From a virus, in IMG/VR virus record IMGVR_UViG_3300032304_001768, positions 1-64,000 of that record: a stretch of DNA of 64,000 nt; one strand, written 5' to 3'. This document shows, piece by piece, positions 1-64,000 of this stretch. The notes beneath the pieces were generated by a model that was given only the letters and a program-made list of their open reading frames with translations, had not been told where the DNA came from and ran no database searches. The translations under genes and the position numbers were made by a program. How positions within the stretch are numbered: the stretch's first letter is position 1; each line of letters starts with the position of its first letter.

Positions 1-216
1 ACCTCCGTCATTGAACTCAAACATAAATTCACCTTGAGAGTCTTTGTTTTCATAGCATGTTATTAGCAAGCTTGTATTGTTAGGATCAACCATGATAGTC
101 CACTTGCGCGGATCATGATCTCCATAATCTTTGAATATTCGGATTGCTATGAATCCGCTATCTCTTAAACGCTTAAGGAAATATCCGCATGTTGTGATTT
201 TGTTTTTCTGTTTCAT
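1..216 (-). CDS. Hypothetical protein, runs off the window edge (MKQKNKITTCGYFLKRLRDSGF...)
   Basis: ATG at 216 overlaps the TGA of the upstream clamp gene (ATGA); frame is open to position 1. Confidence 0.7.
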   Translation of the reverse strand, partial: MKQKNKITTCGYFLKRLRDSGFIAIRIFKDYGDHDPRKWTIMVDPNNTSLLITCYENKDSQGEFMFEFNDGG

Positions 217-932
217 TTGACAAGGCTCGATAATATATAATTTAGTGTCACATCACCATTAATCAACTTCAAATTACCAATTCCATAGCTTGTATTGATA
301 TTTAATTTGAGGTTTTCTTCGGCAGAGAGTGTGATCATTCTAAGATTGTCTAAATTTAAAATGAAATCGCTCAATTCAAAATCAACTTCATCACCGCTGT
401 AAGCATACATATCGCTATTTGTCAGGGTTTTATCCTGCAACGACCAAGTAACCTTACCATCGACTGTATGGATATACAACTTACCTATTCCAGAGAACAT
501 CGAACTTGTTTTCAACAATCCCTTGAGAAAGGTTTTGGTAAAATCGATATTGATATCATACGATATGCTTTGAATCTTCTCAAGACTTGTTTTTGGCTTT
601 GATAAGATACCTTCATCATACAGATGATATTTGAATTTGATATTACCTCCTCGATATTCGAGATTGTTCTTGTTCAAGATCAATGTGACTTCATTTTCAT
701 TGCCTGCAACTTTCAAAGCATTTCCCAGCTTTGTCAATGAAGGCAAATTCAAAATGGTTTCAATTCCAAACTCTCCTGAAATGCTTCCCCATAAAATAAA
801 ACTGGCATCTTCGCTAACTGCTACTGCATAAGCTTGATCTTCTTTGATATGAAGGATGCAACTATCATTTATTTTAGACAAAGAATCCAACAAATACAAT
901 AAGTTGGCTTTGTTAAATGTAAGTTTAGTCAT
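213..932 (-). CDS. Sliding clamp, T4 gp45-like
   Basis: 239 aa, similar in size to gp45; 'KFKYHLYDEGILSKP' resembles the gp45 interdomain segment; replication-gene context. Confidence 0.7.
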   Translation of the reverse strand: MTKLTFNKANLLYLLDSLSKINDSCILHIKEDQAYAVAVSEDASFILWGSISGEFGIETILNLPSLTKLGNALKVAGNENEVTLILNKNNLEYRGGNIKFKYHLYDEGILSKPKTSLEKIQSISYDINIDFTKTFLKGLLKTSSMFSGIGKLYIHTVDGKVTWSLQDKTLTNSDMYAYSGDEVDFELSDFILNLDNLRMITLSAEENLKLNINTSYGIGNLKLINGDVTLNYILSSLVK

Positions 933-1371
933 CGTCTTTTAGTTTTTCAAAAATATCGACCAATTTGGTCATTTTGTCTGTCAATTCAGATAATAGTTTG
1001 TTCTGCTTTTCAAGCAACGAATTTGTCTTCTGTTGCTCCGATACATTAAAATTGAACTCCATCTGCGGATCATCTTGTGGATACGCTGGTTGAGCAATTA
1101 CATGATGTTGTGGTTGCATCACAGGTTGTGGTAATACTGGGGGCTGAAAATAAATGTGATCTTGTGGAGGGGCAGGAGGGGCATAATGCCCTTGAGCTTG
1201 ACGCAAATCTCGCTCAAGGGCATCTTTAATTCCCGTAGCTATTCCACCATCGACATATCCATTAACCTTTGGCCTAGCATCGTTATAATACATATTATCG
1301 ATTTCTTTGCTTTCCTGAAAGATCGGGCCAGCAAAGTCCAATAGTAATTTTTTGTCTTCTGGTGATAGCAT
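925..1371 (-). CDS. Hypothetical protein, Pro/Gln-rich centre and C-terminal coiled coil
   Basis: 148-aa ORF packed between gp32 and the clamp gene. Confidence 0.7.
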   Translation of the reverse strand: MLSPEDKKLLLDFAGPIFQESKEIDNMYYNDARPKVNGYVDGGIATGIKDALERDLRQAQGHYAPPAPPQDHIYFQPPVLPQPVMQPQHHVIAQPAYPQDDPQMEFNFNVSEQQKTNSLLEKQNKLLSELTDKMTKLVDIFEKLKDDD

Positions 1372-1373
1372 AA

Positions 1374-2285
1374 TTAGTCTTCGTTTAGTTCGCCAAGCAA
1401 TCTATCGATTTCATCATCTGATGTTGGAGTCTCATTCTTATTCGACTGGGCGTCGAAGTCAAAAGGAATGTCATCAGTCAAGTCATCAGAGTCATCAGAC
1501 TTCGCGGAGGAAGCTGCGCTAGATGACCTAGGAGTGGCTGCTGGCTTGTTTGCAGCAACTTCAGGGCTCTTGCCATAGAAATGAATATCAAGAATTTCTT
1601 GAAGTTCATCAAATGTCTTAACCGGGTGGATTTGTTCCAGATCGTGAACGCTTTCATAGACCTTTTCGATTTCATCATCGCTAAGGTTAAGAACAGGCTT
1701 ATTGTAGAAACCTGAAGAAGCGAACGTGGTGTAATCACCACTTGTCTCGGCCTTGATCTTAAGGTTTGCACCATCTGGACCTAGATCGAAAATACGAATA
1801 CCGAACTCGTCAGCACCGTCACCAGTAAGAGCATCATCGATGATCTTCTTGATTTGTGGTCCAACGCGAAGGATCTTAACAGTTCCGTTATTTTCAGGTG
1901 TTGATGGATCATCAATCACATAAACGTTAACGAACCAGTTTTCCTTACGGCTGAGCAGTTTACCAAGTGCCTTTTCGGCTGGGTCTGCGCTCTTGATGAG
2001 CTTCCAAAACGTTTCGGTGATCGGGTCACGCTCACCAAAGGTTTGCAAGGAAAGAGTGGAAATATAACTTCCAGTCGTCTTGCTCTTCCATCCATGTGTG
2101 TAGTGGTGGAAGAAGGTTTTCTCACCGGGATTGTCCAAGTTAGGAATCAATCGGAGGGTGTATGTCTTCCCTGCTGGGAACTTCATAACATTTGCATATG
2201 CATTGCTCTTGTTTCCTTCTGATGACTTGTTGAGGGCATCTTTAATCTTCTCGAACATGCTTGCGTTGAATTTAGGTTTACTCAT
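1374..2285 (-). CDS. Single-stranded DNA-binding protein, gp32-like
   Basis: 'NVYVIDDPSTPENNGTVKI', 'GANLKIK', acidic C-terminal tail. Confidence 0.92.
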   Translation of the reverse strand: MSKPKFNASMFEKIKDALNKSSEGNKSNAYANVMKFPAGKTYTLRLIPNLDNPGEKTFFHHYTHGWKSKTTGSYISTLSLQTFGERDPITETFWKLIKSADPAEKALGKLLSRKENWFVNVYVIDDPSTPENNGTVKILRVGPQIKKIIDDALTGDGADEFGIRIFDLGPDGANLKIKAETSGDYTTFASSGFYNKPVLNLSDDEIEKVYESVHDLEQIHPVKTFDELQEILDIHFYGKSPEVAANKPAATPRSSSAASSAKSDDSDDLTDDIPFDFDAQSNKNETPTSDDEIDRLLGELNED

Positions 2286-2294
2286 AGTTTTGTT

Positions 2295-2942
2295 TTAGTT
2301 TAGTTTAGTTAGTTTAGTTTTTAGTTTTGTTTTTGCTTGTTCTCCGAAGACTTTCATCCTCTTCGAACATTGGTATTTATTCCGAGTCGTTTGAAATGTC
2401 TTCCAAAAATCACCGAAAATAAAATTTAATATGTCAGACTCTACATCAGGTTTTGAGAATGTCAATGCATGTATCGTGTAGAAGTTGATGTGATGCGTTT
2501 TCAAATGGTTGATGTAGGCTGGGAGTGTGCTGTCGCCTTCAACGAAGGAAGAATACTCTTCCAAAGATATATCATGCGACTTGCAGAAGTCCAGAACAAA
2601 TTTCAAACTTTTTTGAAGCCGAATCAAAGAGTCGCTGGAATCAGGATCTTCCGTCTCAACAAATTTCATGTATGTTGAATAGGCTTTAACAGCTTTTAAA
2701 GAATTGTAAAAATCCAAATCCAAATAGGTTTCATCAGTATGAATTTTGAAAGGTGCTTCAAAGAAATCATCCATGTCAATATGCTTGTGCTTTTCAAAAA
2801 AGGCGGCAAGCTTCGACAATGCGATCTGCACATCTTCTGGCAACTTACTAAAATCTTTCTTAAGTGTATAAGGTAGATTATTAGATTTACGAGTCACTAC
2901 AAGATGGGTATTATAAATGCGCTTTTCTAATTCGGATATCAT
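2295..2942 (-). CDS. Putative helicase loader, gp59-like
   Basis: 215 aa, helical, immediately upstream of gp32 as in T4; call rests mostly on synteny and size. Confidence 0.5.
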   Translation of the reverse strand: MISELEKRIYNTHLVVTRKSNNLPYTLKKDFSKLPEDVQIALSKLAAFFEKHKHIDMDDFFEAPFKIHTDETYLDLDFYNSLKAVKAYSTYMKFVETEDPDSSDSLIRLQKSLKFVLDFCKSHDISLEEYSSFVEGDSTLPAYINHLKTHHINFYTIHALTFSKPDVESDILNFIFGDFWKTFQTTRNKYQCSKRMKVFGEQAKTKLKTKLTKLN

Positions 2943-3211
2943 TTTTTCTTTTTCTTGTTGTTGAGATATTTGGTCACGTATTTGCTTTTGGATATGCTGG
3001 GATCGAAATCCAAGAACACTCTAACAATCTCAAAGTCGGTGTCAATGCACAAAATGCTTTTCAGGAAGTTTTTCATTTTTTCATTTTGCAATGTATAAAC
3101 AAAAACATTCTGAACTGACATCTTCTTACCTTGCAAGTTCATTACAAACGTGCAATAGCACATGAATAAATGGGATTGCTCTGTTTCCTCAATGTCATTA
3201 GATGGGTCCAT
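2939..3211 (-). CDS. Hypothetical protein
   Basis: 90-aa ORF with ATGA coupling to the next gene. Confidence 0.65.
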   Translation of the reverse strand: MDPSNDIEETEQSHLFMCYCTFVMNLQGKKMSVQNVFVYTLQNEKMKNFLKSILCIDTDFEIVRVFLDFDPSISKSKYVTKYLNNKKKKK

Positions 3212-3212
3212 A

Positions 3213-4064
3213 TTAATGTTCAGAAAGGGTTTGAGTGAATTCTAGGAATTTTTGAGTGATCTTTCCGCCTGCTGCGTGTTCACTTCCCCCACCATTGCAA
3301 ATGTTTTCGGCCATGAATTTAATATTGGCTGGAGAATCTTTTTTCTTTCTGAAAGAAACATACTGAGTAGATGGATTCACTACAATAGCAACGTCGGCAT
3401 TGTAGTTTTCTAAGAGTGTGGATGCAATTTCGTTGGCGCTGAATGTTGAAAACGTTGCGATGACATTCAAATCTTTGTAAGATCCAGAGAACAAACTTAG
3501 ATTTTCCATTTCTGCATTCAATTCTTTATAAAATGATCCAGCTAGTTTCAATTCAGCTTCTGTGAATTGATTTACCCCTCCCCAAAAACGATTGACAAAG
3601 TTGTAAAACTTACGGCTTCCGCTTTTTCTAAACAAACCGTTCAAGATTTTAGCTTCTTTAGTTTTCAATTCATAGCTATTGTAATCATTTATGTATGCGA
3701 TGAACTTTTTAACTTCCGAAGGAAAGTCGAATTTAGATTTGAATATTTTATAGATCATTTTCGAACAGGACGTAGAATCTTCGCTAATCAACTTGGATTC
3801 TACTGTCGTCAATTCTTCTTTTTTGTCTGAAATGAAGACCAATTTTTTATCGTCAGTCTTGTTGATCAAGCTCTGTTCCAACGGAATTCCGACTACAAAG
3901 ATTTTATCATAGTTGTTTCTATTTTCATCATACCAATCTGGAAATTTTTGCATGAAATCTCCGAAGAATATTGATTCATATTCGAAGTTTTGAAACACGT
4001 TGCCCAGCAAAATAGCGGAGCCTACTCCATCCAAATCATTATTGGTCCATAGAAATACTTTCAT
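3213..4064 (-). CDS. DHH/DHHA1 phosphoesterase-fold protein with degenerate active site
   Basis: N-terminal 'NDLDG' (DxDG) and C-terminal 'SFR...GGGSEHAAGG'; the DHH motif position reads 'SDKK'. Confidence 0.8.
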   Translation of the reverse strand: MKVFLWTNNDLDGVGSAILLGNVFQNFEYESIFFGDFMQKFPDWYDENRNNYDKIFVVGIPLEQSLINKTDDKKLVFISDKKEELTTVESKLISEDSTSCSKMIYKIFKSKFDFPSEVKKFIAYINDYNSYELKTKEAKILNGLFRKSGSRKFYNFVNRFWGGVNQFTEAELKLAGSFYKELNAEMENLSLFSGSYKDLNVIATFSTFSANEIASTLLENYNADVAIVVNPSTQYVSFRKKKDSPANIKFMAENICNGGGSEHAAGGKITQKFLEFTQTLSEH

Positions 4065-4077
4065 TTACATAACTACA

Positions 4078-5394
4078 TCATTTTGCGAATTTTTCAAGTA
4101 AAGAAATCTCTTCTTCGTTCATAAATTCCTCTTCTTCACTGGATTGTGTGATTGTCAATGTGGTGTAATCGATATTCATAGGCTGAATACCTCCTCTAGG
4201 TCCAAAGCGATTCTTCATCATACCCAATCGAATCAAATTAAGCTCTTGATCTTCTTCATTTTGGAAGATTGAAAGAATAACATCCGCAGTCGCAGCCAAT
4301 CCGATAGATTCAGACAAACCTTCCATACCGGGATTGTTTGTATTGTATGCCGAACGGTTCAACTGAGTTGCTGAAATGATCGGACATTTGAAAATGTAGC
4401 TCATGGCCCGCACTTGCTCACAGATGTATTTCACACGCTCGTAGGAGTTGCTTCCCACAGTCGAGTGCAGTAGATTGACGTAATCGATTACAATGGCATC
4501 TACGTTCTCTCCTGAGTCTTTGAAACGCTGGATGAATGAAGTGAGTTGCTTAGGAGTGATCGTGCTTGGTGGGAACTCCTTGATGAAGATTTTACTATCA
4601 GGATATTGTTTGCTTTCCTGCTTAACAGAGAATCGAAGTGATTCGACTGCTGTATCAAACTCCTTCAATGGAATTTTAGTGATGTTTGAGCATATACGTT
4701 TAGCATACAGCATTTCACTCATTTCAAGGGAGATCACCAATACGGACTTGCCTTGTTTTGCGATACTAGCTGCTACATTACCAAGGAAAATACTCTTTCC
4801 GATGTTTGATTGTCCAGCAAAAATATACAATCCTTTACCGTCTCGTCTAAATCCGCCATTGATTAGATCATCTAACCATGGCCAGCCAGAAGAAATGTAA
4901 GCATCGACGTTGAGAATATCATCTGCAATCTGATCGATGTTTGAAAATATCTCCAACCCTTTATCTGTAATCAAATTGATGTTACAAGATGATTCGAATT
5001 GATCTAAGATGTTGGAAGTGTCAATATTACCTTCTGATACTTCTTGAGCAACTTTCAACAGAGTGTGATAAACACTCTTCTCCTTGAGAAACGATTCAGT
5101 ATTTGAATACAGTTCATCCTTATTGAGATTGCTGTCCAATTCCTTGAATGACGACACTAGATTTTTAAATCCGTTTCGAAGATTGTCATCAGTCAAATAT
5201 GCCTTGACTTCGGTTAAGGATGGCAATGATTGATGCTTATCGTAATATGTTTGGACGATTTCGAAATATTTCGCAATACGTTTGTCTGTGAAATAATCAG
5301 GTTTAACATAATCTGCAATAGCAGTCAAATAGGATGAGTCAATCAGCGATTGACGCACCAGAATTTTTTCAAAATAGTCAAGATCAAGATTCAT
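4078..5394 (-). CDS. Replicative DnaB-like helicase, gp41-like
   Basis: Walker A 'GQSNIGKS', 'SLEMSE', 'IKEFPP', 'IDYVNL', 'SATQLNR', 'KNRFG'. Confidence 0.95.
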   Translation of the reverse strand: MNLDLDYFEKILVRQSLIDSSYLTAIADYVKPDYFTDKRIAKYFEIVQTYYDKHQSLPSLTEVKAYLTDDNLRNGFKNLVSSFKELDSNLNKDELYSNTESFLKEKSVYHTLLKVAQEVSEGNIDTSNILDQFESSCNINLITDKGLEIFSNIDQIADDILNVDAYISSGWPWLDDLINGGFRRDGKGLYIFAGQSNIGKSIFLGNVAASIAKQGKSVLVISLEMSEMLYAKRICSNITKIPLKEFDTAVESLRFSVKQESKQYPDSKIFIKEFPPSTITPKQLTSFIQRFKDSGENVDAIVIDYVNLLHSTVGSNSYERVKYICEQVRAMSYIFKCPIISATQLNRSAYNTNNPGMEGLSESIGLAATADVILSIFQNEEDQELNLIRLGMMKNRFGPRGGIQPMNIDYTTLTITQSSEEEEFMNEEEISLLEKFAK

Positions 5395-6034
5395 ATTTGT
5401 TTAAAAACCAACGTTCTCCAGCCTTCCAATCTTCTGTAAATTCTCGCAATCCGGGAGAACTGTGTGTGATTAGAATGTCTCCTACGCCAACTCGGAGGCC
5501 CATCTTATGGCAATTCAAAGAAAAGTCAAGGTCGTAACAGTGGAATCCAGCAGGATTGCTTTCGTCAAACGATGCTTTTTCAATGGCAGCACGATTCAAA
5601 GCCATAAAAACACCATCAATCATAACCGCTCGATTTGGATATTTTCCAAACGATGTCATCCATTTAGCATTTTCGTCACCATGAGCAACTGCACCGTGTA
5701 GATGTCCCTGTCCCATAATATGCCAGAGTGCAGGCGATTGCATGTTTACATTTGATGCTCCTGCAACTCCAACCACATCAAATTGGTCAAACAGTCGGAT
5801 CAGCTTTGGTATTGGATCGTGTTCGAAAATAATATCATCATGAACCAAAATAAGAGCATCGTGGTTGTTTGCCTTGGCTCGATTGATCGCCACATTGTAA
5901 ACTGATGCCAATGAATTTTTATTATTCATAAATGGCATTGTTTCGATACTTACTGGCGCTGACTTAAATGTTGTCGTTTCAGCAGGACTTGTTTTTTGAC
6001 TTGCGAATGCGATTAGCGGGTTGGAAATATTCAC
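5384..6034 (-). CDS. GT-A fold glycosyltransferase-like protein
   Basis: 'LVHDDI', 'VGVAG', 'IDGVFMA', 'FHCYDLDFSL' motifs. Confidence 0.8.
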   Translation of the reverse strand: MNISNPLIAFASQKTSPAETTTFKSAPVSIETMPFMNNKNSLASVYNVAINRAKANNHDALILVHDDIIFEHDPIPKLIRLFDQFDVVGVAGASNVNMQSPALWHIMGQGHLHGAVAHGDENAKWMTSFGKYPNRAVMIDGVFMALNRAAIEKASFDESNPAGFHCYDLDFSLNCHKMGLRVGVGDILITHSSPGLREFTEDWKAGERWFLNKYES

Positions 6035-6040
6035 AAACCC

Positions 6041-6068
6041 GTTCTACACCAGCCATTTAATTTGTCAA
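6041..6068 (-). promoter_or_regulatory. Sigma70-type promoter driving the GT-helicase operon
   Basis: TTGACA-N16-TAGAAC, ending 6 nt before the GTG start at 6034. Confidence 0.65.
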
Positions 6069-6084
6069 ATGATTAAATACTGAC

Positions 6085-7875
6085 ATGACCAATTTCGGAT
6101 TTGATTATTTCCTAGAATGCGCAGAACTCATTGAAGAAGCTAGAGAAGCTTCCCTTTTTGGAGTGGGCACACCAGCGTCTAAAAGACAGGGTGAATTAAC
6201 AAATGAACTTTATAAAATGTTTGCTACTAGAAAGACCAAGCAAAATATCGCTAAATTTGTAAAGCGTAGGCTTCTTTCAGTATTGAACGATGAGTTTAAT
6301 TACTTTTACATTTCAAAGAACGATATTTACAATGGTATCGATTATATTTTACAAAAACAAGGTTCAACATACGAAATTCCAAGAGATGGAAGTGTTGAAA
6401 CTTATCAAGATCTGGTTACTGATTATGAAGAATCTGAATCTGGCGTTCCCTTCGAAGACGTTAAAGAGATTGAGGATGATCAAGGACATGTAATTCGTTC
6501 AACTGTTCCAATGATTCGTTATGCTATAGATCTATTGGACGAATTAGCAGGAACCGATTCAGATAGACACGTATTGTCTAATTTGGCGTTGGTTAAATTT
6601 CTTTCTGGCGAGAGCAACATCAAGCTTCTTCGATACATTAGCGGTGGAACTGCTGACAAACACAACAACAAAGCGATTTCGGTCGCTATGGATAATGAAA
6701 ATTTCAAAAATTTAGCATCCAGCCAAGAAGGTAAAATGGCAGTTGATGATCTTTCCGCTCAAGATGTGTATGATTACATTCTTTCCGTTGAAGAAAGCGG
6801 CGCTGCTACATCTCTTGATGTTGCGAATGCAAGAAAAACTGAAATCACAGGTCTTGAAAATCAAGATTGGACTGCATCCGAAGATGTTTTAAGCCGATTC
6901 AGACAGCTAAAAGATAAAGTTGCAAGGCACAACATGTCAACTTCAAAGGGTGGTGCTGGTCAAACATTTACCGCTGATACTGATCTTTCTATCGGTTTCA
7001 TTGGTTTTGCGTTGGCTGCATTGTCGGTCATGCAAGTGGGTCTTCGTTCATATTACAACAAGGCGGATCGCGAAAAAACCAGTGGTTCGACTGACCCATC
7101 AATCAATTCTGGTAAGTTGGATGTTGACTACGGTGATGAAACTGTATCAATTCCAACTTCAATAGTGAGAGAAGTGCCTATGCAAATTATCAATAGAACT
7201 ATTGAGCAATTTGATAAACTTCAAAATACTGCTGATGGTTCAACTGCATCTCCAGAAGTATTTGAAAAGGCTATCCCTACCCTCAAGGCAAATAATCAAA
7301 ATCAAACTGCGAAGCTATTGGAAACTATTCTTACAGCATTCAGAGAATTGCACCCAAGTTCTGAACGCTCTGTTGAAACGATCTTCCCGAAAAATGCTAT
7401 TGATGAATTCTTCCCAACTCCAGAATTGAAAAGAGAGTTCTTAAAGATCGCAAATGCTCGTCAAAAAATTGACGATGCTAATGCTATCGCTCTTTTCAGT
7501 AAGAAAATGGCAGAAGTTGAAAGAATGATCAAAGCAATGCCAGATTTCGTTCCCCCAGCGCAGCCTGAAAAATCAGACAATCCACAGATTCAAAAATTCT
7601 TGACTCTGAAGTTTGATTATCAGAAAAAGATTGAACAAAATCCAAACAGTCCATTGAAAACTGCATGGGAACAACAATTAAATATTGTTAATAAGAAATT
7701 GCAAGATCTTCAAGCCTTAGAAACACCTGCACCCGAAGAAGATGACGAAGGAGCTTTTGGTTACATGACGGAACAAGTCAAAAAAGACCGCTATGTAAAT
7801 CCAACTGGAGACTACGTGGATAGAGGTTATAAAAAGCCAATCAATCTTTGGCATTGGAGTCAAATAAATAAATAA
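6085..7875 (+). CDS. Hypothetical late protein, 596 aa, possibly virion-internal
   Basis: Long ORF; TAAATA at 6074-6079; N-terminus 'FDYFLECAELIEE' resembles a capsid-targeting leader. Confidence 0.8.
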   Translation: MTNFGFDYFLECAELIEEAREASLFGVGTPASKRQGELTNELYKMFATRKTKQNIAKFVKRRLLSVLNDEFNYFYISKNDIYNGIDYILQKQGSTYEIPRDGSVETYQDLVTDYEESESGVPFEDVKEIEDDQGHVIRSTVPMIRYAIDLLDELAGTDSDRHVLSNLALVKFLSGESNIKLLRYISGGTADKHNNKAISVAMDNENFKNLASSQEGKMAVDDLSAQDVYDYILSVEESGAATSLDVANARKTEITGLENQDWTASEDVLSRFRQLKDKVARHNMSTSKGGAGQTFTADTDLSIGFIGFALAALSVMQVGLRSYYNKADREKTSGSTDPSINSGKLDVDYGDETVSIPTSIVREVPMQIINRTIEQFDKLQNTADGSTASPEVFEKAIPTLKANNQNQTAKLLETILTAFRELHPSSERSVETIFPKNAIDEFFPTPELKREFLKIANARQKIDDANAIALFSKKMAEVERMIKAMPDFVPPAQPEKSDNPQIQKFLTLKFDYQKKIEQNPNSPLKTAWEQQLNIVNKKLQDLQALETPAPEEDDEGAFGYMTEQVKKDRYVNPTGDYVDRGYKKPINLWHWSQINK

Positions 7876-7910
7876 AAAAAGGCGGCAGGTTTTTCCTGCC
7901 GCCTTTTTTA
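7874..7910. terminator. Bidirectional rho-independent terminator
   Basis: A-run, GGCGGCAGG/CCTGCCGCC hairpin, T-run, between convergent genes. Confidence 0.92.
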
Positions 7911-9083
7911 TTATTCTTCTTCGTATGGTATCTCTTCTTCAAGAGGTGAAATATCATCTTCATCCTCCGGTATTTCCTCGCTGTCTATTTTATTGCCATA
8001 CGACCATTCTGCTTTCAAACGAGATTCAAGTTCTGGTAGCAAACGCTCCCAAAGTTCAGCGTCCTTTCGCCATGTCTTGTAAAATCCAAGCTTGGTGCCT
8101 TCCCAATCGGAATATGTAGCGCCATTTGCAACAACCACGCCCATCTCCTTCATGATATCAAGAAGACCGTAATACTTATCAAGTCCAGTTGCGAAGGAGA
8201 GATACATCTCCCCTTCCAAATATTGCTTGATAAAGCGGTTTTTCACAGTCAACGCTCTGATGATAACACCTGAATAGCTCTTTTGAGCAGCTGCTTTTGT
8301 GTTATCCACAGTCTTACCATCATCATCCTTCATTGGCTTACGCGCAAGTTGAACAGTAACCGATGGAAGATACACAGCAGCCTTGCCTCCTGAGATATTC
8401 TTCTCCAGTGTTGGATACATTTGGCTAGGATCTTCATAAACATGATTAGTAAGAAGAATCGGAGTCTTGGTGAGAGTTGACATGTTGGTGCATGTTTTCA
8501 ATAGACTCTTGATACTCTTAGCAAATGTTCCCATGTCGCTTGAAGTGCTTTCCTTATCCATTCGATTAAGCTCCAACTCACTTTGAAGGTTTGCTAGAGA
8601 GTCAATTGCAATGATGAACTTACCTTCCATACCATTTTCCTTGACCTTCTTAAGAAGATTGTAGATGTGGTTACGGGTATTTTCAGCTGTTTGCACAGTA
8701 AAATACTTAACTCGGCTTACATCAAGACCCATTGCTTCAGCACCTTCAGCGTCAATAGCACCTTCAGTGTCGTAAATCACAACTTGCATGCCCTTTTTCT
8801 GAGCATTTGCAAGTATCTTAAGAATAAATCCAGTCTTGAATGTTTGGCTAGGTCCAGCGAATTGAACAACTCGACCTCTAGGAACGCCACCATACAACGA
8901 TCCAGAAATCAACGCATTCAAAACCATTGATCCTGTATCAATCCAATCATCAACTCCAGTCAGCTTGTTCTCACTAAGATAAGCTGAGTATGGAGCGATT
9001 TCATCAACGCTATCAAAAATAGCTTCGATTTGTTTTTGTTTATCATCTTTCGACATATTATTTTCGTTATTGTTTTTTGCCAT
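7911..9083 (-). CDS. uvsX: RecA-like recombinase
   Basis: 'IDTGSMVLNALISG', P-loop 'GPSQTFKT', 'YDTEGA', 'IDSL', 'SGGKA'. Confidence 0.95.
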   Translation of the reverse strand: MAKNNNENNMSKDDKQKQIEAIFDSVDEIAPYSAYLSENKLTGVDDWIDTGSMVLNALISGSLYGGVPRGRVVQFAGPSQTFKTGFILKILANAQKKGMQVVIYDTEGAIDAEGAEAMGLDVSRVKYFTVQTAENTRNHIYNLLKKVKENGMEGKFIIAIDSLANLQSELELNRMDKESTSSDMGTFAKSIKSLLKTCTNMSTLTKTPILLTNHVYEDPSQMYPTLEKNISGGKAAVYLPSVTVQLARKPMKDDDGKTVDNTKAAAQKSYSGVIIRALTVKNRFIKQYLEGEMYLSFATGLDKYYGLLDIMKEMGVVVANGATYSDWEGTKLGFYKTWRKDAELWERLLPELESRLKAEWSYGNKIDSEEIPEDEDDISPLEEEIPYEEE

Positions 9084-9801
9084 ATTTTTTTGTTTCTTTA
9101 CGTTTAGCTTTTCTCATTTTCTCTTTAGATTCTTCTGAATGTTTTCTTCCTAGAAAAGATTTTCCCATATTTTTCTTTGCTTCTTCGGATTTAGGTTTTC
9201 TCATTTTCTCTTTAGATTCTTCTGAATGTTTTCTACCCAGCCGAGTTTTTCGCATTTTTTGTTTAGTTTCATCGGAGTGTGGTTTTCCTTTTCGGTTAGA
9301 ATTTCCTAATCTACTTTTACTCATTTTCTCTTTAGATTCTTCTGAATGTTTTCTACCTAATCGAGATTGTCTTGATTTTTCTATTGTCTCTTTAGATCGT
9401 ATCTTTCCTCTATTCGATAATCCTATTTTAATTTTAGTCTCTTCTGAGCATGGAATACCTGTATTATCCGTAGAGAATTTACATCTATTATAACCTTTTT
9501 CTGAGTTAGTAGAATCAAACAACTCGATATAAAACGCTTCTCTCTCAAGAAGAGAAGCGTTATCTTTGATTTTATCAAAATCTTTCACAGTTTCTAAAAT
9601 TTCAACTGTGAAAGATTCCCACCCATATTTCAATAATGCGTATTGAAAATAAAACATACCTTTAGATTGTCTTTTAACATTTTTATGGTTGTTAATTCGA
9701 TTTCTAAGGTTGATTGCTTTACCTATATAAATTTTATTGTTATTTTTACAAGTTATTTTGTAGATGCCAGCGTCGGTTGGATATTCAGAATAGTTTCCCA
9801 T
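9067..9801 (-). CDS. GIY-YIG homing endonuclease with NUMOD3 repeats (Seg-like)
   Basis: 'GIYKIT...IYIGKA', 'GYN', repeated 'GRKHSEESKEKM'. Confidence 0.93.
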   Translation of the reverse strand: MGNYSEYPTDAGIYKITCKNNNKIYIGKAINLRNRINNHKNVKRQSKGMFYFQYALLKYGWESFTVEILETVKDFDKIKDNASLLEREAFYIELFDSTNSEKGYNRCKFSTDNTGIPCSEETKIKIGLSNRGKIRSKETIEKSRQSRLGRKHSEESKEKMSKSRLGNSNRKGKPHSDETKQKMRKTRLGRKHSEESKEKMRKPKSEEAKKNMGKSFLGRKHSEESKEKMRKAKRKETKKYGKKQ

Positions 9802-9813
9802 TCATATATTTAA

Positions 9814-10164
9814 TCAATCAAGGTCGTTTATAGAGATAACTTTAGGATTAGAGGAGACAGCAACTGGAGCAGGAGGAGTATTGATTTTGCCGTATTGCTC
9901 CACAACACGATCATCAAGATCGACATCACTCAACACGATAGTAGACTTGGAATAAGTCCAAATATTGGTATTTCTGGAGTCTTTGTTGATAAACTCAAAG
10001 AAGAAAATAGGAAATGCTTGGACCTGAAATTGACCAGTTTGGTCAGGAGTCACAATAAACATGACAGGATTGTTGACTACTAAGGTAGTATCAGTTTCTG
10101 ATACCTTATCAGCTATGATAGTTCGACCGATTTGGTCTTGGAATACGATTGGCTTTTGTTTCAT
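9814..10164 (-). CDS. Hypothetical protein
   Basis: 116-aa beta-rich ORF within the operon. Confidence 0.7.
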   Translation of the reverse strand: MKQKPIVFQDQIGRTIIADKVSETDTTLVVNNPVMFIVTPDQTGQFQVQAFPIFFFEFINKDSRNTNIWTYSKSTIVLSDVDLDDRVVEQYGKINTPPAPVAVSSNPKVISINDLD

Positions 10165-10183
10165 ACAAATACAATTTACACTA

Positions 10184-10429
10184 TCAATTTAATAAATCAA
10201 GTGATTTCTCTATTTCAATAGCAGCATATTTTCCAACGTTGCTTCTTTTCTTACCTGCCAAGTCGTGCATCCATTTCAATTGAATGCGCAGAGCTTTTCT
10301 ACGCTTTTCCAATTCTGGATTATTGAATTTTGCACCGTATTCGTTTTTGATCAGTTGATCCAGAACAGCAATCATAGTTGCTTCTGCATCGTCCAATCCC
10401 TTATTGTAAGCCTCTTGAATGGTTATCAT
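10184..10429 (-). CDS. Hypothetical protein
   Basis: 81-aa ORF directly downstream of the polymerase. Confidence 0.6.
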   Translation of the reverse strand: MITIQEAYNKGLDDAEATMIAVLDQLIKNEYGAKFNNPELEKRRKALRIQLKWMHDLAGKKRSNVGKYAAIEIEKSLDLLN

Positions 10430-10430
10430 A

Positions 10431-13013
10431 TTATTCTGAAAATAGATCTAAAAGTTCACAACGTAAATTTTCAGTAGGTCTTCTCAGATACCATCCAACT
10501 GCTTTGTAGAAGAAATTGATATTGTTATACATCAGCTTCTCAAACATCTGTTCGAAATCCACCTCAAATTCATTTCTGAACTCTTCTGGATAATTAGTGC
10601 CGTATGCTATTACGTCAACCCCGTATTTATTCGGTTTTTTAACATTCAAATACCTGATCTTATCACCTTGTTTCAGTTTTGGATACTTCCCAGCAATTCC
10701 CATACGCTCAATAATCGTATTGTGGTAGTAAGCAGCTTTCATATGCTCTTGCATACCTTTTGCCATGTTGTTCAAGCCTTCGCAATTGTTCGCATACTTG
10801 TCAAATGTATTGATTCCGCTGATCCTAGAAATATTCTCATATGCTAGAGTCTTGAACGTCTCGTATGCTTGATTGAAAAGTCTATCAGATGACACCTTAC
10901 TCTTTTCCGTGATCATATTTTCTATGATTTCCTTCAAATAAGGCTTTAGTTTTTTAGGCATTGTAGTTTTAACGACCGAAACTCCACGATATTTAAACTT
11001 GGAAGTTTTGAAACCTTCATCATCCACAAGATGCAAGACGTAATACTTCTTTTTGAGGAACATACCTGCATCGCAAATGGCTTCTCGCTTGAACACAAAT
11101 CGAGGATCGGAACTTCTCAATTCAGAAGCTGCCCATGTTGTCATACCAGCATTCAGATAATCTTCAATATAATCGCAGAAATCGTAAAAATCTGAATTCA
11201 ATTCCCCATTTTTGAACAATGGAATTCCTTTGTTTTGCACACACTTCAACGAAACGTGAACTGAGTCAGTATCATTGTAGATGATGAATTTTTCGAGAGT
11301 ATCAACTGAGATTTCTGGAAACTTTGCTCGAACGCTATCGACAAACAAATCATTGGATTTTTTAATAACTGATTGTCCTGTCAATGTAACTGATGATGCA
11401 ATGTCATTATCGCCCATGGGCGCGTAACCATTTCCCATGTATCCATAAAGCGAGTTTAGATTGATCTTATATGCATACTGAACTGAATCAAATCTATTCA
11501 TGTCATCGGTCAGTTGCAATATTTCTTCTTTTGAAAGAGAATCATCTTCCAGTTTTTTACGACAATCCTTGAACGCCTGCTGCATCTTCTTTCGTTCGGC
11601 ATACAACCAATCCAAATATTCAGGAACAATACCCTTGCGCTTTTGAGAAAACAAGAAGTTTGCCTTTGTCATACACAACTGTTCAGCAATTGCATACTGT
11701 TCAAACTTATCCTTTTGAAGAGAATACATCTTACCGTTCACATGATAAATGTTGACAACATCATCAAGCTCTTCGTATCTGCCAATCTTGGTTTCTGGAG
11801 ACAAATTCAAAGAAATCATAACACTTGGATACAGCGAGTTGGCGTCAAAGATGACTAAGTTTTCACTAAGTCCTACAACAGGATCTTTGACATAAGCGCC
11901 CGGATTCTTTCCAGTTTTCAAAGGTCTTATGAATGTTGGAATACGCTGATCGCGCTTTCTAGCTTGCACAGCCAACGCGCCATTCATGATAGGAAGCGTT
12001 GAAATAGCTTTATCGATGTTTGTAAGACCGATGTTGGCAAGGAATCGCAACGTTTTCATGTAACGAAGCTTGTCATCCAAATTAACGAGAAGCTCAACGT
12101 CCTTGATGTTGTATTCAACAAACGTTTTCCAATCCTTAACAGCCAGTTCCCACAATTGACCATCGTATTCAAGCTTTTGCTCTCCAAGTTCAACTTCGGC
12201 AATGTAGTCCAGCTTATAGCTTTCCTGTTTGTCCAATTTAAACTTCTGATAAAGCACCATGTAGTCTACCGATGCAACGCCTTCGATAATCAATTCAAAT
12301 GGTGGTTCGCCAAACTTTACTTTCTTCTTCACCTTCTCATATATACGACCGATTGGAGATAATCTCTTCTGCCAATCCTCATTCAAAACAGCAGCGATTC
12401 GATTTACAAGATATGGAATGTCAAATCCGCTTGAATTCCATCCTGACACAACATCAGGATAATCCATTTCCCAAAACTTAACGAAAGTTTTCAACAATTC
12501 TTCCTCTGATTTACAATGAATGTATTTTATCTTCTTGTCTGAAATATGAGAAGCGTCAAATGGGCGCAATCCAAATGTGACATAACGGCACTTGATCGCA
12601 TCGTAACACGTAATCAAATTGATCGTGTCTTCTGGATTTTGAATATCAGGAAACTTCCCCTTGTTGCTGAAAGTCTCGATGTCGATAAACATCACCTTCA
12701 AAGGGAATTTGCTAAAATCCTCATCGGTGTTTTGCATCCAATAATTGTCAACGAGGAACTGTTGAGCGGGTGGAATATTTTCAAACAACCTTTTGAGCTT
12801 TGAATCTTTTACAAATTTTCTGCGGTCGAAGTCCGTGGCGAACTCTTTCTTGCGCAGCTTGGTTTTGAAAATGCTCTCTTCGTTGCCGTTTTTATCTTCG
12901 ATCAACAAATACGGATTGAAATCCAAGTCGTATTGGACTCGGTTTCCGTTGGCGTCCCATGTGAACAGGTGGACGCACTTTTCTCGGTTGTTGTAGACGC
13001 AATTTCGATACAT
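10431..13013 (-). CDS. Family B DNA polymerase, gp43-like
   Basis: Exonuclease motifs 'DIET', 'GWNSSGFDIPY', 'YNIKDV'; polymerase motifs 'DANSLYPS', 'KINLNSLYG', 'YNDTDS'; start set at ATG 13013 after a TTGACG-N16-TATTGT promoter. Confidence 0.97.
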   Translation of the reverse strand: MYRNCVYNNREKCVHLFTWDANGNRVQYDLDFNPYLLIEDKNGNEESIFKTKLRKKEFATDFDRRKFVKDSKLKRLFENIPPAQQFLVDNYWMQNTDEDFSKFPLKVMFIDIETFSNKGKFPDIQNPEDTINLITCYDAIKCRYVTFGLRPFDASHISDKKIKYIHCKSEEELLKTFVKFWEMDYPDVVSGWNSSGFDIPYLVNRIAAVLNEDWQKRLSPIGRIYEKVKKKVKFGEPPFELIIEGVASVDYMVLYQKFKLDKQESYKLDYIAEVELGEQKLEYDGQLWELAVKDWKTFVEYNIKDVELLVNLDDKLRYMKTLRFLANIGLTNIDKAISTLPIMNGALAVQARKRDQRIPTFIRPLKTGKNPGAYVKDPVVGLSENLVIFDANSLYPSVMISLNLSPETKIGRYEELDDVVNIYHVNGKMYSLQKDKFEQYAIAEQLCMTKANFLFSQKRKGIVPEYLDWLYAERKKMQQAFKDCRKKLEDDSLSKEEILQLTDDMNRFDSVQYAYKINLNSLYGYMGNGYAPMGDNDIASSVTLTGQSVIKKSNDLFVDSVRAKFPEISVDTLEKFIIYNDTDSVHVSLKCVQNKGIPLFKNGELNSDFYDFCDYIEDYLNAGMTTWAASELRSSDPRFVFKREAICDAGMFLKKKYYVLHLVDDEGFKTSKFKYRGVSVVKTTMPKKLKPYLKEIIENMITEKSKVSSDRLFNQAYETFKTLAYENISRISGINTFDKYANNCEGLNNMAKGMQEHMKAAYYHNTIIERMGIAGKYPKLKQGDKIRYLNVKKPNKYGVDVIAYGTNYPEEFRNEFEVDFEQMFEKLMYNNINFFYKAVGWYLRRPTENLRCELLDLFSE

Positions 13014-13076
13014 TTCGACCAACAATAGCACGATTTGGGAATCCGTCAATCCCAAATCGTGGCATTTTATTCATGG

Positions 13077-14282
13077 TTAATTCCATTTTTTGAGCAATTG
13101 TCTTGATGGATCGCCGTAAGGAGTATCCAAAGCTTCAAGGTGACATCCAATATTAGCATCCAATTCTAGGAATCTATGAGATGCAATTTCTCTCAATTGA
13201 GGAATCAACTGGAAATACTTTGAACGGTTTTTCCAATTTAAAAGCTCATCAACCTTCTGAGCAAGATCATCGCCATCTGTAAATTTAAGATTTGGCAACG
13301 CATTTTGATACGTTACCATATCTTGACACAAACAAGGAATTCCAAGACAAGCAGCTTCGATATATTTGATATCGGACTTACTTCTATTGAAGTTATTGTC
13401 TTGAAGCGGAGCCAAGAACAATTGAGCATCCAAGCTATTAAGGAAGTTTGGATATTCCAATAGGTTTTTCCAAGGATAAACTTCGATCTTCTTGCTGAAG
13501 GCATACTGAACGAGAGGAGGCGGCACCGCACCCATGAAAATGAATTGATATTTATCAATATTATCAATAATGAATTTGATCACATGAGTAAAGTCGTCTT
13601 GCTGCTTGGTATTGTTGCCAATATCAAAGTGGGCAGCTGAACCAGCGTAGACAATACGTGGTTTTTTCTTGTTCTTTTCAAATGCGTTAATATTCTTCTT
13701 GTAATCATATTGATGGCCGATCCACCAATAAGGCGCAAAGTTAGGGATTACCGTAATTTCCTTTTTTCCTGTGCGCTCTTGGTAGAGAGTTTTCATGAAA
13801 TCGCATGTTACTGTAACTTCATCGACCATATTGATCATATCAATGCAGTTCTGTCTGATTTCATCAGAGTCAAACGCTTTTTTATTGTTGTTGTAATCGG
13901 GAATGTCTTCTCTAAACACAACGTCATCAACTTCGTAAATGAGCTTGAAGCCCATTTCTGATTGAATCGACTTCAGATATTGCATGAATTCCTTTTGTGG
14001 ACCGCTTGCTTGTCTCTGAAGTTTGATAGTGGTAATATCTCTATACCATTCTTTTTCAAGAATCATTTTGGTAGTTGAGAGAGAATCACCTCGTCCTGTC
14101 ATATTGATTAGATATTCAGGCCACCCAATTCTCCACATACCGCAACCACCTCTATCAGCCATAAAATTAACATAACGTTTTGGCTGATTTGGATCTTTCG
14201 CAACTTTTTGAGTTGTGATTGAATTGGACCTCATTCCCGGAAATGCGGTTGGGAATGGAGAAGGAAATGGATTTACAAACAT
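13077..14282 (-). CDS. GT-B fold glycosyltransferase
   Basis: 'GCGMWRI.WP', 'YEVDD', 'VIPN', 'APLQDNNFNRSKSDIKYIEA' motifs. Confidence 0.85.
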   Translation of the reverse strand: MFVNPFPSPFPTAFPGMRSNSITTQKVAKDPNQPKRYVNFMADRGGCGMWRIGWPEYLINMTGRGDSLSTTKMILEKEWYRDITTIKLQRQASGPQKEFMQYLKSIQSEMGFKLIYEVDDVVFREDIPDYNNNKKAFDSDEIRQNCIDMINMVDEVTVTCDFMKTLYQERTGKKEITVIPNFAPYWWIGHQYDYKKNINAFEKNKKKPRIVYAGSAAHFDIGNNTKQQDDFTHVIKFIIDNIDKYQFIFMGAVPPPLVQYAFSKKIEVYPWKNLLEYPNFLNSLDAQLFLAPLQDNNFNRSKSDIKYIEAACLGIPCLCQDMVTYQNALPNLKFTDGDDLAQKVDELLNWKNRSKYFQLIPQLREIASHRFLELDANIGCHLEALDTPYGDPSRQLLKKWN

Positions 14283-14316
14283 ATGATAGTTATTTTATCA
14301 TATCAGAATGTCAACA

Positions 14317-14970
14317 TTAGAATCTCCTTTTTTGTGAGTAAAATGACGGCTGCTCCATCTCCATACCGTATGTATTTTCTTTAGGCTTGTTCAATTCATT
14401 GCCTAGTCTTTTTTCATCTTCTTTGCGTCGAAGTTCTTGATCACGCAATTTATATTCATCATCAGCTGTAGGTTGCATGGTTTCCAATTCTTGAAATGTA
14501 ATGGTATTTTCCATTGTGTTTCTGTCACTTTTAAATGGATCTTTCCAAGAAAAATCATAATTGTAATCATTTGGATCTGCTCCAATTGCATCTAATGAAT
14601 TTTTTACACTTTCTGTGTAAACTGTTGTTGGCGCTGACCAGAAGCTGTAGATTTTAAATTTAGGCCAGATTCTGAATTTTTCATACTCCCTTTTAGTTAC
14701 GATCAATTTTAATTCTTCTGGAGTTTTTATGTTTGTTTTGATATCAGACATATCATCTCGCCTGATTTGGCTGAGAAATCTATTGTGCCCTTGCACATGA
14801 TTGCTCATCGCAAATTTACCATTATATGAAACTATTCCAGTATAATTCTTCAAAGAAGAATCAGAGTAACTGTATGATACATCATCAATCGTGATCGTAT
14901 CGGGAGATTCCATAAGATTTAACACCGATTCAACATACAGTTGGGAAATATTTTCAAGATCTTTTTTCAT
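14317..14970 (-). CDS. Hypothetical late protein
   Basis: Start reassigned to ATG 14970 (MKKDLENISQLYVES), 5 nt after TAAATA. Confidence 0.7.
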   Translation of the reverse strand: MKKDLENISQLYVESVLNLMESPDTITIDDVSYSYSDSSLKNYTGIVSYNGKFAMSNHVQGHNRFLSQIRRDDMSDIKTNIKTPEELKLIVTKREYEKFRIWPKFKIYSFWSAPTTVYTESVKNSLDAIGADPNDYNYDFSWKDPFKSDRNTMENTITFQELETMQPTADDEYKLRDQELRRKEDEKRLGNELNKPKENTYGMEMEQPSFYSQKRRF

Positions 14971-14974
14971 GAAT

Positions 14975-16777
14975 TTATTTAACTCTTCGAGTAATATCAT
15001 TCTCCTTTTCCAGATTGATAATTTCACCGTCAATATGCTTCATAGTCTCTTTTCTATGGGAAATTGCATACACGCTCATGTTGTTTTTCACAATTCGATC
15101 TTTCAATACATTGATCAACAAATCCAATCCTCTTTCGTCAAATGCACCGTCGAAAATTTCATCATAAAATTCAACATTTGAAGAAACGCCGTTGATCTTT
15201 CTGCGCATATCCGAGAAGCTCAAAACACATGCAATATCAACGCTTCGTCTTTCAGCACCTGATAAATTGCTGTATGAGAACTTTTTATTCTTTCCAGTTA
15301 AAATCTCTTCATCAAAATACTCATCGAATTTACATTTAATCGGCATTCCAAGATCCTTGAGATATTTCGCAATCGTGCCATTTAACATATCCAACAATTT
15401 CTTAATGACAAAGCTTTTAACACCTTCTTCTCCCAATACGAATTTGCAAATGTCGTAATCCGCTTCTTTCTGCTTGTGCAATGCTACATCAGAGTCTAAG
15501 TTTTCCTTCTTACCTACTGCATTTTTTATGTTTTCTGTAAACGCTTCGGTTGAAAATGTAGTGTTTTCAGCATCCATTTTCAAATTATCCAATGAATCAT
15601 TGTATTCTGTCAATCTCTCAGACAGATAGGTTCTCTTTTGCTTGTTTTCCTTGTCTTGAGTTTTTTTAGAAACAATCAAACCTAAATTAGCTTGCAATTT
15701 CGTCTTTTTGTCTCTCCAATCACTTAAAGTTTTTTGCAGTTCAGCCACTTCATTTGAATATGTCTCAATATCGAGATTATGTTTTGCAACCAAAGATTCC
15801 AAAAGAGCTACATGATCATGCTCGATATTCTGCAAGCAGCTTTCGCATTGCACACCTTCGTCTACATTTGACATTTTTCGGATTTCATTTCGAGCATATC
15901 CAATGTCCTTGTTTTTGTCAGATATTTGAGTTGACAAAGTTACTATCTTACCATCAATCAATGAAATTCCTTTCATCGTCTTGTTTTCTTCATCTATCAA
16001 TGCATCAATATCCAAGTCTGCTGGTAATTCATCCAACATACTCTGCGTCTTAGCGATCTTATTCAAGATCTCATTCTTACGGAGATTGAAAATCTCCTCA
16101 CGTTCGGATTTTTGCTTTTCAATTTCTTCCATCTGCAACTCGTATGCCTTTATGGATGTTTTCACTTCTTCCAAAACCGCTACTGATACATTCAATTCGT
16201 TTTTGTTTTCGGAAATTAGCTTCTTCAAATCCTTCAACATCATTCCGAAAATTTCAATTCCGAAAATATCCTCGATGAACTTTCTTTTATCAGCTGATGT
16301 TTTGGACATGAACGATGTGGTATCGGTCAATGTCATAATATCACAGCTTTTATGAATTGTTGAATTTGTGCTTAGAAGATCGCAAATATATTTGTTGGTA
16401 TTTGCGATACTGTCTCTGGTAATGTCCTCATCGCCTCTCCAAAGCTCGACTTTACTTGGCTTGACTTGTCTAACGATTTTGTAGCTCTGGACTCCTGTGG
16501 TCGTTTCTACGTCAAACAGCAGTTCGATTTTGCCTTTACCTTTGGTTACATTATTGACAATGAATTCGCTTTTAATTTTTCCGATTGTCTCTCCGAAAAG
16601 AGCGAAGAAATAAGCAGACATCAACGCGCTTTTCCCAACTGCATTTTTACGGTCTGGATTGTCGATGTTTGTTCCTGTTATCAAATTCAATCCCTTGTGG
16701 AAATTAACTTCGATAGCATCATTTCCTATGCTTAGGAAATTTTGAACGGTAAGGCGTTTGTATTTGATTTTTTTCAT
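14975..16777 (-). CDS. Recombination ATPase, gp46/SbcC/Rad50-like
   Basis: 'NFLSIG', Walker A 'NAVGKS', zinc hook 'CESC', signature 'LSGAE', 'DEIFDG', 'ISH'. Confidence 0.95.
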   Translation of the reverse strand: MKKIKYKRLTVQNFLSIGNDAIEVNFHKGLNLITGTNIDNPDRKNAVGKSALMSAYFFALFGETIGKIKSEFIVNNVTKGKGKIELLFDVETTTGVQSYKIVRQVKPSKVELWRGDEDITRDSIANTNKYICDLLSTNSTIHKSCDIMTLTDTTSFMSKTSADKRKFIEDIFGIEIFGMMLKDLKKLISENKNELNVSVAVLEEVKTSIKAYELQMEEIEKQKSEREEIFNLRKNEILNKIAKTQSMLDELPADLDIDALIDEENKTMKGISLIDGKIVTLSTQISDKNKDIGYARNEIRKMSNVDEGVQCESCLQNIEHDHVALLESLVAKHNLDIETYSNEVAELQKTLSDWRDKKTKLQANLGLIVSKKTQDKENKQKRTYLSERLTEYNDSLDNLKMDAENTTFSTEAFTENIKNAVGKKENLDSDVALHKQKEADYDICKFVLGEEGVKSFVIKKLLDMLNGTIAKYLKDLGMPIKCKFDEYFDEEILTGKNKKFSYSNLSGAERRSVDIACVLSFSDMRRKINGVSSNVEFYDEIFDGAFDERGLDLLINVLKDRIVKNNMSVYAISHRKETMKHIDGEIINLEKENDITRRVK

Positions 16778-17799
16778 TATTGCTTATTCTTTTCAAAAAG
16801 TTCACTATTTATATTTTTGACTCGTTCGAGTTGATCATCTTCCAAACCTAATTGTTCGTAGAATTCATCAAACATTCCCTTGATGTCAATAGAATCAATA
16901 TTTTCAACATCTTCTAATGTCGCTGTGACTGTATTGTGATCGACTGTAAATTGCCAAGGGCCGAGCTTGCCCAATGCTGCTTCCAACTTTTCAAGCTTCT
17001 TCTCATCAATATCGATATCAACGACCAATTTAACTATGTTATTCGCTACTGTGTCTTTGTTTATAGTCTTCAACGTGCTTAAAAACAACTTCGTGAATAT
17101 TGGCGACACAGTATTTTCAATAAACTCAATCGATCCATCCTCAACATCAAGCAGATGATAGCCTTTTGTGTTTCCAACATCGGAAAAGTCCATTGGGAAA
17201 CAACTTCCAACGTAGTGAATTGAGCCTTCTTTATACTTTTTGCTGTTTCTATTGTGGAAATGACCGCTGAAAATAGAAGTCGCTTTGGTTTTGAACAGGT
17301 CCATCGGAGTAAGACCGTGTGTGCAAACCGTGTAATTGTTCATTTTGAATGTTTGAATTTCAAAATGCCCAAACACATAGTCGAATTCAGAATCTGGAAT
17401 GTCATTATTCCAAGGAACCAGCAAAAAGTTCTTGTCAAATGCTGTGAACTCTACGTTTTTGTCAACGAGTGTGATGTTTTCATGCCCTCTGACCATTCCA
17501 AGACTATGAACATCGCTTCTATTTTTATAATACGCATCGTGATTACCAATAATCATGAACATATTAAAGTTTTTAAACTTTTCAATAATTTGAGACGCTA
17601 CGTGGATAGTTTGAACACTAATTTCACTTCTATTATCGAAGAAGTCTCCCAAAAAGAAGATGTCTCTGATTTTTCTATTCGTTAAATCAGAGACAATCCA
17701 GTCTGCCCATTGCAGTGCCGTCTCATGCCATTTCTCAGAATTACCGTAAATTCCTAAATGCAGGTCTGTAAAGATGGCAACTTTACTTTTTTTAATCAT
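16777..17799 (-). CDS. Recombination nuclease, gp47/SbcD/Mre11-like
   Basis: 'DLHLG', 'GDFFD', 'GNHD', 'GHFE', 'SGHFH'. Confidence 0.95.
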   Translation of the reverse strand: MIKKSKVAIFTDLHLGIYGNSEKWHETALQWADWIVSDLTNRKIRDIFFLGDFFDNRSEISVQTIHVASQIIEKFKNFNMFMIIGNHDAYYKNRSDVHSLGMVRGHENITLVDKNVEFTAFDKNFLLVPWNNDIPDSEFDYVFGHFEIQTFKMNNYTVCTHGLTPMDLFKTKATSIFSGHFHNRNSKKYKEGSIHYVGSCFPMDFSDVGNTKGYHLLDVEDGSIEFIENTVSPIFTKLFLSTLKTINKDTVANNIVKLVVDIDIDEKKLEKLEAALGKLGPWQFTVDHNTVTATLEDVENIDSIDIKGMFDEFYEQLGLEDDQLERVKNINSELFEKNKQ

Positions 17800-17829
17800 T
17801 GCAATATTAAATCACAATGATGCCATTTG

Positions 17830-18339
17830 TCAATCACAATAAGAACCATAATCCGACGAATCGTCGTCATCTGATGAGAATCCAGTTGGTTTGACATAAA
17901 CGTGAGCATCCGATTCATTCATAGTTTGCTCATAAACCATTTGTTTGTATTCTTGCAGGGCGTCGTGTTGTCTATTTTCTTTCTTGATTCTATTTGTAAA
18001 TGCATTCCATGCTATTTGGTTAAAATAACTAAATGGATTGAATCCTATTGAAATATCATACTTTTTACCTTCCAAGGCTGAATACATTTTTATGATGGCA
18101 TCTCCAACCATTTCTTCCTTCCAAGAATTAGTGTAATTGATAAACCTCCAATTATAGCTTAACCCCTCTGCAATTTTAACGATATACGACGCCAATTCAT
18201 TCGTCATTTTATCTGTATTATAATACTTTTCAATTTCCATCATAAACTCATTTGTGTATGACTTCTTTGGTGTTTTGATCTCATCATCGATCTCTGGTAT
18301 TGTATCAAGCGCATCGGCGGCATTGTTAATTTCGTTCAT
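17830..18339 (-). CDS. Late-transcription sigma factor, gp55-like
   Basis: 'IAEGLS...FINYT..WKEEMVGDA', 'NPFSYFNQIAWNAF'; start at 18339 via ATGA overlap. Confidence 0.92.
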   Translation of the reverse strand: MNEINNAADALDTIPEIDDEIKTPKKSYTNEFMMEIEKYYNTDKMTNELASYIVKIAEGLSYNWRFINYTNSWKEEMVGDAIIKMYSALEGKKYDISIGFNPFSYFNQIAWNAFTNRIKKENRQHDALQEYKQMVYEQTMNESDAHVYVKPTGFSSDDDDSSDYGSYCD

Positions 18340-19781
18340 AAAGTTATTTCTAGTTCTTTCCAAGGAAGCTGCTCTTCTTCGTAATATTGCTGTCTCAGAG
18401 CGGCGTGTTCCATTGAATAATGGATGTTGTCGGAAATATCAATCACAGCTAATTTTTGCTTGCTGTTGTGTAATCGCAGTCCTCTACCAATTCCTTGTAT
18501 TATTCGTATGAAGCTTTTGCCTCCAGATGCGAATACGATATTGTGTAGGTTTTTGATGTTAATACCTGTGGAAAAAATGCTACTCATAGCTACGCAGACA
18601 ATATCGTCATTTGCTTCAAGTTCTTCGATAACGCTGTTTCTATCGGCTACGTCAACCTCCCCTTTGATAAGGTGGATTTTCTTATTGTCTATTGTCGAAA
18701 GCAATGCCTGTAATATTTCAGCATGCTCCAAGTGATTCACCAATACCAATGTATTGTTTGGTAATTTAGCCACAATTTTCTTAATGAAATTGTTTCTTGG
18801 CTCGCTGTTGTAAATGTAGGACAATTCAGCCAGATAATCTTCGGTTGGTGTTTTGTCCTTTTTCTTTACCCGTTTTGGAATAAGTTTTTTAGGGTGATTC
18901 AATCTAATCATTTTCACCGCTACATCGGTGAGCACCTTTTCGTCTCTTAATTCCTTGCTTGTTTTCACATAAAGCACAGGTCCGAATGTCCCGATGATTT
19001 TCCAAGTATCGAATTGATCTTTTGGAAATGTTCCCGTCAATCCAAATCGGTTTGGTGTTTTTATTTTGGAAACAGCCTTTGCCAATTTCGATCCAATTTT
19101 AACGCCATGACACTCATCCACGATAAGCAAGTCAACATCTAAAATCCATTTATTGTCATCAAATTTAGAATTGAGATTTTCCGTGTTGCAAATTACAATT
19201 TCAGTATCTTGTAATTTGTTCTTTCCAGTCCAGCCCGAATATGCGAAATTAACTTCATATTCGGCAAAATCCTTTTGTAATTGTCCTACCAAACTTGTCC
19301 CCGGAACAATGATAAGGCATTTGAATGTTTTGGATTTTCTATTTCTCCAAAAGTTCTCGATGATAGAAGCGATACAAAAGCTCTTTCCTGAGCCTGTGGC
19401 GCTCTTTAAGGTGCCTCTACCATATTTTAGAGACAATGATACCATTTCCAATTGAAAATCCCTATGAGGGTATTTAAAGCCGTCAAATACCTCATCAACT
19501 GATATCCCACATTTCAGAGCATTTGTAAATTCTGGTGTGTATTGAATGTTGGTGAACTGACTGTCGATCAAGAATTGAATAATTTCCTTATACAGTCCAA
19601 AATCAAAACGACCGATATTGTCAATCGCATGCTTTCTATCTGGTATCTTTCGATTGAATTTTTTAGCGAACTTAGCGTTCTCATTTTTTACGCTAAATTT
19701 GCCACGCACTAACGACAATTGTGCGGGATCACATATTATCTGACCTTTTCTAGTGTGTGTATCGTAGTGCAGCTTAATCAT
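18336..19781 (-). CDS. uvsW: SF2 DNA helicase
   Basis: 'ATGSGKS', 'DECH', 'GLTGT', 'STGINIKNLHN', 'QGIGRGLR'. Confidence 0.95.
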   Translation of the reverse strand: MIKLHYDTHTRKGQIICDPAQLSLVRGKFSVKNENAKFAKKFNRKIPDRKHAIDNIGRFDFGLYKEIIQFLIDSQFTNIQYTPEFTNALKCGISVDEVFDGFKYPHRDFQLEMVSLSLKYGRGTLKSATGSGKSFCIASIIENFWRNRKSKTFKCLIIVPGTSLVGQLQKDFAEYEVNFAYSGWTGKNKLQDTEIVICNTENLNSKFDDNKWILDVDLLIVDECHGVKIGSKLAKAVSKIKTPNRFGLTGTFPKDQFDTWKIIGTFGPVLYVKTSKELRDEKVLTDVAVKMIRLNHPKKLIPKRVKKKDKTPTEDYLAELSYIYNSEPRNNFIKKIVAKLPNNTLVLVNHLEHAEILQALLSTIDNKKIHLIKGEVDVADRNSVIEELEANDDIVCVAMSSIFSTGINIKNLHNIVFASGGKSFIRIIQGIGRGLRLHNSKQKLAVIDISDNIHYSMEHAALRQQYYEEEQLPWKELEITL

Positions 19782-20185
19782 TAGTTCATTTCCAATTGAT
19801 GGAATTTCAAAATATTCTCAAAGTCCTTGGCACTATATTTAATAGTTTCGTATATACGTTCTAACTGTTTTACAGTTAATTTCATATCCTCAATCTCATC
19901 AGTTAATTCTTCGACACTTTCACTCTCTTCGATTTTATCAAAAGTGGATTTGTTTAATTTGACAGGGCTGTTATCCAGCAACTTCTTGGATAGATTTTTA
20001 ACCAACTTCTTCTTTTTCATTTCAAGCCCTCTTAATGATTGCTCTGCTTTACTGAGTTCGTTTGCCCAATATGATTTTTCACCGGGAACCTGATTTAGCT
20101 TATCGCCCAATGTCATTACATTGATGTCGGTAGCGAATAAGGTTAATCGCTGTTCGTATTTTAATCGAATGTTTTGTTGACTCAT
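19781..20185 (-). CDS. uvsY: Recombination mediator, UvsY-like
   Basis: 134-aa coiled-coil protein adjacent to uvsW; size and pattern fit. Confidence 0.65.
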   Translation of the reverse strand: MSQQNIRLKYEQRLTLFATDINVMTLGDKLNQVPGEKSYWANELSKAEQSLRGLEMKKKKLVKNLSKKLLDNSPVKLNKSTFDKIEESESVEELTDEIEDMKLTVKQLERIYETIKYSAKDFENILKFHQLEMN

Positions 20186-20211
20186 TTACACTATCCATAA
20201 TAAATAATAAT

Positions 20212-20493
20212 ATGTCAATGTCAAGTAAAGATAATGAAGAAATAAGAAAATTATACGAATCAATTTATGTTGAAATGACATCAGGTGAAGTTGTTGGGCC
20301 TATCACACCAACAATAACCGATTTGGGTAAACCAAATGCTGATACTTATGCTCCGGGAGACGCCAGAATTGTAAAAGGCGGTAAGAAGAAAAAGAAACCG
20401 AGAGTGCAAAGAAGGAATATGGGATATGAGGATACATTATTGTATCAATCTGATAATGTCAAGGACATTAATAGGAATATTTCAAATAAGTAA
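20212..20493 (+). CDS. Small hypothetical late protein
   Basis: TAAATA-N5-ATG; leader 'KDNEEIRKLYES'. Confidence 0.7.
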   Translation: MSMSSKDNEEIRKLYESIYVEMTSGEVVGPITPTITDLGKPNADTYAPGDARIVKGGKKKKKPRVQRRNMGYEDTLLYQSDNVKDINRNISNK

Positions 20494-20631
20494 AAAAAGT
20501 TCTATTTTACCTATTGACAATTACAAAAAGTGAGGTAGTTATGGGTTGTAGTGGGTGGGCTTGGTATAATATAATATATAATATAGATTATAATAGCTAT
20601 TGTAATAGGGTTTGAATTTTGTAATTACAGT

Positions 20632-21063
20632 ATGAGTAATTGGATTGATTTGCCCGAAGACACCGCCAAATATCATGGGTTTGTCTATATTATCAATAAT
20701 AATCATCCTGATAGTGATAAGAAATATTATATAGGATGTAAGAAATTATTAAAAAGAGTAAAGAAAAAACCATTAAAAGGTAAAAAGAGAGCTAGAATAT
20801 CCTACGTTGACAATAATGTTGACAGCTATTGGGGTAGTTCGGAGGAGCTAAAGTCTGATATTGAACAATATGGACTTGATTTTTTCACAAAAAAGGTGTT
20901 GCATCTATGTGAAAATCAATGGGAAATGAAATTTCTTGAAATGTATGAGCAAATGAAAGCGAATGTTTTATTTGACAATTCATCATACAATGGCATAATC
21001 AACGTTAGAATTAATAAAGTTCCTAAATCATTGCAGGAAAAATACAAAGATTTTAAATTTTAA
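20632..21063 (+). CDS. Short GIY-YIG family nuclease
   Basis: 'GFVYII...YYIGCKK...YWGSS...E...YN'. Confidence 0.8.
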   Translation: MSNWIDLPEDTAKYHGFVYIINNNHPDSDKKYYIGCKKLLKRVKKKPLKGKKRARISYVDNNVDSYWGSSEELKSDIEQYGLDFFTKKVLHLCENQWEMKFLEMYEQMKANVLFDNSSYNGIINVRINKVPKSLQEKYKDFKF

Positions 21064-21066
21064 CAA

Positions 21067-21609
21067 ATGAATATTGAAAAAGAAGTTTTAGAAAGTGTGG
21101 TGGTTTCGATAGTTTTTGAAGATTCCAATAAAGAATTATTGGATATTGATGAAATTTTTAAAAAAACCAATCGAGAATTCCCTGAGATGTTGAAAAATTT
21201 AAATCTTGACATTAGTTTTGATTTTTCAAACAGGGATATCAAAAAACTATACACCACTCAATTTCTTCTAACATTTGTAGAATACATTAAGAATAGAAAC
21301 CGCACTGAGAAATTGTATCTGTTCAGCAATCAATTGACCAAAGATGCATTCCGCAACAAATTGATTCATAAATTAAAAACTATTTTTGGATTTACAGTTT
21401 TTGAGCAAATTAAGGATCTTAATGAGATTTTTGAAAAAATCACAGAATCTGATTGTGAAACGGTATCGCACGTTGAATTGTTTTTGAACACCGAGAGAAA
21501 ATTGAAATCGTTAAAACAGATCAAAAAGTATCTGAACAAAAATGGTCTGACTTATCTCAACGATGTTTATTTTAATGAGTTATCAAACAAGCTTTGTCTT
21601 TTTGTCTAA
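21067..21609 (+). CDS. Hypothetical protein
   Basis: 180-aa ORF. Confidence 0.7.
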   Translation: MNIEKEVLESVVVSIVFEDSNKELLDIDEIFKKTNREFPEMLKNLNLDISFDFSNRDIKKLYTTQFLLTFVEYIKNRNRTEKLYLFSNQLTKDAFRNKLIHKLKTIFGFTVFEQIKDLNEIFEKITESDCETVSHVELFLNTERKLKSLKQIKKYLNKNGLTYLNDVYFNELSNKLCLFV

Positions 21610-21617
21610 ATACAGAC

Positions 21618-22010
21618 ATGAGTAAATTTCTTTCAAAAATTGAAGCTTATGATCCTACACTTGTTGAAAATTTAGATCAGCGTGATGAGTTCAGACATCT
21701 TTTAAAATCCGCTGGTTTGAACAGCGGAAACGGTTTGGATAACACTTTGTATATCGATGATCCACAAAGCAACAGAACGTTCGTTGTGCGCCTCATGAGC
21801 GTGTCTCAAGGTGCTCCGGGAACAGAACAGCCAGAAGAAGACAGCGAAGCTGATGACGCTATCGACAGCGCATCCAAGACAAATACATCCGCCGCACAAG
21901 CGCGAGCAAATCGGAAAAAAGCAGTTGATAGTAAACTTCCTGCGATTTTGAAGGATTACAACGCTGGGACCAAGAGAATCGCTAATTACAAGCCACAGCC
22001 AAACATATGA
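21618..22010 (+). CDS. Hypothetical late protein
   Basis: Start reassigned to ATG 21618 (TAAATA-N5-ATG). Confidence 0.7.
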   Translation: MSKFLSKIEAYDPTLVENLDQRDEFRHLLKSAGLNSGNGLDNTLYIDDPQSNRTFVVRLMSVSQGAPGTEQPEEDSEADDAIDSASKTNTSAAQARANRKKAVDSKLPAILKDYNAGTKRIANYKPQPNI

Positions 22011-22387
22011 AAAGTAAGACGCTATCTTTAATTCAACATCACATCAGGCTTATCAGAGAGCAAGGTGAAGAAATGCAACAAGGTGATGTGCCTATGGATG
22101 ATGGTTCTCAACAGCAAGTTGCTCCAGAACAACCACCAGCTGCACCCGCTACTGAAATGCCATTCACAGCAGCTTCGGAAAACATGTATGTCAAATTTAT
22201 GATCGACATGGGAACCAAGTGGATGTCTGATACTAAAAATACAGAAGATGCCGCTTTACTCAATGCATTGAGCGATCAATTCTCAGCAGGTAGCAAAGTA
22301 AATGCCAAGCAAATGTTTGAAGAATTCTTGACAATCATCAAACCATATATGGGCGAAGGCATTTCAGAATTGCTCGATCAAATTTAA
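22007..22387 (+). CDS. Hypothetical protein
   Basis: 126 aa, ATGA-coupled to the upstream gene. Confidence 0.7.
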   Translation: MKSKTLSLIQHHIRLIREQGEEMQQGDVPMDDGSQQQVAPEQPPAAPATEMPFTAASENMYVKFMIDMGTKWMSDTKNTEDAALLNALSDQFSAGSKVNAKQMFEEFLTIIKPYMGEGISELLDQI

Positions 22388-22409
22388 AATCAAAACATTA
22401 AATAACACT

Positions 22410-22874
22410 ATGGACTTTAAACGTAAAGATAATAATTTGATTTGGGAAAATTATGCCACCGCTGGTTATAACGATGATGAAGAATCTTCGGCGATTGATG
22501 ATCTAAATTCAATGGGGGATGACGATGATTACAATGAGCATGAATATGATGAACATGAATACGACGACGAGCATGGCGACGAGACATCAGTTGTAATGTC
22601 ATTTGATACCGATTCAGCGGTGCAACCATCAATCGAACATGATGCCGATTCTGATGAAAAAAGTGAATTGTGTGAAATGATTTGTTCTGAACTTAAGAAG
22701 CTTTCTGAATATGCTAAGCGTTTGGAGAAAATGGCAAATGAAGCTGATTTCGAAGAATGGATGCTTGCCAAGATTACCAAGGCAGCTGACTACGCCTCTG
22801 ATGTTTATTATTCCGCAAGTTCCAAGGCCGACTACGCAAATAGTCCTGATCTTGACGACGAATACGAATTCTAA
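22410..22874 (+). CDS. Acidic hypothetical late protein
   Basis: TAAATA-N5-ATG; D/E-rich; 'EEWMLAKITKAADY' helical motif. Confidence 0.75.
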   Translation: MDFKRKDNNLIWENYATAGYNDDEESSAIDDLNSMGDDDDYNEHEYDEHEYDDEHGDETSVVMSFDTDSAVQPSIEHDADSDEKSELCEMICSELKKLSEYAKRLEKMANEADFEEWMLAKITKAADYASDVYYSASSKADYANSPDLDDEYEF

Positions 22875-22877
22875 AAT

Positions 22878-23333
22878 ATGCTAAAATTCAATCAGTTTTT
22901 CTATGAAAAATATGTTCTCGGCTTGATCGAGAATATTTATCTCTTTGATTTAGAAGGAGTTGGAAAAATCGCGTCTAAATTAGACAGCGGCAACGGAGCT
23001 TTTAACGTATTACACGGAGAAAATATTGAAATTTCTCCTGATAAGGAATATGTGCGTTTCGTTACCGTAAATAATTTTTCATTGGAAAAACCTGTAATTG
23101 GAACCATCAGCATCAACGTGGGCGCTGGTAACACAGAAGACCGCCCGGTTGTTGAATTCGATGTTGAAATAGGAGGAAAGAGATTTTCTAAAGTTCCATT
23201 CAGCATTGGAAATAGAAGCACAAATGATCACAAAATTCTTATAGGTAAAAAGTTCATCCAAAATAATTTAAATGCGCTTATTGATGTAAGTCTTATTAAT
23301 GTGGCTGATAAAAATATTGAAGTTAAATACTGA
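22878..23333 (+). CDS. Retropepsin-like aspartic protease (RimK-associated type)
   Basis: 'SKLDSGNG' catalytic motif, 'EDRPVVEFD', 'R...KILIGKKFI'. Confidence 0.85.
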   Translation: MLKFNQFFYEKYVLGLIENIYLFDLEGVGKIASKLDSGNGAFNVLHGENIEISPDKEYVRFVTVNNFSLEKPVIGTISINVGAGNTEDRPVVEFDVEIGGKRFSKVPFSIGNRSTNDHKILIGKKFIQNNLNALIDVSLINVADKNIEVKY

Positions 23334-23334
23334 T

Positions 23335-23868
23335 ATGAGAAAATATACCCAACGCGAATTGTTAGAAGAAGGTTTTTGGTCAACGGTTAAAAAAATAGGA
23401 TCTGGGATTAAAAGAACAGCCAAAATAGCCGATAAAGTATTAACCCCAGTTTTACCTGAAGTTACAAGACTTGTAAAAGATCCTGTTAATTATATTAAAG
23501 GAATTAAAGATGCTGCAACAGGATACGACCCCAAATCCAAAGATTTGTCTGATAAAGCGATACATGAAATGGAAGCTAACTTGGCCAAACAAGGATACAC
23601 ATTAGATCCAAATGATATTCCTAGATATGAAGGAAACTACAACAACATGCCATCATATTCAGTTTATGTAACAGACAGTAATGGAAATGCTACAACACTT
23701 ACTGTTGATAAAAAAGGAAATAAGATTACTACAAGAACAAGAAGTAGGAATACCAGACGACCAGCAGCGACACCTACCGCAACTTCAACAGCGCAAACTA
23801 CAACCCCAACTACACCTACAGCGCCTACAACTCCACCCGGAAACGTTGTTCCATTCACAAGACCGTGA
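23335..23868 (+). CDS. Hypothetical late protein with Thr/Pro-rich tail
   Basis: Start reassigned to ATG 23335 (TAAATA-N5-ATG); N-terminus 'MRKYTQRELLEEG'. Confidence 0.75.
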   Translation: MRKYTQRELLEEGFWSTVKKIGSGIKRTAKIADKVLTPVLPEVTRLVKDPVNYIKGIKDAATGYDPKSKDLSDKAIHEMEANLAKQGYTLDPNDIPRYEGNYNNMPSYSVYVTDSNGNATTLTVDKKGNKITTRTRSRNTRRPAATPTATSTAQTTTPTTPTAPTTPPGNVVPFTRP

Positions 23869-23909
23869 ATTTAATTTGACAAAGTTTCGTGGTGTGCTAT
23901 CTTCATAAC

Positions 23910-24170
23910 GTGAAGATAGAAATAGTAACAATCAACGACGAGTCATTCAAGCTTAATGTGGCGCAATTCGGAACACACTTTGTAGCCACAGATGGTGAAC
24001 GAGTGTGTATAGGTTCTACGGAAACAGACGCTATTTCAGGCGTTGCTGAAATGATTGAAATTGCAGAAAATGTAGTGGTCAACAATCCACCTGCCGAAAG
24101 ACAAAAAATCCCGGCCCCTATCGAAAACAATAAAGGCGCGGGATGGTTTGCTGGAACTAGCTGGGGTTAA
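23910..24170 (+). CDS. Small hypothetical protein
   Basis: GTG 6 nt after TTGACA-N16-TATCTT. Confidence 0.6.
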   Translation: MKIEIVTINDESFKLNVAQFGTHFVATDGERVCIGSTETDAISGVAEMIEIAENVVVNNPPAERQKIPAPIENNKGAGWFAGTSWG

Positions 24171-24907
24171 ACTCCCAAGACTTGAGTGATGTGTTTCAGT
24201 AGCGGACTACGAACAACGTCATCAGCGTCAAATTTAACACAATGGATGTTATTTTTTCTGGAATGTTCCGTGTCAAATAAAGAGTGAACCTTTTCAAATC
24301 CAGAATCTTTGATATCGGCCTGTCTAGCATCTCCACAAACGATATACTTGGTGTTTCGTCCGAAGCGGGTAAGAATAGTGGCTAGTTCGCTTTTGCTCAT
24401 ATTTTGAGCTTCGTCAATAATCACAAAAGAATTGTGGAATGTAAGACCTCTTACGAAGTTTACAGGAACTGCCTTGATGTAATTGTTGTTCATCAATTGA
24501 CCACACATCGCGTCATCAACGATTTCATGCAACTTATCCATCAATGGCATGGTATATGGACCAAATTTCTCGTCCAATTCACCGGGCAAAGCTCCAATAC
24601 TTCGGGATGAGCTTTCAACAACGGATCGAATGTAAATGATTTGGTCAACTTTACCTTCTTTCAAATGCTCCATCGCAGCATAAACAGAGAGATAGGTTTT
24701 GTTGGTTCCCGCCAATCCATCAATAAATACCATGTTAGTATTTTGATTGTTGATTGTGTAATAACACTGTTTTTGATTTGGTGTCAACGGGAATTGTTTT
24801 TTTAATTTCATGTTATCCAAATTGAAATTTTTCTTATAGGCATCTATAAAATCAATTTCAATTTCATCAATTTCTTTACGCTTGCGCGTAGAACGTTTTG
24901 TGCTCAT
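24167..24907 (-). CDS. phoH: PhoH-family ATPase
   Basis: 'GLAGTNKT', 'GALPG', 'RGLTF', 'DEAQN', 'GDARQAD', 'DVVRS'. Confidence 0.95.
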   Translation of the reverse strand: MSTKRSTRKRKEIDEIEIDFIDAYKKNFNLDNMKLKKQFPLTPNQKQCYYTINNQNTNMVFIDGLAGTNKTYLSVYAAMEHLKEGKVDQIIYIRSVVESSSRSIGALPGELDEKFGPYTMPLMDKLHEIVDDAMCGQLMNNNYIKAVPVNFVRGLTFHNSFVIIDEAQNMSKSELATILTRFGRNTKYIVCGDARQADIKDSGFEKVHSLFDTEHSRKNNIHCVKFDADDVVRSPLLKHITQVLGV

Positions 24908-25016
24908 TCTATAATATTTAATTCAAAAAGTGGGGGTGGTGGCAGTGTCCAATTTCACTACAAAAATACTAAATAATGAAACTTGACATCCTCGAAACGT
25001 CCGTTACAGTCGGTGC

Positions 25017-25682
25017 ATGAATCAGCGAATTCTAGTTCTGAACAGGTATTATTTCCCTGTTGGCGTTTGCGACGAAAGGAAAACTTTCGGCAACATCTTC
25101 TCAGAAGTGGTGTATCCATTGGACATCATTTATGAAATTGATGAAAACGGCAATAAAACTGATAATGTTGACTATTTTAACCTTATTAAGGGAAGCAAAG
25201 ACTGGTTGAATCTTCCTGTGCGAGAATACGATGACTTCATACTCACCACAAAAGGTAAGGTGAGAGTTCCTAGTGTTGTTGTGTGTGCGTCTTACGATAG
25301 AATACCTCACAAGCAGGTGTATTTCCCGACAAAGATGAATATCATCAAGAGAGACAGCAATACTTGTTGTTACTCTGGTATAAAGCTTACAAAGGAAACT
25401 TCTACCATTGACCACATCATTCCTAGATCAAAGCATACTGGCAACGCCAACACTTGGGAGAACCAAGTTTGCTGCCACAGAGAGCTTAATATCTGGAAGA
25501 GTGACAGACGACCAGACGAATGTGATTTGACGAAATTCACTCCAAAAGATGATGATCTTAAAGCTTGGGTGGCATCACAGGGTAAGAAACTGAAACTCAA
25601 GAAATCGCCCACAAAGCCTAAAAATGGATTTGTTTTTGTTGATTTCTTAGAAGAATGGGATTTGTTCTTGAAAAATGTTTGA
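25017..25682 (+). CDS. HNH endonuclease, McrA-like
   Basis: 'LVLN', 'VPSV', 'RDSNTCCYSG', 'TIDHIIPRS', 'WEN...N..K'. Confidence 0.9.
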   Translation: MNQRILVLNRYYFPVGVCDERKTFGNIFSEVVYPLDIIYEIDENGNKTDNVDYFNLIKGSKDWLNLPVREYDDFILTTKGKVRVPSVVVCASYDRIPHKQVYFPTKMNIIKRDSNTCCYSGIKLTKETSTIDHIIPRSKHTGNANTWENQVCCHRELNIWKSDRRPDECDLTKFTPKDDDLKAWVASQGKKLKLKKSPTKPKNGFVFVDFLEEWDLFLKNV

Positions 25683-25703
25683 TGTGTGCTAAATTATCTC
25701 TAT

Positions 25704-26447
25704 ATGAGATTAGCTATAAGCGGAACTGCATGTGTGGGAAAGTCAACTTTACTCAAAGCGTTTCTTCAGCGGTGGCCTATGTATGGGACACCGCTGAAGA
25801 CGTATCGTGATGTCATCACAGAAAATGATCTTGAGCATTCGTCCAAAACCACAGAAGAAACCCAATTGTTGATTCTTGATTGGATGATGACAACACAAGA
25901 GAAATTCAAGAAAGAAGACAATATCATTTTCGATAGATGCTCTTGGGACAATTTGGCCTACACATTGGTTGGAAATGCCAATAACAAGATCAATAATGAA
26001 GTCACAGCAGCTTCTATTTCTCTGGTGCGAGAAAGCCTCAAGAACATTGACATCATATTCTGGCTTCGTCATGACGAAGATATCGCAATTGTTGATGATG
26101 GTCTTCGTGATGTCAGTAAGGATCATATCTTGGAAGTTGATGATGTATTTGCTCAATTGTATGAGCAATATGCCGAAGATCTTGAAACCGATATTTTCTA
26201 TCCAAAAGAGGATTGCCCAGCTATTATTGAGGTTTATGGCAAGACCGTTGACGATAGAATCAGTTTCATTTCCAATTTCATTGATGAAAAAGGAGAACTC
26301 ATCGAACCTGATGAAAACTTTTTCAGCGAAGAAAATCTTCAAGTGCTGGAACAAATGCTCAAAGAACAAGAAAAGGCGCAAAAGGATGACGAAACTATTG
26401 TTAAACTAACCAACGATATCAAAAATGGAAAGTCTGGTAAAAGGTAA
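25704..26447 (+). CDS. P-loop nucleotide kinase (dNMP kinase-like)
   Basis: 'ISGTACVGKST', 'IFDRC..DNLAY', 'DDGLRD'. Confidence 0.8.
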   Translation: MRLAISGTACVGKSTLLKAFLQRWPMYGTPLKTYRDVITENDLEHSSKTTEETQLLILDWMMTTQEKFKKEDNIIFDRCSWDNLAYTLVGNANNKINNEVTAASISLVRESLKNIDIIFWLRHDEDIAIVDDGLRDVSKDHILEVDDVFAQLYEQYAEDLETDIFYPKEDCPAIIEVYGKTVDDRISFISNFIDEKGELIEPDENFFSEENLQVLEQMLKEQEKAQKDDETIVKLTNDIKNGKSGKR

Positions 26448-26468
26448 AATGAAATTTGGGTTGGAATA

Positions 26469-27383
26469 TTAGATAAATTCCAACCCAAACCCAGCTTCTT
26501 TGGCGGTTTTATTTATAAAAGAAAAATCTAAATTAGAAAATTTTGCTATGGTTTTAGTTATAATTTTATCTGGATTTTTGCAAAGCCTTTGAATACTTGA
26601 TTTTTTTATAGCGCCGTGAGCGTTACTAGCTTCTTGATAAGTTTCAAACTTGCCCAGTGGAGTAATATAAAAATGCTTAAACATTGGATTATTTTTTCCT
26701 TTAACTTTTATTTTCATTTTCTCAGAATGTTTTCGCATAACGTCCCAATTATCTTTATTTTTTCCAATTTTCCAGTTGGCGCTCTTCCTAATACCTTCTA
26801 TCATAGCATCAGTGGGATTTTCCCATGTCTTTTTAAGAGAATTTGATTGTTTACGTAATTTTTTGTTAGTTTTTTTAGTATCGCCCCTCCAAGAATTTGG
26901 TATAGATTTTCGCCATTTATGTATTTCAGATACTGATTTATTAGCAATTGTATTACTTCTTTTTTCTTGAATTTTCTGTTGATCTAACTGACCATATGAT
27001 TCTTTAAATTTTGCAATTCGTTCAACTTCTTTCAATTGTCGTTTGGAGTTTATAATTTTAATAGTTTCAGGCGTGTTGAAAATAGAATGCCCGGAATTGC
27101 CATTCCAACCGCTCCCATGCGCATACAAAGTGTGTTTTGATTCTAATTCCTCTCGTTTTGAAATATATTCAAAATCGCCAGTTTCTACCAACTCAACACG
27201 AAATTCAGATTCTCCATATTCCAAAATTCCCTTATATAGGTGTTTACCACCCTTGCCTATTTTATGTTCTTCAAATCGGTCCAGATAGGTTTTATTGGCA
27301 GCATATACCATACCCCAATAAACCCAACCATTAACATCACACGTTATTTTATATAATTGAGCTATAATATGATTATTTGACAT
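26469..27383 (-). CDS. Divergent GIY-YIG-like homing endonuclease
   Basis: 'QLYKIT...VYWG...RFEEH...E...GWN', basic repeats, 'GKNNPM', 'YITPLGKF'; TAAATA-N5-ATG at 27383. Confidence 0.75.
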   Translation of the reverse strand: MSNNHIIAQLYKITCDVNGWVYWGMVYAANKTYLDRFEEHKIGKGGKHLYKGILEYGESEFRVELVETGDFEYISKREELESKHTLYAHGSGWNGNSGHSIFNTPETIKIINSKRQLKEVERIAKFKESYGQLDQQKIQEKRSNTIANKSVSEIHKWRKSIPNSWRGDTKKTNKKLRKQSNSLKKTWENPTDAMIEGIRKSANWKIGKNKDNWDVMRKHSEKMKIKVKGKNNPMFKHFYITPLGKFETYQEASNAHGAIKKSSIQRLCKNPDKIITKTIAKFSNLDFSFINKTAKEAGFGLEFI

Positions 27384-27447
27384 AAAATTATTTAGTGTAG
27401 TGACACACAATAGACTTGACTTTTGTAATACATGTTTAATTACTTTT

Positions 27448-28251
27448 ATGAATGATAAAAAATCCATAGGAATTGGAATTTTGACTTGCGACCGTCCTGA
27501 ATTGTTTGAGAAATGCTATGGATCAGTTCCTCCTGATGCGGAAACTGAGCTTGTAGTGGTTAATGACGGAGCATCTAAGGATCATTTGAAAGATATCACC
27601 AATTTGATATCGCATGATGAACCTTATCAGGGTGTTGGTAAAAGTAAAAACGACGCTTTGAAATTTTTGTTTGATAAAGGGTGTGATTACTTCTTCTTGA
27701 TTGAAGATGATATCTACATTAAAAATCCAGAAGTCTTTCAAAAATACATCGAAGCTTCCAAATATACGGGAATTCAACATTTCAATTATTCTCAACACGG
27801 ATTGATGAATAAGACATTTGATGGCACAAGTCAACCAAATCCAACATATATAGCGGAATATGGAACTATGAAACTTCCGTTGTATCCACATTGCGTTGGT
27901 GCATTTTCCTTCTACACAAGGCAATGTATCAATCACGCTGGGTTTTTGGATGAAAGATACTACAATGCATGCGAGCATGTTGATCATACATATGAAATCA
28001 TCAAATTGGGAATGCATCCTCCGTTTTGGAATTTTGCAGATATTGAGAATTCGTGGGAATATCTAGGCGATGAACAATGGAGCTTGCAGCAATCCACAAT
28101 TTCATCAAAGCCAAATCATTCCGAGATAATCTCAAAAGCTGACGCGATATTCATATCAAAACATAATTGCTATCCCGGTCAGATACCTACAAGCAATGAA
28201 TATGATATCATGCGAAAATTAAGAGAAATCAAAGTCGCTTACGGTAGTTGA
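27448..28251 (+). CDS. Glycosyltransferase family 2
   Basis: 'GILTCDR', 'VVNDG', 'GVGKSKN', 'LIEDD', 'EHVD'. Confidence 0.88.
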   Translation: MNDKKSIGIGILTCDRPELFEKCYGSVPPDAETELVVVNDGASKDHLKDITNLISHDEPYQGVGKSKNDALKFLFDKGCDYFFLIEDDIYIKNPEVFQKYIEASKYTGIQHFNYSQHGLMNKTFDGTSQPNPTYIAEYGTMKLPLYPHCVGAFSFYTRQCINHAGFLDERYYNACEHVDHTYEIIKLGMHPPFWNFADIENSWEYLGDEQWSLQQSTISSKPNHSEIISKADAIFISKHNCYPGQIPTSNEYDIMRKLREIKVAYGS

Positions 28252-28253
28252 TT

Positions 28254-28961
28254 ATGAATCTGACATTACTCACATGTAATTACAATACTCCGATTTTAAT
28301 TCAAAATTTATTAAAATCGGTTCGTTTGCATTGCTCTGAAATGCCTGAAATTCTTGTAATGGATACGGGAACGACTACGGATATATCGGATGTGGTGGAA
28401 GGAGCGACGTATCACACTGTGGAGAATACGTCACATGGCGATGGCGTCAACAAAGGATTCGAACTTATCGAAACTGACCATGTTTTGCTGATAGATTCCG
28501 ATGTGATCTTATATCAAGATATCACACCCATCTACGAAAAGTTCAAAAGCGGAAATTTCACATTGCTGGGAAATGTATCTGGTGATAGAGGAGGCAAGCA
28601 ATTGTATCCTAGAGTCGATCCATGGTTTTGTTTCATAAATTTGAAACATTTAAAAGAACACAATATCAAATTTTTTGATCCTGTGAGAACCAAACAAAGC
28701 AGATCAGAAGACAGGATTTATGACATAGGATCTACAATGTTTGAGGATGTAATAAATTCAAATTTGCTTATTGCTAATGCAAATTTAGAAAATAAATACT
28801 TCAAACATTACGAAGGCATGTCATGGAGAACCAAAAAATTCGATCCTTCGGCACCGGACACAGATATTGATTTTGGAGGGACTCACAACAATTCAGCGTT
28901 GTATGAATATGGTTTAATCATAAATGAGCAATACCAAAAGGATATGAAATGTTTAGTTTGA
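28254..28961 (+). CDS. Glycosyltransferase family 2-like
   Basis: 'CNYNT', 'MDTG', 'HGDGVN', 'LIDSD'. Confidence 0.8.
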   Translation: MNLTLLTCNYNTPILIQNLLKSVRLHCSEMPEILVMDTGTTTDISDVVEGATYHTVENTSHGDGVNKGFELIETDHVLLIDSDVILYQDITPIYEKFKSGNFTLLGNVSGDRGGKQLYPRVDPWFCFINLKHLKEHNIKFFDPVRTKQSRSEDRIYDIGSTMFEDVINSNLLIANANLENKYFKHYEGMSWRTKKFDPSAPDTDIDFGGTHNNSALYEYGLIINEQYQKDMKCLV

Positions 28962-29002
28962 ATTGTTGACTTTATTTTGATAAAATGTAATTAAAAAATA
29001 CA

Positions 29003-29752
29003 ATGAATACGGTATATGTTAAATTAGCAGGAGGATTGGGAAATCAACTTTTCCAAATCGCAAATGGCTATGCATACTCTAAAAAACATAATAGAGTATT
29101 ATTATTAGACGATACTGAATGGGCGGCATCGCAAGGTAAATCTCCTAAAAATTATCAAAATACAATTTTTAAAAATTTCAAATATGTTTCTGAAAAAATT
29201 ACAAAGGATTCTTATATTGAATTTCATGAACCGGAATTTAATTACAATGAAATTCCAAAATTTGATAAAGATATTTGTCTTATTGGATATTTTCAATCTT
29301 TGAAATATTTCGAAACTTATAAAGATGATTTCATTTCTCAATTAGAGTTACCAGAATGTAACTTATTTAAAGATTCTGTGGCAGTTCATATCCGACGAGG
29401 TGATTATTTACAACACGCGCATATTCATTATGTTTGCGACACAGAATATTTTTCAAAAAATATCAAAGAATTTTCTGAAAAAAATATTAATGTATTCACC
29501 GATTCTTTAGAATTGGTCCAATCAGAATTCAATGATCATAATTTCAGAATTATTCAGACTGAATCTGAATTGATGGATTTAATGGCGATGGCAAATCATA
29601 CCGATATAATTTGTAGCAATAGTTCATTTTCTTGGTGGGCGTCTCTCTTAGGAGTTAAAAAAAATAAAATAATAGTGCCCACACGATGGTTTAACAATTT
29701 TCAAAATCATGACGACATCTATAGAACAGACTTCACCTTATCAAAAATCTGA
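29003..29752 (+). CDS. Alpha-1,2-fucosyltransferase-like, GT11
   Basis: 'GGLGNQLFQ', 'GYFQS', 'HIRRGDY', 'NSSFSWW'. Confidence 0.93.
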   Translation: MNTVYVKLAGGLGNQLFQIANGYAYSKKHNRVLLLDDTEWAASQGKSPKNYQNTIFKNFKYVSEKITKDSYIEFHEPEFNYNEIPKFDKDICLIGYFQSLKYFETYKDDFISQLELPECNLFKDSVAVHIRRGDYLQHAHIHYVCDTEYFSKNIKEFSEKNINVFTDSLELVQSEFNDHNFRIIQTESELMDLMAMANHTDIICSNSSFSWWASLLGVKKNKIIVPTRWFNNFQNHDDIYRTDFTLSKI

Positions 29753-30467
29753 TATTTCAGTAATAATTCCATTTTATTTTGATAATCCTGATCGGATTGC
29801 AAATTTAAACACTCTTGTTAAATTTTTAGAATTTATAGGAATATCAGATATATTAATAAGTGAGTATTATAATACTGTTCCAATGGTAAGTAATATCAAT
29901 GGGCGGTATTTAGGAACATGCATTGGCGATAGTCCATATAATAGATGTCATTGTATCAATAAAGCTTTTGAGCATTCCAATGGAAAAATAATAGCTATTT
30001 GGGATGTTGATGTGATATTTCAAACATCTGTCATTGACAAAGCACTTCAATTGTTTAATTCTGGTAGTGATATAATATATCCATATGATGGCAGATTTTA
30101 TAATTTGCCAAAATCAGAGTTTCATCAATTAACGACTGGAAATATAGATTTATCTAAATGTGAGTTGTGGAGTTCTAATTCTGTTGGCGGTTGCGTGATG
30201 TTTAAACGAGAAACATTTGAACAGGGAGGCAAATATAATCCTAATTTTTTAGAATGGGGTTACGAAGATAATGAAATTGTCGCAAGGTTCACCACACTAG
30301 GATACAATATAAACAGAACAGACGGTTGTTTAATTCATATGGAACATGATAGAAATAAATACGCCGATGGCCGAGGTGAGTATGTTAATAAAAATCAATT
30401 AATATATAATCATATAAAAAATATGAATAAAGAACAATTATTATTAGAAATAGATACATGGAAATAA
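29709..30467 (+). CDS. Galactosyltransferase-like (GT2/GT7 C-terminal domain)
   Basis: 'WDVD', 'SVGG', 'GGKYNPNFLEWGYEDNE', 'HMEH'. Confidence 0.85.
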   Translation: MTTSIEQTSPYQKSDISVIIPFYFDNPDRIANLNTLVKFLEFIGISDILISEYYNTVPMVSNINGRYLGTCIGDSPYNRCHCINKAFEHSNGKIIAIWDVDVIFQTSVIDKALQLFNSGSDIIYPYDGRFYNLPKSEFHQLTTGNIDLSKCELWSSNSVGGCVMFKRETFEQGGKYNPNFLEWGYEDNEIVARFTTLGYNINRTDGCLIHMEHDRNKYADGRGEYVNKNQLIYNHIKNMNKEQLLLEIDTWK

Positions 30468-31123
30468 ATTTAATTTTATATAGCAATAATAAATTCATGC
30501 GAATCGCACTCGATCATATTGTAAAATATAAAAATAATTTTAAAAATATTTATTTATATACTGATGATCATATTGTCGATACTGAATTCTATAAAAACAA
30601 CATTGACATATTAACATCAGATCGTGGTGGTGGATATTGGTTATGGAAACCTTATATCTTATTGGATCAATGCTACAAAAATCCAAATGAAAAATTTTTG
30701 TATATGGATTGTGGAGATGAGATAGATATTGAAAATATTCCAAAACTTTTAGAAATTTTAGGAGATTCATCATTATGTTTGGCTAAAAATTTTCACTCAC
30801 ATTCAGCATACACAAAAAGGGATTGTTTTTATTTTATGAATTGCGATGACAATAAATATTGGAACGCTTATCAAATTGAAGCTGGTAATATTTTATTCAA
30901 AGCTGATGAATATAGCATTAAAATATTCGAAGAATGGTTATATTGGTGCAAAGATCCTAGAATATTGACAGATATTCCAAATGAATGTGGCTTTCCAAAT
31001 CATTCCAATTTTATTCAACACAGATGGGATCAGAGTGTATTGACAAATTTACAAATCAAATATGATTTGTATTCAACAACTGATTTCACTTTCTTATTCA
31101 ATCATAACAAATTTATACCATGA
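30458..31123 (+). CDS. Putative GT-A glycosyltransferase
   Basis: 'RGGGYWLWKPYI', 'YMDCG', 'HRWDQSVL'. Confidence 0.65.
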   Translation: MEINLILYSNNKFMRIALDHIVKYKNNFKNIYLYTDDHIVDTEFYKNNIDILTSDRGGGYWLWKPYILLDQCYKNPNEKFLYMDCGDEIDIENIPKLLEILGDSSLCLAKNFHSHSAYTKRDCFYFMNCDDNKYWNAYQIEAGNILFKADEYSIKIFEEWLYWCKDPRILTDIPNECGFPNHSNFIQHRWDQSVLTNLQIKYDLYSTTDFTFLFNHNKFIP

Positions 31124-31893
31124 ACAACAGCGTTATATTAACAATACATAATAAAGATTTTTTAATAGCGAATGTTTTGACACATTTGCTTGAAAATTTA
31201 TCAACATTCAACAATGAACTTATAATAGTATTTGATGGATGTCAAGATAATAGTGAAAGTATCACAAAACAAATATTAAGTAATGTCAAAAATAAAAAAA
31301 TAAAGTACATCTATACTGATGATGTTTTTGAAACTAAAGCTAATAATGCGGGATTACGAGTAGTTGAAAATGATTATGTTATAATTATACAAGACGATAT
31401 GGTAATCAAAGAAAAGAATTTTGATTTAAGAATGGCCCAACCATTCATACATTTTAGCGATGTATTTGCAGTAACATCTTTCATAGCGCATAACAATATA
31501 TACAATGAAGAGACAAAAGAAATTAACTATATTGATATGGCAAATAGATCAAATAGCTCCAGAGATGTATTTTATGGACGGGAATATGCAAATCGAGGCC
31601 CTCTAATGTATAACTACAACGATGTAGTTAAATTAAATTTCTTGGATGAATATTTCGCACCTCAATGTTATGATGATATGGATATCTCCATGAGAGCTTT
31701 AAAAGAATTAGGAAAAATATCTGGATTATATTGGATAGATTATGAATCTGATTTATCTTGGGGAACTACTAGAAGAGCGCCATCTCCAAAATTGAACAAT
31801 ATACATATTACAAATGCTGCTAAGGTATTAGAAAAACATCGAGATTTATTGTATTCAGATAATCGAATCATAGATAATAGAATTTTAAAATAA
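31120..31893 (+). CDS. Glycosyltransferase family 2
   Basis: 'VFDGCQD', 'ANNAG', 'IQDD', 'YDDMD'. Confidence 0.88.
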   Translation: MNNSVILTIHNKDFLIANVLTHLLENLSTFNNELIIVFDGCQDNSESITKQILSNVKNKKIKYIYTDDVFETKANNAGLRVVENDYVIIIQDDMVIKEKNFDLRMAQPFIHFSDVFAVTSFIAHNNIYNEETKEINYIDMANRSNSSRDVFYGREYANRGPLMYNYNDVVKLNFLDEYFAPQCYDDMDISMRALKELGKISGLYWIDYESDLSWGTTRRAPSPKLNNIHITNAAKVLEKHRDLLYSDNRIIDNRILK

Positions 31894-31895
31894 TT

Positions 31896-32498
31896 ATGAA
31901 AATAAAACCTAAAAATTCCGATGAATGGTATAGAATTGACGGTGACAATACACTAAGATTGAATTATGAAAATTTAAATAGTAATTCAACAGTTGTGGAT
32001 ATTGGAGCTAGACATGGAGCGTGGGCATGCCCTATTAAAGAAATGTATGGATGTGATGTTATATGCTTTGATGTGATTGAAGAATATGTAGAAAATTTAA
32101 AGCAACTAGGATTTACATCATATAGATACGCTGTTTCCGATACAAATGGAGTGCTTTCTTTAGGAATTGATGGTGATGAAGCTTCAATATATCATGAATA
32201 TGATATATTTCAAGTTGAATCTATTGATACTAATAAACTGTTCAACTTATTAAAAGTTGATAAAATCGATCTTATAAAAATGAATGTTGAAGGTTCTGAA
32301 TATGATATTATTAAGAATTTAATAGATAATAACTTGATAAATAAAATTGATAATTTACAAATTCAATTCCATGAAATGGTTGGATGTGAAGAAAAATATT
32401 CTAATTTAGAAGCATCGTTAATGAAAACGCACGAATTAACTTGGAGATATCCGTTTATTTGGGAAAACTGGAAACGAAAAATTGATAATATTTCTTAA
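31896..32498 (+). CDS. FkbM-family methyltransferase
   Basis: 'VDIGA', 'IDLIKMNVEGSEY', 'QIQFH'. Confidence 0.9.
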   Translation: MKIKPKNSDEWYRIDGDNTLRLNYENLNSNSTVVDIGARHGAWACPIKEMYGCDVICFDVIEEYVENLKQLGFTSYRYAVSDTNGVLSLGIDGDEASIYHEYDIFQVESIDTNKLFNLLKVDKIDLIKMNVEGSEYDIIKNLIDNNLINKIDNLQIQFHEMVGCEEKYSNLEASLMKTHELTWRYPFIWENWKRKIDNIS

Positions 32499-33168
32499 AA
32501 ATATGCATGACACATATAATAATACAAAGTTAAACAAACTAAAATACCAATTTGAAGATTGTGAAAATATACATCATAACTATTCACAAGCTTATCAAGA
32601 TATGTTTGTTTTAAGCATGTTGAATGGTAAACGAAATGGGACGTTCGTTGAGATAGGAACTTTTCACCCAACAGAAATTAGTAATACGTATCTATTAGAA
32701 AAACAATACGGTTGGAATGGTATATCTATTGACATTAATGATATTGTTGATTATAATAATGTTAGAACATCTAAACTAATAATTGAAGATGCTTTGAAAA
32801 TAGATTATTCTAAATTATTCAAAGAACATAATTTACCAAATCATATAGATTATCTACAGTTAGATATCGAACCACCTAATAATACATTAGAATGTTTAAA
32901 GCGCATTCCATTTGACGAATATACATTTTCAGTTATAACGTTCGAAACAGATTCATATTATTCTGGAAACACCATATCTGATATTTCTAGGAAGATTTTA
33001 GATGATAATGGATATGAATTAATAGTCGCTGACGTTTGCAACCATGATATCATATATCCATTTGAAGATTGGTATGTGAATCCTAAATTTGTAGATCCAA
33101 AATTGATAAAACTTTTTAAATCCGATACAACTGATAAATTGACAGCAGAGCAAATTATTTTAATGTAA
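32482..33168 (+). CDS. FkbM-like methyltransferase
   Basis: 'YSQAYQD', 'FVEIG', 'SNTYLLE', 'IDYLQLDIEP', 'EDWYV'; exact start uncertain. Confidence 0.85.
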   Translation: MIIFLKNMHDTYNNTKLNKLKYQFEDCENIHHNYSQAYQDMFVLSMLNGKRNGTFVEIGTFHPTEISNTYLLEKQYGWNGISIDINDIVDYNNVRTSKLIIEDALKIDYSKLFKEHNLPNHIDYLQLDIEPPNNTLECLKRIPFDEYTFSVITFETDSYYSGNTISDISRKILDDNGYELIVADVCNHDIIYPFEDWYVNPKFVDPKLIKLFKSDTTDKLTAEQIILM

Positions 33169-33169
33169 A

Positions 33170-33937
33170 ATGAAAGCATTATCGATATGTCCCACTTATG
33201 CAAGAATACCATTCCTCAACAGAATGGTCGCTGGTTTCTTAAGTCAAACTTATGACGACAAAGAACTTGTAATCATCAACGATGACAAGAATGTTGAACT
33301 TGTATGCGAACAGCCCGGTGTTGTATGCATCAATTTGAATAAGAAAATTCTAGTTCCACAGAAAAAGAATCTAGCGATTGGGCTGGGTTATCATGACGTA
33401 TTTTTAACATGCGATGACGATGATGTGTATCTTCCAAATCATATAGAATTGCATGTAAAAAAGCATTTGGAAAATCCTGAGATTGGACTTTATCGAAATG
33501 AAGCGGCGTATACCATATATGGTGATCAATTCTTCATAAAGCATTCACCTCCAAACACCATTTCATGCACAAGAAAGGATTGGTTTTTAAACAATGGATA
33601 CGCTCACGATCAAAACATCGCAGAAGATCAAGAATTCTACAACAAAATAACAAACAAATTGGTGGAGAGAGATGAATTGAATATATCGTATGTATACAAT
33701 TGGGGCGGCGTCAATTATCATCTTTCGTATGAAGCTGATGAGTCAATTGAAGAAAAAGCATTCAAACAATTACAGCAACTAAATTTGGTTGGTAAAAAAT
33801 ATTACATAGAACCAGATTTCAAACAATATGAAAATTTCAAAACGCTCGACCGCATCCACAAACAAAAAAACGAAAATCTTCTTGTAAAACACACGGAGCT
33901 TGCTAAGATCGACATATCCCACTTGACCGATGTTTAA
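33170..33937 (+). CDS. Glycosyltransferase family 2
   Basis: 'CPTYAR', 'SQTY', 'IIND', 'DDDDVYLP', 'ED'. Confidence 0.9.
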   Translation: MKALSICPTYARIPFLNRMVAGFLSQTYDDKELVIINDDKNVELVCEQPGVVCINLNKKILVPQKKNLAIGLGYHDVFLTCDDDDVYLPNHIELHVKKHLENPEIGLYRNEAAYTIYGDQFFIKHSPPNTISCTRKDWFLNNGYAHDQNIAEDQEFYNKITNKLVERDELNISYVYNWGGVNYHLSYEADESIEEKAFKQLQQLNLVGKKYYIEPDFKQYENFKTLDRIHKQKNENLLVKHTELAKIDISHLTDV

Positions 33938-34271
33938 ATCAATCAACCACATTCTCTTTGAAAAACCAGCTAAAGAAATCGATCCTGAAGAATTGGAAAA
34001 TTTTGCTCCATACATGGTGTGTAGATATTTGTCGTTTTATGGAAATTCTGAGTATGTTGATTACGCTAATAATACCCTGAACAAATATTCAGGATTATTC
34101 AAGACAGATGATGAGCTTTTCAGATTTTATGAACATGTTGTTCCAACTCTAAAAAAGAAGAAAATCAACTATGTTAAAAAGTTGAAAAGGGAAAAGTCTG
34201 ATATTGTTAAGAATGTTCCAGAATTTTCATCTAGGCGAGAAATGAAAATGTTGACAAATTTAGATATCTAA
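33930..34271 (+). CDS. Clamp-loader small subunit, gp62-like
   Basis: 'FAPYMVCRYLS...N...FY...KKKKINYVKK' resembles the gp62 pattern. Confidence 0.6.
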   Translation: MFKSINHILFEKPAKEIDPEELENFAPYMVCRYLSFYGNSEYVDYANNTLNKYSGLFKTDDELFRFYEHVVPTLKKKKINYVKKLKREKSDIVKNVPEFSSRREMKMLTNLDI

Positions 34272-34283
34272 CTAAATTTGTTA

Positions 34284-34703
34284 ATGACACAATCGATAGA
34301 TATTCTAGCGCCACAAAAATCACACATTAATCTTTCTGATAAGACTCTTCCTACCGATTTCGGAATGGATGATTATGTTTTGTCAGAACTTTTGGATGAT
34401 GCAATTCTAATTGAATACTGTGACCTACATGGTGGTGAAGAAGGCGCAGAATACATCCTACGCGGAGGTATTGCAGTTCCGATTAACCAAGTCCACAACG
34501 CATGGCGTAAGGGCACTGTGATTCTCACAGGACCAAGCGTGAGGCAAGTTAAAAAAGGACAGATCATCGTGTTCCCAAACAACATGGGAATTCCGATTTC
34601 AAATCTTGAAGTTGATGATCACGGCAAAGTTAAAAACGGTCTGTTGATCAACGAACAGCGCATTTTCGGAATTTGCAAAGTGAATCCAAATATCGATAAA
34701 TAA
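34284..34703 (+). CDS. GroES-like co-chaperonin (gp31 analogue)
   Basis: 'GGIAVP', 'GTVILTGPSVRQVKKGQIIVF', 'INEQRIFG'. Confidence 0.8.
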   Translation: MTQSIDILAPQKSHINLSDKTLPTDFGMDDYVLSELLDDAILIEYCDLHGGEEGAEYILRGGIAVPINQVHNAWRKGTVILTGPSVRQVKKGQIIVFPNNMGIPISNLEVDDHGKVKNGLLINEQRIFGICKVNPNIDK

Positions 34704-34708
34704 TTTAA

Positions 34709-35122
34709 GTGAGGAAGATAAACAGAGTTGAACTAGAACGTCTTACAATGAATAATGTTTGTGAGATTATGTTCGTTAGGCGCAGACCAGAAAGAGCAAA
34801 AGGAAGACCTTTGACGCGCCGTATGTTATGCACCAACTCTAAAAATATCTTACTCTCTCCAAATGGAAGAATTTCTTTAAATTACGATAACATAACGCCG
34901 GGTAAAAGACAAGCAGCTTTTAAAATAGATCGAGTAAAACATAATGTTGTTGTTGCCTATGATATCATCATGCAAGAATATCGAAACATTTCAATGGATG
35001 CTTGTTTTTTAGTCAATCAATTACCAGACGACGATACATTTTGGAAATATTTTGACGAAGTTCTTCTACCAGCATCTCCGCAAGATAAGCAACATTTCAT
35101 GGATAATGAATACAATGACTGA
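34709..35122 (+). CDS. SH3/WYL-like beta-barrel protein
   Basis: 'EIMFVRR...RRMLCT...VAYDI....YRNI' pattern. Confidence 0.6.
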   Translation: MRKINRVELERLTMNNVCEIMFVRRRPERAKGRPLTRRMLCTNSKNILLSPNGRISLNYDNITPGKRQAAFKIDRVKHNVVVAYDIIMQEYRNISMDACFLVNQLPDDDTFWKYFDEVLLPASPQDKQHFMDNEYND

Positions 35123-35450
35123 TATTGAACAAGAATTAAAAAATATAGTGTTAAAAACCGTCAAATTTACAATTGACAATAAAACAATTAGAAGTGGAAG
35201 AGTTGATGTTTTCAATACTAAACAATTCTTTATAAAATTTAAACTTTCTACTGGTGATGAGCAGCGAGAATACGAAATGCCATATCCATACAAGCTGACC
35301 AAGATTCAGAATGGGTATATTTTCGATTATTGTCTGAGTTCATTCTGTTCTGTCAAGGACGACAACTACTTCAAAATGCTAGGATTTGACAAAACGAACG
35401 CTTCCAAGTTGCACAACAACTACGTTTACATGGTCGCTCTTTCGTCTTGA
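35115..35450 (+). CDS. Hypothetical protein
   Basis: ORF coupled to the upstream gene; start uncertain. Confidence 0.65.
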   Translation: MTDIEQELKNIVLKTVKFTIDNKTIRSGRVDVFNTKQFFIKFKLSTGDEQREYEMPYPYKLTKIQNGYIFDYCLSSFCSVKDDNYFKMLGFDKTNASKLHNNYVYMVALSS

Positions 35451-35474
35451 CTTTGAGAATGGGTGCGCTACCAT
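35447..35474 (+). promoter_or_regulatory. Sigma70-type promoter
   Basis: TTGACT-N16-TACCAT, 6 nt before ATG 35481. Confidence 0.65.
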
Positions 35475-35480
35475 CGGGCG

Positions 35481-37097
35481 ATGGCACAAATGATACTCGA
35501 CTTCCCGGAAGGCTACACCCCTTCGACACATCAGGCAAAAATAATCACCGAGATTGAAAAGGCCATTGCAAACAATGAGAAATTTATTGTTTGCAATGCT
35601 GCGACAGGAACGGGAAAATCATTTTTCGCTCCTACTTTGGCAAATCACTTCGGAGGACCAACAGCAGAATGGAATTCAAAGGTTGATGATTACTCCATTT
35701 ATGGAGAAGATGGCGCTGAATTTGCTGAAAACCAACCGTTGTTTGGTGTGTATGCATTAACAATAACAAAATCCCTACAAGATCAATACAAGCAAAGCTT
35801 TGATTTCGCTCAGGTCTTGAAAGGACAAAGCAATTATCAATGCAATTACGATGATACCCTGACTGTTGACGTTGCTCCATGTTTGTATCTTCCAGCATTG
35901 AAAAATGAATGTTGGTCTTGTAATCGATGCTCGTATTACAATGATAGAAACACCATGCTGAAAGCTGAATTCGCGGCTTTGAATTACAGCATGTATTTCT
36001 CATTGCCTTCTCATTTGAGGAAACGTAAAGTGTTGGTGCTGGACGAAGCTAGTGAATTGGAAGATCAGCTTGTCAGTCAATTTACATGTGAGATTGATAT
36101 CCCATTCTTGATGAAAACCCAAACTGCGGTTACGGCATTTCCAGATGATGAGAAAAGTGTAAAAGTTCTGACATGGTTAGGCAAGCTAATGGGAGCATTG
36201 ACCAATTCAATTGAGAGTTACAAAGAATATTTCAAAACCAAGAAAGGAAAAGATTTGGAGTTTACTAAAAAGAAGTCTGAATACACCAAACTTGCCAACC
36301 TTTCAAAAAGTGTCGAACTACTGATCAGCACTTTTAATGATAGTCAATACATCGTAGAGCATATCGAAAAGAAAATTCGATTCACCCCTCTCAAGATTGA
36401 TAAATTGAGCCGTTATTTGTTTGACAATGCTGATCATGTTGTGTTGTTGAGTGCAACAATCATTGATCCTGTTAATTTCTGTAAGAATTTGGGCATTCCA
36501 AAATACAAATACATTGAAATCGACTCACCATTTGATGCGGAAAAGGCTCCCATTTATGTGCTGGCTCACCAAAAGATCAACTTTGGCAATTTAAAGACAT
36601 TGCTGCCTACCTTGTGCAAGCAAATTGATGGCATTTTGAATGAGCATGCCGATCAAAAAGGCATCATCCACACCCACACTCAATACATAGCAGACTATAT
36701 TCGAGACCATGTGAAGAGTAATCGATTGATATGTCGTGAAGCTGGCGTTACCAATGAAGATATTCTTGAAAAGCACACCGAAGACGCTGGACCTACGGTA
36801 TTGGTATCGCCATCAATGACTTATGGAGTTGACTTAAAGGGTAAATTGGCTGAATTCCAAATCATATTGAAGGCTCCGTGGCTTCCTACCAAAGATGTCA
36901 GAGTCGAACGAATGATGAAGTTGGATAAAGAGTGGTATTCTAATAAAATGCTATGCACTTTGGTTCAAGCGTGTGGTCGTGGAGTTCGCAGCGTCAAGGA
37001 TGAATGTGTTACATATGTGCTTGATGGCAGTATTTTCGATGCTGTATCTCGGAACAAAAAGAAACTTCCCAAGTATTTTATTGATAGATTTCAGTAA
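35481..37097 (+). CDS. DinG/XPD-family helicase with putative Fe-S cluster
   Basis: 'ATGTGKS', 'LQDQY', 'KGQSNYQC' plus Cys cluster, 'DEAS', 'LSATI', 'GVDL', 'QACGRGVRS'. Confidence 0.92.
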   Translation: MAQMILDFPEGYTPSTHQAKIITEIEKAIANNEKFIVCNAATGTGKSFFAPTLANHFGGPTAEWNSKVDDYSIYGEDGAEFAENQPLFGVYALTITKSLQDQYKQSFDFAQVLKGQSNYQCNYDDTLTVDVAPCLYLPALKNECWSCNRCSYYNDRNTMLKAEFAALNYSMYFSLPSHLRKRKVLVLDEASELEDQLVSQFTCEIDIPFLMKTQTAVTAFPDDEKSVKVLTWLGKLMGALTNSIESYKEYFKTKKGKDLEFTKKKSEYTKLANLSKSVELLISTFNDSQYIVEHIEKKIRFTPLKIDKLSRYLFDNADHVVLLSATIIDPVNFCKNLGIPKYKYIEIDSPFDAEKAPIYVLAHQKINFGNLKTLLPTLCKQIDGILNEHADQKGIIHTHTQYIADYIRDHVKSNRLICREAGVTNEDILEKHTEDAGPTVLVSPSMTYGVDLKGKLAEFQIILKAPWLPTKDVRVERMMKLDKEWYSNKMLCTLVQACGRGVRSVKDECVTYVLDGSIFDAVSRNKKKLPKYFIDRFQ

Positions 37098-37124
37098 TCA
37101 GTATTTTCTCTCATAAATAAATGA

Positions 37125-38231
37125 GTGGTAAAATACTCATATCATCATGAACAACTCGATTTGCTGATGCTTTTTACATCAGCATTCGATGATTGTTTGC
37201 TTTATCGTTACGATGCAAAAACAAGACTTCCAGCGTCTAAAATTGACGTTAGATACATTCATGGACCGAAACAAAAGGTAATTTATGACATTGTTTCGAA
37301 GCAGAAGAATTTAACACTGCCTGTCGTGTCTATCGAACAAACCAATTTGACGAGAGATGCTGACAGAGTGATGCATAAAAACCAGAATATTTATAGACCA
37401 ACATCTAATAATTCTGGTAAAATTCCAATGCCTGTTCCTGTAACAATGAATTTGAAAATTTCAATCATTGCAAAATACAAGGAAGATATTGATCAAATCG
37501 TTCAAAACTTTGTAACAGTAGCAAATCCATATTTCGTGGTGTCTTGGAAAGTTCCAAGTGCATTTAAGTTGGATTTTATTGATGAGTTAAGAACTCAAAT
37601 AGAATGGGATGGTAGTATCAGTTACTCGACTCCGAGTAATATGGCGGCTGAAGACAAATATCGTATCACGGGCGATACATCATTCACAATCAAAGGTTGG
37701 CTATTTCAATCTACAGAAAATTCAGAAGGATTGATTTATGAAGTCGATACAAATTTCATAGCCTCTGATTTGACAAAACGAATTTTGACATATGACGATT
37801 ATCCAGCATTGTCTGGTGCATATGAGGAAAATGAAATGATATCAGTATCAGCATACCCACAATTCACCAATTTGTATTTCAATTCAACTGGTGATATTGT
37901 TCCGATAAGAGAAAATATTGAAATCAAAACGATGAACGAAAACAAGTTCACCATTTTGGGTAAGCGATTCTCATTCAACAACAACTGGTATCTGAGCAGC
38001 GGAAATCCATCGTTGTTTTCTGGATATGAAAAAATCACAACAGCCAAATTTCCAACCATTTCGGCCTATCGACTTCCATACGAATATGTATCAGTTGCGG
38101 ATGACAATATGGCTGTTATTACCTTGCCGCCAAATTCATTGTCGGCATCCGGTAGATTCACTTTTGTAACTTCCAATAGTGCGGGGTGGACTTCTTGGAA
38201 TACTGTGATAAATACAGATATCACACATTAA
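37125..38231 (+). CDS. Tail terminator/sheath stabiliser, gp15-like, with C-terminal extension
   Basis: 'GPKQK', 'LTLP', 'DADR', 'PVPVTM', 'QIVQNF', 'FTIKGWL'. Confidence 0.85.
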   Translation: MVKYSYHHEQLDLLMLFTSAFDDCLLYRYDAKTRLPASKIDVRYIHGPKQKVIYDIVSKQKNLTLPVVSIEQTNLTRDADRVMHKNQNIYRPTSNNSGKIPMPVPVTMNLKISIIAKYKEDIDQIVQNFVTVANPYFVVSWKVPSAFKLDFIDELRTQIEWDGSISYSTPSNMAAEDKYRITGDTSFTIKGWLFQSTENSEGLIYEVDTNFIASDLTKRILTYDDYPALSGAYEENEMISVSAYPQFTNLYFNSTGDIVPIRENIEIKTMNENKFTILGKRFSFNNNWYLSSGNPSLFSGYEKITTAKFPTISAYRLPYEYVSVADDNMAVITLPPNSLSASGRFTFVTSNSAGWTSWNTVINTDITH

Positions 38232-38269
38232 TAATCAATGATTATTTTTCAAATTCCTAAATAAAAGAT

Positions 38270-40108
38270 ATGGCAGGTTCTGATAGTTCATCCACTCCAA
38301 ATGGAAATAAAAATTACGTAGCAAGCGACGGTAGAGGATCGACGTTCGATAGATCGATGCAATCCTTTATTAAAAGTCGTTCTCCGTATGCATATAAGGA
38401 AGCAGAGACCGACGAAAACACCAATACAAAATACAAGTATTTCAAAAACGTCGGCATGCGCCGTTCTGAAGCGATTGCCAAAAATTCAGTAGCTCTAAGC
38501 AACGAATACAACAACACTCCATATGGAACCATCCATCAGGATAAAACATTCGGGGATGTTATGTATGCAAAGGTTTCCGAGGACAAGCCGGGACGTTTGC
38601 GTGATTATAGAACTATTGCGGCGTTCTCCGAAGTGTCTGATGCATTGGATGAAATTTGTGATGCGTGTATCAATACAGATGATAAGGGAAATATTGTAAC
38701 CATCGATTTTGTAAATGATTCATTGAAATCCGAAGAGAAGACAAAAATTCAAGATGAATTCAATAAATTCATTTACTTCTTCGACCTCAAGAACAAAGGA
38801 TGGAGATATTTCAGACAATTGCTTACCGAAGGTGAGTTGTTCTTTGAAAACATCATTCACGAAGATTATACAAAACAAGGCATTTTAGCAGTTCAAAATC
38901 TACCTGCCGATAATATCGATCCGATTTATTCCAACATTCAGAACATGTTGATCAAAGGATTCTTGTATAACAAGCCGATTTTCGATAGATACAATACGAA
39001 AAAAGTAGATAAGTTTGAACACATTCCATTTGAAGAAAATCAAATCATCTATGTAAACAGCGAACAATACAATGAAACCAAGGATTTCGTAATTCCGTTT
39101 GTTGAAAATTGCCGCCGTGCTTATCGTCAGTTGAGCATGATCGAAGATAGCGTTGTCATTCACAGAATGGTTCACGCTCCATTGCGTTTTGTTTTCAACG
39201 TTGACGTTGGCAGAATGGCAGTTCCACAAGCTGAATCATATCTTAAGCGTCTTCAGCAACAATACTGGTCAAGCAAAACATTTGATGTTGATCAAAATGA
39301 TATTGTCAAAAAATACAATCCACAGTCCATGTTGGATAGTTATTGGTTTGCCAAGCGCCAAGGTCAAGAAGCAACTTCTGTTCAAACTATCGGTGGACAA
39401 CCAAGTGATGGCAATTTGGATGTATTGGATTGGTTCTTAAAGAAATTGTATAGATCTCTCAAGGTTCCTACAAACAGACTCAAAGAAGATTCAGCTAATA
39501 GTGATGGTGCTCAAATGCTCAATGAGGAATTGAAGTTTGCAGATATGGTGATTCGCCATCAACAAAAATTTGCAGTTGGTATTAAAAAAGGATTTATAAC
39601 TCACTTGAAACTTCGTGGAGTTTTTGACGATCTTGATATTGAAGAGCAAGAAATCGAAATTGATTTCGTAAGACCGGGAACGTTCTTCGAAATGCGAGAC
39701 AATCAGAAGAAGCAACTAAAAGTTGATATGTATCACAGCGTCATGGGAACTTCTCATGTTTCTGATACATTTGCCAAGAAGAAGTATCTAGGATGGGACG
39801 ACAAAGACATTCTTGCAGACCGTGAATTTAGACGTAAAGACGCTGAATTTGAATGGGAAATGCAACAAATCGCTACAATGGGTCCAGATTGGAAAGCTCA
39901 AGTTATTGCTCAAGCAAATGCTGGTGCAGAAGGCACACCTGCGGAAGCTCCGATTGGCGGCGGTGGCGGTGGAATAACACCACCTCCAGCGTTTGGTGGT
40001 GGTCCTACTGGCGCGGGCGAAGAAGCTGGGGGTGGAGAAACACCACCACCTTTTGGAGGCGAGCCAAATCAGACTCCACCTCCGGGTGAAGGTCAACCAA
40101 CTGAATAA
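38270..40108 (+). CDS. Portal protein, gp20-like
   Basis: 'QLSMIEDSVVIHRMVHAP', 'FNVDVG', 'KKLYRSLKVP', 'EELKF'. Confidence 0.97.
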   Translation: MAGSDSSSTPNGNKNYVASDGRGSTFDRSMQSFIKSRSPYAYKEAETDENTNTKYKYFKNVGMRRSEAIAKNSVALSNEYNNTPYGTIHQDKTFGDVMYAKVSEDKPGRLRDYRTIAAFSEVSDALDEICDACINTDDKGNIVTIDFVNDSLKSEEKTKIQDEFNKFIYFFDLKNKGWRYFRQLLTEGELFFENIIHEDYTKQGILAVQNLPADNIDPIYSNIQNMLIKGFLYNKPIFDRYNTKKVDKFEHIPFEENQIIYVNSEQYNETKDFVIPFVENCRRAYRQLSMIEDSVVIHRMVHAPLRFVFNVDVGRMAVPQAESYLKRLQQQYWSSKTFDVDQNDIVKKYNPQSMLDSYWFAKRQGQEATSVQTIGGQPSDGNLDVLDWFLKKLYRSLKVPTNRLKEDSANSDGAQMLNEELKFADMVIRHQQKFAVGIKKGFITHLKLRGVFDDLDIEEQEIEIDFVRPGTFFEMRDNQKKQLKVDMYHSVMGTSHVSDTFAKKKYLGWDDKDILADREFRRKDAEFEWEMQQIATMGPDWKAQVIAQANAGAEGTPAEAPIGGGGGGITPPPAFGGGPTGAGEEAGGGETPPPFGGEPNQTPPPGEGQPTE

Positions 40109-40155
40109 TAACAATTGGTTGCAATAATATTCTGTTAACTTCATAAATAATAATT

Positions 40156-41298
40156 GTGAGTGAACTTTGCCAGATTACGCCTATTAGCGCATTTATGTCT
40201 ACTAACCTCAATTCTAAAATTGAGTGTTATCAACAATTAGGAGAGCGCATAATGAGAATGTTGGGATACCCTATGATAAACGTAGAGTTGCATCCTGACC
40301 AACTTTATGATGCAATTTCCATGTCAGTTGAATTTTTCACAAAATACGCGGGATACACCCAAGAATTTTTGATTTTTGATAGTAACTTATATGAACCTAA
40401 TAAGGGATTGCGTTTGGATAATCTATTCACAGTTGCCAATACAGGATTTAACTTAACTCAAAAGTTGGCAGAACCACAAAGAGCAAATCCTGATTTTACT
40501 GCCGATATTCCAGATGCTTTGTATGTTTCCCTCACAGCAATTCCGCAAAGTTATTTTGCATCCAGCAGTTCTTTGAGCGGTGCCGTCGCTAGTGATGGCA
40601 TCACAGAACTTCAGATTATTGATCAGGCGATATTCTCAGAATTGACTGCGTTTAGACCATCTCTTAGCGCATCATTTAAGAAATCTCCTCAGAAAACTCT
40701 TTCAGTTCAATGTCAACCAGTTCAAAATGCTACCACATTCAACAACATGTTTGACTATGATGTGATGGATTACCGTAAAGTCATGGCTGTAACTGATTTT
40801 GAAGAAGGTTCTACAAACGGTATCAACACGCTGTTTACTCTTGAGCAGACTATGGCCCAGCAGACATATTTTAGTTATGCTATGGGTAACTATGGATTTG
40901 ACTTGCTTTCATGGCACACAATGAAAGATTGGATTGAAACTAGAGAAAAAATGCTTGCAATACGTAAAGATTTTTATTTTGATGAAAGAACCCAATATTT
41001 CAGATTAATCCCACAGCCTAAAAATACCAGATTCTATGGAGTTATATCATGCTATGTTGAACGTCCATTAAGAGATCTAATCAAAGAAAAGTGGGTATTG
41101 GAATACGCAGTCGCACTATCCAAAATTATGTGGGGTAGAATTTTAACTAAAATTACAGGAGTGTCTTTGTTGGGTGGTGGATCATTAAATGGTGGTGAAG
41201 TATTATCCGAAGGCGTTAATGAAAAGGAACGTCTTGAAACCTTCTTGATCGAAGGTGGATATGGTGATTTCCAGCCTATCAGCTTATTCGTTGGATAA
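40156..41298 (+). CDS. Neck protein, gp13-like
   Basis: 'RMLGYPMINVEL', 'WVLEYAVALSK..WG..L.K..GV.L.GG..LNG'. Confidence 0.92.
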   Translation: MSELCQITPISAFMSTNLNSKIECYQQLGERIMRMLGYPMINVELHPDQLYDAISMSVEFFTKYAGYTQEFLIFDSNLYEPNKGLRLDNLFTVANTGFNLTQKLAEPQRANPDFTADIPDALYVSLTAIPQSYFASSSSLSGAVASDGITELQIIDQAIFSELTAFRPSLSASFKKSPQKTLSVQCQPVQNATTFNNMFDYDVMDYRKVMAVTDFEEGSTNGINTLFTLEQTMAQQTYFSYAMGNYGFDLLSWHTMKDWIETREKMLAIRKDFYFDERTQYFRLIPQPKNTRFYGVISCYVERPLRDLIKEKWVLEYAVALSKIMWGRILTKITGVSLLGGGSLNGGEVLSEGVNEKERLETFLIEGGYGDFQPISLFVG

Positions 41299-41301
41299 TT
41301 T

Positions 41302-41760
41302 ATGGCATTACCTCTTAAAAGGGACAAGCGATTCCGACAAGGATATTACACTCCAAAAAATCCCGGTAAATACATGGGATCTGGACAAGCCATTTACAGA
41401 AGTGGGCTGGAGTGTAAATTCTTTGTATTTTGTGATAACAATCCAAATGTAGTTCGTTGGGGAAGTGAAAATATAATCATTCCCTACAAATCCAAAATCG
41501 ACGGAAATTGGCATAAGTATTATGTTGATAATTATGTCGAGATTATGGAAGGAAATACATTAGTTCGATATTTGATAGAAATCAAACCTCATAAGCAAAC
41601 TCAAAAACCCGTTAGTAAACAGGGTAAGAAAAAAAGTAGTTTGTTGTATGAACAAACTCAATGGGTTATAAATGCCGAGGGTAAATGGCCCGCTGCTGAA
41701 AAATACTGTAAAGACAGAGGTTGGAAATTTTTGATTATTACAGAAAAGCAATTGCAATAA
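41302..41760 (+). CDS. Head completion nuclease, gp4-like
   Basis: 'G.Y.PKNP.KY.G', 'YRSGLE', 'WGSE', 'IEIKP..QT', 'F.IITE'. Confidence 0.93.
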   Translation: MALPLKRDKRFRQGYYTPKNPGKYMGSGQAIYRSGLECKFFVFCDNNPNVVRWGSENIIIPYKSKIDGNWHKYYVDNYVEIMEGNTLVRYLIEIKPHKQTQKPVSKQGKKKSSLLYEQTQWVINAEGKWPAAEKYCKDRGWKFLIITEKQLQ

Positions 41761-41785
41761 ATACAGTTCGATCTAAATATTGTAA

Positions 41786-44317
41786 ATGAAATTGTTTAGC
41801 GAAAAGGTTAACAGCACCTTTACTAACTCTTCTTTTAACGTCTTACAGGTTGAAAACTTCTCGGAAATTTTCTTCGATGTTTATGAGATTGAGCTTAACA
41901 AGATCAAATATCCAGCTGAAAAGATCGATGAGCATGACGGTCATCCTGTGGTATCTGTTCCTGTAGTAATTGGTGAGCAGGAATATAAATATCCATTTGT
42001 CCTATTAAAAGGACCATTTGAGGTATTGTTCAATGAAAAGAACAATAGTGTAATTGAAATTCCAGAAGCTCCTGAACTTATCGAAGAATCTATCGAAGAA
42101 GTTGAAGATGTCGCGGAAACTACTAATTTTGAAGTTCAGCCGAATTATGATGATTTGCTTAGAGAAAATTCCAAAAAGGAAATTCTGAACCAAATTAAAA
42201 TAGCGAAACAACAAGCTGCTACAAAAATCAAAAAACTCAAAGAGTCTGCTCTTTCAGAAGCTACTTTTGATATCAAACTCAAGAAAAAAGAATTTGATAA
42301 GACTCTACAAGACGCAAAAGACACCCTTGTAAATGAGTTTGTTCAAATTTCCAACAGCATCAAATCTGAATTGTTAGACGTTAATAACGATAGATATTCA
42401 GAAATTAAGGATACAGTATCTGCAAAAATTGGTTTACTTGCTGAAAATCTTCAAAGAAATATAACTGAAGATTTTAAATCTGCTTCTAAATCATTCGACG
42501 CCAATATCAGAGCGTTGGTAATGGAATTGCATACATCATCGGTTTTGCCAAAATTGAAAGATGAGTTGACTGTTATCGCATCTGATGTTGTTGAAAAGGT
42601 TTCAAAAATTGAAGAATCTTTAAATGACAAGCTTTCGAACAAAGTTGACGTTTCCATGCTGGAGGGTGTCAACAATGAAATTAATGCAATTCAAATAGCT
42701 AATATTGAATTGAACAATAACATCAACAAAGGCGTTAATAAAGCGTTGTCGCGTCTTGGGAATGTCAATAACAAAATTGACGATGCGATTGTCGATTTGT
42801 CGGAAAGTGTTGATATTAAAATAAAATCAGCTACTGATAACATCACAAATTACTATTCTTCTAAAATAAAAGAATTAGAAGATCAAACATTTGAGATTAA
42901 TGAGAGTAGTAGGAGATATTTCATCGACTTGATTCAGGAATCTAAAAATAACCTGATTCAAGAAATTAGAAATATCAAAAAAGATGCTCCGATTGAATAT
43001 GTAATTGAATCCAAGGCAGGCAGAACTTCTAAGAGTTTTGATTCAATCACAAGCGAACTTGATAAAAAAATATCTGATAAAATTTCAGATGAAGTTATAC
43101 GTCTTCGTAAATACATATCGCTTTATTCGGGTGGTGGAACAGTTGCCCAGCAATTCGCCGCTGGTGGTATAATGAATGGAGATTTAACTGTTGTTGGTTC
43201 GATATCCGCTTCAAACTATCTCGGTTTGGTTGTCCCTAATCCAGATCTATCACAGTATCTACCAATATCAGGTGGAACCATCACAGGAAATTTAATTGTA
43301 AATAATACACTCTCAGCATACTCTCTGTCAGCTGATCGTATTTTCGCATCTCAGTTAGACGCACTATCTGCTAACATCACAGTCATTGACATCAAGCAAT
43401 ACGAATTATCTGGATTCAATGTAACTGGCAACTGCACAATTCAAGGTAGTGTTAGTTCAAACAATGCTGTGTATGGTTCTAATTTAGTTTATCTTGGTGG
43501 TAACGCAGCAGGATCTAACCTTATTATCGGAACCAATGATAGTTATAACTTAGCTCTTGAAACCGATGGTGTAAATAGAATGACCATTTTAAGTTCTGGT
43601 AACACTGGTATTGGGACATCTACACCAAATGAAAGACTGACAGTAGTTGGTAATATAAGTTCGAGTGGAGCTATGATTGCTTCAAATTATAACCCCGGAA
43701 CAAACGTTGCTGCATTTTTACAAACACCGACAAGTAATAATTTAAGAGCAGCATTATCGGATGAAACTGGAACTGGGGCAAATGTATTCGCTGATAATGC
43801 TACGCTGTCAAATCCAACAATCAATAATGCACTAACATTAAATGCTACAACATACACATACACAAGTGCAGCTGCTATTAGTCACCTAGCAGGACTCGGA
43901 ACTCGTAGAGCTAGACTATCTTCAGATTTGGTAGTTCCTACTGGTAATGTCACTGTTAATGCACTAACACTACCAGTAGTATCAGGCAAGACCTACAAAC
44001 TTCACCTCCATTTGTTTAACTCAGGCACTGCGGGTTGCACAGTAAATAGTCAAATCGTTTGTAGTTTTAACATTACTAATGCAAATTTATTTTATAGAAG
44101 ACCTGGTGTTGAGGGAACGAACACTGTGTTAGTAGCCTCCCCTTGGACTGGGTTCTCTTACTTTAACAATACAGGTGCCACCACTCAAGCTGCCATTATG
44201 GAGGGTTATTTTACTGCTGCTTCTAGTGGAAACTTTGGCTTTTCATTTGGATCAACAGGTGGGACGGGAGCTACTCTCTTTGCAAATAGTTTTGTTGAAC
44301 TAACAGAAATTTTTTAA
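41786..44317 (+). CDS. Putative fibre/structural protein: long coiled coil plus beta-rich fibre-like C-terminus
   Basis: Heptad-rich N-terminal half; 'YLPISGGTITGNL', 'GNTGIGTSTPNERLTVVGNIS' fibre-like motifs. Confidence 0.7.
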   Translation: MKLFSEKVNSTFTNSSFNVLQVENFSEIFFDVYEIELNKIKYPAEKIDEHDGHPVVSVPVVIGEQEYKYPFVLLKGPFEVLFNEKNNSVIEIPEAPELIEESIEEVEDVAETTNFEVQPNYDDLLRENSKKEILNQIKIAKQQAATKIKKLKESALSEATFDIKLKKKEFDKTLQDAKDTLVNEFVQISNSIKSELLDVNNDRYSEIKDTVSAKIGLLAENLQRNITEDFKSASKSFDANIRALVMELHTSSVLPKLKDELTVIASDVVEKVSKIEESLNDKLSNKVDVSMLEGVNNEINAIQIANIELNNNINKGVNKALSRLGNVNNKIDDAIVDLSESVDIKIKSATDNITNYYSSKIKELEDQTFEINESSRRYFIDLIQESKNNLIQEIRNIKKDAPIEYVIESKAGRTSKSFDSITSELDKKISDKISDEVIRLRKYISLYSGGGTVAQQFAAGGIMNGDLTVVGSISASNYLGLVVPNPDLSQYLPISGGTITGNLIVNNTLSAYSLSADRIFASQLDALSANITVIDIKQYELSGFNVTGNCTIQGSVSSNNAVYGSNLVYLGGNAAGSNLIIGTNDSYNLALETDGVNRMTILSSGNTGIGTSTPNERLTVVGNISSSGAMIASNYNPGTNVAAFLQTPTSNNLRAALSDETGTGANVFADNATLSNPTINNALTLNATTYTYTSAAAISHLAGLGTRRARLSSDLVVPTGNVTVNALTLPVVSGKTYKLHLHLFNSGTAGCTVNSQIVCSFNITNANLFYRRPGVEGTNTVLVASPWTGFSYFNNTGATTQAAIMEGYFTAASSGNFGFSFGSTGGTGATLFANSFVELTEIF

Positions 44318-44426
44318 TCTATGAATACACAACTAATAACCAAAGAATTTGAAAAGATATTACCTCACAAAGTAGTCGAGGTTGTAAGATAGACTGCTAT
44401 TCACCAAGAAATTCTATGCTAAAAAT

Positions 44427-44801
44427 ATGATCGAATCATTAACACCAACACAATACAATAGAGAGCTTGCTAAAATTCAAACTAAGGCAGCTCGTCATTA
44501 TGCAATCACACAGAACGAATGCTATCAAAAGTTCTGGAATCGTGATCCTCAAGTCATTCTTGATAGTATCAATAGCAACATACCTTTGACACTCGAACGA
44601 TTCGAAGGTAACACCGATTTGGGAATAGCCGTAAACAAGCAGTTAGAAAAGACTGATGTAGGTGAACGCTGCATAGTTACTATGCCGCAAGGCTATTCAT
44701 TCAATGGCTCGGTATTTGAGTATGCAGTTCCAGTCATTATTACAGAAGATATAGACATAACAGAAACTATCACAGTTCAGACGGATGATACTCTTTATTG
44801 A
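44427..44801 (+). CDS. Hypothetical protein (possible fibre chaperone)
   Basis: 124-aa ORF after the fibre-like gene; function inferred from position only. Confidence 0.6.
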   Translation: MIESLTPTQYNRELAKIQTKAARHYAITQNECYQKFWNRDPQVILDSINSNIPLTLERFEGNTDLGIAVNKQLEKTDVGERCIVTMPQGYSFNGSVFEYAVPVIITEDIDITETITVQTDDTLY

Positions 44802-44881
44802 ATTTTATCTACTGCTAGTAGATTGGTGTTAATTGACTATATTGGTTAGAGAAATGAATACAAGGCTAATTAAATAACTTT

Positions 44882-45196
44882 ATGGCATCAGACGCACAAT
44901 ACATTCCATATTTCAATAACAATATCTGTAAATCTTTCAGACAATCAATATCAACTTCTTTGGTAGCGTTATCTGCACAGGTTTGCTCGGAAGTTATAAT
45001 CTACAATAAGACTGGTGGGGATATTACAATTTATGATAATAACAACTTCTCAGTTCTTAATAGTTTGTTATTATCAAACAATGACAATGTTGTGATACGA
45101 GGAATTACAAATACCAATCAAGTAAGCGCATCTGCATCATCAGCAGGCGCAATGTATTACAGAACTCAATATTATTCTTATACTCCAAGTAGATAA
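44882..45196 (+). CDS. Small hypothetical structural protein
   Basis: TAAATA-N5-ATG; beta-rich composition. Confidence 0.7.
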   Translation: MASDAQYIPYFNNNICKSFRQSISTSLVALSAQVCSEVIIYNKTGGDITIYDNNNFSVLNSLLLSNNDNVVIRGITNTNQVSASASSAGAMYYRTQYYSYTPSR

Positions 45197-45235
45197 TATC
45201 AGTAGATTTAAAGCTTTACTTAGATAAATACAACT

Positions 45236-45904
45236 ATGGCATTAAAACTAAAACTAATCTCCGAGAATCCAGATCTGTTAGAAGATTTCGAAATTGTTGA
45301 AGAACAAGACAATCTAAAGGCTGGTAACTCCTTGTATGTTAAAGGTCCGTTTATTGGATGTAACCAAGTTAATAAAAATAAACGTTACTACGATCTTTTG
45401 GACACAAGAGACGAGGTTAACAGATACATTCAAGAGATGGTTCTTCCCGGTAGAGCAATGGGTGAATTAAATCACCCGTCTAGTGCTGATGTCAATCTTG
45501 AAAGAGCATGTCACTTGGTTACTGAACTCAAGGAAGTTGACAATGCATTTTATGGAAAAGCTAAAGTTCTCACAACTCCAATGGGTCAAATCCTTAGAGC
45601 TTTGATCAACGATGGTGTTAAGGTTGGTATGTCAACTCGCGCTTTAGGTTCTTTGCAAGAAGAATCTTCATACAGCAGAGTTAAGAATATGCGTTTGGTT
45701 GCAGTTGATGCAGTTGCCGATCCATCTTTCCCAAAAGCTTTTGTTAATGGTATTCTTGAAAGCAAGACTTATGTGCTTGAACAAGATGGTTCATTTGAAG
45801 AAGTTTACGAAAACTTCCAAGCTTCCATATCTAAATTACCTAAAAAGGATATGGATGGTTATCTCAAGGAACAAATTTTGAAATTTATTAACGCCTTGAA
45901 TTAA
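45236..45904 (+). CDS. Prohead protease, gp21-like
   Basis: 'NKNKRYY', 'GELNHP', 'TPMG', 'GMSTRALGS', 'DAVADPS'. Confidence 0.96.
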   Translation: MALKLKLISENPDLLEDFEIVEEQDNLKAGNSLYVKGPFIGCNQVNKNKRYYDLLDTRDEVNRYIQEMVLPGRAMGELNHPSSADVNLERACHLVTELKEVDNAFYGKAKVLTTPMGQILRALINDGVKVGMSTRALGSLQEESSYSRVKNMRLVAVDAVADPSFPKAFVNGILESKTYVLEQDGSFEEVYENFQASISKLPKKDMDGYLKEQILKFINALN

Positions 45905-45912
45905 ATAAACTT

Positions 45913-46431
45913 ATGCCACTCAAAAAAGGAAAAGACCAAGAAACTATCTCTTCTAATATTGGGGAATTGATGAACACTTACGAGAAAAAAGGTAAGATCG
46001 GAACTTCAAAGCCCAAGAATAAGAAGAAAGCTGCTGAACAAGCAGCCGCAATTGCATACAGCAAAGCTGGAAAAAGCAAGAACTCTAAGAAAAAGAAGCC
46101 AGAAGAGGATAACGAATCCGTTGCCAAGAAAATGAAAAAAGGTAATGGTAAAGCTACATTCAAAGTCAAGGCTGCTAAAACCAGAAAGAAATCCGCTCCA
46201 CCTACACAGGTTCATCGTAAGAAAAAAGGCAAAGGAAGCTATAATCGCAAAACTTCCGTTGAACAATTAAACAATGACAAAGGTGTTTTCAGTGAAAATC
46301 AAGAAATTTCTCTGTTTATTAAATGTATTTTGGAGAAAAAATACAACGATGCGAATAAATATTTAACAGGTATTCTTAACGCCAAGATGCAAGCTCGCAT
46401 CGAGGACGAACTTAACACCCCTTTATTCTAA
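45913..46431 (+). CDS. Basic prohead-core-region protein with ArfA-like motif
   Basis: Between gp21 and gp22; 'MPLKKG...ISSNI.EL...QAAAIAY'; 'KKKGKGSYNRK'. Confidence 0.7.
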   Translation: MPLKKGKDQETISSNIGELMNTYEKKGKIGTSKPKNKKKAAEQAAAIAYSKAGKSKNSKKKKPEEDNESVAKKMKKGNGKATFKVKAAKTRKKSAPPTQVHRKKKGKGSYNRKTSVEQLNNDKGVFSENQEISLFIKCILEKKYNDANKYLTGILNAKMQARIEDELNTPLF

Positions 46432-46434
46432 ACT

Positions 46435-47310
46435 ATGAAAATTAAAGATTTACTCAACGAAGATGTTGTAAAGATCATGAGCGAAGATACGCTAGTGGCC
46501 ATTCAGGAAGCTTTCGATAAGAAAGTTGAATTGACAACCGAAGCAGCCCTCGTTGCACAAGATGAACTTTATGCCGAGAAGTTAGATCAACTTATCAAGA
46601 CGATTGATAGAGACCACAGTGTCAAAATGAAGCGTATTGTAGGTGCTATCGATCAAGACAGAACTCAAAAGCTCTTGAAGGTTGTTAAGAAGTATGAAAC
46701 CGCTCTTAATGAAGGAAGCCAAGGAACAGTTGCCCACGTTGTAGGTGCAGTTAGTTCATATCTTGATTCTTTCTTGGAAGAAAGCTTCTCCAGAGAAGAT
46801 TTCTCCAAGGCAGTTAAGAACACCTCTGCTATGAACGTTCTTGAAAGACTTCGCAACACACTCGCTGTTGACAGCGTGATGATGAAGGAATCCGTTCAAG
46901 AAGCAGTTCTTGATGGCAAGGGTAAGATTGATAATCTTCAGAGCGAAAACGTTCAACTTAAAAAGCAATTGAAAGTTCTCGAAGAAAACTTCAACACTGT
47001 TCGTGTCAACGCTCTCATCGAAGAAAAGATTTCTAAGATGTCTGATGACAAGAAGAGCTTCGTTCGTAAGACCCTCAAGGATAAGTCATTCGATTTCATC
47101 TCAGAGAATTTCGACTATGTTTCCCGTCTCTTTGACAAAAAGGAGAAGGAAAAGATCAAAAGCATCACAGAAGACGCGAAAAAGCGTAAGATTGATGTAG
47201 ATTTTATTCCAGAACAACAAAAAGTTGTAACGGAAAGCATAAATAATAACAACGACGATGCATATGATCCATATGTTTCCGAGTTGGATAAAGTTTTCGG
47301 AAAACGATAA
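46435..47310 (+). CDS. Prohead scaffolding protein, gp22-like
   Basis: Coiled-coil, Glu-rich, directly upstream of the major capsid gene. Confidence 0.85.
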   Translation: MKIKDLLNEDVVKIMSEDTLVAIQEAFDKKVELTTEAALVAQDELYAEKLDQLIKTIDRDHSVKMKRIVGAIDQDRTQKLLKVVKKYETALNEGSQGTVAHVVGAVSSYLDSFLEESFSREDFSKAVKNTSAMNVLERLRNTLAVDSVMMKESVQEAVLDGKGKIDNLQSENVQLKKQLKVLEENFNTVRVNALIEEKISKMSDDKKSFVRKTLKDKSFDFISENFDYVSRLFDKKEKEKIKSITEDAKKRKIDVDFIPEQQKVVTESINNNNDDAYDPYVSELDKVFGKR

Positions 47311-47376
47311 ATTTTTTCACCAAGAGTCATGAGGTCGCAAGACCTGAATATATAGAAACAGAGAATACGTCAAAAT

Positions 47377-48843
47377 ATGAAACCAAACTCACAAGTTAAT
47401 GAAAGCAGAACTGATGCACTCGTAAGAAAGTGGTCTAAGGTCTTGGATTACTCCTCAAAGGGAGTTGCTCCAATCCGTGATGAACACACTTACAGAACAA
47501 CAGCTATGCTTCTTGAAAACCAAGAGCAATGGTGTATCCAAGAATCCAATGCAGCAGCTACTGGCGGTGTTTTCGGTGCTTTGCAACCTACTGGCACTCC
47601 CGGTATTGCTAACTCCGACAGCTACGCAACAGGCGATGCTAGACTTCCTAAGATCCTCATTCCTATGATTCGACGCACTTTCCCTGAGTTGATTTCCAAC
47701 GAACTTGTTGGTGTTCAGCCTATGGGTGGACCAGTTGGTCTTGCTTTCGCCCTTCGTTATGCTTATCAAGCAGATACCCTTAGTGATTTCGGTGTCGATG
47801 GTAAGAACACTGAGGGTGGAACAGGAACCCGCATTAAAACACTCAATCCACAATTAAGTGGTGCAGGCGGTCTACCATATTCCGAACTTGGTTATCAACT
47901 TCTTGATACACGTTTCACCGGAGCTTCTTCCGCATTTCTTTCTGGCAATACAGACGCTGGTTGGACATTCGCTGATCAGGACCGTGGTGTTGCTGAACTT
48001 CTCGCTAATTACGAACTGACAGGTAAAATCCCTCAGATCGAAATGAAGTTTGAGAAGACTGCTGTTGAAGCAGGAACTCGTAGACTTGCTACCCGCTGGT
48101 CTGTCGAGCTTGAGCAAGACCTTAAGAACATGCAAGGTATCGATATCGATGGAGAACTTACGAACGCAATGTCGTATGAAATCCAAGCCGAAATCGACCG
48201 TGAAGTTGTGATGCGTATGATTCAATCCGCCATGAATGGTGGAGCAGGTGCTGGTTACTCCATTTGGAGCCCAGTTAGTGCCGATGGTCGTTGGACTGCG
48301 GAGCGTAACATCACTTTCTATCAGAAGCTACTTATCGAGTCCGGTCGTATGGCCGCTCGTAACCGCCGTGGAGCCGCTAACTTTGTTATCGCAACTCCTC
48401 GCGTTTGCACTATCCTTGAAATGCTTCCAGACTTCAAAACATTTGAAATCGCTGGAACTGTTGCAACAGGTGGTGTTGGTGTAGCTAAGGTAGGAACTGT
48501 TGGAAATCGCTTCACCGTTTATCGTGACACCAGAACAGAAGTTCAGAACTCCTCTTACTACAACCCAAATTACTATTCAGGCAGATCCCCATCTACTGTT
48601 GAGTATGCGTTGCTTGGTTACAAGGGTGCTGAATACTATGATACTGGTATCATCTACTGTCCTTACATCCCGATCATGGTTCAAAGAACTATTGGTCCAA
48701 ATGATTTCGCCCCTCGCGTTGGTCTCATGACCCGCTATGGTATCGTGAACAATATCTTTGGAGCAAATCTTTATTACCACTTGATCCTTGTCAAGAACCT
48801 TGGTGATGCGTTTACGCCCGGAACAGTTAGCACATATTTATAA
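47377..48843 (+). CDS. Major capsid protein, gp23-like
   Basis: 'LLENQ', 'GVQPMGGPVGLAFALR', 'ELEQDLKNMQGID', 'EIDRE', 'YCPYIP', 'TRYG'. Confidence 0.98.
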   Translation: MKPNSQVNESRTDALVRKWSKVLDYSSKGVAPIRDEHTYRTTAMLLENQEQWCIQESNAAATGGVFGALQPTGTPGIANSDSYATGDARLPKILIPMIRRTFPELISNELVGVQPMGGPVGLAFALRYAYQADTLSDFGVDGKNTEGGTGTRIKTLNPQLSGAGGLPYSELGYQLLDTRFTGASSAFLSGNTDAGWTFADQDRGVAELLANYELTGKIPQIEMKFEKTAVEAGTRRLATRWSVELEQDLKNMQGIDIDGELTNAMSYEIQAEIDREVVMRMIQSAMNGGAGAGYSIWSPVSADGRWTAERNITFYQKLLIESGRMAARNRRGAANFVIATPRVCTILEMLPDFKTFEIAGTVATGGVGVAKVGTVGNRFTVYRDTRTEVQNSSYYNPNYYSGRSPSTVEYALLGYKGAEYYDTGIIYCPYIPIMVQRTIGPNDFAPRVGLMTRYGIVNNIFGANLYYHLILVKNLGDAFTPGTVSTYL

Positions 48844-48893
48844 TTCGTTATAAATACGCGACTTACCGAAGTAAATCGACAAAGAATCAAACC

Positions 48894-48932
48894 GAAGCCA
48901 GAGGAACCGAAGATCCTCTGGCTTCTTCTTTT
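48894..48932 (+). terminator. Rho-independent terminator after the capsid gene
   Basis: GAAGCCAGAGGA/TCCTCTGGCTTC stem followed by TTCTTTT. Confidence 0.85.
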
Positions 48933-48981
48933 AATAAATTGAATTAGTTGACATTGGACCGACAGTGCGTTAAATATATAC

Positions 48982-50424
48982 ATGCCATCGAAATTGACAA
49001 CCGCTGATGTAATCAAAAGATTTAAATTTATTCATGGTGACAAGTATGATTATTGTAATTTTGAATATGGCGGAACTAAACTGATAAAAGGAACTGTTAT
49101 ATGTAAATTGCATGGAGATTTTAATATCAGCAGAATGCATCATGAAAGAGGTATTGGATGTCCAACATGTGCAAATGTCCCAATAGGTGGACATAAAAAG
49201 AAAACCAAAACTGAATTTCTTAATCAATTAGAATTATCTATTTTAAAAAGCTACGATTTTTCTAAATTTGAATATATAAATAATCACACAAAAGGCATTG
49301 TCATATGCAATTTACATGGGGAATTTTTAAAAAGTCCTAAAAAACTCTTATTAAATCAAGGATGCCCCAAATGTAGTGGTAAACATAAATCATCAGCTTT
49401 TTCTTTACAAGAGCAATTACCACAATATGATTTATCTAAATTTGAATATGTAAATAATAAAACATCCAGTATTGTATCATGTCCTATTCATGGCGATTGG
49501 ACAGCAAGACCGGATAATCTATTGTTTGGAAAAACGAGATGTCCATCATGCGCAGGCACCGTATCAAAAATAGAAGAAGAACTTAGAGAATATATAATGT
49601 CCCTTGGCGTAGAATGCCAATACAATGATAAATCTATAATCCCATCTAAATTAGAATTGGATATTTACATACCAACACATTCTCTCGCAATAGAACTCAA
49701 TGGGTTATATTTTCATTCTGAACTATCTGGGAATAAATCAAAATTTTATCATTTAAACAAAACAGAAGAATGCGAAAAATTAGGAATACAATTATTGCAT
49801 ATTTTTGAAGATGAATGGAGAGATAAAAAAAATATCTGGAAAAGTGTGATACGCCAAAAACTAAAAATGACACCTGTGCGAATTTTTGCTAGAAAATGCG
49901 CAATACGCGAAGTCTCATTAGCAGAGGCTTCTAAATTTCTCAATGAGAATCATTTGCAGGGATACGGAGTTTCTAAAAATAGATATGGTTTGTATTACAA
50001 TGATGAATTGGTTTCTATTTTGACTATTTGTAAAAGTAGATTTGATAAATCTATTGATTATGAAATATCAAGATTTGCTAATAAGCTAAATCATATCGTA
50101 GTTGGTGGATTTAGTAAATTATTAACTTATTTTATCAGAAATTTACATCCCACTACTATTGTGACTTATGCCGACAGAAGGATTTCTACTGGTGATGTAT
50201 ATAGAAAATTTGGAATGGTTGAATATCCAACAACCGCCCCCAATTACACATATTTTAAAAAACAATCACCTAAGCGATTCTCGCGAATGGAATTTCAAAA
50301 ACATAAATTGTCTAAAAAACTTTCAATCTTCGATTCCAATAAGACAGAATGGGATAATATGATTGCTAATGGATATGATCGTATATGGGATTGTGGAAAT
50401 AGAAAATTTGTTTGGCGATCATAA
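48982..50424 (+). CDS. Hef-like homing endonuclease (zinc-ribbon repeats plus PD-(D/E)xK domain)
   Basis: Three 'C..HG.F/W...CP.C' repeats; 'ELDIYIP...AIELNGLYFHS', 'IFEDEW', 'YADRR', 'IWDCG'. Confidence 0.85.
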   Translation: MPSKLTTADVIKRFKFIHGDKYDYCNFEYGGTKLIKGTVICKLHGDFNISRMHHERGIGCPTCANVPIGGHKKKTKTEFLNQLELSILKSYDFSKFEYINNHTKGIVICNLHGEFLKSPKKLLLNQGCPKCSGKHKSSAFSLQEQLPQYDLSKFEYVNNKTSSIVSCPIHGDWTARPDNLLFGKTRCPSCAGTVSKIEEELREYIMSLGVECQYNDKSIIPSKLELDIYIPTHSLAIELNGLYFHSELSGNKSKFYHLNKTEECEKLGIQLLHIFEDEWRDKKNIWKSVIRQKLKMTPVRIFARKCAIREVSLAEASKFLNENHLQGYGVSKNRYGLYYNDELVSILTICKSRFDKSIDYEISRFANKLNHIVVGGFSKLLTYFIRNLHPTTIVTYADRRISTGDVYRKFGMVEYPTTAPNYTYFKKQSPKRFSRMEFQKHKLSKKLSIFDSNKTEWDNMIANGYDRIWDCGNRKFVWRS

Positions 50425-50460
50425 ATGTATTTTTGTATGAATAAATAACTAAATAAGAAT

Positions 50461-50835
50461 ATGGCACTTTACTCATTTACATCAGCCCTACTATCCTCAT
50501 CTGCATCTAACCCTGCTCCAATAAATGCTTCACTATCTGCAAACGGAGTGAATGTTATTTCATTATCCGCTCCTGTTGATGCTATCGTATTCAATCCAGT
50601 AAGCACTCTTAATTCAAGATTAAGCAGCTGCACAATCAACGGTTGTGTATTTGCCATTGATACTGCATACAGCGGTTCTGTAATGGCATTGGCAGACGTT
50701 CCATCAAGAACATATACTGTATTCACATACAACTCTGCATTCGCTACTGTTCCATTGTCCGCTGTTGCATACGCTTCAACCACAGAAGTTTCTACTAGCG
50801 ATCAACGTAGATTGCGTCTATTAGGTTACTGTTGA
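50461..50835 (+). CDS. Small Ser/Ala-rich putative virion protein
   Basis: TAAATA-N5-ATG; structural-module context. Confidence 0.7.
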   Translation: MALYSFTSALLSSSASNPAPINASLSANGVNVISLSAPVDAIVFNPVSTLNSRLSSCTINGCVFAIDTAYSGSVMALADVPSRTYTVFTYNSAFATVPLSAVAYASTTEVSTSDQRRLRLLGYC

Positions 50836-50849
50836 TCTAAATATTCTTG

Positions 50850-51569
50850 ATGTTTATCCGAGGATCAGGAAGCGGTCAAGAATTTAAACGAAATGATCAA
50901 TCATTTTACAGGGGGATCGTTGTCAAGAACAACGATCCTCTTCGTTTAAACAGAGTTAAAGTTTATATTTCAGAAATATCAAATCAGCCATATGATGAAT
51001 GGTTTGAAGCTTATGATGAAATCAATGTAAAAACACCGGGCGTCAACAATATCGGAGACAACTGGATGGATACTGCTGTGTTTGAGGAAATTACAAATAC
51101 AATTCCTTGGGCAGAACCATGCTTTCCATTGTTTGGAGAAGGAGGTGGCAGTCGATATTTCAAAGATGAAAAGATCGCAACCATTTCAGATTCTAATTAT
51201 GTGGAGGGTTTTAATGTATTAGATACAAAGCCACCTACATTAGAAACAGGAGGATTTGCTCCTGCATTTCTTTATGAAAATACGGATACCGCTGTGAATG
51301 ATTCATTTAGTGATCCGATTGGAAACCTCACAGCTGAATGCAATCCATATAGTTATGCATACAAACCTTCTAAGCATGTCAACAAAGCGAAGGGCATGTT
51401 CTCAATTCCAGAAGTTGGAACAAAGGTTTGGGTATTTCATTGGCAAGGTGATTTGAATTATCCAGTATATTTTGGAATCATGCACGATTCAAGAGAGTTG
51501 TCATTGATAAACAATACAGATAATACAATAAAATCAAGTCCGACATATCCAGTTGATTTTGAAAATTAA
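50850..51569 (+). CDS. Baseplate hub gp5/VgrG N-terminal OB-fold protein
   Basis: 'YRGIVVKNNDPLRLNRVKV', 'PWA', 'PEVGTKVWVF..GD..YP'. Confidence 0.88.
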   Translation: MFIRGSGSGQEFKRNDQSFYRGIVVKNNDPLRLNRVKVYISEISNQPYDEWFEAYDEINVKTPGVNNIGDNWMDTAVFEEITNTIPWAEPCFPLFGEGGGSRYFKDEKIATISDSNYVEGFNVLDTKPPTLETGGFAPAFLYENTDTAVNDSFSDPIGNLTAECNPYSYAYKPSKHVNKAKGMFSIPEVGTKVWVFHWQGDLNYPVYFGIMHDSRELSLINNTDNTIKSSPTYPVDFEN

Positions 51570-51586
51570 CATCTAAATACTTTTTA

Positions 51587-53179
51587 ATGTCAGCGATTTA
51601 CAAAAACCGAACTATTATCAATCAAAGAGCGGCGTCTATTGATATTGATAACACTACAAACAATGAAAAGATACAAATCTCTCATAGAAGTGGTAGTAAC
51701 ATAAATTTGTCAAATGAGACAAATTCGGAATTGGCTACGAACAACAAACAGACCAAAGTTATCAATGACAATTTCCATACTGTTAATAAAAACAGTGTAG
51801 AGTTCGTAGGTAAAGATAAGACAGAGCGAATTGGAGAAAACCATTATATTCTAAAGGGATTCACAAAGCAAAGCGAATTGGACGCTTTCAATCAATGGAA
51901 AGATGCATTTAGACCGATTGCGTTGAACAACAGTCAGTTTAAAATTCAACGAGGAGGTTACAGCTATCCAAATGGTGTCGCTACTCCACAGGCAGGATCA
52001 AGAGCATCCAACCCAGTGTTAAATTCTATATCCACATCAGTAAAGAATTCATTTAGTGGTTATACAAAAACACCAATCAGAGACTCTACCAGAGATGATG
52101 TCACCAATTACACTCCAGTAGCAGTTAGACAAGGAACTGGAGCCACTCAACACAGTGTAGCTGGCGTTTTGATAGATAAAAGCGCAGGAGCGTCAGGTTC
52201 AAATGCTCCGGGAGTTGCTACAGTTGGATCTGCTCAAAGTGCCGCAACTGAAAGTGGTAGCTGGGCAACCAACACAGCATCAACGACAATTGCATCACAA
52301 TTGGAACAAATTCAGTCCGCGTTGTTACCTATTGAACAATCAATGGGTAATGGAGGAGATGATATTCAGTTCACAAAGAAAAATAAAGTGAGCACAATCG
52401 GTGCTGCATTCAATGATTTTCCATCTGTTCGAATTGATGAATTAGGCAGAAGTCAGCCGTTTGAAATGCTTGTGAGTGATGTAGGAGCTTTTAAAAATCA
52501 CGATACAGTTCCTGTTGTGGAAGAAGTTGACAACGCTTCGATGTTTCCATGTGGAGAAGAAACAAACGTTGTTGGTAACAGATATAATTTACTCGCTGGT
52601 TCTGGCGGTATAAACTTAAAAACCACGGGCGGTATTGAATTGGGCGGAACCGTTTTAAAAACAGGCTTTAAGAAAATCCATTTGAATTCATCTCATGGAT
52701 TGCATTTAATGTCTGAAAACGTGGTCGAATTGACCAGTTTAAAATCAATTGTATTGAGAACTCCTCGACAAGTATTTGTCGAGGGCTCTTTAGGTGTCAA
52801 TGGAGATGTAGTTATTGGAGGAGGCGCTTATGTGGAAGGAGAAACTTATGTTCAGCACATAACAGCCCCTGTTGAAATTCAACAGACAGAAGATACTATT
52901 TTGTATAGTAAATTTAAAACTAACGCACCCCGCTCCTTGATAATTGGAGAGGTGCAGTTTGATATTAACGATTGGCGTCCAGTTTATGCATCATCCGAAC
53001 AGGATTTGATTGTGTCTCCCGCACACAGCCACCACTTCAAGAACATTCCATTGAGATTAACTAAATCTAATTCAGATGTTCGTAAATTTGCGCAGAGTGA
53101 AGGAGTTAACAATCACTTGGCGGTGTCTAAGTCACTTCCTCAGACACACACCAAGAAAACAGTTGATGTATCAAATTAA
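51587..53179 (+). CDS. Baseplate spike, gp5 C-terminal beta-helix-like
   Basis: 'IDNT...E.I...HRSGS', beta-helix-like repeats, distal 'HSHH' metal-binding tip motif. Confidence 0.75.
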   Translation: MSAIYKNRTIINQRAASIDIDNTTNNEKIQISHRSGSNINLSNETNSELATNNKQTKVINDNFHTVNKNSVEFVGKDKTERIGENHYILKGFTKQSELDAFNQWKDAFRPIALNNSQFKIQRGGYSYPNGVATPQAGSRASNPVLNSISTSVKNSFSGYTKTPIRDSTRDDVTNYTPVAVRQGTGATQHSVAGVLIDKSAGASGSNAPGVATVGSAQSAATESGSWATNTASTTIASQLEQIQSALLPIEQSMGNGGDDIQFTKKNKVSTIGAAFNDFPSVRIDELGRSQPFEMLVSDVGAFKNHDTVPVVEEVDNASMFPCGEETNVVGNRYNLLAGSGGINLKTTGGIELGGTVLKTGFKKIHLNSSHGLHLMSENVVELTSLKSIVLRTPRQVFVEGSLGVNGDVVIGGGAYVEGETYVQHITAPVEIQQTEDTILYSKFKTNAPRSLIIGEVQFDINDWRPVYASSEQDLIVSPAHSHHFKNIPLRLTKSNSDVRKFAQSEGVNNHLAVSKSLPQTHTKKTVDVSN

Positions 53180-53847
53180 ATGATTTCGTCAACCAATCCA
53201 TATTGAAGACACTCTTCAGCAGTAAGCCAAATATCTTTCTTCAATAGTTCATCAATCTTCTTAACAGGAAGCTTTGTGTGTTCCTTGTAGAAGCTTTTCA
53301 GAATGCTCATGAGATTGGTTACATTGTATATTTCATCTTCCAACTCACTAAATTTGCCATACATGCCACCTGAGATTTGGTGAATTAGAATGTGGGAATA
53401 TTTTCCGATAACTCTGTGGTCTCCCATTAGAGCTATGAAAGTCGCTGCACTAGCAGCATAGCCATCTACATAAGTATAGACTTTTGATTTCATAGTTCTA
53501 ATTGTATCAACAATTGCAAATGCTGGATAAACTTCTCCTCCATCACTTGCAATGTGCAAATGACAAACAGGTTCAAAATCATCACCCAATGTATTCTTGA
53601 TATTTTGAAGCTTTACATCAAGATCCAGCAATGTTCTGTTGAGATCCAATGCTGCTGTTTGATCGATGCTTCCGTAAAAAAATATCTTATTGTCCAATAC
53701 TCTGATAGATCCTTGGGGATTCCAAGTTTCATTTGATGTCGGAGCTTGCATATTCAGATAAATGGGAACTTGTTGTAAAACTTGTTCGTCTTCTTCGCTT
53801 GCTTTATATTTCCATCGTTTCATAAGAATGTTTTTGTTAGGCTTCAC
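53176..53847 (-). CDS. ClpP-like serine protease
   Basis: 'I.SDGGEV', catalytic Ser in 'AASAA', His in 'LIHQ', 'D.WL.AEEC..YGLVDEI'; start uncertain. Confidence 0.9.
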   Translation of the reverse strand: MKPNKNILMKRWKYKASEEDEQVLQQVPIYLNMQAPTSNETWNPQGSIRVLDNKIFFYGSIDQTAALDLNRTLLDLDVKLQNIKNTLGDDFEPVCHLHIASDGGEVYPAFAIVDTIRTMKSKVYTYVDGYAASAATFIALMGDHRVIGKYSHILIHQISGGMYGKFSELEDEIYNVTNLMSILKSFYKEHTKLPVKKIDELLKKDIWLTAEECLQYGLVDEII

Positions 53848-56656
53848 ACGTTGTGCAATTCAAGATATTTCTGGCCAACTCTTGAGCAGGGTTGCTGCTT
53901 CTTTGATAGTAGAAGCTCTTGATTCCATTTTCCCATCCAAAAATCATAAGTTCATTAACTTCTTTTGGTTTGGTATTTGGTGGAATCATAAGATTCAGAC
54001 TTTGGCCTTGATCTATGAATTTCTGGCGTTGAATTGCTTGAATGACAATTTCCTTTTGGGAAATTTCTCCGAATGTTTTGAACACATCCTTTTCCTCTTG
54101 TGTAAGGAATTTAAGATGCTGAACACTTCCACCACGAACAAGAATACTCTTCCAAGTAACTTGATTGTTTTTATCTTTGGATTCGAGCAGTTTGATTAGA
54201 TAAGGATTCTTAAAGGTGAATTTACCTTTAGCAAGATCCTTTGTGTAATAGTTGCTATTCAAAGGTTCAATACTTGGAGAGACCTGACCAAGAATAAATG
54301 AGCTTGATGTTGTAGGAGCAACTGCGAGAGTTGTTACATTTCTACGACATTGATCGCTACCAATATAAATTGGAGCGCATCCAAACAACTTAGCAAGTTC
54401 TTCGGTTGCCTTGTCAGCTTTCTCTCGGATCTTACTCCAAACAGACATATTCAGAAGTTTAGCATCCATTGATTCAAATGCAATCATTTTATCTTGAAGA
54501 AGGCTATGCCATCCCAAAACACCAACACCCAATGCGCGTTGATTAACTGCAAAGTTTCTTGGAGCTTCCATGAATTTAACATTGGTGGTTTTAGTAATGA
54601 ATTCTGACATAACAGCATCCAAGAAGTAAACCAAAGTCTCAACAGCGTCTGTATCTTTCCACTCTTCCCATTTTTCAAGATTTAAAGATGAAAGATCACA
54701 AACAAACGATTCATTTTCATCATTTGAAAGGAAAATCTCAGAACAAAGATTTGAATTGTGAATTTTTCTTCCTGTTGCTTTATAAATTTCAGGAGCCTGA
54801 TCGTTGGCATTGTCGCTGAAGAAAATGTAAGGATAACCGCTTTCAAAACGTTTTTGAATAACCTTACCCCAAATCTTACGCTTTGTCGCGTCTCCTGCAA
54901 TCATGGAAGACATCCAATCATTGGAAACACAAACGCCAATACTCATATCCTGAATTTCATGACCATCAGAACGTATCTTTAGGAATTCTTCAATATCAGG
55001 ATGATCAATTGGTAGATAACCTGCGAATGATCCACGACGAACATTACCTTGCGATACGACGTTCATAAGCTTGTTATAAAGCTCCATGAAGTGAACTGCG
55101 CCAGTAGATGACCCACCTGATGATATAGACGCTCCACGACCTCGTAGTGCGCCAAAATAGCCACTTGTGCCGCCTCCAGCCTTGGTCATTTGACCAACCT
55201 CTGCCAAAGTGTTTAGAATGCCTTCCATGGTATCTGGAATGTAAGATCCAAAACAATTATGCAATACTACACCAGATGCGCTAAAAGAATGATCTTCATC
55301 TACTGTGAAGTCATAAACATCCTCAACCTTTTCAGTAAGATGCAATTCTTTAATTTTGGCATATCGCAACCCATCGTAAAATTTAATAGCTGAATTGCTG
55401 TTATTTTTTGAATACTTGTCATTATATTTTCTAAAATTGCATGTATACGTGTGTGGTGTGGTTGATAAAACAGAAGATTTTTCTTGCATTTGTAATGACA
55501 TTCCCAGACCTAGCTTCAAACCGATTTGATATATTTGAAGAAGCATTTTAGGATTTGCCACCGTTATTCTACAATCTTGGCACTTAGTTATAGTCCCATC
55601 ACCAGCCAACAAGCCATCTAAGAAATATTTTAATTTCTGTTTGGGTAATTCCATAATCCATTCTGGAATCAATTTATTCTTACATCCATCACCAAATGAA
55701 TGAAACAAATTTCCAATTATTTGAGAATTAACATCGGTAGTTAGCCAAGTATAGATAACATCACCTCTTTTAGTAGAGCCTGTATAAGTATTACCATTTA
55801 AATTCAATTTAGACTTCATAATATTCAACCATTTATGTGTCAATTCAGCTTCGTCTTTATCATTTGTTGTTATTCGTATCCCGACAGGTTCTTTTTTGTT
55901 ATTTTTGGAAACGCTACCTTCAGCAAACCAAAGTCCAAACGCCCACGCCAAATCTTCATCAATTTCTATAAATTCGAATGGGTTTGAAAAATACTCTACT
56001 GTTTTTCCATTTTTGGTAGTTTTTGATTTGGTATTTTTTGAAATTTCTTTGTAAATCTTTCCATCGATAACATGTGGGTTGTAACTATTACAAAACGATT
56101 TCATATCTATTGTGTAGTCCTTCTCAACACTCTCAATATCACCGTTGATCGCAACGAGATGCAGATCAGGATTAAGTTCGTCGGTTCGCACCCATCCCAC
56201 GTTAGTTAAAACTAAATGATTGCCTGTTAGATAAAGAGGAGTCATTCTATTAGAAACTTTTAATTTAAAAATATTATTTTTATTTTTAGTTGGTATAATA
56301 TCAATAACTTTTCTATAACGTCCCCGGTGGGTGAGAACTTCGTCTCCAATTTCTATATCCTTTGCCATTTTACCTCCACCGCTCTTTGTATTAATCCAAG
56401 TGTCACCAACGACACAACTAATAGGCAATCCACGAAGTCTTCCAAAGTTTGAAATTATAGGACTTGAAATTGAATAAAAACCTCTACTTAAGTAGTCTTC
56501 AAACTTATTCGCAAATCCATCAATTCCCAAATAACGCTCTGCTGTTTTTGCTATATCTTTAAACCTTTCTTCTGGTGTTTCACCTTCTAAAAGATATCCT
56601 CTTTCCAGAAATTTTCTGGAATCCTCATTAAGCCAATAGTATTTTGTGTTTATCAT
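53837..56656 (-). CDS. nrdA: Class I ribonucleotide reductase large subunit, intein-containing, no ATP-cone
   Basis: 'PISC', 'GGGTS', 'QGNVRRGS', 'SNLCSEI', 'APTTSSS', 'DQGQSLNL', 'YY', C-terminal CxxC. Confidence 0.96.
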   Translation of the reverse strand: MINTKYYWLNEDSRKFLERGYLLEGETPEERFKDIAKTAERYLGIDGFANKFEDYLSRGFYSISSPIISNFGRLRGLPISCVVGDTWINTKSGGGKMAKDIEIGDEVLTHRGRYRKVIDIIPTKNKNNIFKLKVSNRMTPLYLTGNHLVLTNVGWVRTDELNPDLHLVAINGDIESVEKDYTIDMKSFCNSYNPHVIDGKIYKEISKNTKSKTTKNGKTVEYFSNPFEFIEIDEDLAWAFGLWFAEGSVSKNNKKEPVGIRITTNDKDEAELTHKWLNIMKSKLNLNGNTYTGSTKRGDVIYTWLTTDVNSQIIGNLFHSFGDGCKNKLIPEWIMELPKQKLKYFLDGLLAGDGTITKCQDCRITVANPKMLLQIYQIGLKLGLGMSLQMQEKSSVLSTTPHTYTCNFRKYNDKYSKNNSNSAIKFYDGLRYAKIKELHLTEKVEDVYDFTVDEDHSFSASGVVLHNCFGSYIPDTMEGILNTLAEVGQMTKAGGGTSGYFGALRGRGASISSGGSSTGAVHFMELYNKLMNVVSQGNVRRGSFAGYLPIDHPDIEEFLKIRSDGHEIQDMSIGVCVSNDWMSSMIAGDATKRKIWGKVIQKRFESGYPYIFFSDNANDQAPEIYKATGRKIHNSNLCSEIFLSNDENESFVCDLSSLNLEKWEEWKDTDAVETLVYFLDAVMSEFITKTTNVKFMEAPRNFAVNQRALGVGVLGWHSLLQDKMIAFESMDAKLLNMSVWSKIREKADKATEELAKLFGCAPIYIGSDQCRRNVTTLAVAPTTSSSFILGQVSPSIEPLNSNYYTKDLAKGKFTFKNPYLIKLLESKDKNNQVTWKSILVRGGSVQHLKFLTQEEKDVFKTFGEISQKEIVIQAIQRQKFIDQGQSLNLMIPPNTKPKEVNELMIFGWENGIKSFYYQRSSNPAQELARNILNCTTCEA
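55256..56416 (-). mobile_element. Intein with LAGLIDADG homing endonuclease in nrdA (387 aa)
   Basis: N-terminal 'CVVGDT', block B 'TGNH', 'GLWFAEG' and 'GLLAGDG' motifs, C-terminal 'VYDFTV...HN' followed by Cys. Confidence 0.95.
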
Positions 56657-56669
56657 ATTCATTAAATTT

Positions 56670-57098
56670 TTAGTTTGGAATAGATTCCAATAATTTTTTA
56701 GCGACTTCAATCGCTTCATCTTCCGAAACTGTCGTGTCGAATGGACCATCTGGGTCGTTTATAATTTGCTCCAACCCTTCAGAAGCAATATCATAACTGT
56801 TCAAATAATCAACTCCAAAATATTCGGATAAAGCTTTATTTGTCATTAAACCATTGACATCCAAATATTTCCCACTTGGATGTTCTACGACAACGTGAGA
56901 ATATTCTATATCATTATCGCCATCATCTTCATCATACCATCCCTCACCATCAGGATCTGATAAGATATAAATTCGCCATCCAGTTAACTTGTTCAATGCC
57001 AATGCTAAAATTGCACAATTCCCTTGCATATATGAATCAATATCAAATTGATTGTTTAAATTTTCATACAATGCCCTTAATTTATTATAATCGTTCAT
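56670..57098 (-). CDS. Hypothetical protein with possible papain/transglutaminase-like Cys-His-Asp triad
   Basis: 'GNCAILA', 'SHVVV', 'YLDVNG'. Confidence 0.65.
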   Translation of the reverse strand: MNDYNKLRALYENLNNQFDIDSYMQGNCAILALALNKLTGWRIYILSDPDGEGWYDEDDGDNDIEYSHVVVEHPSGKYLDVNGLMTNKALSEYFGVDYLNSYDIASEGLEQIINDPDGPFDTTVSEDEAIEVAKKLLESIPN

Positions 57099-57101
57099 AA
57101 A

Positions 57102-58076
57102 TTAAAATAATTCACTTTCGTCAAAACATTGGGCCTTTTTTGTGTAACCCGTGTCTTTGCTATGGAAAAAGTCGGTCATGTTGTTTCCTAGAAGTTCCTC
57201 ATCAAACCACACAGTTTTGGAAAGTAAATCCTGATCGACATCAAAAACTGGCAAAAATCCAATTTGCTCCAAAGATTCGTTGATTCTGTTCTTGATGAAT
57301 TCTTTTAGAATAGGAGCGGACAAGCCATCTTCTTCCAAACCATTGATCATCCAATCGATGATTTTACTTTCTGCTTTGAAAGCTTCTTGTGCTTCTTGTG
57401 CAATTTTAACAGAAAGTTCACCATCAAATAATTCAGGAAGTTCTTCTCTGATGGTATTGATTATTTTAATACCCACCAATGCATGGATATTTTCTTCGTT
57501 GCGTGTATACTTGACCTGTTGATCAGTATCTTTCAAAACATTTTTGAAACGAGCAAACCAATTAATAATGTAGAATTGGGAGAACAATGAAACGTTCTCA
57601 ACGAACAAAGTAAACAAGATCAAAGCATACAAATATTGTTTCTTGGAATCTTTGTAGAATTTGTGAGTGTATTTTTTCAAATACTTGACTCGCCCTTGAA
57701 TGAAGTCTAATTTCAGGTTTTCTTCAAAAATGTCTTCAAGCTCCAACACGGTAAGCAATCTTTCGTAAGCATTGTTGTGAATCACTTCAATGTTTGCCAT
57801 TACATACCCCAGATCTTGAAGAGCGGGATGTGGAAGGTTGTCGCCCAGCTTGGCCCAAAAGGTTTTGACTGCAACTTCGATCTGCCCAACAGCAGAAAGG
57901 GTGCGGACGATGATTTCTCTCAATTGATCGTCCAGATCAACTTTGAACTGCTGTAGATCGCTTTTAAAGTTGAATTCTTTGTCGGTCCAGAAGCCGTTGT
58001 GCATGGCTTCGATGAACTGCTCTGTCCAAGGGTATCTGTTCGGTTTTCTGCTGATTTGCTCGTCAAAAATTGTCAT
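57102..58076 (-). CDS. nrdB: Ribonucleotide reductase small subunit
   Basis: 'EVIHNNAY', 'VENVSLFSQF', 'EENIH', C-terminal 'DFF'; start set at MTIFDEQ. Confidence 0.95.
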   Translation of the reverse strand: MTIFDEQISRKPNRYPWTEQFIEAMHNGFWTDKEFNFKSDLQQFKVDLDDQLREIIVRTLSAVGQIEVAVKTFWAKLGDNLPHPALQDLGYVMANIEVIHNNAYERLLTVLELEDIFEENLKLDFIQGRVKYLKKYTHKFYKDSKKQYLYALILFTLFVENVSLFSQFYIINWFARFKNVLKDTDQQVKYTRNEENIHALVGIKIINTIREELPELFDGELSVKIAQEAQEAFKAESKIIDWMINGLEEDGLSAPILKEFIKNRINESLEQIGFLPVFDVDQDLLSKTVWFDEELLGNNMTDFFHSKDTGYTKKAQCFDESELF

Positions 58077-58209
58077 GGTAGTCGTCGGTTCGTGTATTGT
58101 ATCTGATGTCATCGGTTTGTCAAATTGGTTTCGTTCGATTATTTAGCGCGTGTTTTTGATGATGCTGGGTTCTTCTAAAAAATAGATTTTTGATTAAATA
58201 GTGTTACGC

Positions 58210-58557
58210 ATGCACAAAAATTGGATCTCAGAAATTGACTTGATGTTGGAGGGATATCCTGCTTATATGCAACCTCCTCAGACTACGGGCGGTATGCAAA
58301 GAGCGCAGATTTCAAACGTTTCGTATCCCAAAGGTGTGCTTGGTATGCCTGACAATTCAATGTTTAACACAAGTCTGGCAAACTCTAATACGTCAGTAAG
58401 ATCAGACGAGCAAGAAGAAACTCCTGTAATGGTGGATTGCAATAAAATCCTACAGCATATCAATGAGTTAGAATCCGACTTGGATCACAATTCAAATTCC
58501 GATAGAACTGCTTTGATGTGCTTGAAAAAACTTTCCAGATATATTAGTAAATTATGA
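58210..58557 (+). CDS. Hypothetical late protein
   Basis: TAAATA at 58195-58200; ATG at 58210. Confidence 0.65.
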   Translation: MHKNWISEIDLMLEGYPAYMQPPQTTGGMQRAQISNVSYPKGVLGMPDNSMFNTSLANSNTSVRSDEQEETPVMVDCNKILQHINELESDLDHNSNSDRTALMCLKKLSRYISKL

Positions 58558-59480
58558 AAAAGGACGAAAATAACGATATTGGTAAACTTTATGAAAATTT
58601 CATTTTGAATGAAAATTATAATTATTTGGTTCAACATTTTCAATCACTTCTTGATAAAGAAGTTGAAATAGTAGGTAAAAAAAATATAAATAATGAACTA
58701 CAAGACTACTTAGTCAAAGGAGAATTAGTAGAAATTAAACCAAATGGTTTGAGTATTTTATATACTTCGATACGTCCATCAGACGCATTTAAAAATTTAG
58801 GAAAATTTGATGATGAAATCTTCATACCTTTTAGTCATATAGCAGCAGCAGCCAATGACCCAATGTTATATGTGCCAGATATACCACACTCTAAGTCTGG
58901 AAAAAAGAAATTTGGAAAGGCGATGGGTTCATTTGATGAGTATGAAAAAATGGAAACAGAAACAGAATATGAAAAAAATCAAAGATTAATGTCTAAAAAA
59001 TTTCCGTGGATTGCTAATTTAATGGCAGATAATGATCTGATGAGTAATTTTGTATATGATGCAAAAAGTGATACTTTGGTATATAGTGTTGCCTTTATGC
59101 CAGATTATGTAAAAAAACATAAAGCTATAGAAATAGCAAAACAAGTATTCCCAAGATTAAAAGAAGGAATGGATTTTTATAGTCATAAAAAAACAGCAAT
59201 ATTTATAAATAATGTTAAGTTTTATAATATTGCACGTGCTATCGGAGATGAGTTAAAATCCTATGATGTTTCAATTGATAATGTGCAAACTGGTTATTGG
59301 GATTTGGTGTTAACTATTCATAAAGCATCATCAGAACCACCAAATAAATTAATCAAAGCATCTGATTTATTTTATAAAAGTGTTGAATATTTATCAGGTG
59401 AAGAACCAGAAGAGCTAGACGAATCGTTTTTAAACTATGATTTATCAGATTACACAAAATTAATTTATGAAAAGCTTTGA
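58554..59480 (+). CDS. Hypothetical protein
   Basis: 308 aa; leader 'MKKDENNDIGKLYENFILNE'. Confidence 0.75.
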   Translation: MKKDENNDIGKLYENFILNENYNYLVQHFQSLLDKEVEIVGKKNINNELQDYLVKGELVEIKPNGLSILYTSIRPSDAFKNLGKFDDEIFIPFSHIAAAANDPMLYVPDIPHSKSGKKKFGKAMGSFDEYEKMETETEYEKNQRLMSKKFPWIANLMADNDLMSNFVYDAKSDTLVYSVAFMPDYVKKHKAIEIAKQVFPRLKEGMDFYSHKKTAIFINNVKFYNIARAIGDELKSYDVSIDNVQTGYWDLVLTIHKASSEPPNKLIKASDLFYKSVEYLSGEEPEELDESFLNYDLSDYTKLIYEKL

Positions 59481-60333
59481 AGAATATTTCATGACAGAAA
59501 TGGCACTTACTGATTTTAAAAAAATTGGTAAGTGGAATGATCCTAAAAATAGACACGGTTACGATAAGCAAAGTGTCGCTATATTGAATTCTGATGCTGG
59601 TGTTAAAAAAATACAAGATAAATTCAATAATATCAATATTGCTGATTTTAATTTATATTTTGTCAAAAAACCAAATGCATCCAAAGCTAGAGAACTTGGT
59701 AAGGTTAGCGAGGAGTCTTTGAAAGATTATACCGGAGTTGAAATTGGTAAGGATATTCCAGTTCCATCAGAAGATTCTATTACTATTGTATTTACAAATA
59801 ATGCAGCTGCTGAAAAAGTCCCCTTGACATATTGGACCATCGCCCATAGAATAGGTCATGCCTTTGATGCTACTGAACGTAGAAATTATAGAAGTGGTAA
59901 TTACAGAGCCACTTTCATGAATAGATTAGATAAATTATTGGATAATATTTTAAAAGAATGTTATAATTATAATATTTCTAAATCTTCTTATAATAGAGAA
60001 TTGATATTTGCAGCAATACCAGAAATTAGAAATTTCTTTGAATCTATTGGTAAATTTAGAAGTGCTAGAATGAAAAAACTTTTTAGATCTAGTGAATTTG
60101 TATATGAATGTTTTGCTCAGTATCTATTGTCGAATGGTAATTTAACATTTAATGATTTTCCTAAGTATATAAAGACTTCTAATAAAAAGGCGTGGGGTCG
60201 TGATATTGGAGGCACTTTAAAATTACAAGATGAATATGCTGCTGAAAATTTCAAAACTGAATTGATTGATCTTATGTCTGATTATTTTGATTATTTGATT
60301 GGTAGCCACATCAATTCAATCAACATAATGTGA
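59467..60333 (+). CDS. Hypothetical protein with zincin-like HxxxH motif
   Basis: 'IAHRIGHAF' plus distal 'EFVYE'; leader 'MKSFEEYFMTE'. Confidence 0.75.
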   Translation: MKSFEEYFMTEMALTDFKKIGKWNDPKNRHGYDKQSVAILNSDAGVKKIQDKFNNINIADFNLYFVKKPNASKARELGKVSEESLKDYTGVEIGKDIPVPSEDSITIVFTNNAAAEKVPLTYWTIAHRIGHAFDATERRNYRSGNYRATFMNRLDKLLDNILKECYNYNISKSSYNRELIFAAIPEIRNFFESIGKFRSARMKKLFRSSEFVYECFAQYLLSNGNLTFNDFPKYIKTSNKKAWGRDIGGTLKLQDEYAAENFKTELIDLMSDYFDYLIGSHINSINIM

Positions 60334-60370
60334 CTTGACAATCGAAAACGGTGTGGTAAATTGGCGTTGT

Positions 60371-61027
60371 ATGGACACAAATTACACCCACATCACATTC
60401 GTTTTGGATCAATCTGGAAGCATGGCATCTTGTTGGAAGGACGCTATTGGTGGTCTAGCATCGACCATCAGCGATCAAAAGCAGCTGGATTCTAAATGCA
60501 CCTTCAGCCTTTTCAGCTTTGACAACGCCGTCGAGACTCATTTGGATTTTGCCGATATCAAGCTTGTGAGCGAAGCTGTCGAAGAATTTGGAATTCACCC
60601 AAGAGGAAGCACCGCATTGTATGATGCAATTGGACGCGCTGTTGTTCAAACTGGAGCGACTTTGAATGCTCTCGCAGAGAACGACCGTCCGGGAAGAGTC
60701 TTGGTGGTTATTCAAACAGACGGAGAGGAAAATTCATCAAGAGAATATACTGCTGCCAAAGTCAAAGCTCTGATTGAAGAACAAACCAATAAGTATTCTT
60801 GGGACTTTATGTTTGTCGGAGCCGATCAAAATAGTGTTTTGACAGCTACACGCACTCTCGGGGTTGCTGCTGCTAACACTTCGTTCTACAGCACGACCGA
60901 TACCTTGGAAACATTCAACGTTCTTTCTTCTAAAATGAAGAACATGCGCAGCGCATCACAGGATACCTATAAGACCTACGCAGCGTTTACTCAAGAAGAA
61001 AAAACGCTAATGGCAGGAAAAGAGTAA
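60371..61027 (+). CDS. von Willebrand factor A domain protein
   Basis: MIDAS 'DQSGSM', 'TALYDAIG', 'TDGEENSS', 'F.GA'; start after TTGACA-N16-TAAATT. Confidence 0.92.
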   Translation: MDTNYTHITFVLDQSGSMASCWKDAIGGLASTISDQKQLDSKCTFSLFSFDNAVETHLDFADIKLVSEAVEEFGIHPRGSTALYDAIGRAVVQTGATLNALAENDRPGRVLVVIQTDGEENSSREYTAAKVKALIEEQTNKYSWDFMFVGADQNSVLTATRTLGVAAANTSFYSTTDTLETFNVLSSKMKNMRSASQDTYKTYAAFTQEEKTLMAGKE

Positions 61028-61177
61028 AAATAATCAAAAAATAAATTCAATCAGACTAAATACCTTTACAGCAAATGAAACCATCGTCAGATCAACGCTA
61101 TCTCACAGTAGCCGGATTTAATCTAAATCCGATTGATGGGGTGTAATTTGTTGGATCGTAAAATAATCTGATGAATG

Positions 61178-61212
61178 CAAGCCCTCTCCAAAAAAGAGGG
61201 CTTGATTTTTTT
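61178..61212 (+). terminator. Rho-independent terminator
   Basis: CAAGCCCTCT/AGAGGGCTTG stem plus T-run. Confidence 0.85.
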
Positions 61213-61344
61213 GGATATTATGGTTTTATAGAAGATATCGTTGACCAAAAACGTGAGTCAACTGAAAAGGCAGAGAGTGTGCTAAAAACATTTCGACACC
61301 GCGAAGCGGGAGCTTAAAAGGCTTGCAAACAACGAAAATAAATT

Positions 61345-61944
61345 ATGAAAAATCATAGAGTAAAATACACAAGGCAAGAGTATCGAGAAGAATACTTAAA
61401 AAGTAAAGAATGGCAAAATTTGCGTTCTTTGGTTATATCAGCGAAATGCGCTTGTCAATGTTGTAAAGAATCAGATGCTACAGATGTGCATCATTTGGTA
61501 TACAGAAATTTAGTGGATGTAACAATTAATGATTTAATTCCTGTATGTAGGACTTGTCATAATCTTATACATGAAGCCATAGACAATTCTTACATATCAC
61601 AAGATGTTAAAGATTTTGAAAATATTAAAATCAAAACAATCAATCTATTTGATGATCCAGTATATAAAGAATGGAAAACTTGGATAACGTCCAAGCATTT
61701 CTTATCAGTTGAAGATATTCAGTTAATAACTGAGTTGCAGCCTTTTGTAATAAAAAGAATTGCTGGTATCATAAAGAAAAATATTTGGTATAATGATTTA
61801 CCGAATGTAAAATTCACAGGTCGTCAAATATTAAAAATACAAAAAATTGTAAAATTGGGCGTTCGAAGAAAAAAAGACGGATTGGATCGACCACGAAAAC
61901 TTTCAGAATATCAAATCGACAAAATCATCAGAAAAAAGAATTGA
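61345..61944 (+). CDS. HNH endonuclease
   Basis: 'YLKSKEW', 'CQCC', 'VHHL.Y', 'L..VCRTCH..IH'. Confidence 0.85.
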   Translation: MKNHRVKYTRQEYREEYLKSKEWQNLRSLVISAKCACQCCKESDATDVHHLVYRNLVDVTINDLIPVCRTCHNLIHEAIDNSYISQDVKDFENIKIKTINLFDDPVYKEWKTWITSKHFLSVEDIQLITELQPFVIKRIAGIIKKNIWYNDLPNVKFTGRQILKIQKIVKLGVRRKKDGLDRPRKLSEYQIDKIIRKKN

Positions 61945-61969
61945 CATTCATTAAACACTGTGCTAAGGT
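61941..61969 (+). promoter_or_regulatory. Sigma70-type promoter of the tRNA array
   Basis: TTGACA-N17-TAAGGT. Confidence 0.6.
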
Positions 61970-62065
61970 GCTTACATCACTCGCCGCTGGCAACGCCGAC
62001 AGCGACTGATACCAACCCGAAAGCGAGGTTGGTAAGATTGCTCTTTGAAATTTCAAAAATTAAAT

Positions 62066-62140
62066 GGTCTCATCGTCTATCGGTTAGGACAAAAGATTTT
62101 CAATCTTTAGAGGCGGGTTCGATTCCCGCTGGGACTACCA
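62066..62140 (+). tRNA. tRNA-Glu(TTC)
   Basis: Full cloverleaf; AAAGA-TTTTCAA-TCTTT anticodon arm; encoded CCA. Confidence 0.92.
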
Positions 62141-62153
62141 TTTAAAAATTAAT

Positions 62154-62187
62154 AGCGGATAGAACAAGATGGTTAGTTGTCAGTTTC
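62154..62187 (+). pseudogene. Isolated 5' tRNA fragment
   Basis: AGCGGATAGAACAAGATGGTTAGTTGTCAGTTTC resembles acceptor, D-arm and anticodon 5' strand; no 3' half found. Confidence 0.45.
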
Positions 62188-62212
62188 TGCTGCTAGTGTA
62201 AATAACATCAGA

Positions 62213-62755
62213 ATGAAATACACAATTTATAAGATTACTAATAATCTCAATGGTAAGTTTTACATCGGTAAACACCAAACAACAAATCCAAATGATACGT
62301 ATTTTGGATCAGGAAAAGCGATTATCAATGCTATTAAATTTTACGGTAAGTCAAACTTCACGAAAGAGGTGTTGTTCATTTTCGATTCTGAGTTTGAGAT
62401 GAACGCTAAAGAAAAAGAACTCATTACTGAGGAATTTGTGGCAATGCCAGATACTTACAATCTTGGAATTGGTGGTGAAGGTGGTGCGCATTTTAAAGGT
62501 AGACGACATTCTTTAAAAACTAAAGAGAAAATTTCTGTATCGAATACAGGAAAGTCTCTTTCAGAAGAAAGTAGGCAAAAATCTATTGGGAGAAAACATT
62601 CAATAATCACAAAACAAAAAATTTCACTTGCTGCAAAATCAAGGAAAGTTTCTGACGAAACAAAACAGAAGATTTCCAAAGCTTTGAAAGGTAGAAAAGT
62701 CTCAACAGAGACTAAAGAAAAAATTTCCAATACGATGAAAGCTCGTAATAAATAA
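62213..62755 (+). CDS. GIY-YIG homing endonuclease with NUMOD3 repeats (SegB-like position)
   Basis: 'TIYKITN...FYIGKH', 'YFGSG', 'YN...GG', 'GRKHS..TK.KIS'. Confidence 0.92.
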   Translation: MKYTIYKITNNLNGKFYIGKHQTTNPNDTYFGSGKAIINAIKFYGKSNFTKEVLFIFDSEFEMNAKEKELITEEFVAMPDTYNLGIGGEGGAHFKGRRHSLKTKEKISVSNTGKSLSEESRQKSIGRKHSIITKQKISLAAKSRKVSDETKQKISKALKGRKVSTETKEKISNTMKARNK

Positions 62756-62761
62756 TTCAAA

Positions 62762-62855
62762 AGCAGGGTAGAGAAGATCGGTCGATCTCGCTTGGCTCAT
62801 AACCAAGAGGCTACTCAAACGCGCATAAGTGGTTCGAATCCCGCCCCTGCAACCA
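62762..62855 (+). tRNA. tRNA-Met(CAT), initiator-like, with atypical variable/T region
   Basis: 1:72 mismatch; CTTGG-CTCATAA-CCAAG; TTCGAAT; ACCA end; about 15 extra nt before the T loop. Confidence 0.75.
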
Positions 62856-62860
62856 TTCAA

Positions 62861-63000
62861 GTGCTGTAGAATAGAGATACTTCTAAAAGGAAAATCGGTA
62901 TCGAAAGATGTGTGGGTTCGAATCCCACTCAGGCTCAATAAGTGGTCTGATGGCGGAATGGTAGACGCGCTGATAATAAAAAGCCTCTGTTCGTTTGTTG
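62861..63000 (+). ncRNA. Circularly permuted tRNA-like RNA (YrlA/Y RNA-like or permuted tRNA-Leu)
   Basis: 3' half (62894-62935) precedes 5' half (62944-62974); acceptor and anticodon stems pair across the halves; flanks also pair. Confidence 0.8.
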
Positions 63001-63010
63001 CCTTGTTAAT

Positions 63011-63085
63011 GGGAGAGTAGCCAAGAGGTAAGGCAAGAATTTCATAAGTTCTGTATCGCAGGTTCGAATCCTGCCTCTCCTACCA
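63011..63085 (+). tRNA. tRNA with CAT anticodon (Met elongator or Ile2)
   Basis: Canonical cloverleaf; AGAAT-TTCATAA-GTTCT; CCA. Confidence 0.9.
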
Positions 63086-63089
63086 TTAA

Positions 63090-63162
63090 TGCTTGTTGGA
63101 TCTTCTTCATGTCGCGATAAGAAGGTGCCTACCATCGGTGTGAACCCGAAAGCAAGCAACCA
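63090..63162 (+). ncRNA. CCA-ended tRNA-like RNA without a D-arm
   Basis: TGCTTGT/GCAAGCA acceptor plus ACCA; long hairpin; TCGG-TGTGAAC-CCGA T-like arm. Confidence 0.6.
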
Positions 63163-63182
63163 TTTCTTGATAACGTTTCTAT

Positions 63183-63267
63183 GGGTAGATGGGTGAACGG
63201 TTAAACCAGCTGATTGTAAATCAGCCCCTTTATTGGATTGTAGGTTCGAATCCTACTCTGCCCACCA
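63183..63267 (+). tRNA. tRNA-Tyr(GTA)
   Basis: Cloverleaf with long variable region; GCTGA-TTGTAAA-TCAGC; CCA. Confidence 0.93.
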
Positions 63268-63270
63268 AAT

Positions 63271-63361
63271 AGTTGCATGGAACTAAACAATAAGGCCAAT
63301 GGTAGATCTGGACTCTAATATAGATCCGTGTTCTTTGTAGGTTCGAGTCCTACTGTGACTA
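63271..63361 (+). ncRNA. Atypical tRNA-like RNA with CT-CTA-AT loop
   Basis: AGTTGCA/TGTGACT acceptor; perfect T arm GTAGG-TTCGAGT-CCTAC; GATCTG/TAGATC stem; no encoded CCA. Confidence 0.55.
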
Positions 63362-63447
63362 TGATATTGTCGCGTTGATCGGTGACTGATTTGGAATAAG
63401 CAGGAGTAAGTCCAAAGAGAATGATGATAAATCCTGCACAATTTATT

Positions 63448-63539
63448 GGAAGTATGGCAGAGCGGTCTATTGCACTATCTTGGAAAGATAGAGGTCGCCA
63501 AATGGTGGCCCATAGGTTCAAATCCTATTACTTCCGCCA
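63448..63539 (+). tRNA. tRNA-Ser(GGA)
   Basis: Cloverleaf, long variable arm, G discriminator, CCA. Confidence 0.95.
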
Positions 63540-63547
63540 GTTTTAAT

Positions 63548-63625
63548 GGGGCTGTATCGGAACTGCCTTCTAAGCAGTGGCACCGTAAAGGATCGATGCA
63601 GGTTCGAATCCTGCCAGCCCTGCCA
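63548..63625 (+). tRNA. tRNA-Arg(TCT), non-canonical (no in-place D-arm)
   Basis: GGGGCTG/CAGCCCT acceptor; ACTGC-CTTCTAA-GCAGT; perfect T arm; GCCA end. Confidence 0.8.
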
Positions 63626-63789
63626 TTTTTCTCGTTTGGGCGCGTAACGACAAGATACGTTGGAGATGGCTCATGCCAGAGTCTCTGCAAGAGAGAATAA
63701 TCAATAGAATAGGCGCGGGCATTAAGCGCAATAAAAATAATTATTAATCAAAGCAGCGTAGCAAAGCTTGTTAACGAGAATCATTTTAT

Positions 63790-63881
63790 GGGTGTGTGGT
63801 CGAGTCTGGTTTATGGCGTCGCACTTGAAATGCGAAGGTGGTGAAAGCTGCCCGTGGGTTCAAATCCTACCGCACCCGCCA
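63790..63881 (+). tRNA. tRNA-Ser(TGA)
   Basis: Cloverleaf; TCGCA-CTTGAAA-TGCGA; long variable arm; GCCA. Confidence 0.95.
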
Positions 63882-63889
63882 AATTTAAT

Positions 63890-63966
63890 CCCTGTCTGGT
63901 GTAAGTGGTCTGCACGATTCGCTGAAGACGAGTAGGATACCTGATCGAAACGGGTGACAGGGGCCA
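63890..63966 (+). tRNA. tRNA-Phe(GAA), atypical T-loop
   Basis: CCCTGTC/GACAGGG acceptor; ATTCG-CTGAAGA-CGAGT; T-loop ATCGAAA; CCA. Confidence 0.85.
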
Positions 63967-63973
63967 TTTTAAT

Positions 63974-64000
63974 TGGGGTGAAGTCTAATGGTTTGACACC
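63974..64000 (+). tRNA. 5' part of a further tRNA, cut by the window edge
   Basis: TGGGGTGAAGTCTAATGGTTTGACA looks like an acceptor strand plus D-arm (GTC/GAC). Confidence 0.55.

What the first reader, a model, noticed from the sequence alone, without database searches (positions are those of the whole stretch)
62861..63000. Circularly permuted tRNA-like gene in a phage tRNA array
Seen: the 3' half comes first: ATCGG (62894-98), variable arm TATC-GAAA-GATG, T arm GTGGG-TTCGAAT-CCCAC, acceptor strand TCAGGCT (62929-35). After an 8-nt linker comes the 5' half: GGTCTGA (62944-50), Leu-type D arm GCG-GAATGGTAGA-CGC, CTGAT (62970-74). GGTCTGA/TCAGGCT pair 7/7 and CTGAT/ATCGG pair 5/5 (counting G-U). 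The outer flanks GAATAGAG/CTCTGTTC pair 8/8. No CCA is encoded and there is no clean anticodon loop (AATAAAA follows the 5' half). Known: permuted tRNAs occur in some algae and archaea, and bacterial YrlA Y RNAs have this same T-acceptor-D order on a terminal stem. Inference: a Leu-derived Y-like RNA, a decoy lacking a cleavable anticodon, or a permuted tRNA needing ligation. No Ro60 gene is in this window.
Basis: partly seen in the sequence, partly recalled or inferred. Interest (0 to 1): 0.88.

Follow-up and report, generated by a model that had tools for sequence, protein, structure and literature searches.

The report
Phage Y RNA with tRNA-like module
The back-to-front tRNA look-alike is real, but it is a Y RNA, a known kind of small RNA that partners the ring protein Ro60, sitting between tRNA genes of a freshwater phage that has deleted its own Ro60 gene.

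Summary
The order T arm, closed acceptor hairpin, D arm is not a permuted tRNA gene awaiting ligation. It is the tRNA-like module of a YrlA-class Y RNA spanning window 62856-63007 (+).

I built a covariance model from 21 RNAs lying beside phage Ro60 (TROVE) genes, leaving out this element and its orthologue. The model matches this element full length at 60.0 bits, E 5e-13. It also finds 102 same-strand copies in 33 of 35 phage Ro60 loci. The family's two non-tRNA stems covary.

Rfam's YrlA model gives only 15.9 bits here against a threshold of 69. It gives 42.3 bits (E 1e-6) on a family member in Caulobacter phage CcrColossus, which links the family to YrlA.

A ~95%-identical sister phage has Ro60 plus five more Y RNAs in the same tRNA array. 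This contig lost that 2,494-bp cassette between two CTTGAGT repeats and keeps only Ro60's last nine codons.

So this is a new member of a known kind. It has a Leu-type class II module and is orphaned in the assembled part of this genome. Earlier notes of this scan report similar phage Ro60/Y-RNA arrays on other DNA.

The parts
62856..63007 (+). Whole Y RNA as aligned full length (positions 1-132) to family model R2
   Evidence: 60.0 bits, E 5.1e-13. It lies directly after the CCA of the tRNA-like gene 62762-62855 and 3 nt before tRNA-Met 63011-63085.
62858..62864 (+). Outer stem a, 5' strand CAAG(U)GC, with U62862 bulged
   Evidence: Pairs with 63000-63005. Pairing probability is 0.89-0.99. 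The family helix covaries in 5 of 6 pairs.
62863..62869 (+). 5' handle motif GCUGUAG, the presumed Ro60-binding strand
   Evidence: Aligns to the family consensus GUGGuGUAG. Compare GNCGAAN0-1G of YrlA in Chen 2014 section 6; 5 of 7 positions agree.
62869..62876 (+). Stem b, 5' strand GAAUAGAG
   Evidence: 8 of 8 pairs with 62985-92, probability 0.93-1.0. The family helix covaries in 7 of 8 pairs.
62877..62883 (+). Conserved AUACUUC motif; the family has (U/A/C)UACUUC
   Evidence: It corresponds to the conserved YUAY of YrlA (Chen 2014).
62884..62893 (+). Loop, with a possible 4-bp hairpin UUCU-AAAA-GGAA that reaches back into the motif (62881-62892)
   Evidence: MFE fold. G62890 differs in the sister phage.
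62894..62898 (+). AUCGG, 5' strand of the helix that stands in for the anticodon stem
   Evidence: 5 of 5 pairs with CUGAU 62970-74, but probability only about 0.2. C62896 is U in the sister phage, turning G-C into G-U.
62899..62910 (+). Class II type variable arm UAUC-GAAA-GAUG
   Evidence: Two substitutions occur in the sister phage: one keeps a pair, the other breaks one.
62912..62928 (+). T arm GUGGG-UUCGAAU-CCCAC
62929..62950 (+). Acceptor-like hairpin: 7 bp (two G-U) closed by the 8-nt loop CAAUAAGU, with no CCA
62953..62968 (+). Leu-type D arm GCG-GAAUGGUAGA-CGC, preceded by U8-G9
   Evidence: 62951-62972 is 100% identical over 22 nt to tRNA-Leu genes in locus L006.
62970..62974 (+). 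CUGAU, 3' strand of the anticodon-stem analogue
62975..62984 (+). A-rich internal loop AAUAAAAAGC
   Evidence: An A-rich run at this place is a family feature: model consensus caAaAAaaa and the alignment rows.
62985..62992 (+). Stem b, 3' strand CUCUGUUC
62992..63002 (+). 3' handle motif CGUUUGUUGCC; the family has CG-N-YUUGUUCC
63000..63005 (+). Outer stem a, 3' strand GCCUUG

Best explanation
Window 62856-63007 (+) encodes a YrlA-class Y RNA.

Anatomy. A two-part terminal helix, the 'handle', carries the motifs GCUGUAG (5') and CGUUUGUUGCC (3'). It is followed by AUACUUC and then a tRNA-like module read in the order variable arm, T arm, closed acceptor hairpin, D arm. That order belongs to the Y RNA design; it is not a broken or permuted tRNA gene.

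Shown. The anatomy is shown. So is membership of a covarying RNA family that sits on the same strand beside phage Ro60 genes. A near-identical sister phage carries Ro60 plus five more such RNAs in the same tRNA array. This contig deleted that cassette.

Inferred. The RNA is co-transcribed with the tRNA array, and its ends are cut out by the enzymes that mature the flanking tRNAs. The handle's 5' strand binds a Ro60 ring. The tRNA-shaped module recruits or shields against a host partner such as PNPase, as described for bacterial and Thermus-phage Ro60/Y RNA particles. In this genome the partner would have to be a host Rsr or a copy in the unassembled 61%. Otherwise the RNA is a recent orphan.
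For: Family membership. Model R2 was built from 21 elements next to TROVE genes, with this element and its orthologue excluded. It matches 62856-63007 full length at 60.0 bits, E 5.1e-13. The next best hit in the 82-kb contig is 29.8 bits and covers only part of the model, at tandem tRNAs.

Linkage to Ro60. R2 gives 104 hits at E<=1e-5 in 37 sources. Of these, 102 lie in 33 of 35 TROVE loci, all on the TROVE strand: 81 within 1 kb upstream and none on the opposite strand.

Covariation. On the MAFFT alignment A3, 89.3% of cells are paired, against 35-50% when partners are slid. Handle helix a has changes on both sides in 5 of 6 pairs, helix b in 7 of 8, and 0 of 500 shuffles reach the observed values.

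Sister phage. L008 has a 436-aa TROVE protein (PF05731, E 1.8e-20) and five further R2 hits upstream of it.

Deletion. This contig has a 2,494-bp deletion between CTTGAGT repeats and retains LEFERTKDR*.

Link to the published class. R2 finds 8 elements upstream of the CcrColossus Ro60 gene. Rfam YrlA matches one of them full length at 42.3 bits, E 1.2e-6.

Literature. Chen 2014 (sections 5, 6 and 8 read) describes YrlA with a 5' motif, YUAY, and V, T, AS and D stem-loops. The NAR 2025 phiLo paper (passages) shows a phage Ro60 binding phage Y-like RNAs and host PNPase.
Against: Rfam RF02553 scores only 15.9 bits (E 1.6) here against a gathering score of 69. None of the 13 TROVE loci scanned reaches it either.

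The 5' motif differs from GNCGAAN0-1G at 2 of 7 positions.

No Ro60 gene is present in the 82-kb contig.

There is no expression evidence. RNA-library contigs over the element are thin and include foreign tRNA T-arm matches. No promoter or terminator of its own was found.

Folding energy is not exceptional.

The comparison with the sister phage cannot show constraint. The element has 4 differences in 152 nt, but the neighbouring homing-endonuclease remnant has 1 in 244.
Confidence: 0.87

Rival explanations
1. It is a Y RNA by descent but a functionless relic here. After the Ro60 cassette was deleted the RNA has no partner and simply has not yet decayed.
For: Ro60 and five Y RNAs were removed by a 2,494-bp deletion, leaving nine codons. 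No TROVE is present in the contig. The surrounding 574 bases differ from the sister phage by only about 1%, so little time may have passed.
Against: The contig is only 39% of the estimated genome, so a second Ro60 is possible. Hosts can encode Rsr. All four differences from the sister copy fall in the variable region and none in the handle, T, acceptor or D parts. The related phage record G001 also keeps Y RNAs about 10 kb from its Ro60.
Confidence: 0.2
2. It works without Ro60 as an anticodon-less tRNA mimic. For example, it could act as a decoy or competitor for host enzymes that bind the tRNA elbow, possibly after RNase P opens the 8-nt acceptor loop.
For: The halves form a complete class II cloverleaf when swapped. 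[quoted passage not shown] It is retained in a Ro60-deleted contig.
Against: No data of any kind bear on processing or partners. The handle motifs that define Ro60-linked RNAs are fully intact. The discriminator position is C and no CCA is encoded.
Confidence: 0.08
3. It is a genuine circularly permuted tRNA gene whose transcript is circularised or ligated and then opened at the acceptor end to give a decoding tRNA.
For: The 3' half precedes the 5' half. ARAGORN calls a tRNA once they are swapped. The outer flanks pair.
Against: Neither 7-nt candidate loop (AAUAAAA, AAGGAAA) has U33. The ARAGORN names merely follow whichever triplet is central. The A-rich run is a family feature, not an anticodon loop. 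The flanks are the conserved Ro60-type handle. No RtcB is in the contig. Nine of nine tRNAs printed from the array encode CCA, and this element does not.
Confidence: 0.03
4. It is a chance juxtaposition of two decayed tRNA fragments left by rearrangements in a fluid tRNA array.
For: The array is full of indels and odd tRNA-like genes.
Against: The non-tRNA parts (both handle helices and three motifs) match the family model. The element is kept in the sister phage and in an independent 2017 freshwater metagenome contig. A positional orthologue with the same handle exists in G001.
Confidence: 0.02

Closest known systems
YrlA (Y RNA-like A) of Salmonella, Mycobacterium and mycobacteriophages; Rfam RF02553; Chen et al. 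2014 (PMC4201824); structure in Wang et al. 2018 (bioRxiv 10.1101/312249)
   Same: Terminal Ro60-binding stem with a 5' motif, a YUAY-like motif, and then V, T, closed acceptor (AS) and D stem-loops in that order. It has no anticodon loop and no free CCA. It is encoded on the same strand as Ro60 in the sister phage.
   Different: It scores 15.9 bits against the gathering score of 69. The motif is GCUGUAG instead of GNCGAAN0-1G. The D arm is a 3-bp Leu type rather than the near-invariant YrlA D stem. It has a class II variable arm. It lies 6.2 kb from Ro60 in the sister phage, beyond the 4-kb rule, and has no Ro60 in its own contig. It is wedged between tRNA genes.
Phage Ro60/Y-like RNA pairs: Thermus phage phiLo Yrl1/Yrl2 (PMC12135203) and Caulobacter phage CcrColossus
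   Same: A phage-encoded Ro60 with several Y-like RNA genes just upstream. Model R2 finds 8 such elements upstream of the CcrColossus gene.
   Different: Those RNAs sit directly beside Ro60. This one is dispersed in the tRNA array, and its genome has lost the gene. I did not compare the phiLo RNAs with R2.
Circularly permuted tRNA genes of red and green algae and some archaea (recalled, no call)
   Same: The 3' half is encoded before the 5' half with a short linker, and CCA is not encoded.
   Different: Those regenerate a normal anticodon loop and are matured through a circular intermediate. Here no usable anticodon loop exists and the termini form a Ro60-type handle.
Deinococcus radiodurans Yrn1
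   Same: A Ro60-bound Y RNA with a T-arm-like stem-loop that tethers Ro60 to PNPase (Chen 2014, passages).
   Different: Per Chen 2014, Yrn1 has a different orientation of the T and D elements and an anticodon-arm-like rather than an acceptor-like central hairpin.
Dimeric-tRNA origin model for YrlA (Sim and Wolin 2018, as quoted in Wang et al. 2018 Discussion)
   Same: The T side looks like the 3' half of one tRNA and the D side like the 5' half of another, inside a tRNA array.
   Different: In this element the acceptor hairpin is made of the two tRNA acceptor strands themselves, 7 bp, not of spacer.

Membership tests
YrlA-type Y RNA (Rfam RF02553 / Chen et al. 2014) | Reaches Rfam's gathering score (69 bits) | tested here: not met
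   15.9 bits, E 1.6, model positions 1-114, at 62885-62995. Not listed at gathering threshold.
YrlA-type Y RNA (Rfam RF02553 / Chen et al. 2014) | GNCGAAN0-1G motif near the 5' end, in the terminal stem | tested here: inconclusive
   GCUGUAG at 62863-69 agrees at 5 of 7 positions (motif). The Ro60-linked phage family itself has GG(C/U)GUAG.
YrlA-type Y RNA (Rfam RF02553 / Chen et al. 2014) | Conserved YUAY at the start of the V region | tested here: inconclusive
   AUAC at 62877-80, where the first base is A and not a pyrimidine. Most family members have UUAC.
YrlA-type Y RNA (Rfam RF02553 / Chen et al. 2014) | V, T, acceptor-like (AS) and D stem-loops in this 5'-to-3' order, with a tRNA-type T loop and D-loop GG | tested here: met
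   T loop UUCGAAU, D loop GAAUGGUAGA, U8 present.
YrlA-type Y RNA (Rfam RF02553 / Chen et al. 2014) | Encoded within about 4 kb of a Ro60/TROVE gene on the same strand | tested here: not met
   No TROVE in the 82-kb contig. In the sister phage the orthologue is 6.2 kb upstream on the same strand. A nine-codon Ro60 remnant lies at contig 70284-70313.
YrlA-type Y RNA (Rfam RF02553 / Chen et al. 2014) | Bound by Ro60/Rsr | not testable with these tools
   Needs immunoprecipitation or a gel-shift assay.
Phage Ro60-linked Y RNA family (model R2, defined here) | Significant full-length match to a model built without this element | tested here: met
   60.0 bits, E 5.1e-13, positions 1-132 of 132. Only one non-standard pair, in the D stem.
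Phage Ro60-linked Y RNA family (model R2, defined here) | The family is tied to Ro60 and to published YrlA | tested here: met
   102 same-strand hits in 33 of 35 TROVE loci. In CcrColossus, R2 and RF02553 (42.3 bits, E 1.2e-6) hit the same element.
Circularly permuted tRNA gene | The 3' half lies upstream of the 5' half, and together they form a cloverleaf | tested here: met
   ARAGORN calls an 81-nt class II tRNA after swapping the halves, and none in native order.
Circularly permuted tRNA gene | Joining the ends regenerates a standard 7-nt anticodon loop (U33, purine 37) | tested here: not met
   The candidate loops AAUAAAA (62975-81) and AAGGAAA (62887-93) both have A at position 33.
Circularly permuted tRNA gene | The termini form a bulge-helix-bulge site for a splicing endonuclease (definition recalled, no call) | tested here: not met
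   In the folds the termini are 17 and 10 unpaired bases followed by an 8-bp and a 6-bp helix. No 4-bp helix flanked by 3-nt bulges is present.
Circularly permuted tRNA gene | An RNA ligase such as RtcB is available | tested here: inconclusive
   PF01139 is absent from the contig, but the contig is 39% complete and the host is unknown.

The most novel reading that the evidence does not exclude
This is a young Y RNA caught in the making. A conserved Ro60 handle has received a complete class II, tRNA-Leu-like cloverleaf made from the 3' half of one tRNA gene and the 5' half of another in the array. The positional orthologue in a related phage has the same handle with no tRNA module at all. Because the RNA is kept intact in a phage that deleted Ro60, the module may also act on its own. 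RNase P could open the 8-nt acceptor loop, as in M. smegmatis YrlA, giving an anticodon-less two-piece tRNA mimic that competes for host tRNA-binding or tRNA-cleaving factors.
Probability: 0.12. Interest if true: 0.7.

Novelty: new member of a known kind. Interest (0 to 1): 0.38.

Why it matters
The finding turns an apparent oddity, a permuted tRNA in a phage, into an identified part: a Y RNA.

Three side results could interest people who work on Ro60.

First, the curated Rfam model misses a large covarying family of phage Y RNAs. These often occur in arrays of up to nine beside Ro60, in long forms (with a tRNA module) and short forms (handle only).

Second, some of these RNAs sit precisely between tRNA genes, so tRNA-maturing enzymes would define their ends.

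Third, nature supplies a matched pair of phages with and without Ro60. It also supplies an orthologous pair of Y RNAs with and without a tRNA module. Both pairs bear on the published idea that YrlA arose from dimeric tRNA transcripts.

Tried and rejected
Megablast of 62000-64000 against named phages found nothing.

The pattern TCAGGCT-gap-GGTCTGATGG gave 67 viral stretches. Only L003 is the element. I did not read the other 66 one by one; my scanner flagged two of them (L038, L069) with weak, coding-looking matches.

Model R1, built from the element and its near-identical orthologue, was too specific. Beyond those two it gave one useful lead, L008:17424-17527 at 37 bits, and nothing else in the own contig.

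Folding energy z-scores were -1.37 and -1.38 on the + strand and -0.67 on the - strand. These are not significant.

Expression could not be shown. Three metatranscriptome runs were laid as contigs. Depth over 62804-63004 was 0.3-8.6, and loose ends at 62911/62912 show that foreign tRNA T-arm matches contribute. No listed RNA piece spans the element (41 pieces were not shown). RNA libraries can also hold DNA. This counts as no evidence either way.

The promoter and terminator scan showed no more sites than shuffles did, and none at the element.

Comparison with the sister phage cannot show selection. The whole stretch 62512-63085 differs by about 1%, while spacers further on differ by 14-17%.

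I considered that AAUAAAA after CUGAU is a decayed Leu(UAA) anticodon loop, since ARAGORN names the swapped form Leu-UAA. I rejected it as evidence because an A-rich run at that place is common to the family.

I could not settle whether the region after AUACUUC forms a separate hairpin or the ATCGG/CTGAT helix. Family members differ here, so I left this region unpaired in R2.

The supplementary tables of Chen 2014, which list the 22 phages, were not available. I therefore cannot say whether relatives of this phage were already listed there. In my three literature searches I saw no paper describing Y RNAs wedged between phage tRNA genes or the loss of Ro60 from such a phage. That is not an exhaustive search.

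Full report
**Observation.** On the + strand the order is:
- ATCGG, 62894-98
- a small arm TATC-GAAA-GATG
- a canonical T arm, 62912-28
- TCAGGCT, 62929-35
- eight bases of linker
- GGTCTGA, 62944-50
- U-G
- a 3-bp D arm with loop GAATGGTAGA
- CTGAT, 62970-74

GAATAGAG (62869-76) pairs with CTCTGTTC (62985-92). ARAGORN finds seven tRNAs in the window and Rfam finds seven tRNA matches. Neither reports anything here. The element fills the gap between a 94-nt tRNA-Met-like gene ending at 62855 and a tRNA-Met starting at 63011. When a script swapped the two halves, ARAGORN called an 81-nt class II tRNA; in native order it called none. So the permuted cloverleaf is real.

Folding energy alone does not set the element apart: z = -1.38, with 19 of 200 shuffles folding as well. 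The minimum-energy fold of 62856-63007 recovers two nested outer helices and the variable, T, acceptor and D arms. Every pair of the outer helices and of the T, acceptor and D arms has probability 0.64-1.0; the short variable arm has 0.37-0.64.

**Setting.** The window is the first 64 kb of an 82,326-base IMG/VR virus contig estimated to be 39% complete. Its tRNA array runs from 62066 to 72624, with 28 ARAGORN calls. The nine genes I printed all encode CCA, unlike this element. A GIY-YIG/NUMOD3 homing-endonuclease gene lies just upstream at 62177-62755. Public runs that hold parts of the stretch are mostly labelled freshwater metagenomes.

**The lead.** An exact-pattern scan of viral contigs found the same element in one other contig, IMGVR_UViG_3300027712_000098. 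That contig is about 95% identical over the region and differs from the element at four positions. A first model built from these two copies (R1) gave a 37-bit hit further along the sister contig, at L008:17424-17527. This second back-to-front tRNA look-alike had the same motif, AGAUACUUCU, after its outer stem. Reading that region showed several such elements followed by a 436-aa ORF. The ORF matches the TROVE domain of Ro60 (PF05731, E 1.8e-20, 74 bits against a cut-off of 23) and, below cut-off, the Ro60 vWA domain.

**The family.** Searching viral contigs with this Ro60 gave 36 loci. A simple scanner for 'T arm, then a 7-nt strand that pairs after a short loop, then a D arm' found such modules next to many of them. 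Their flanks share a common design:
- a helix with a bulged U
- GG(C/U)GUAG
- a 7-8-bp helix
- (U/A/C)UACUUC
- the tRNA-like module
- an A-rich run
- the return strand of the helix
- CG-N-YUUGUUCC and the closing strand

I aligned 21 of these with MAFFT, leaving out the studied element and its orthologue, and built model R2 with 30 base pairs.

On that sequence-based alignment 89.3% of cells pair, against 35-50% when partners are slid by 1-3 columns. None of 500 shuffles reaches the observed values. The two handle helices were not part of the scanner's criteria. They show changes on both sides in 5 of 6 and 7 of 8 pairs.

R2 matches window 62856-63007 over its full length at 60.0 bits, E 5.1e-13. 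The next best match in the whole contig is 29.8 bits and covers only part of the model, at tandem tRNAs.

Over 37 sources R2 gives 104 hits at E<=1e-5. Of these, 102 lie in 33 of the 35 TROVE loci, every one on the TROVE strand:
- 81 within 1 kb upstream
- 15 at 1-5 kb upstream
- one at more than 5 kb, the sister copy of this element, 6.2 kb upstream
- 5 just downstream

The two loci without hits are L111 and L119, and L119 has no upstream sequence. Twenty-one of the hits are the training sequences, and at least two hits in L125 are partial tandem-tRNA matches. By length, 44 hits are 110 nt or longer and carry a tRNA module. The other 58 are shorter, and many of these are about 65-70 nt and consist of the handle only.

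**Relation to the known class.** Chen et al. 2014 (PMC4201824; abstract, sections 5 and 6, and passages of 8 and 10 read) defined YrlA RNAs by these features:
- a 5' GNCGAAN0-1G motif thought to contact Ro60
- a conserved YUAY at the start of the V region
- V, T, AS (acceptor-like) and D stem-loops
- a position within 4 kb of Ro60 on the same strand

They reported YrlA in 254 bacteria and 22 bacteriophages. The element has that architecture, with GCUGUAG and AUAC in place of the two motifs.

Rfam's YrlA model aligns it end to end but at only 15.9 bits (E 1.6) against a gathering score of 69. The cassette elements of the sister phage score 24.9 and 21.1 bits. None of 13 TROVE loci gives a YrlA hit at the gathering threshold.

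A link comes from Caulobacter phage CcrColossus. A 2025 paper names this phage among those with Ro60 and Y-like RNAs (PMC12135203, passages). R2 finds eight elements upstream of its Ro60 gene (E down to 1e-22). Rfam YrlA matches one of the same elements full length at 42.3 bits, E 1.2e-6.

I therefore file the element as a divergent member of the YrlA class. This rests on homology through the phage family, not on Rfam's threshold.

**The missing Ro60.** Neither the sister phage's Ro60 protein nor the TROVE profile finds anything in the own contig. The TROVE profile does ring in control genomes. At contig 70284-70290 the own sequence passes from what is L008:17247-53 directly to L008:19741-47. 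Both places in the sister phage read CTTGAGT. What follows in the own contig is the last nine codons and stop of Ro60, LEFERTKDR*.

So this lineage deleted 2,494 bp between 7-nt repeats. The deletion removed five Y RNAs, two small ORFs and nearly all of Ro60. The studied Y RNA, 7.3 kb upstream of the scar, was left behind. Whether another Ro60 lies in the unassembled 61%, or the host supplies Rsr, cannot be told. RtcB is also absent from the contig.

**Evolution of the module.** A more distant relative, record G001, has a Ro60 82% identical to the sister phage's. It has Y RNAs next to Ro60 and two more about 10 kb away in its tRNA array. One of these sits exactly between tRNA-Thr and tRNA-Ile. 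The other is the positional orthologue of the studied element, lying between a Met-like tRNA and tRNA-Met. It has the same handle variant (GUGCUGU.AG ... UUGUUGCC) but is only 79 nt long and has no tRNA module.

The module here is class II. Its D-arm half is 100% identical over 22 nt to genuine tRNA-Leu genes in an unrelated phage locus. Its T-arm half is 85% identical over 32 nt to the 3' part of the odd long-armed tRNA at 63974-64061.

This fits the model quoted by Wang et al. 2018 (bioRxiv 10.1101/312249, Discussion passages), in which YrlA arose from dimeric tRNA transcripts. I cannot say whether the module was gained here or lost in G001.

**Mechanism.** The following are shown: the anatomy, the family, the linkage to Ro60 and the deletion.

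The following are inferred from the literature read. The handle's 5' strand binds the Ro60 ring. The tRNA-shaped module engages a host factor such as PNPase or protects the RNA.

Two further points are inferred from position. The RNA is transcribed with the array, since it has no promoter-like or terminator-like site of its own. RNase P and the 3' maturation of its tRNA neighbours then free it.

[quoted passage not shown] Whether that happens here is untested.

**Evidence against, and limits.** There is no expression or binding evidence. Rfam's threshold is not met. The motif deviates from the published one. Linkage to Ro60 fails in this contig. The sister-phage comparison cannot show selection, because the whole left flank is about 99% identical.

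**Earlier notes of this scan.** After I had reached this reading, look-ups showed that other agents had reported phage Ro60-like genes with arrays of handle-bearing tRNA-mimic RNAs on other genomes. Nothing was noted for this element itself. One note pointed me to the Wang et al. preprint.

**Verdict.** The Y-RNA reading is supported and the permuted-tRNA reading is not. This is a new, somewhat aberrant member of a known kind. Interest is moderate (0.38), mainly for the natural pairs with and without Ro60 and with and without the tRNA module, and for the blind spot in Rfam's model.

Noticed in passing
window 62762-62855: A 94-nt tRNA-Met(CAU)-like gene with about 20 extra bases before a weakened T stem and an A-A pair at position 1-72. 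Rfam tRNA gives only 32.5 bits.
   Followed up: no
window 62074-62511: A 438-base segment holding most of tRNA-Glu and the catalytic N-terminal half of the GIY-YIG homing endonuclease is absent from the sister phage. It is also absent from a 2017 freshwater metagenome contig, which joins 62073 directly to 62512.
   Followed up: partly
window 63974-64000, continuing to contig 64061: ARAGORN calls an 88-nt tRNA-Gln(UUG) with a long variable arm, which is unusual for Gln. Its 3' part is 85% identical to the T-side half of the Y RNA.
   Followed up: no
contig 70284-70313 (outside the window): Scar of the Ro60 cassette deletion: the repeat CTTGAGT followed by the last nine codons and stop of Ro60.
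   Followed up: yes
L105:3072-3347; L100:4699-5092; L120:4404-4694; L148:6767-7024: Phage contigs with Ro60 also carry other stable-RNA genes at Rfam's gathering scores. These are a bacterial RNase P RNA (126.8 bits), a tmRNA (113.2 bits) and permuted tmRNAs (130.3 and 57.2 bits).
   Followed up: no
L147:2155-2222 (Caulobacter phage CcrColossus, NC_019406.1 109217-109284): The record's annotated 68-nt 'tRNA-Gln' lies inside an R2 hit (2151-2315, 84.5 bits). It is probably the tRNA-like module of a Y RNA rather than a tRNA.
   Followed up: partly
G001:C1:18163-18300 (locus L136): A 138-nt Y RNA (92.5 bits) sits exactly between tRNA-Thr and tRNA-Ile in a related phage. In the studied contig these two tRNAs are 10 nt apart with no Y RNA. 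Y RNAs therefore come and go within the arrays.
   Followed up: partly
window 53837-56749 (-): A 970-aa ORF whose translation reads like a ribonucleotide reductase large subunit interrupted by an intein-like insert. The label comes from reading the translation; no family search was run.
   Followed up: no
L004:3170-3290: In a 372-kb viral contig, a tRNA-Leu-like 5' half with the same D arm is followed by sequence that is not a normal anticodon arm. It may be an interrupted tRNA.
   Followed up: no

What the first reader, a model, noticed from the sequence alone, without database searches (positions are those of the whole stretch)
63548..63625. tRNA-Arg(UCU) with the D-loop apparently relocated behind the anticodon arm
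Seen: only TATCGGA separates the acceptor strand from the anticodon stem, so no D hairpin exists in place. The 19-nt region after the anticodon arm (GGCACCGTAAAGGATCGAT) contains a D-loop-like GTAAAGGAT with the GG dinucleotide. It also contains TCGAT (63593-97), which pairs with ATCGG (63556-60). Acceptor, anticodon, T arms and GCCA are intact, which suggests selection. Inference: an internally rewired tRNA that may rebuild the L-shape with different connectivity, perhaps evading host tRNA-targeting defences.
Basis: partly seen in the sequence, partly recalled or inferred. Interest (0 to 1): 0.8.

Follow-up and report, generated by a model that had tools for sequence, protein, structure and literature searches.

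The report
Phage arginine tRNA with re-threaded D-arm
This 78-base phage gene is very probably a working arginine tRNA that keeps every standard tRNA part but strings the D-arm pieces in a different order along the chain, a non-cloverleaf layout that is common in phages, is missed by gene finders, and appears in no paper I could search.

Summary
63548-63625 has intact acceptor, anticodon (UCU) and T arms plus GCCA, only 7 nt where the D hairpin should be, and a D-loop-like element after the anticodon arm.

The helix that covaries is CGG 63558-60 with CCG 63583-85. It is 93% paired, all three pairs show compensatory changes, and RNAalifold predicts it unaided.

After that helix come U-A14-R15...G18-G19-A20. 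The R15-like base covaries with the last nucleotide before the T stem in 136 of 137 homologues, like the Levitt pair.

The family has 137 unique members and carries only Arg anticodons (with A20), six Ile-type anticodons (with U20 and A73), and one UCA.

This phage has a second member (ACG, 69938-70017) and no ordinary tRNA-Arg. Together the two would read about 92% of its Arg codons.

Charging and decoding were not tested, and the defence-evasion idea has no support yet. Ten literature searches found no description.

This scan has reported the same family before on other DNA.

The parts
63548..63554 (+). Acceptor stem, 5' strand (positions 1-7).
   Evidence: Pairs 7 of 7 with 63615-21 (the first pair is G.T). 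In A1 this helix is 99.4% paired and all 7 pairs show changes on both sides.
63555..63556 (+). U8 and A9 equivalents.
   Evidence: TA is invariant in the 45 rows of A1. In the later 137-sequence parse TA was a filter criterion, so its invariance there is by construction.
63557..63557 (+). Unpaired T. It faces T63586 and may stand for a non-Watson-Crick 13-22-type position.
   Evidence: This linker position varies among 7-nt-linker members: T 65, C 20, A 13, G 5. The role is inferred.
63558..63560 (+). Helix h1, 5' strand (CGG). It runs straight into the anticodon stem, so it takes the place of D-stem strand 23-25.
   Evidence: Pairs with 63583-85. A1 columns 11-13 with 40-42 are 93.3% paired, with 10, 12 and 11 cells changed on both sides. 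RNAalifold predicts the helix unaided, and the single-sequence MFE fold contains it.
63561..63561 (+). Position 26 equivalent (A), opposite G63579 (position 44 equivalent).
   Evidence: Placement follows from the sequence. The 26/44 combinations vary widely across the family. The role is inferred.
63562..63578 (+). Anticodon arm: stem 63562-66 with 63574-78, and loop CTTCTAA with anticodon TCT at 63569-71, U33 and A37.
   Evidence: The four inner stem pairs are 93.9% paired with compensatory changes.
63579..63582 (+). Position 44 equivalent plus a 3-nt connector (GCA).
   Evidence: In 7-nt-linker members the connector is usually 3 nt: GTA 14, GAA 14, GCA 12.
63583..63585 (+). Helix h1, 3' strand (CCG). 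It takes the place of D-stem strand 10-12.
   Evidence: Same evidence as for 63558-60.
63586..63592 (+). D-loop equivalent T-A-A-A-G-G-A: position 13-like U, A14, R15, one spacer nucleotide, G18, G19 and A20.
   Evidence: The R15-like base covaries with the last variable nucleotide: A..T 126, G..C 10, G..G 1 of 137. The base after GG is A with Arg anticodons and T in all 6 Ile-type members. A20 is the main bacterial Arg identity element (passages of PMC9976931).
63593..63597 (+). Remaining variable-region nucleotides TCGA, then T63597 as the Y48 equivalent.
Evidence: T63597 goes with A63588, the A..T class of the 136-of-137 covariation.
63598..63614 (+). T arm: stem GCAGG/CCTGC and loop TTCGAAT.
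   Evidence: The T stem is 99.1% paired in A1. The loop sequence was required by the collection scans, so its invariance among homologues is by construction.
63615..63625 (+). Acceptor 3' strand 63615-21, discriminator G 63622, and encoded CCA 63623-25.
   Evidence: CCA is encoded in 84 of 137 family members.

Best explanation
63548-63625 encodes a functional elongator tRNA-Arg(UCU) whose core is threaded in a non-cloverleaf order.

The ordinary order is 8-9, D-stem 5' strand, D-loop, D-stem 3' strand, 26, anticodon arm, variable loop. Here the chain runs:
- U8-A9;
- one D-stem strand (CGG 63558-60), then position 26;
- the anticodon arm;
- position 44 and a 3-nt connector;
- the other D-stem strand (CCG 63583-85);
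- the D-loop (U, A14, R15, N, G18, G19, A20);
- 4 nt and Y48;
- the T arm.

The secondary structure is therefore a three-way junction in which the 3-bp 'D stem' stacks on and closes around the anticodon arm. The pieces that build the L-shaped core are all present: U8-A14, R15-Y48, and G18-G19 to dock on the T loop. The total length is that of a normal tRNA.

Inferred, not shown:
- RNase P and the 3'-end enzymes process it like its neighbours.
- Host ArgRS charges it through A20, C35 and U36.
- It decodes AGA (and AGG) for the phage.

A sister gene with anticodon ACG lies at 69938-70017 of the same record and would cover CGU, CGC and CGA.

Why phages favour this wiring is unknown. A segment swap by internal duplication and loss, followed by anticodon switching, would explain its restriction to Arg and Ile.
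For: Structure
- Rfam's tRNA model scores the gene at 41.1 bits against a gathering score of 29, with the D arm deleted.
- Two viral-contig scans plus the family model gave 137 unique parsed members.
- On a MAFFT alignment that was not fitted to any structure (the window plus 44 unique 7-nt-linker homologues; the 17 with 8-nt linkers were left out), the proposed structure is 95.8% paired. Shuffles give 62.5%, and partners slid by 1-3 columns give 38-50%.
- Helix h1 is 93.3% paired, and all 3 of its pairs change on both sides.
- RNAalifold predicts h1 by itself.
- In the anchor-based count, h1 is fully paired in 92 of 137 members and 2 of 3 paired in 42 more. It occurs as 13 different triplet pairs. 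Shuffles give a mean of 29.9 and a maximum of 41 fully paired.
- The R15-like base and the Y48-like base covary in 136 of 137 members.

Identity
- The anticodons among the 137 are TCT 90, ACG 20, TCG 12, CCT 7 and GCG 1, which are all Arg. There are also TAT 4, CAT 1 and GAT 1 (Ile-type) and TCA 1.
- The base after GG is A in 124 of 130 Arg-type members. In the other 6 the parser read GGG, in the cases I looked at because it stopped one G early in GGGA.
- That base is U in 6 of 6 Ile-type members, all of which have A73. This matches the published bacterial identity sets (passages of PMC9976931).

Need
- ARAGORN's 28 tRNAs in the 82-kb record cover 19 amino acids and lack Arg.
- The family model finds two members in the record (89.1 and 54.8 bits; the next hit scores 28.7).
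- In 66 long ORFs, AGA makes up 45.7% of Arg codons, and CGT, CGC and CGA together 45.9%.
- In 93 viral loci with a rewired Arg gene, only 6 also hold an ARAGORN tRNA-Arg with the same anticodon.

Context
- The gene sits in a tRNA array, 8 nt after tRNA-Ser, and encodes CCA.

Weak evidence
- A 272-nt contig of a freshwater metatranscriptome library covers 63515-63786. No listed difference lies inside the gene. DNA can be present in such libraries.
Against: - There is no direct evidence here of a mature RNA, of aminoacylation or of decoding.
- No 3D model could be made, so the L-shape is inferred from conserved and covarying positions.
- h1 has only 3 base pairs, and 45 of 137 members have at least one mismatch in it.
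- With nearest-neighbour energies, h1 adds only 1.3 kcal/mol (-24.9 against -23.6). The MFE fold (-26.0) shifts the anticodon stem.
- All homologues were found with patterns that fixed the anticodon loop or the GTAA..GGA motif together with the T-arm sequence. The invariance of those parts, and the Arg bias in the counts, are therefore partly by construction.
- Some arrays hold ordinary tRNA-Arg genes beside a rewired one: 35 of 93 loci hold any ARAGORN tRNA-Arg, and 6 hold one with the same anticodon.
- An earlier claim of this kind in this scan was marked 'part of it fell' on a later check. I could not see which part.
Confidence: 0.8

Rival explanations
1. One reading: a 5-bp helix ATCGG (63556-60) with TCGAT (63593-97) closes around the anticodon arm and the D-loop-like stretch.
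For: - The five pairs can form in this sequence.
- The 8-nt-linker subfamily has a real second helix at a comparable place. Linker positions 2-4 pair with the 3 nt right after GGA in 23 of 34 members, as AGC/GCT, AAC/GTT, AGT/ACT and AGA/TCT. Shuffles give a mean of 13.8 and a maximum of 19.
Against: - In A1 the helix is 62.1% paired, and pair 11-56 is unpaired in 28 of 45 rows.
- All five pairs form in only 3 of 82 members.
- The nearest relatives read TCAAT, which breaks the C-G pair.
- C58, G59 and G60 are already used by the covarying helix h1.
- It gives no energy gain: -23.4 against -23.6 without it.
- RNAalifold does not predict it.
Confidence: 0.04
2. It is a conserved tRNA-like RNA that is not used for decoding, for example a decoy for a tRNA-targeting nuclease, a regulator or a primer.
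For: - The architecture is non-canonical, and no charging or decoding data exist.
- Some arrays also hold ordinary tRNA-Arg genes.
Against: - The anticodon loops keep U33 and A37 and carry only Arg or Ile anticodons, plus one UCA.
- The position 20 equivalent and the discriminator switch together with the anticodon class, as expected for synthetase recognition.
- Without these two genes this phage's otherwise complete tRNA set has no tRNA-Arg.
- Only 6 of 93 loci duplicate the anticodon with an ordinary gene.
Confidence: 0.1
3. It is a decaying tRNA pseudogene that lost its D hairpin and gained an insertion in the variable loop.
For: ARAGORN does not call it, and the Rfam score is lower than that of its neighbours (41.1 against 49.8-64.2 bits).
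Against: - The same layout occurs in 137 unique sequences, with compensatory changes in every helix and in a tertiary pair.
- It occurs in cultured phages of Streptomyces, Pseudomonas, Stenotrophomonas and Agrobacterium at 74-79 bits.
- Its total length is that of a normal tRNA.
Confidence: 0.02

Closest known systems
Ordinary class I bacterial and phage tRNA-Arg(UCU) (Rfam RF00005 cloverleaf)
   Same: - A 7-bp acceptor stem, a 5-bp anticodon stem with loop CU-UCU-AA, and a 5-bp T stem with loop TTCGAAT.
- U8 and A9, a D-loop motif A14-R15..G18-G19-A20, and Y48.
- A discriminator plus CCA, and a total length of about 75 nt before the CCA.
- It passes the Rfam gathering score.
   Different: - There is no D hairpin between positions 9 and 26.
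- The two D-stem strands lie on either side of the anticodon arm, and the D-loop follows the second strand.
- The secondary structure is a three-way junction rather than a four-way one.
D-armless mitochondrial tRNAs, e.g. [quoted passage not shown]
   Same: There is no D hairpin in the usual place, only a short connector between the acceptor and anticodon stems. By coincidence the anticodon is also UCU.
   Different: - The mitochondrial tRNAs have lost the D-arm altogether and have reduced T arms and flexible cores.
- Here the D stem and D-loop are kept but moved, the T arm is fully canonical, and the tertiary-pair partners are conserved.
- The gene is phage-borne and not from an organelle.
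Circularly permuted tRNA genes of the red alga Cyanidioschyzon merolae (recalled; not seen in any call)
   Same: tRNA segments are encoded in a non-standard order.
   Different: - In that case the whole gene is permuted at the acceptor ends, and processing yields an ordinary cloverleaf.
- Here the acceptor ends are at the gene ends and two internal blocks are swapped, so the mature RNA itself must be rewired.
allo-tRNAs and tRNA-Sec-like 8/4 and 9/3 tRNAs (PMC5389517; abstract and passages)
   Same: They are non-canonical tRNA designs found in bacteria and phages through metagenome mining. Some have anticodons for AGA/AGG or AUA.
   Different: - Those keep the four-arm cloverleaf, with an altered split between acceptor and T stems and a long variable hairpin.
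- This gene has the ordinary 7/5 split and no variable hairpin.

Membership tests
tRNA (Rfam RF00005) | Covariance-model score at or above the curated gathering score. | tested here: met
   41.1 bits against 29, E 9.8e-07, over 63548-63622.
tRNA (Rfam RF00005) | Acceptor stem, anticodon arm with a 7-nt loop (U33, R37), and T arm with a GTTCRA-type loop. | tested here: met
   The pairs are supported by covariation.
tRNA (Rfam RF00005) | A D hairpin (stem 10-13 with 22-25 closing the D-loop) between position 9 and position 26. | tested here: not met
   Only 7 nt lie between the acceptor and anticodon stems. The model alignment deletes 13 D-arm positions.
Bacterial tRNA-Arg (identity set as listed in PMC9976931) | C35 and U/G36 in the anticodon. 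| tested here: met
   The anticodon is TCT at 63569-71. The identity set comes from passages read.
Bacterial tRNA-Arg (identity set as listed in PMC9976931) | A20 in the D-loop, right after G18-G19. | tested here: met
   GGA lies at 63590-92. The A is present in 124 of 130 Arg-type members, with the other 6 read as GGG by the parser. It is replaced by U in 6 of 6 Ile-type members. That this A sits where ArgRS expects A20 in space is inferred.
Bacterial tRNA-Arg (identity set as listed in PMC9976931) | Charged with arginine by ArgRS. | not testable with these tools
   This needs an aminoacylation assay.
Rewired phage tRNA-Arg/Ile family (defined here and in earlier reports of this scan; not found in print) | UA plus a 5-6-nt linker whose 3 nt before position 26 pair with the 3 nt that precede U-A-R..GG-A/U after the anticodon arm. 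| tested here: met
   Model R1 scores the gene at 89.1 bits. h1 is CGG/CCG, the commonest of the 13 pair types.
Rewired phage tRNA-Arg/Ile family (defined here and in earlier reports of this scan; not found in print) | The R15-like base is complementary to the last nucleotide before the T stem. | tested here: met
   A63588 goes with T63597. The family count is 136 of 137.
Class II tRNA (long variable arm) | The long variable region folds into its own hairpin. | tested here: not met
   RNAalifold predicts no hairpin within 63579-97. Instead the region pairs with the linker.
D-armless mitochondrial tRNA | The D-arm is lost, with no G18-G19 element, and the T arm is reduced or atypical. | tested here: not met
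   A D-loop-like element and a canonical T arm are present. The ARAGORN -mt call in this region is a 53-nt artefact in another register.

The most novel reading that the evidence does not exclude
A whole class of translationally active tRNAs (Arg and Ile) folds into the L-shape with a different chain topology: blocks 10-21 and 22-44 are swapped. This would show that cloverleaf connectivity is not required for charging or decoding. The class is kept in phages because the altered D-arm backbone lets these tRNAs escape a host or phage-encoded enzyme that reads the D-arm of ordinary tRNA-Arg and tRNA-Ile, such as a nuclease or a modification enzyme.
Probability: 0.2. Interest if true: 0.92.

Novelty: new variant of a known kind. 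Interest (0 to 1): 0.8.

Why it matters
All cytosolic, bacterial and viral elongator tRNAs are described as cloverleaves. The review of non-canonical tRNAs that I read in passages lists D-arm loss only for mitochondria and never uses the words phage or virus.

A widespread tRNA that keeps the tertiary core but threads it in another order would have several consequences:
- It would be a natural experiment on which parts of tRNA structure ArgRS, IleRS, RNase P, EF-Tu and the ribosome really need.
- It would supply a scaffold for orthogonal tRNA engineering.
- It would correct phage annotation. ARAGORN called 3 of 119 members. Cultured phages carry the gene unannotated or labelled 'tRNA-OTHER'. 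As a result, phages such as this one look as if they lack tRNA-Arg.

Tried and rejected
- megablast of 62000-64000 against GenBank phages found nothing.
- ARAGORN in mitochondrial mode gave a 53-nt 'D-loop mtRNA' in a different register, which I discarded as an artefact.
- A single-sequence MFE fold was not decisive.
- A generic structural parse of all fetched loci looked for a 7/7 acceptor, a 5/5 T stem, and a 5/5 anticodon hairpin 5-10 nt after the acceptor. It gave 96 unique candidates: 77 Arg-type, 3 Ile-type and 16 others. By eye the 16 others are mostly ordinary tRNAs whose D hairpin was misread as the anticodon hairpin. One is a Tyr-like case, listed under things noticed in passing. I therefore found no further amino-acid class in these loci. 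The loci were chosen by Arg-biased patterns, so other classes may exist.
- I looked for intermediates of a duplication-and-loss origin among TCT tRNAs that have a normal D-arm and a long variable region. Some share the D-loop motif, but none has both a D hairpin and a second D-loop copy, so the origin model has no support from this.
- Sequencing runs: three metatranscriptome libraries hold 10-19% of the sampled words. Of these, X10 and X13 have no contig spanning the gene. Contigs cannot show RNA ends, strand or level, so there is no expression claim beyond 'a contig of an RNA library covers it'.
- Ten literature searches found no description of a phage or bacterial tRNA with this wiring. Neither did passages of PMC9897764, PMC5389517, PMC7609411 and PMC9976931, and my five search terms do not occur in PMC10264068. 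Subscription-only papers and supplementary files were not searchable, so 'not in print' covers only this library.
- No structure prediction or complex prediction was tried, because the tools fold proteins only.

Full report
**What is there**

The window is the first 64 kb of an 82,326-base IMG/VR virus record that CheckV rates as about 39% complete. A tRNA array starts near 62066. ARAGORN finds 7 tRNAs in the window and 28 in the record, and none is tRNA-Arg.

The finding lies 8 nt after tRNA-Ser(GGA). Read directly, 63548-63625 consists of:
- acceptor strand GGGGCTG;
- a 7-nt linker TATCGGA;
- a 5-bp anticodon stem with loop CTTCTAA (anticodon TCT);
- 19 nt;
- a canonical T arm (GCAGG, TTCGAAT, CCTGC);
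- acceptor strand CAGCCCT, then G and CCA.

ARAGORN does not call this gene. Rfam's tRNA model does, at 41.1 bits against a gathering score of 29. Its alignment deletes 13 D-arm positions and inserts 16 nt in the variable region.

**Homologues**

The first scan of viral contigs asked for CTTCTAA followed 19-31 nt later by GGTTCGAATCC. Of 119 matches, 68 (61 unique sequences) have the same 12-13 nt between the acceptor strand and the anticodon loop as the window gene.

The second scan did not fix the anticodon (GTAA, 1-3 nt, GGA, 5-12 nt, GGTTCGAATCC).

I aligned the window gene with the 44 unique homologues that have a 7-nt linker (alignment A1). The 17 with an 8-nt linker were left out of this alignment. 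From A1 I built covariance model R1.

R1 found 160 matches at E of 1e-6 or better in the 224 viral loci. It also found matches in four cultured-phage stretches and in genome-collection loci.

For the counts, 184 hits gave 164 unique sequences. I dropped 25 of these: truncated hits, low-scoring ordinary tRNAs, and hits without the motif. I dropped 2 more that were odd. This left 137 family members.

**Which long-range pairing is real**

- On A1, which MAFFT made without reference to any structure, that helix is only 62.1% paired. Its middle pair is unpaired in 28 of 45 rows.
- Across the family all five pairs form in 3 of 82 members that have at least 5 nt after GGA.
- The closest relatives read TCAAT at this place.

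The alternative is CGG 63558-60 pairing with CCG 63583-85, called h1 here.
- On A1 it is 93.3% paired, with 10, 12 and 11 cells changed on both sides and four pair types at each position.
- The whole structure is 95.8% paired. Shuffles give 62.5% (0 of 500 reach the observed value), and partners slid by 1-3 columns give 38-50%.
- An anchor-based test that uses no alignment shows pairing only at this register: 124 of 135 cells. At this register 35 of 45 members are fully paired, against a shuffle maximum of 23.
- The single-sequence MFE fold also contains h1.
- Among the 137 members, h1 is fully paired in 92 and 2 of 3 paired in 42 more. It occurs as 13 different triplet pairs, including CGG/CCG, CGA/TCG, CTC/GAG, CAG/CTG, CGC/GCG, CCC/GGG and ACC/GGT. 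Shuffles give a mean of 29.9 and a maximum of 41 fully paired.

**The D-loop equivalent and a tertiary pair**

Directly after the h1 3' strand every member reads U-A-R, then 1-4 nt, then GG and one more base. (The parser required U-A-R and GG, so their presence in all 137 is by construction.) In the window this is TAAAGGA at 63586-92.

The R covaries with the last nucleotide before the T stem: A with T 126 times, G with C 10 times, G with G once, and never A with C or G with T. This is the pattern of the R15-Y48 Levitt pair of ordinary tRNAs, which the identity review names (passages of PMC9976931).

The base after GG follows the anticodon class. It is A in 124 of 130 Arg-type members. In the other 6 the parser read GGG, which in the cases I looked at is GGGA with the parser stopping one G early. 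It is U in all 6 Ile-type members, and all 6 have A73. The review lists A20, C35, U/G36 and A/G73 for bacterial Arg, and A73, U20 and others for bacterial Ile.

Mapped to standard numbering, the chain runs 1-7, U8, A9, N, [23-25-like strand], 26, the anticodon arm 27-43, 44, a 3-nt connector, [10-12-like strand], 13, A14, R15, N, G18, G19, A20, 4 nt, Y48, the T arm, 66-73, CCA. In other words, blocks 10-21 and 22-44 are swapped and the total length is that of a normal tRNA.

The steric fit is my inference from textbook tRNA geometry, not a result. In the canonical fold position 44/45 lies beside position 10, and positions 21 and 48 lie beside 8, 14 and 15.

A subfamily with an 8-nt linker (34 members) has a second covarying helix. 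Linker positions 2-4 pair with the 3 nt after GGA in 23 of 34 members. Shuffles give a mean of 13.8 and a maximum of 19.

**Is it used as a tRNA?**

The anticodons of the 137 members are TCT 90, ACG 20, TCG 12, CCT 7, GCG 1, TAT 4, CAT 1, GAT 1 and TCA 1. The TCT excess reflects the first scan.

In this record R1 finds two members: the window gene (89.1 bits) and 69938-70014 (54.8 bits; anticodon ACG, h1 ACC/GGT, GCCA encoded). Ordinary tRNAs of the record score 28.7 bits or less. These two are therefore the phage's only tRNA-Arg candidates.

In 66 ORFs of at least 150 codons, AGA makes up 45.7% of Arg codons, and CGT, CGC and CGA together 45.9%. These are the codons that UCU and an inosine-modified ACG anticodon would read. 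Inosine formation is assumed from general knowledge.

In 93 viral loci with a rewired Arg gene, 35 hold some ARAGORN tRNA-Arg but only 6 hold one with the same anticodon. The loci are at most about 15 kb, so absences are not conclusive.

A 272-nt contig from a freshwater metatranscriptome library covers 63515-63786, and no listed difference lies inside the gene. This does not prove transcription.

**Distribution**

A stricter pattern (CTTCTAA, then GTAA, then the T-arm motif) gives 26 loci in 596 billion bases of one-per-species prokaryote genomes.

Of the 26 genome loci, 12 hold R1 matches of 45 bits or more. Nine of those 12 are dense tRNA arrays with 7-25 ARAGORN tRNAs in at most 8 kb. Most are in metagenome-assembled genomes.

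Among GenBank phages, blastn finds 19 records. R1 scores 74-79 bits in Streptomyces phage Mildred21 (annotated 'tRNA-OTHER'), Stenotrophomonas phage SOVA965, Pseudomonas phage ventosus and Agrobacterium phage Atu_ph04. The last three carry no annotation at this place. ARAGORN overlaps only 3 of 119 members.

**Comparison with the known, and novelty**

The gene works like, and by the Rfam score is, a tRNA. It fails one defining cloverleaf feature: the local D hairpin.

It differs from each of the nearest known designs:
- D-armless mitochondrial tRNAs have lost the arm and have reduced T arms (passages of PMC7609411).
- 8/4 and 9/3 allo-tRNAs are still four-armed (PMC5389517).
- In the permuted tRNA genes of a red alga, processing restores a cloverleaf (recalled).

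Ten full-text searches found no description.

Earlier follow-ups in this scan reached the same reading on other genomes, including Arg plus Ile and a Tyr variant. One was later marked 'what was seen stands; bold reading 30/100'. For another, the same claim made on other DNA was checked and 'part of it fell'; no details were visible to me. I reached the structure before reading those notes (searches came), but they are not independent evidence.

**Verdict**

- The function as tRNA-Arg is inferred with about 0.8 confidence.
- The purpose of the rewiring is open, and defence evasion is untested.

Noticed in passing
G000:C1:69938-70017 (same record, outside the window): A second rewired tRNA-Arg with anticodon ACG, linker TATACCC, h1 ACC/GGT, GCCA encoded and T loop TTCAATT. 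It scores 54.8 bits with R1 but only 27.1 bits with Rfam tRNA, below the gathering score. ARAGORN does not call it.
   Followed up: yes
L023:2134-2212, L031:4321-4397, L053:2050-2130, L082:518-599, L101:11181-11259, L146:5506-5582: These have the same rewired layout with Ile-type anticodons (TAT four times, CAT, GAT). All have GGU instead of GGA and discriminator A.
   Followed up: partly
L112:440-527: A rewired member with anticodon loop CTTCAAA (UCA), GGA and a long 17-nt tail before the T arm. It may be a UGA-reading derivative of an Arg tRNA.
   Followed up: no
L032, L039, L053, L064, L086, L046 (rows with d of 24-26): tRNA-Arg(TCT) genes with an ordinary D hairpin carrying the same TAAYTGGA-type D-loop, plus a long variable hairpin. 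This is a class-II-like Arg tRNA, which is also unusual for bacteria and phages.
   Followed up: no
L153, minus strand, starting near 7112 of the reverse-complemented locus: A tRNA-Tyr(GTA)-like gene without a D hairpin. A 6-nt linker segment (CCACAC) is complementary to GTGTGG after the anticodon arm. An earlier scan note (e1-5835629) describes rewired tRNA-Tyr.
   Followed up: no
window 62762-62855: A 94-nt tRNA-Met(CAT) call with a long variable region and a weak Rfam score of 32.5 bits. Three non-standard pairs are marked in the acceptor and T stems.
   Followed up: no
window 63890-63966: ARAGORN calls tRNA-Phe(GAA) here, but Rfam's tRNA model reports nothing at E up to 10. The T loop is not of the TTCRA type.
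   Followed up: no
R1 matches 62865-62932 only weakly (19.3 bits), and at 63336-63353 it matches only the T-arm part (13.3 bits).
   Followed up: no
window 63629-63784 and 62073-62512: A DNA metagenome run (X3) has contigs that join 63629 to 63784 and 62073 to 62512. Related strains therefore lack these spacer or ORF stretches but keep the rewired tRNA gene, apart from 2 differing letters in 63559-63629.
   Followed up: no
G000:C1:70347-70418: An ordinary-looking tRNA with anticodon TCC (Gly). Rfam finds it at 48.3 bits but ARAGORN does not.
   Followed up: no
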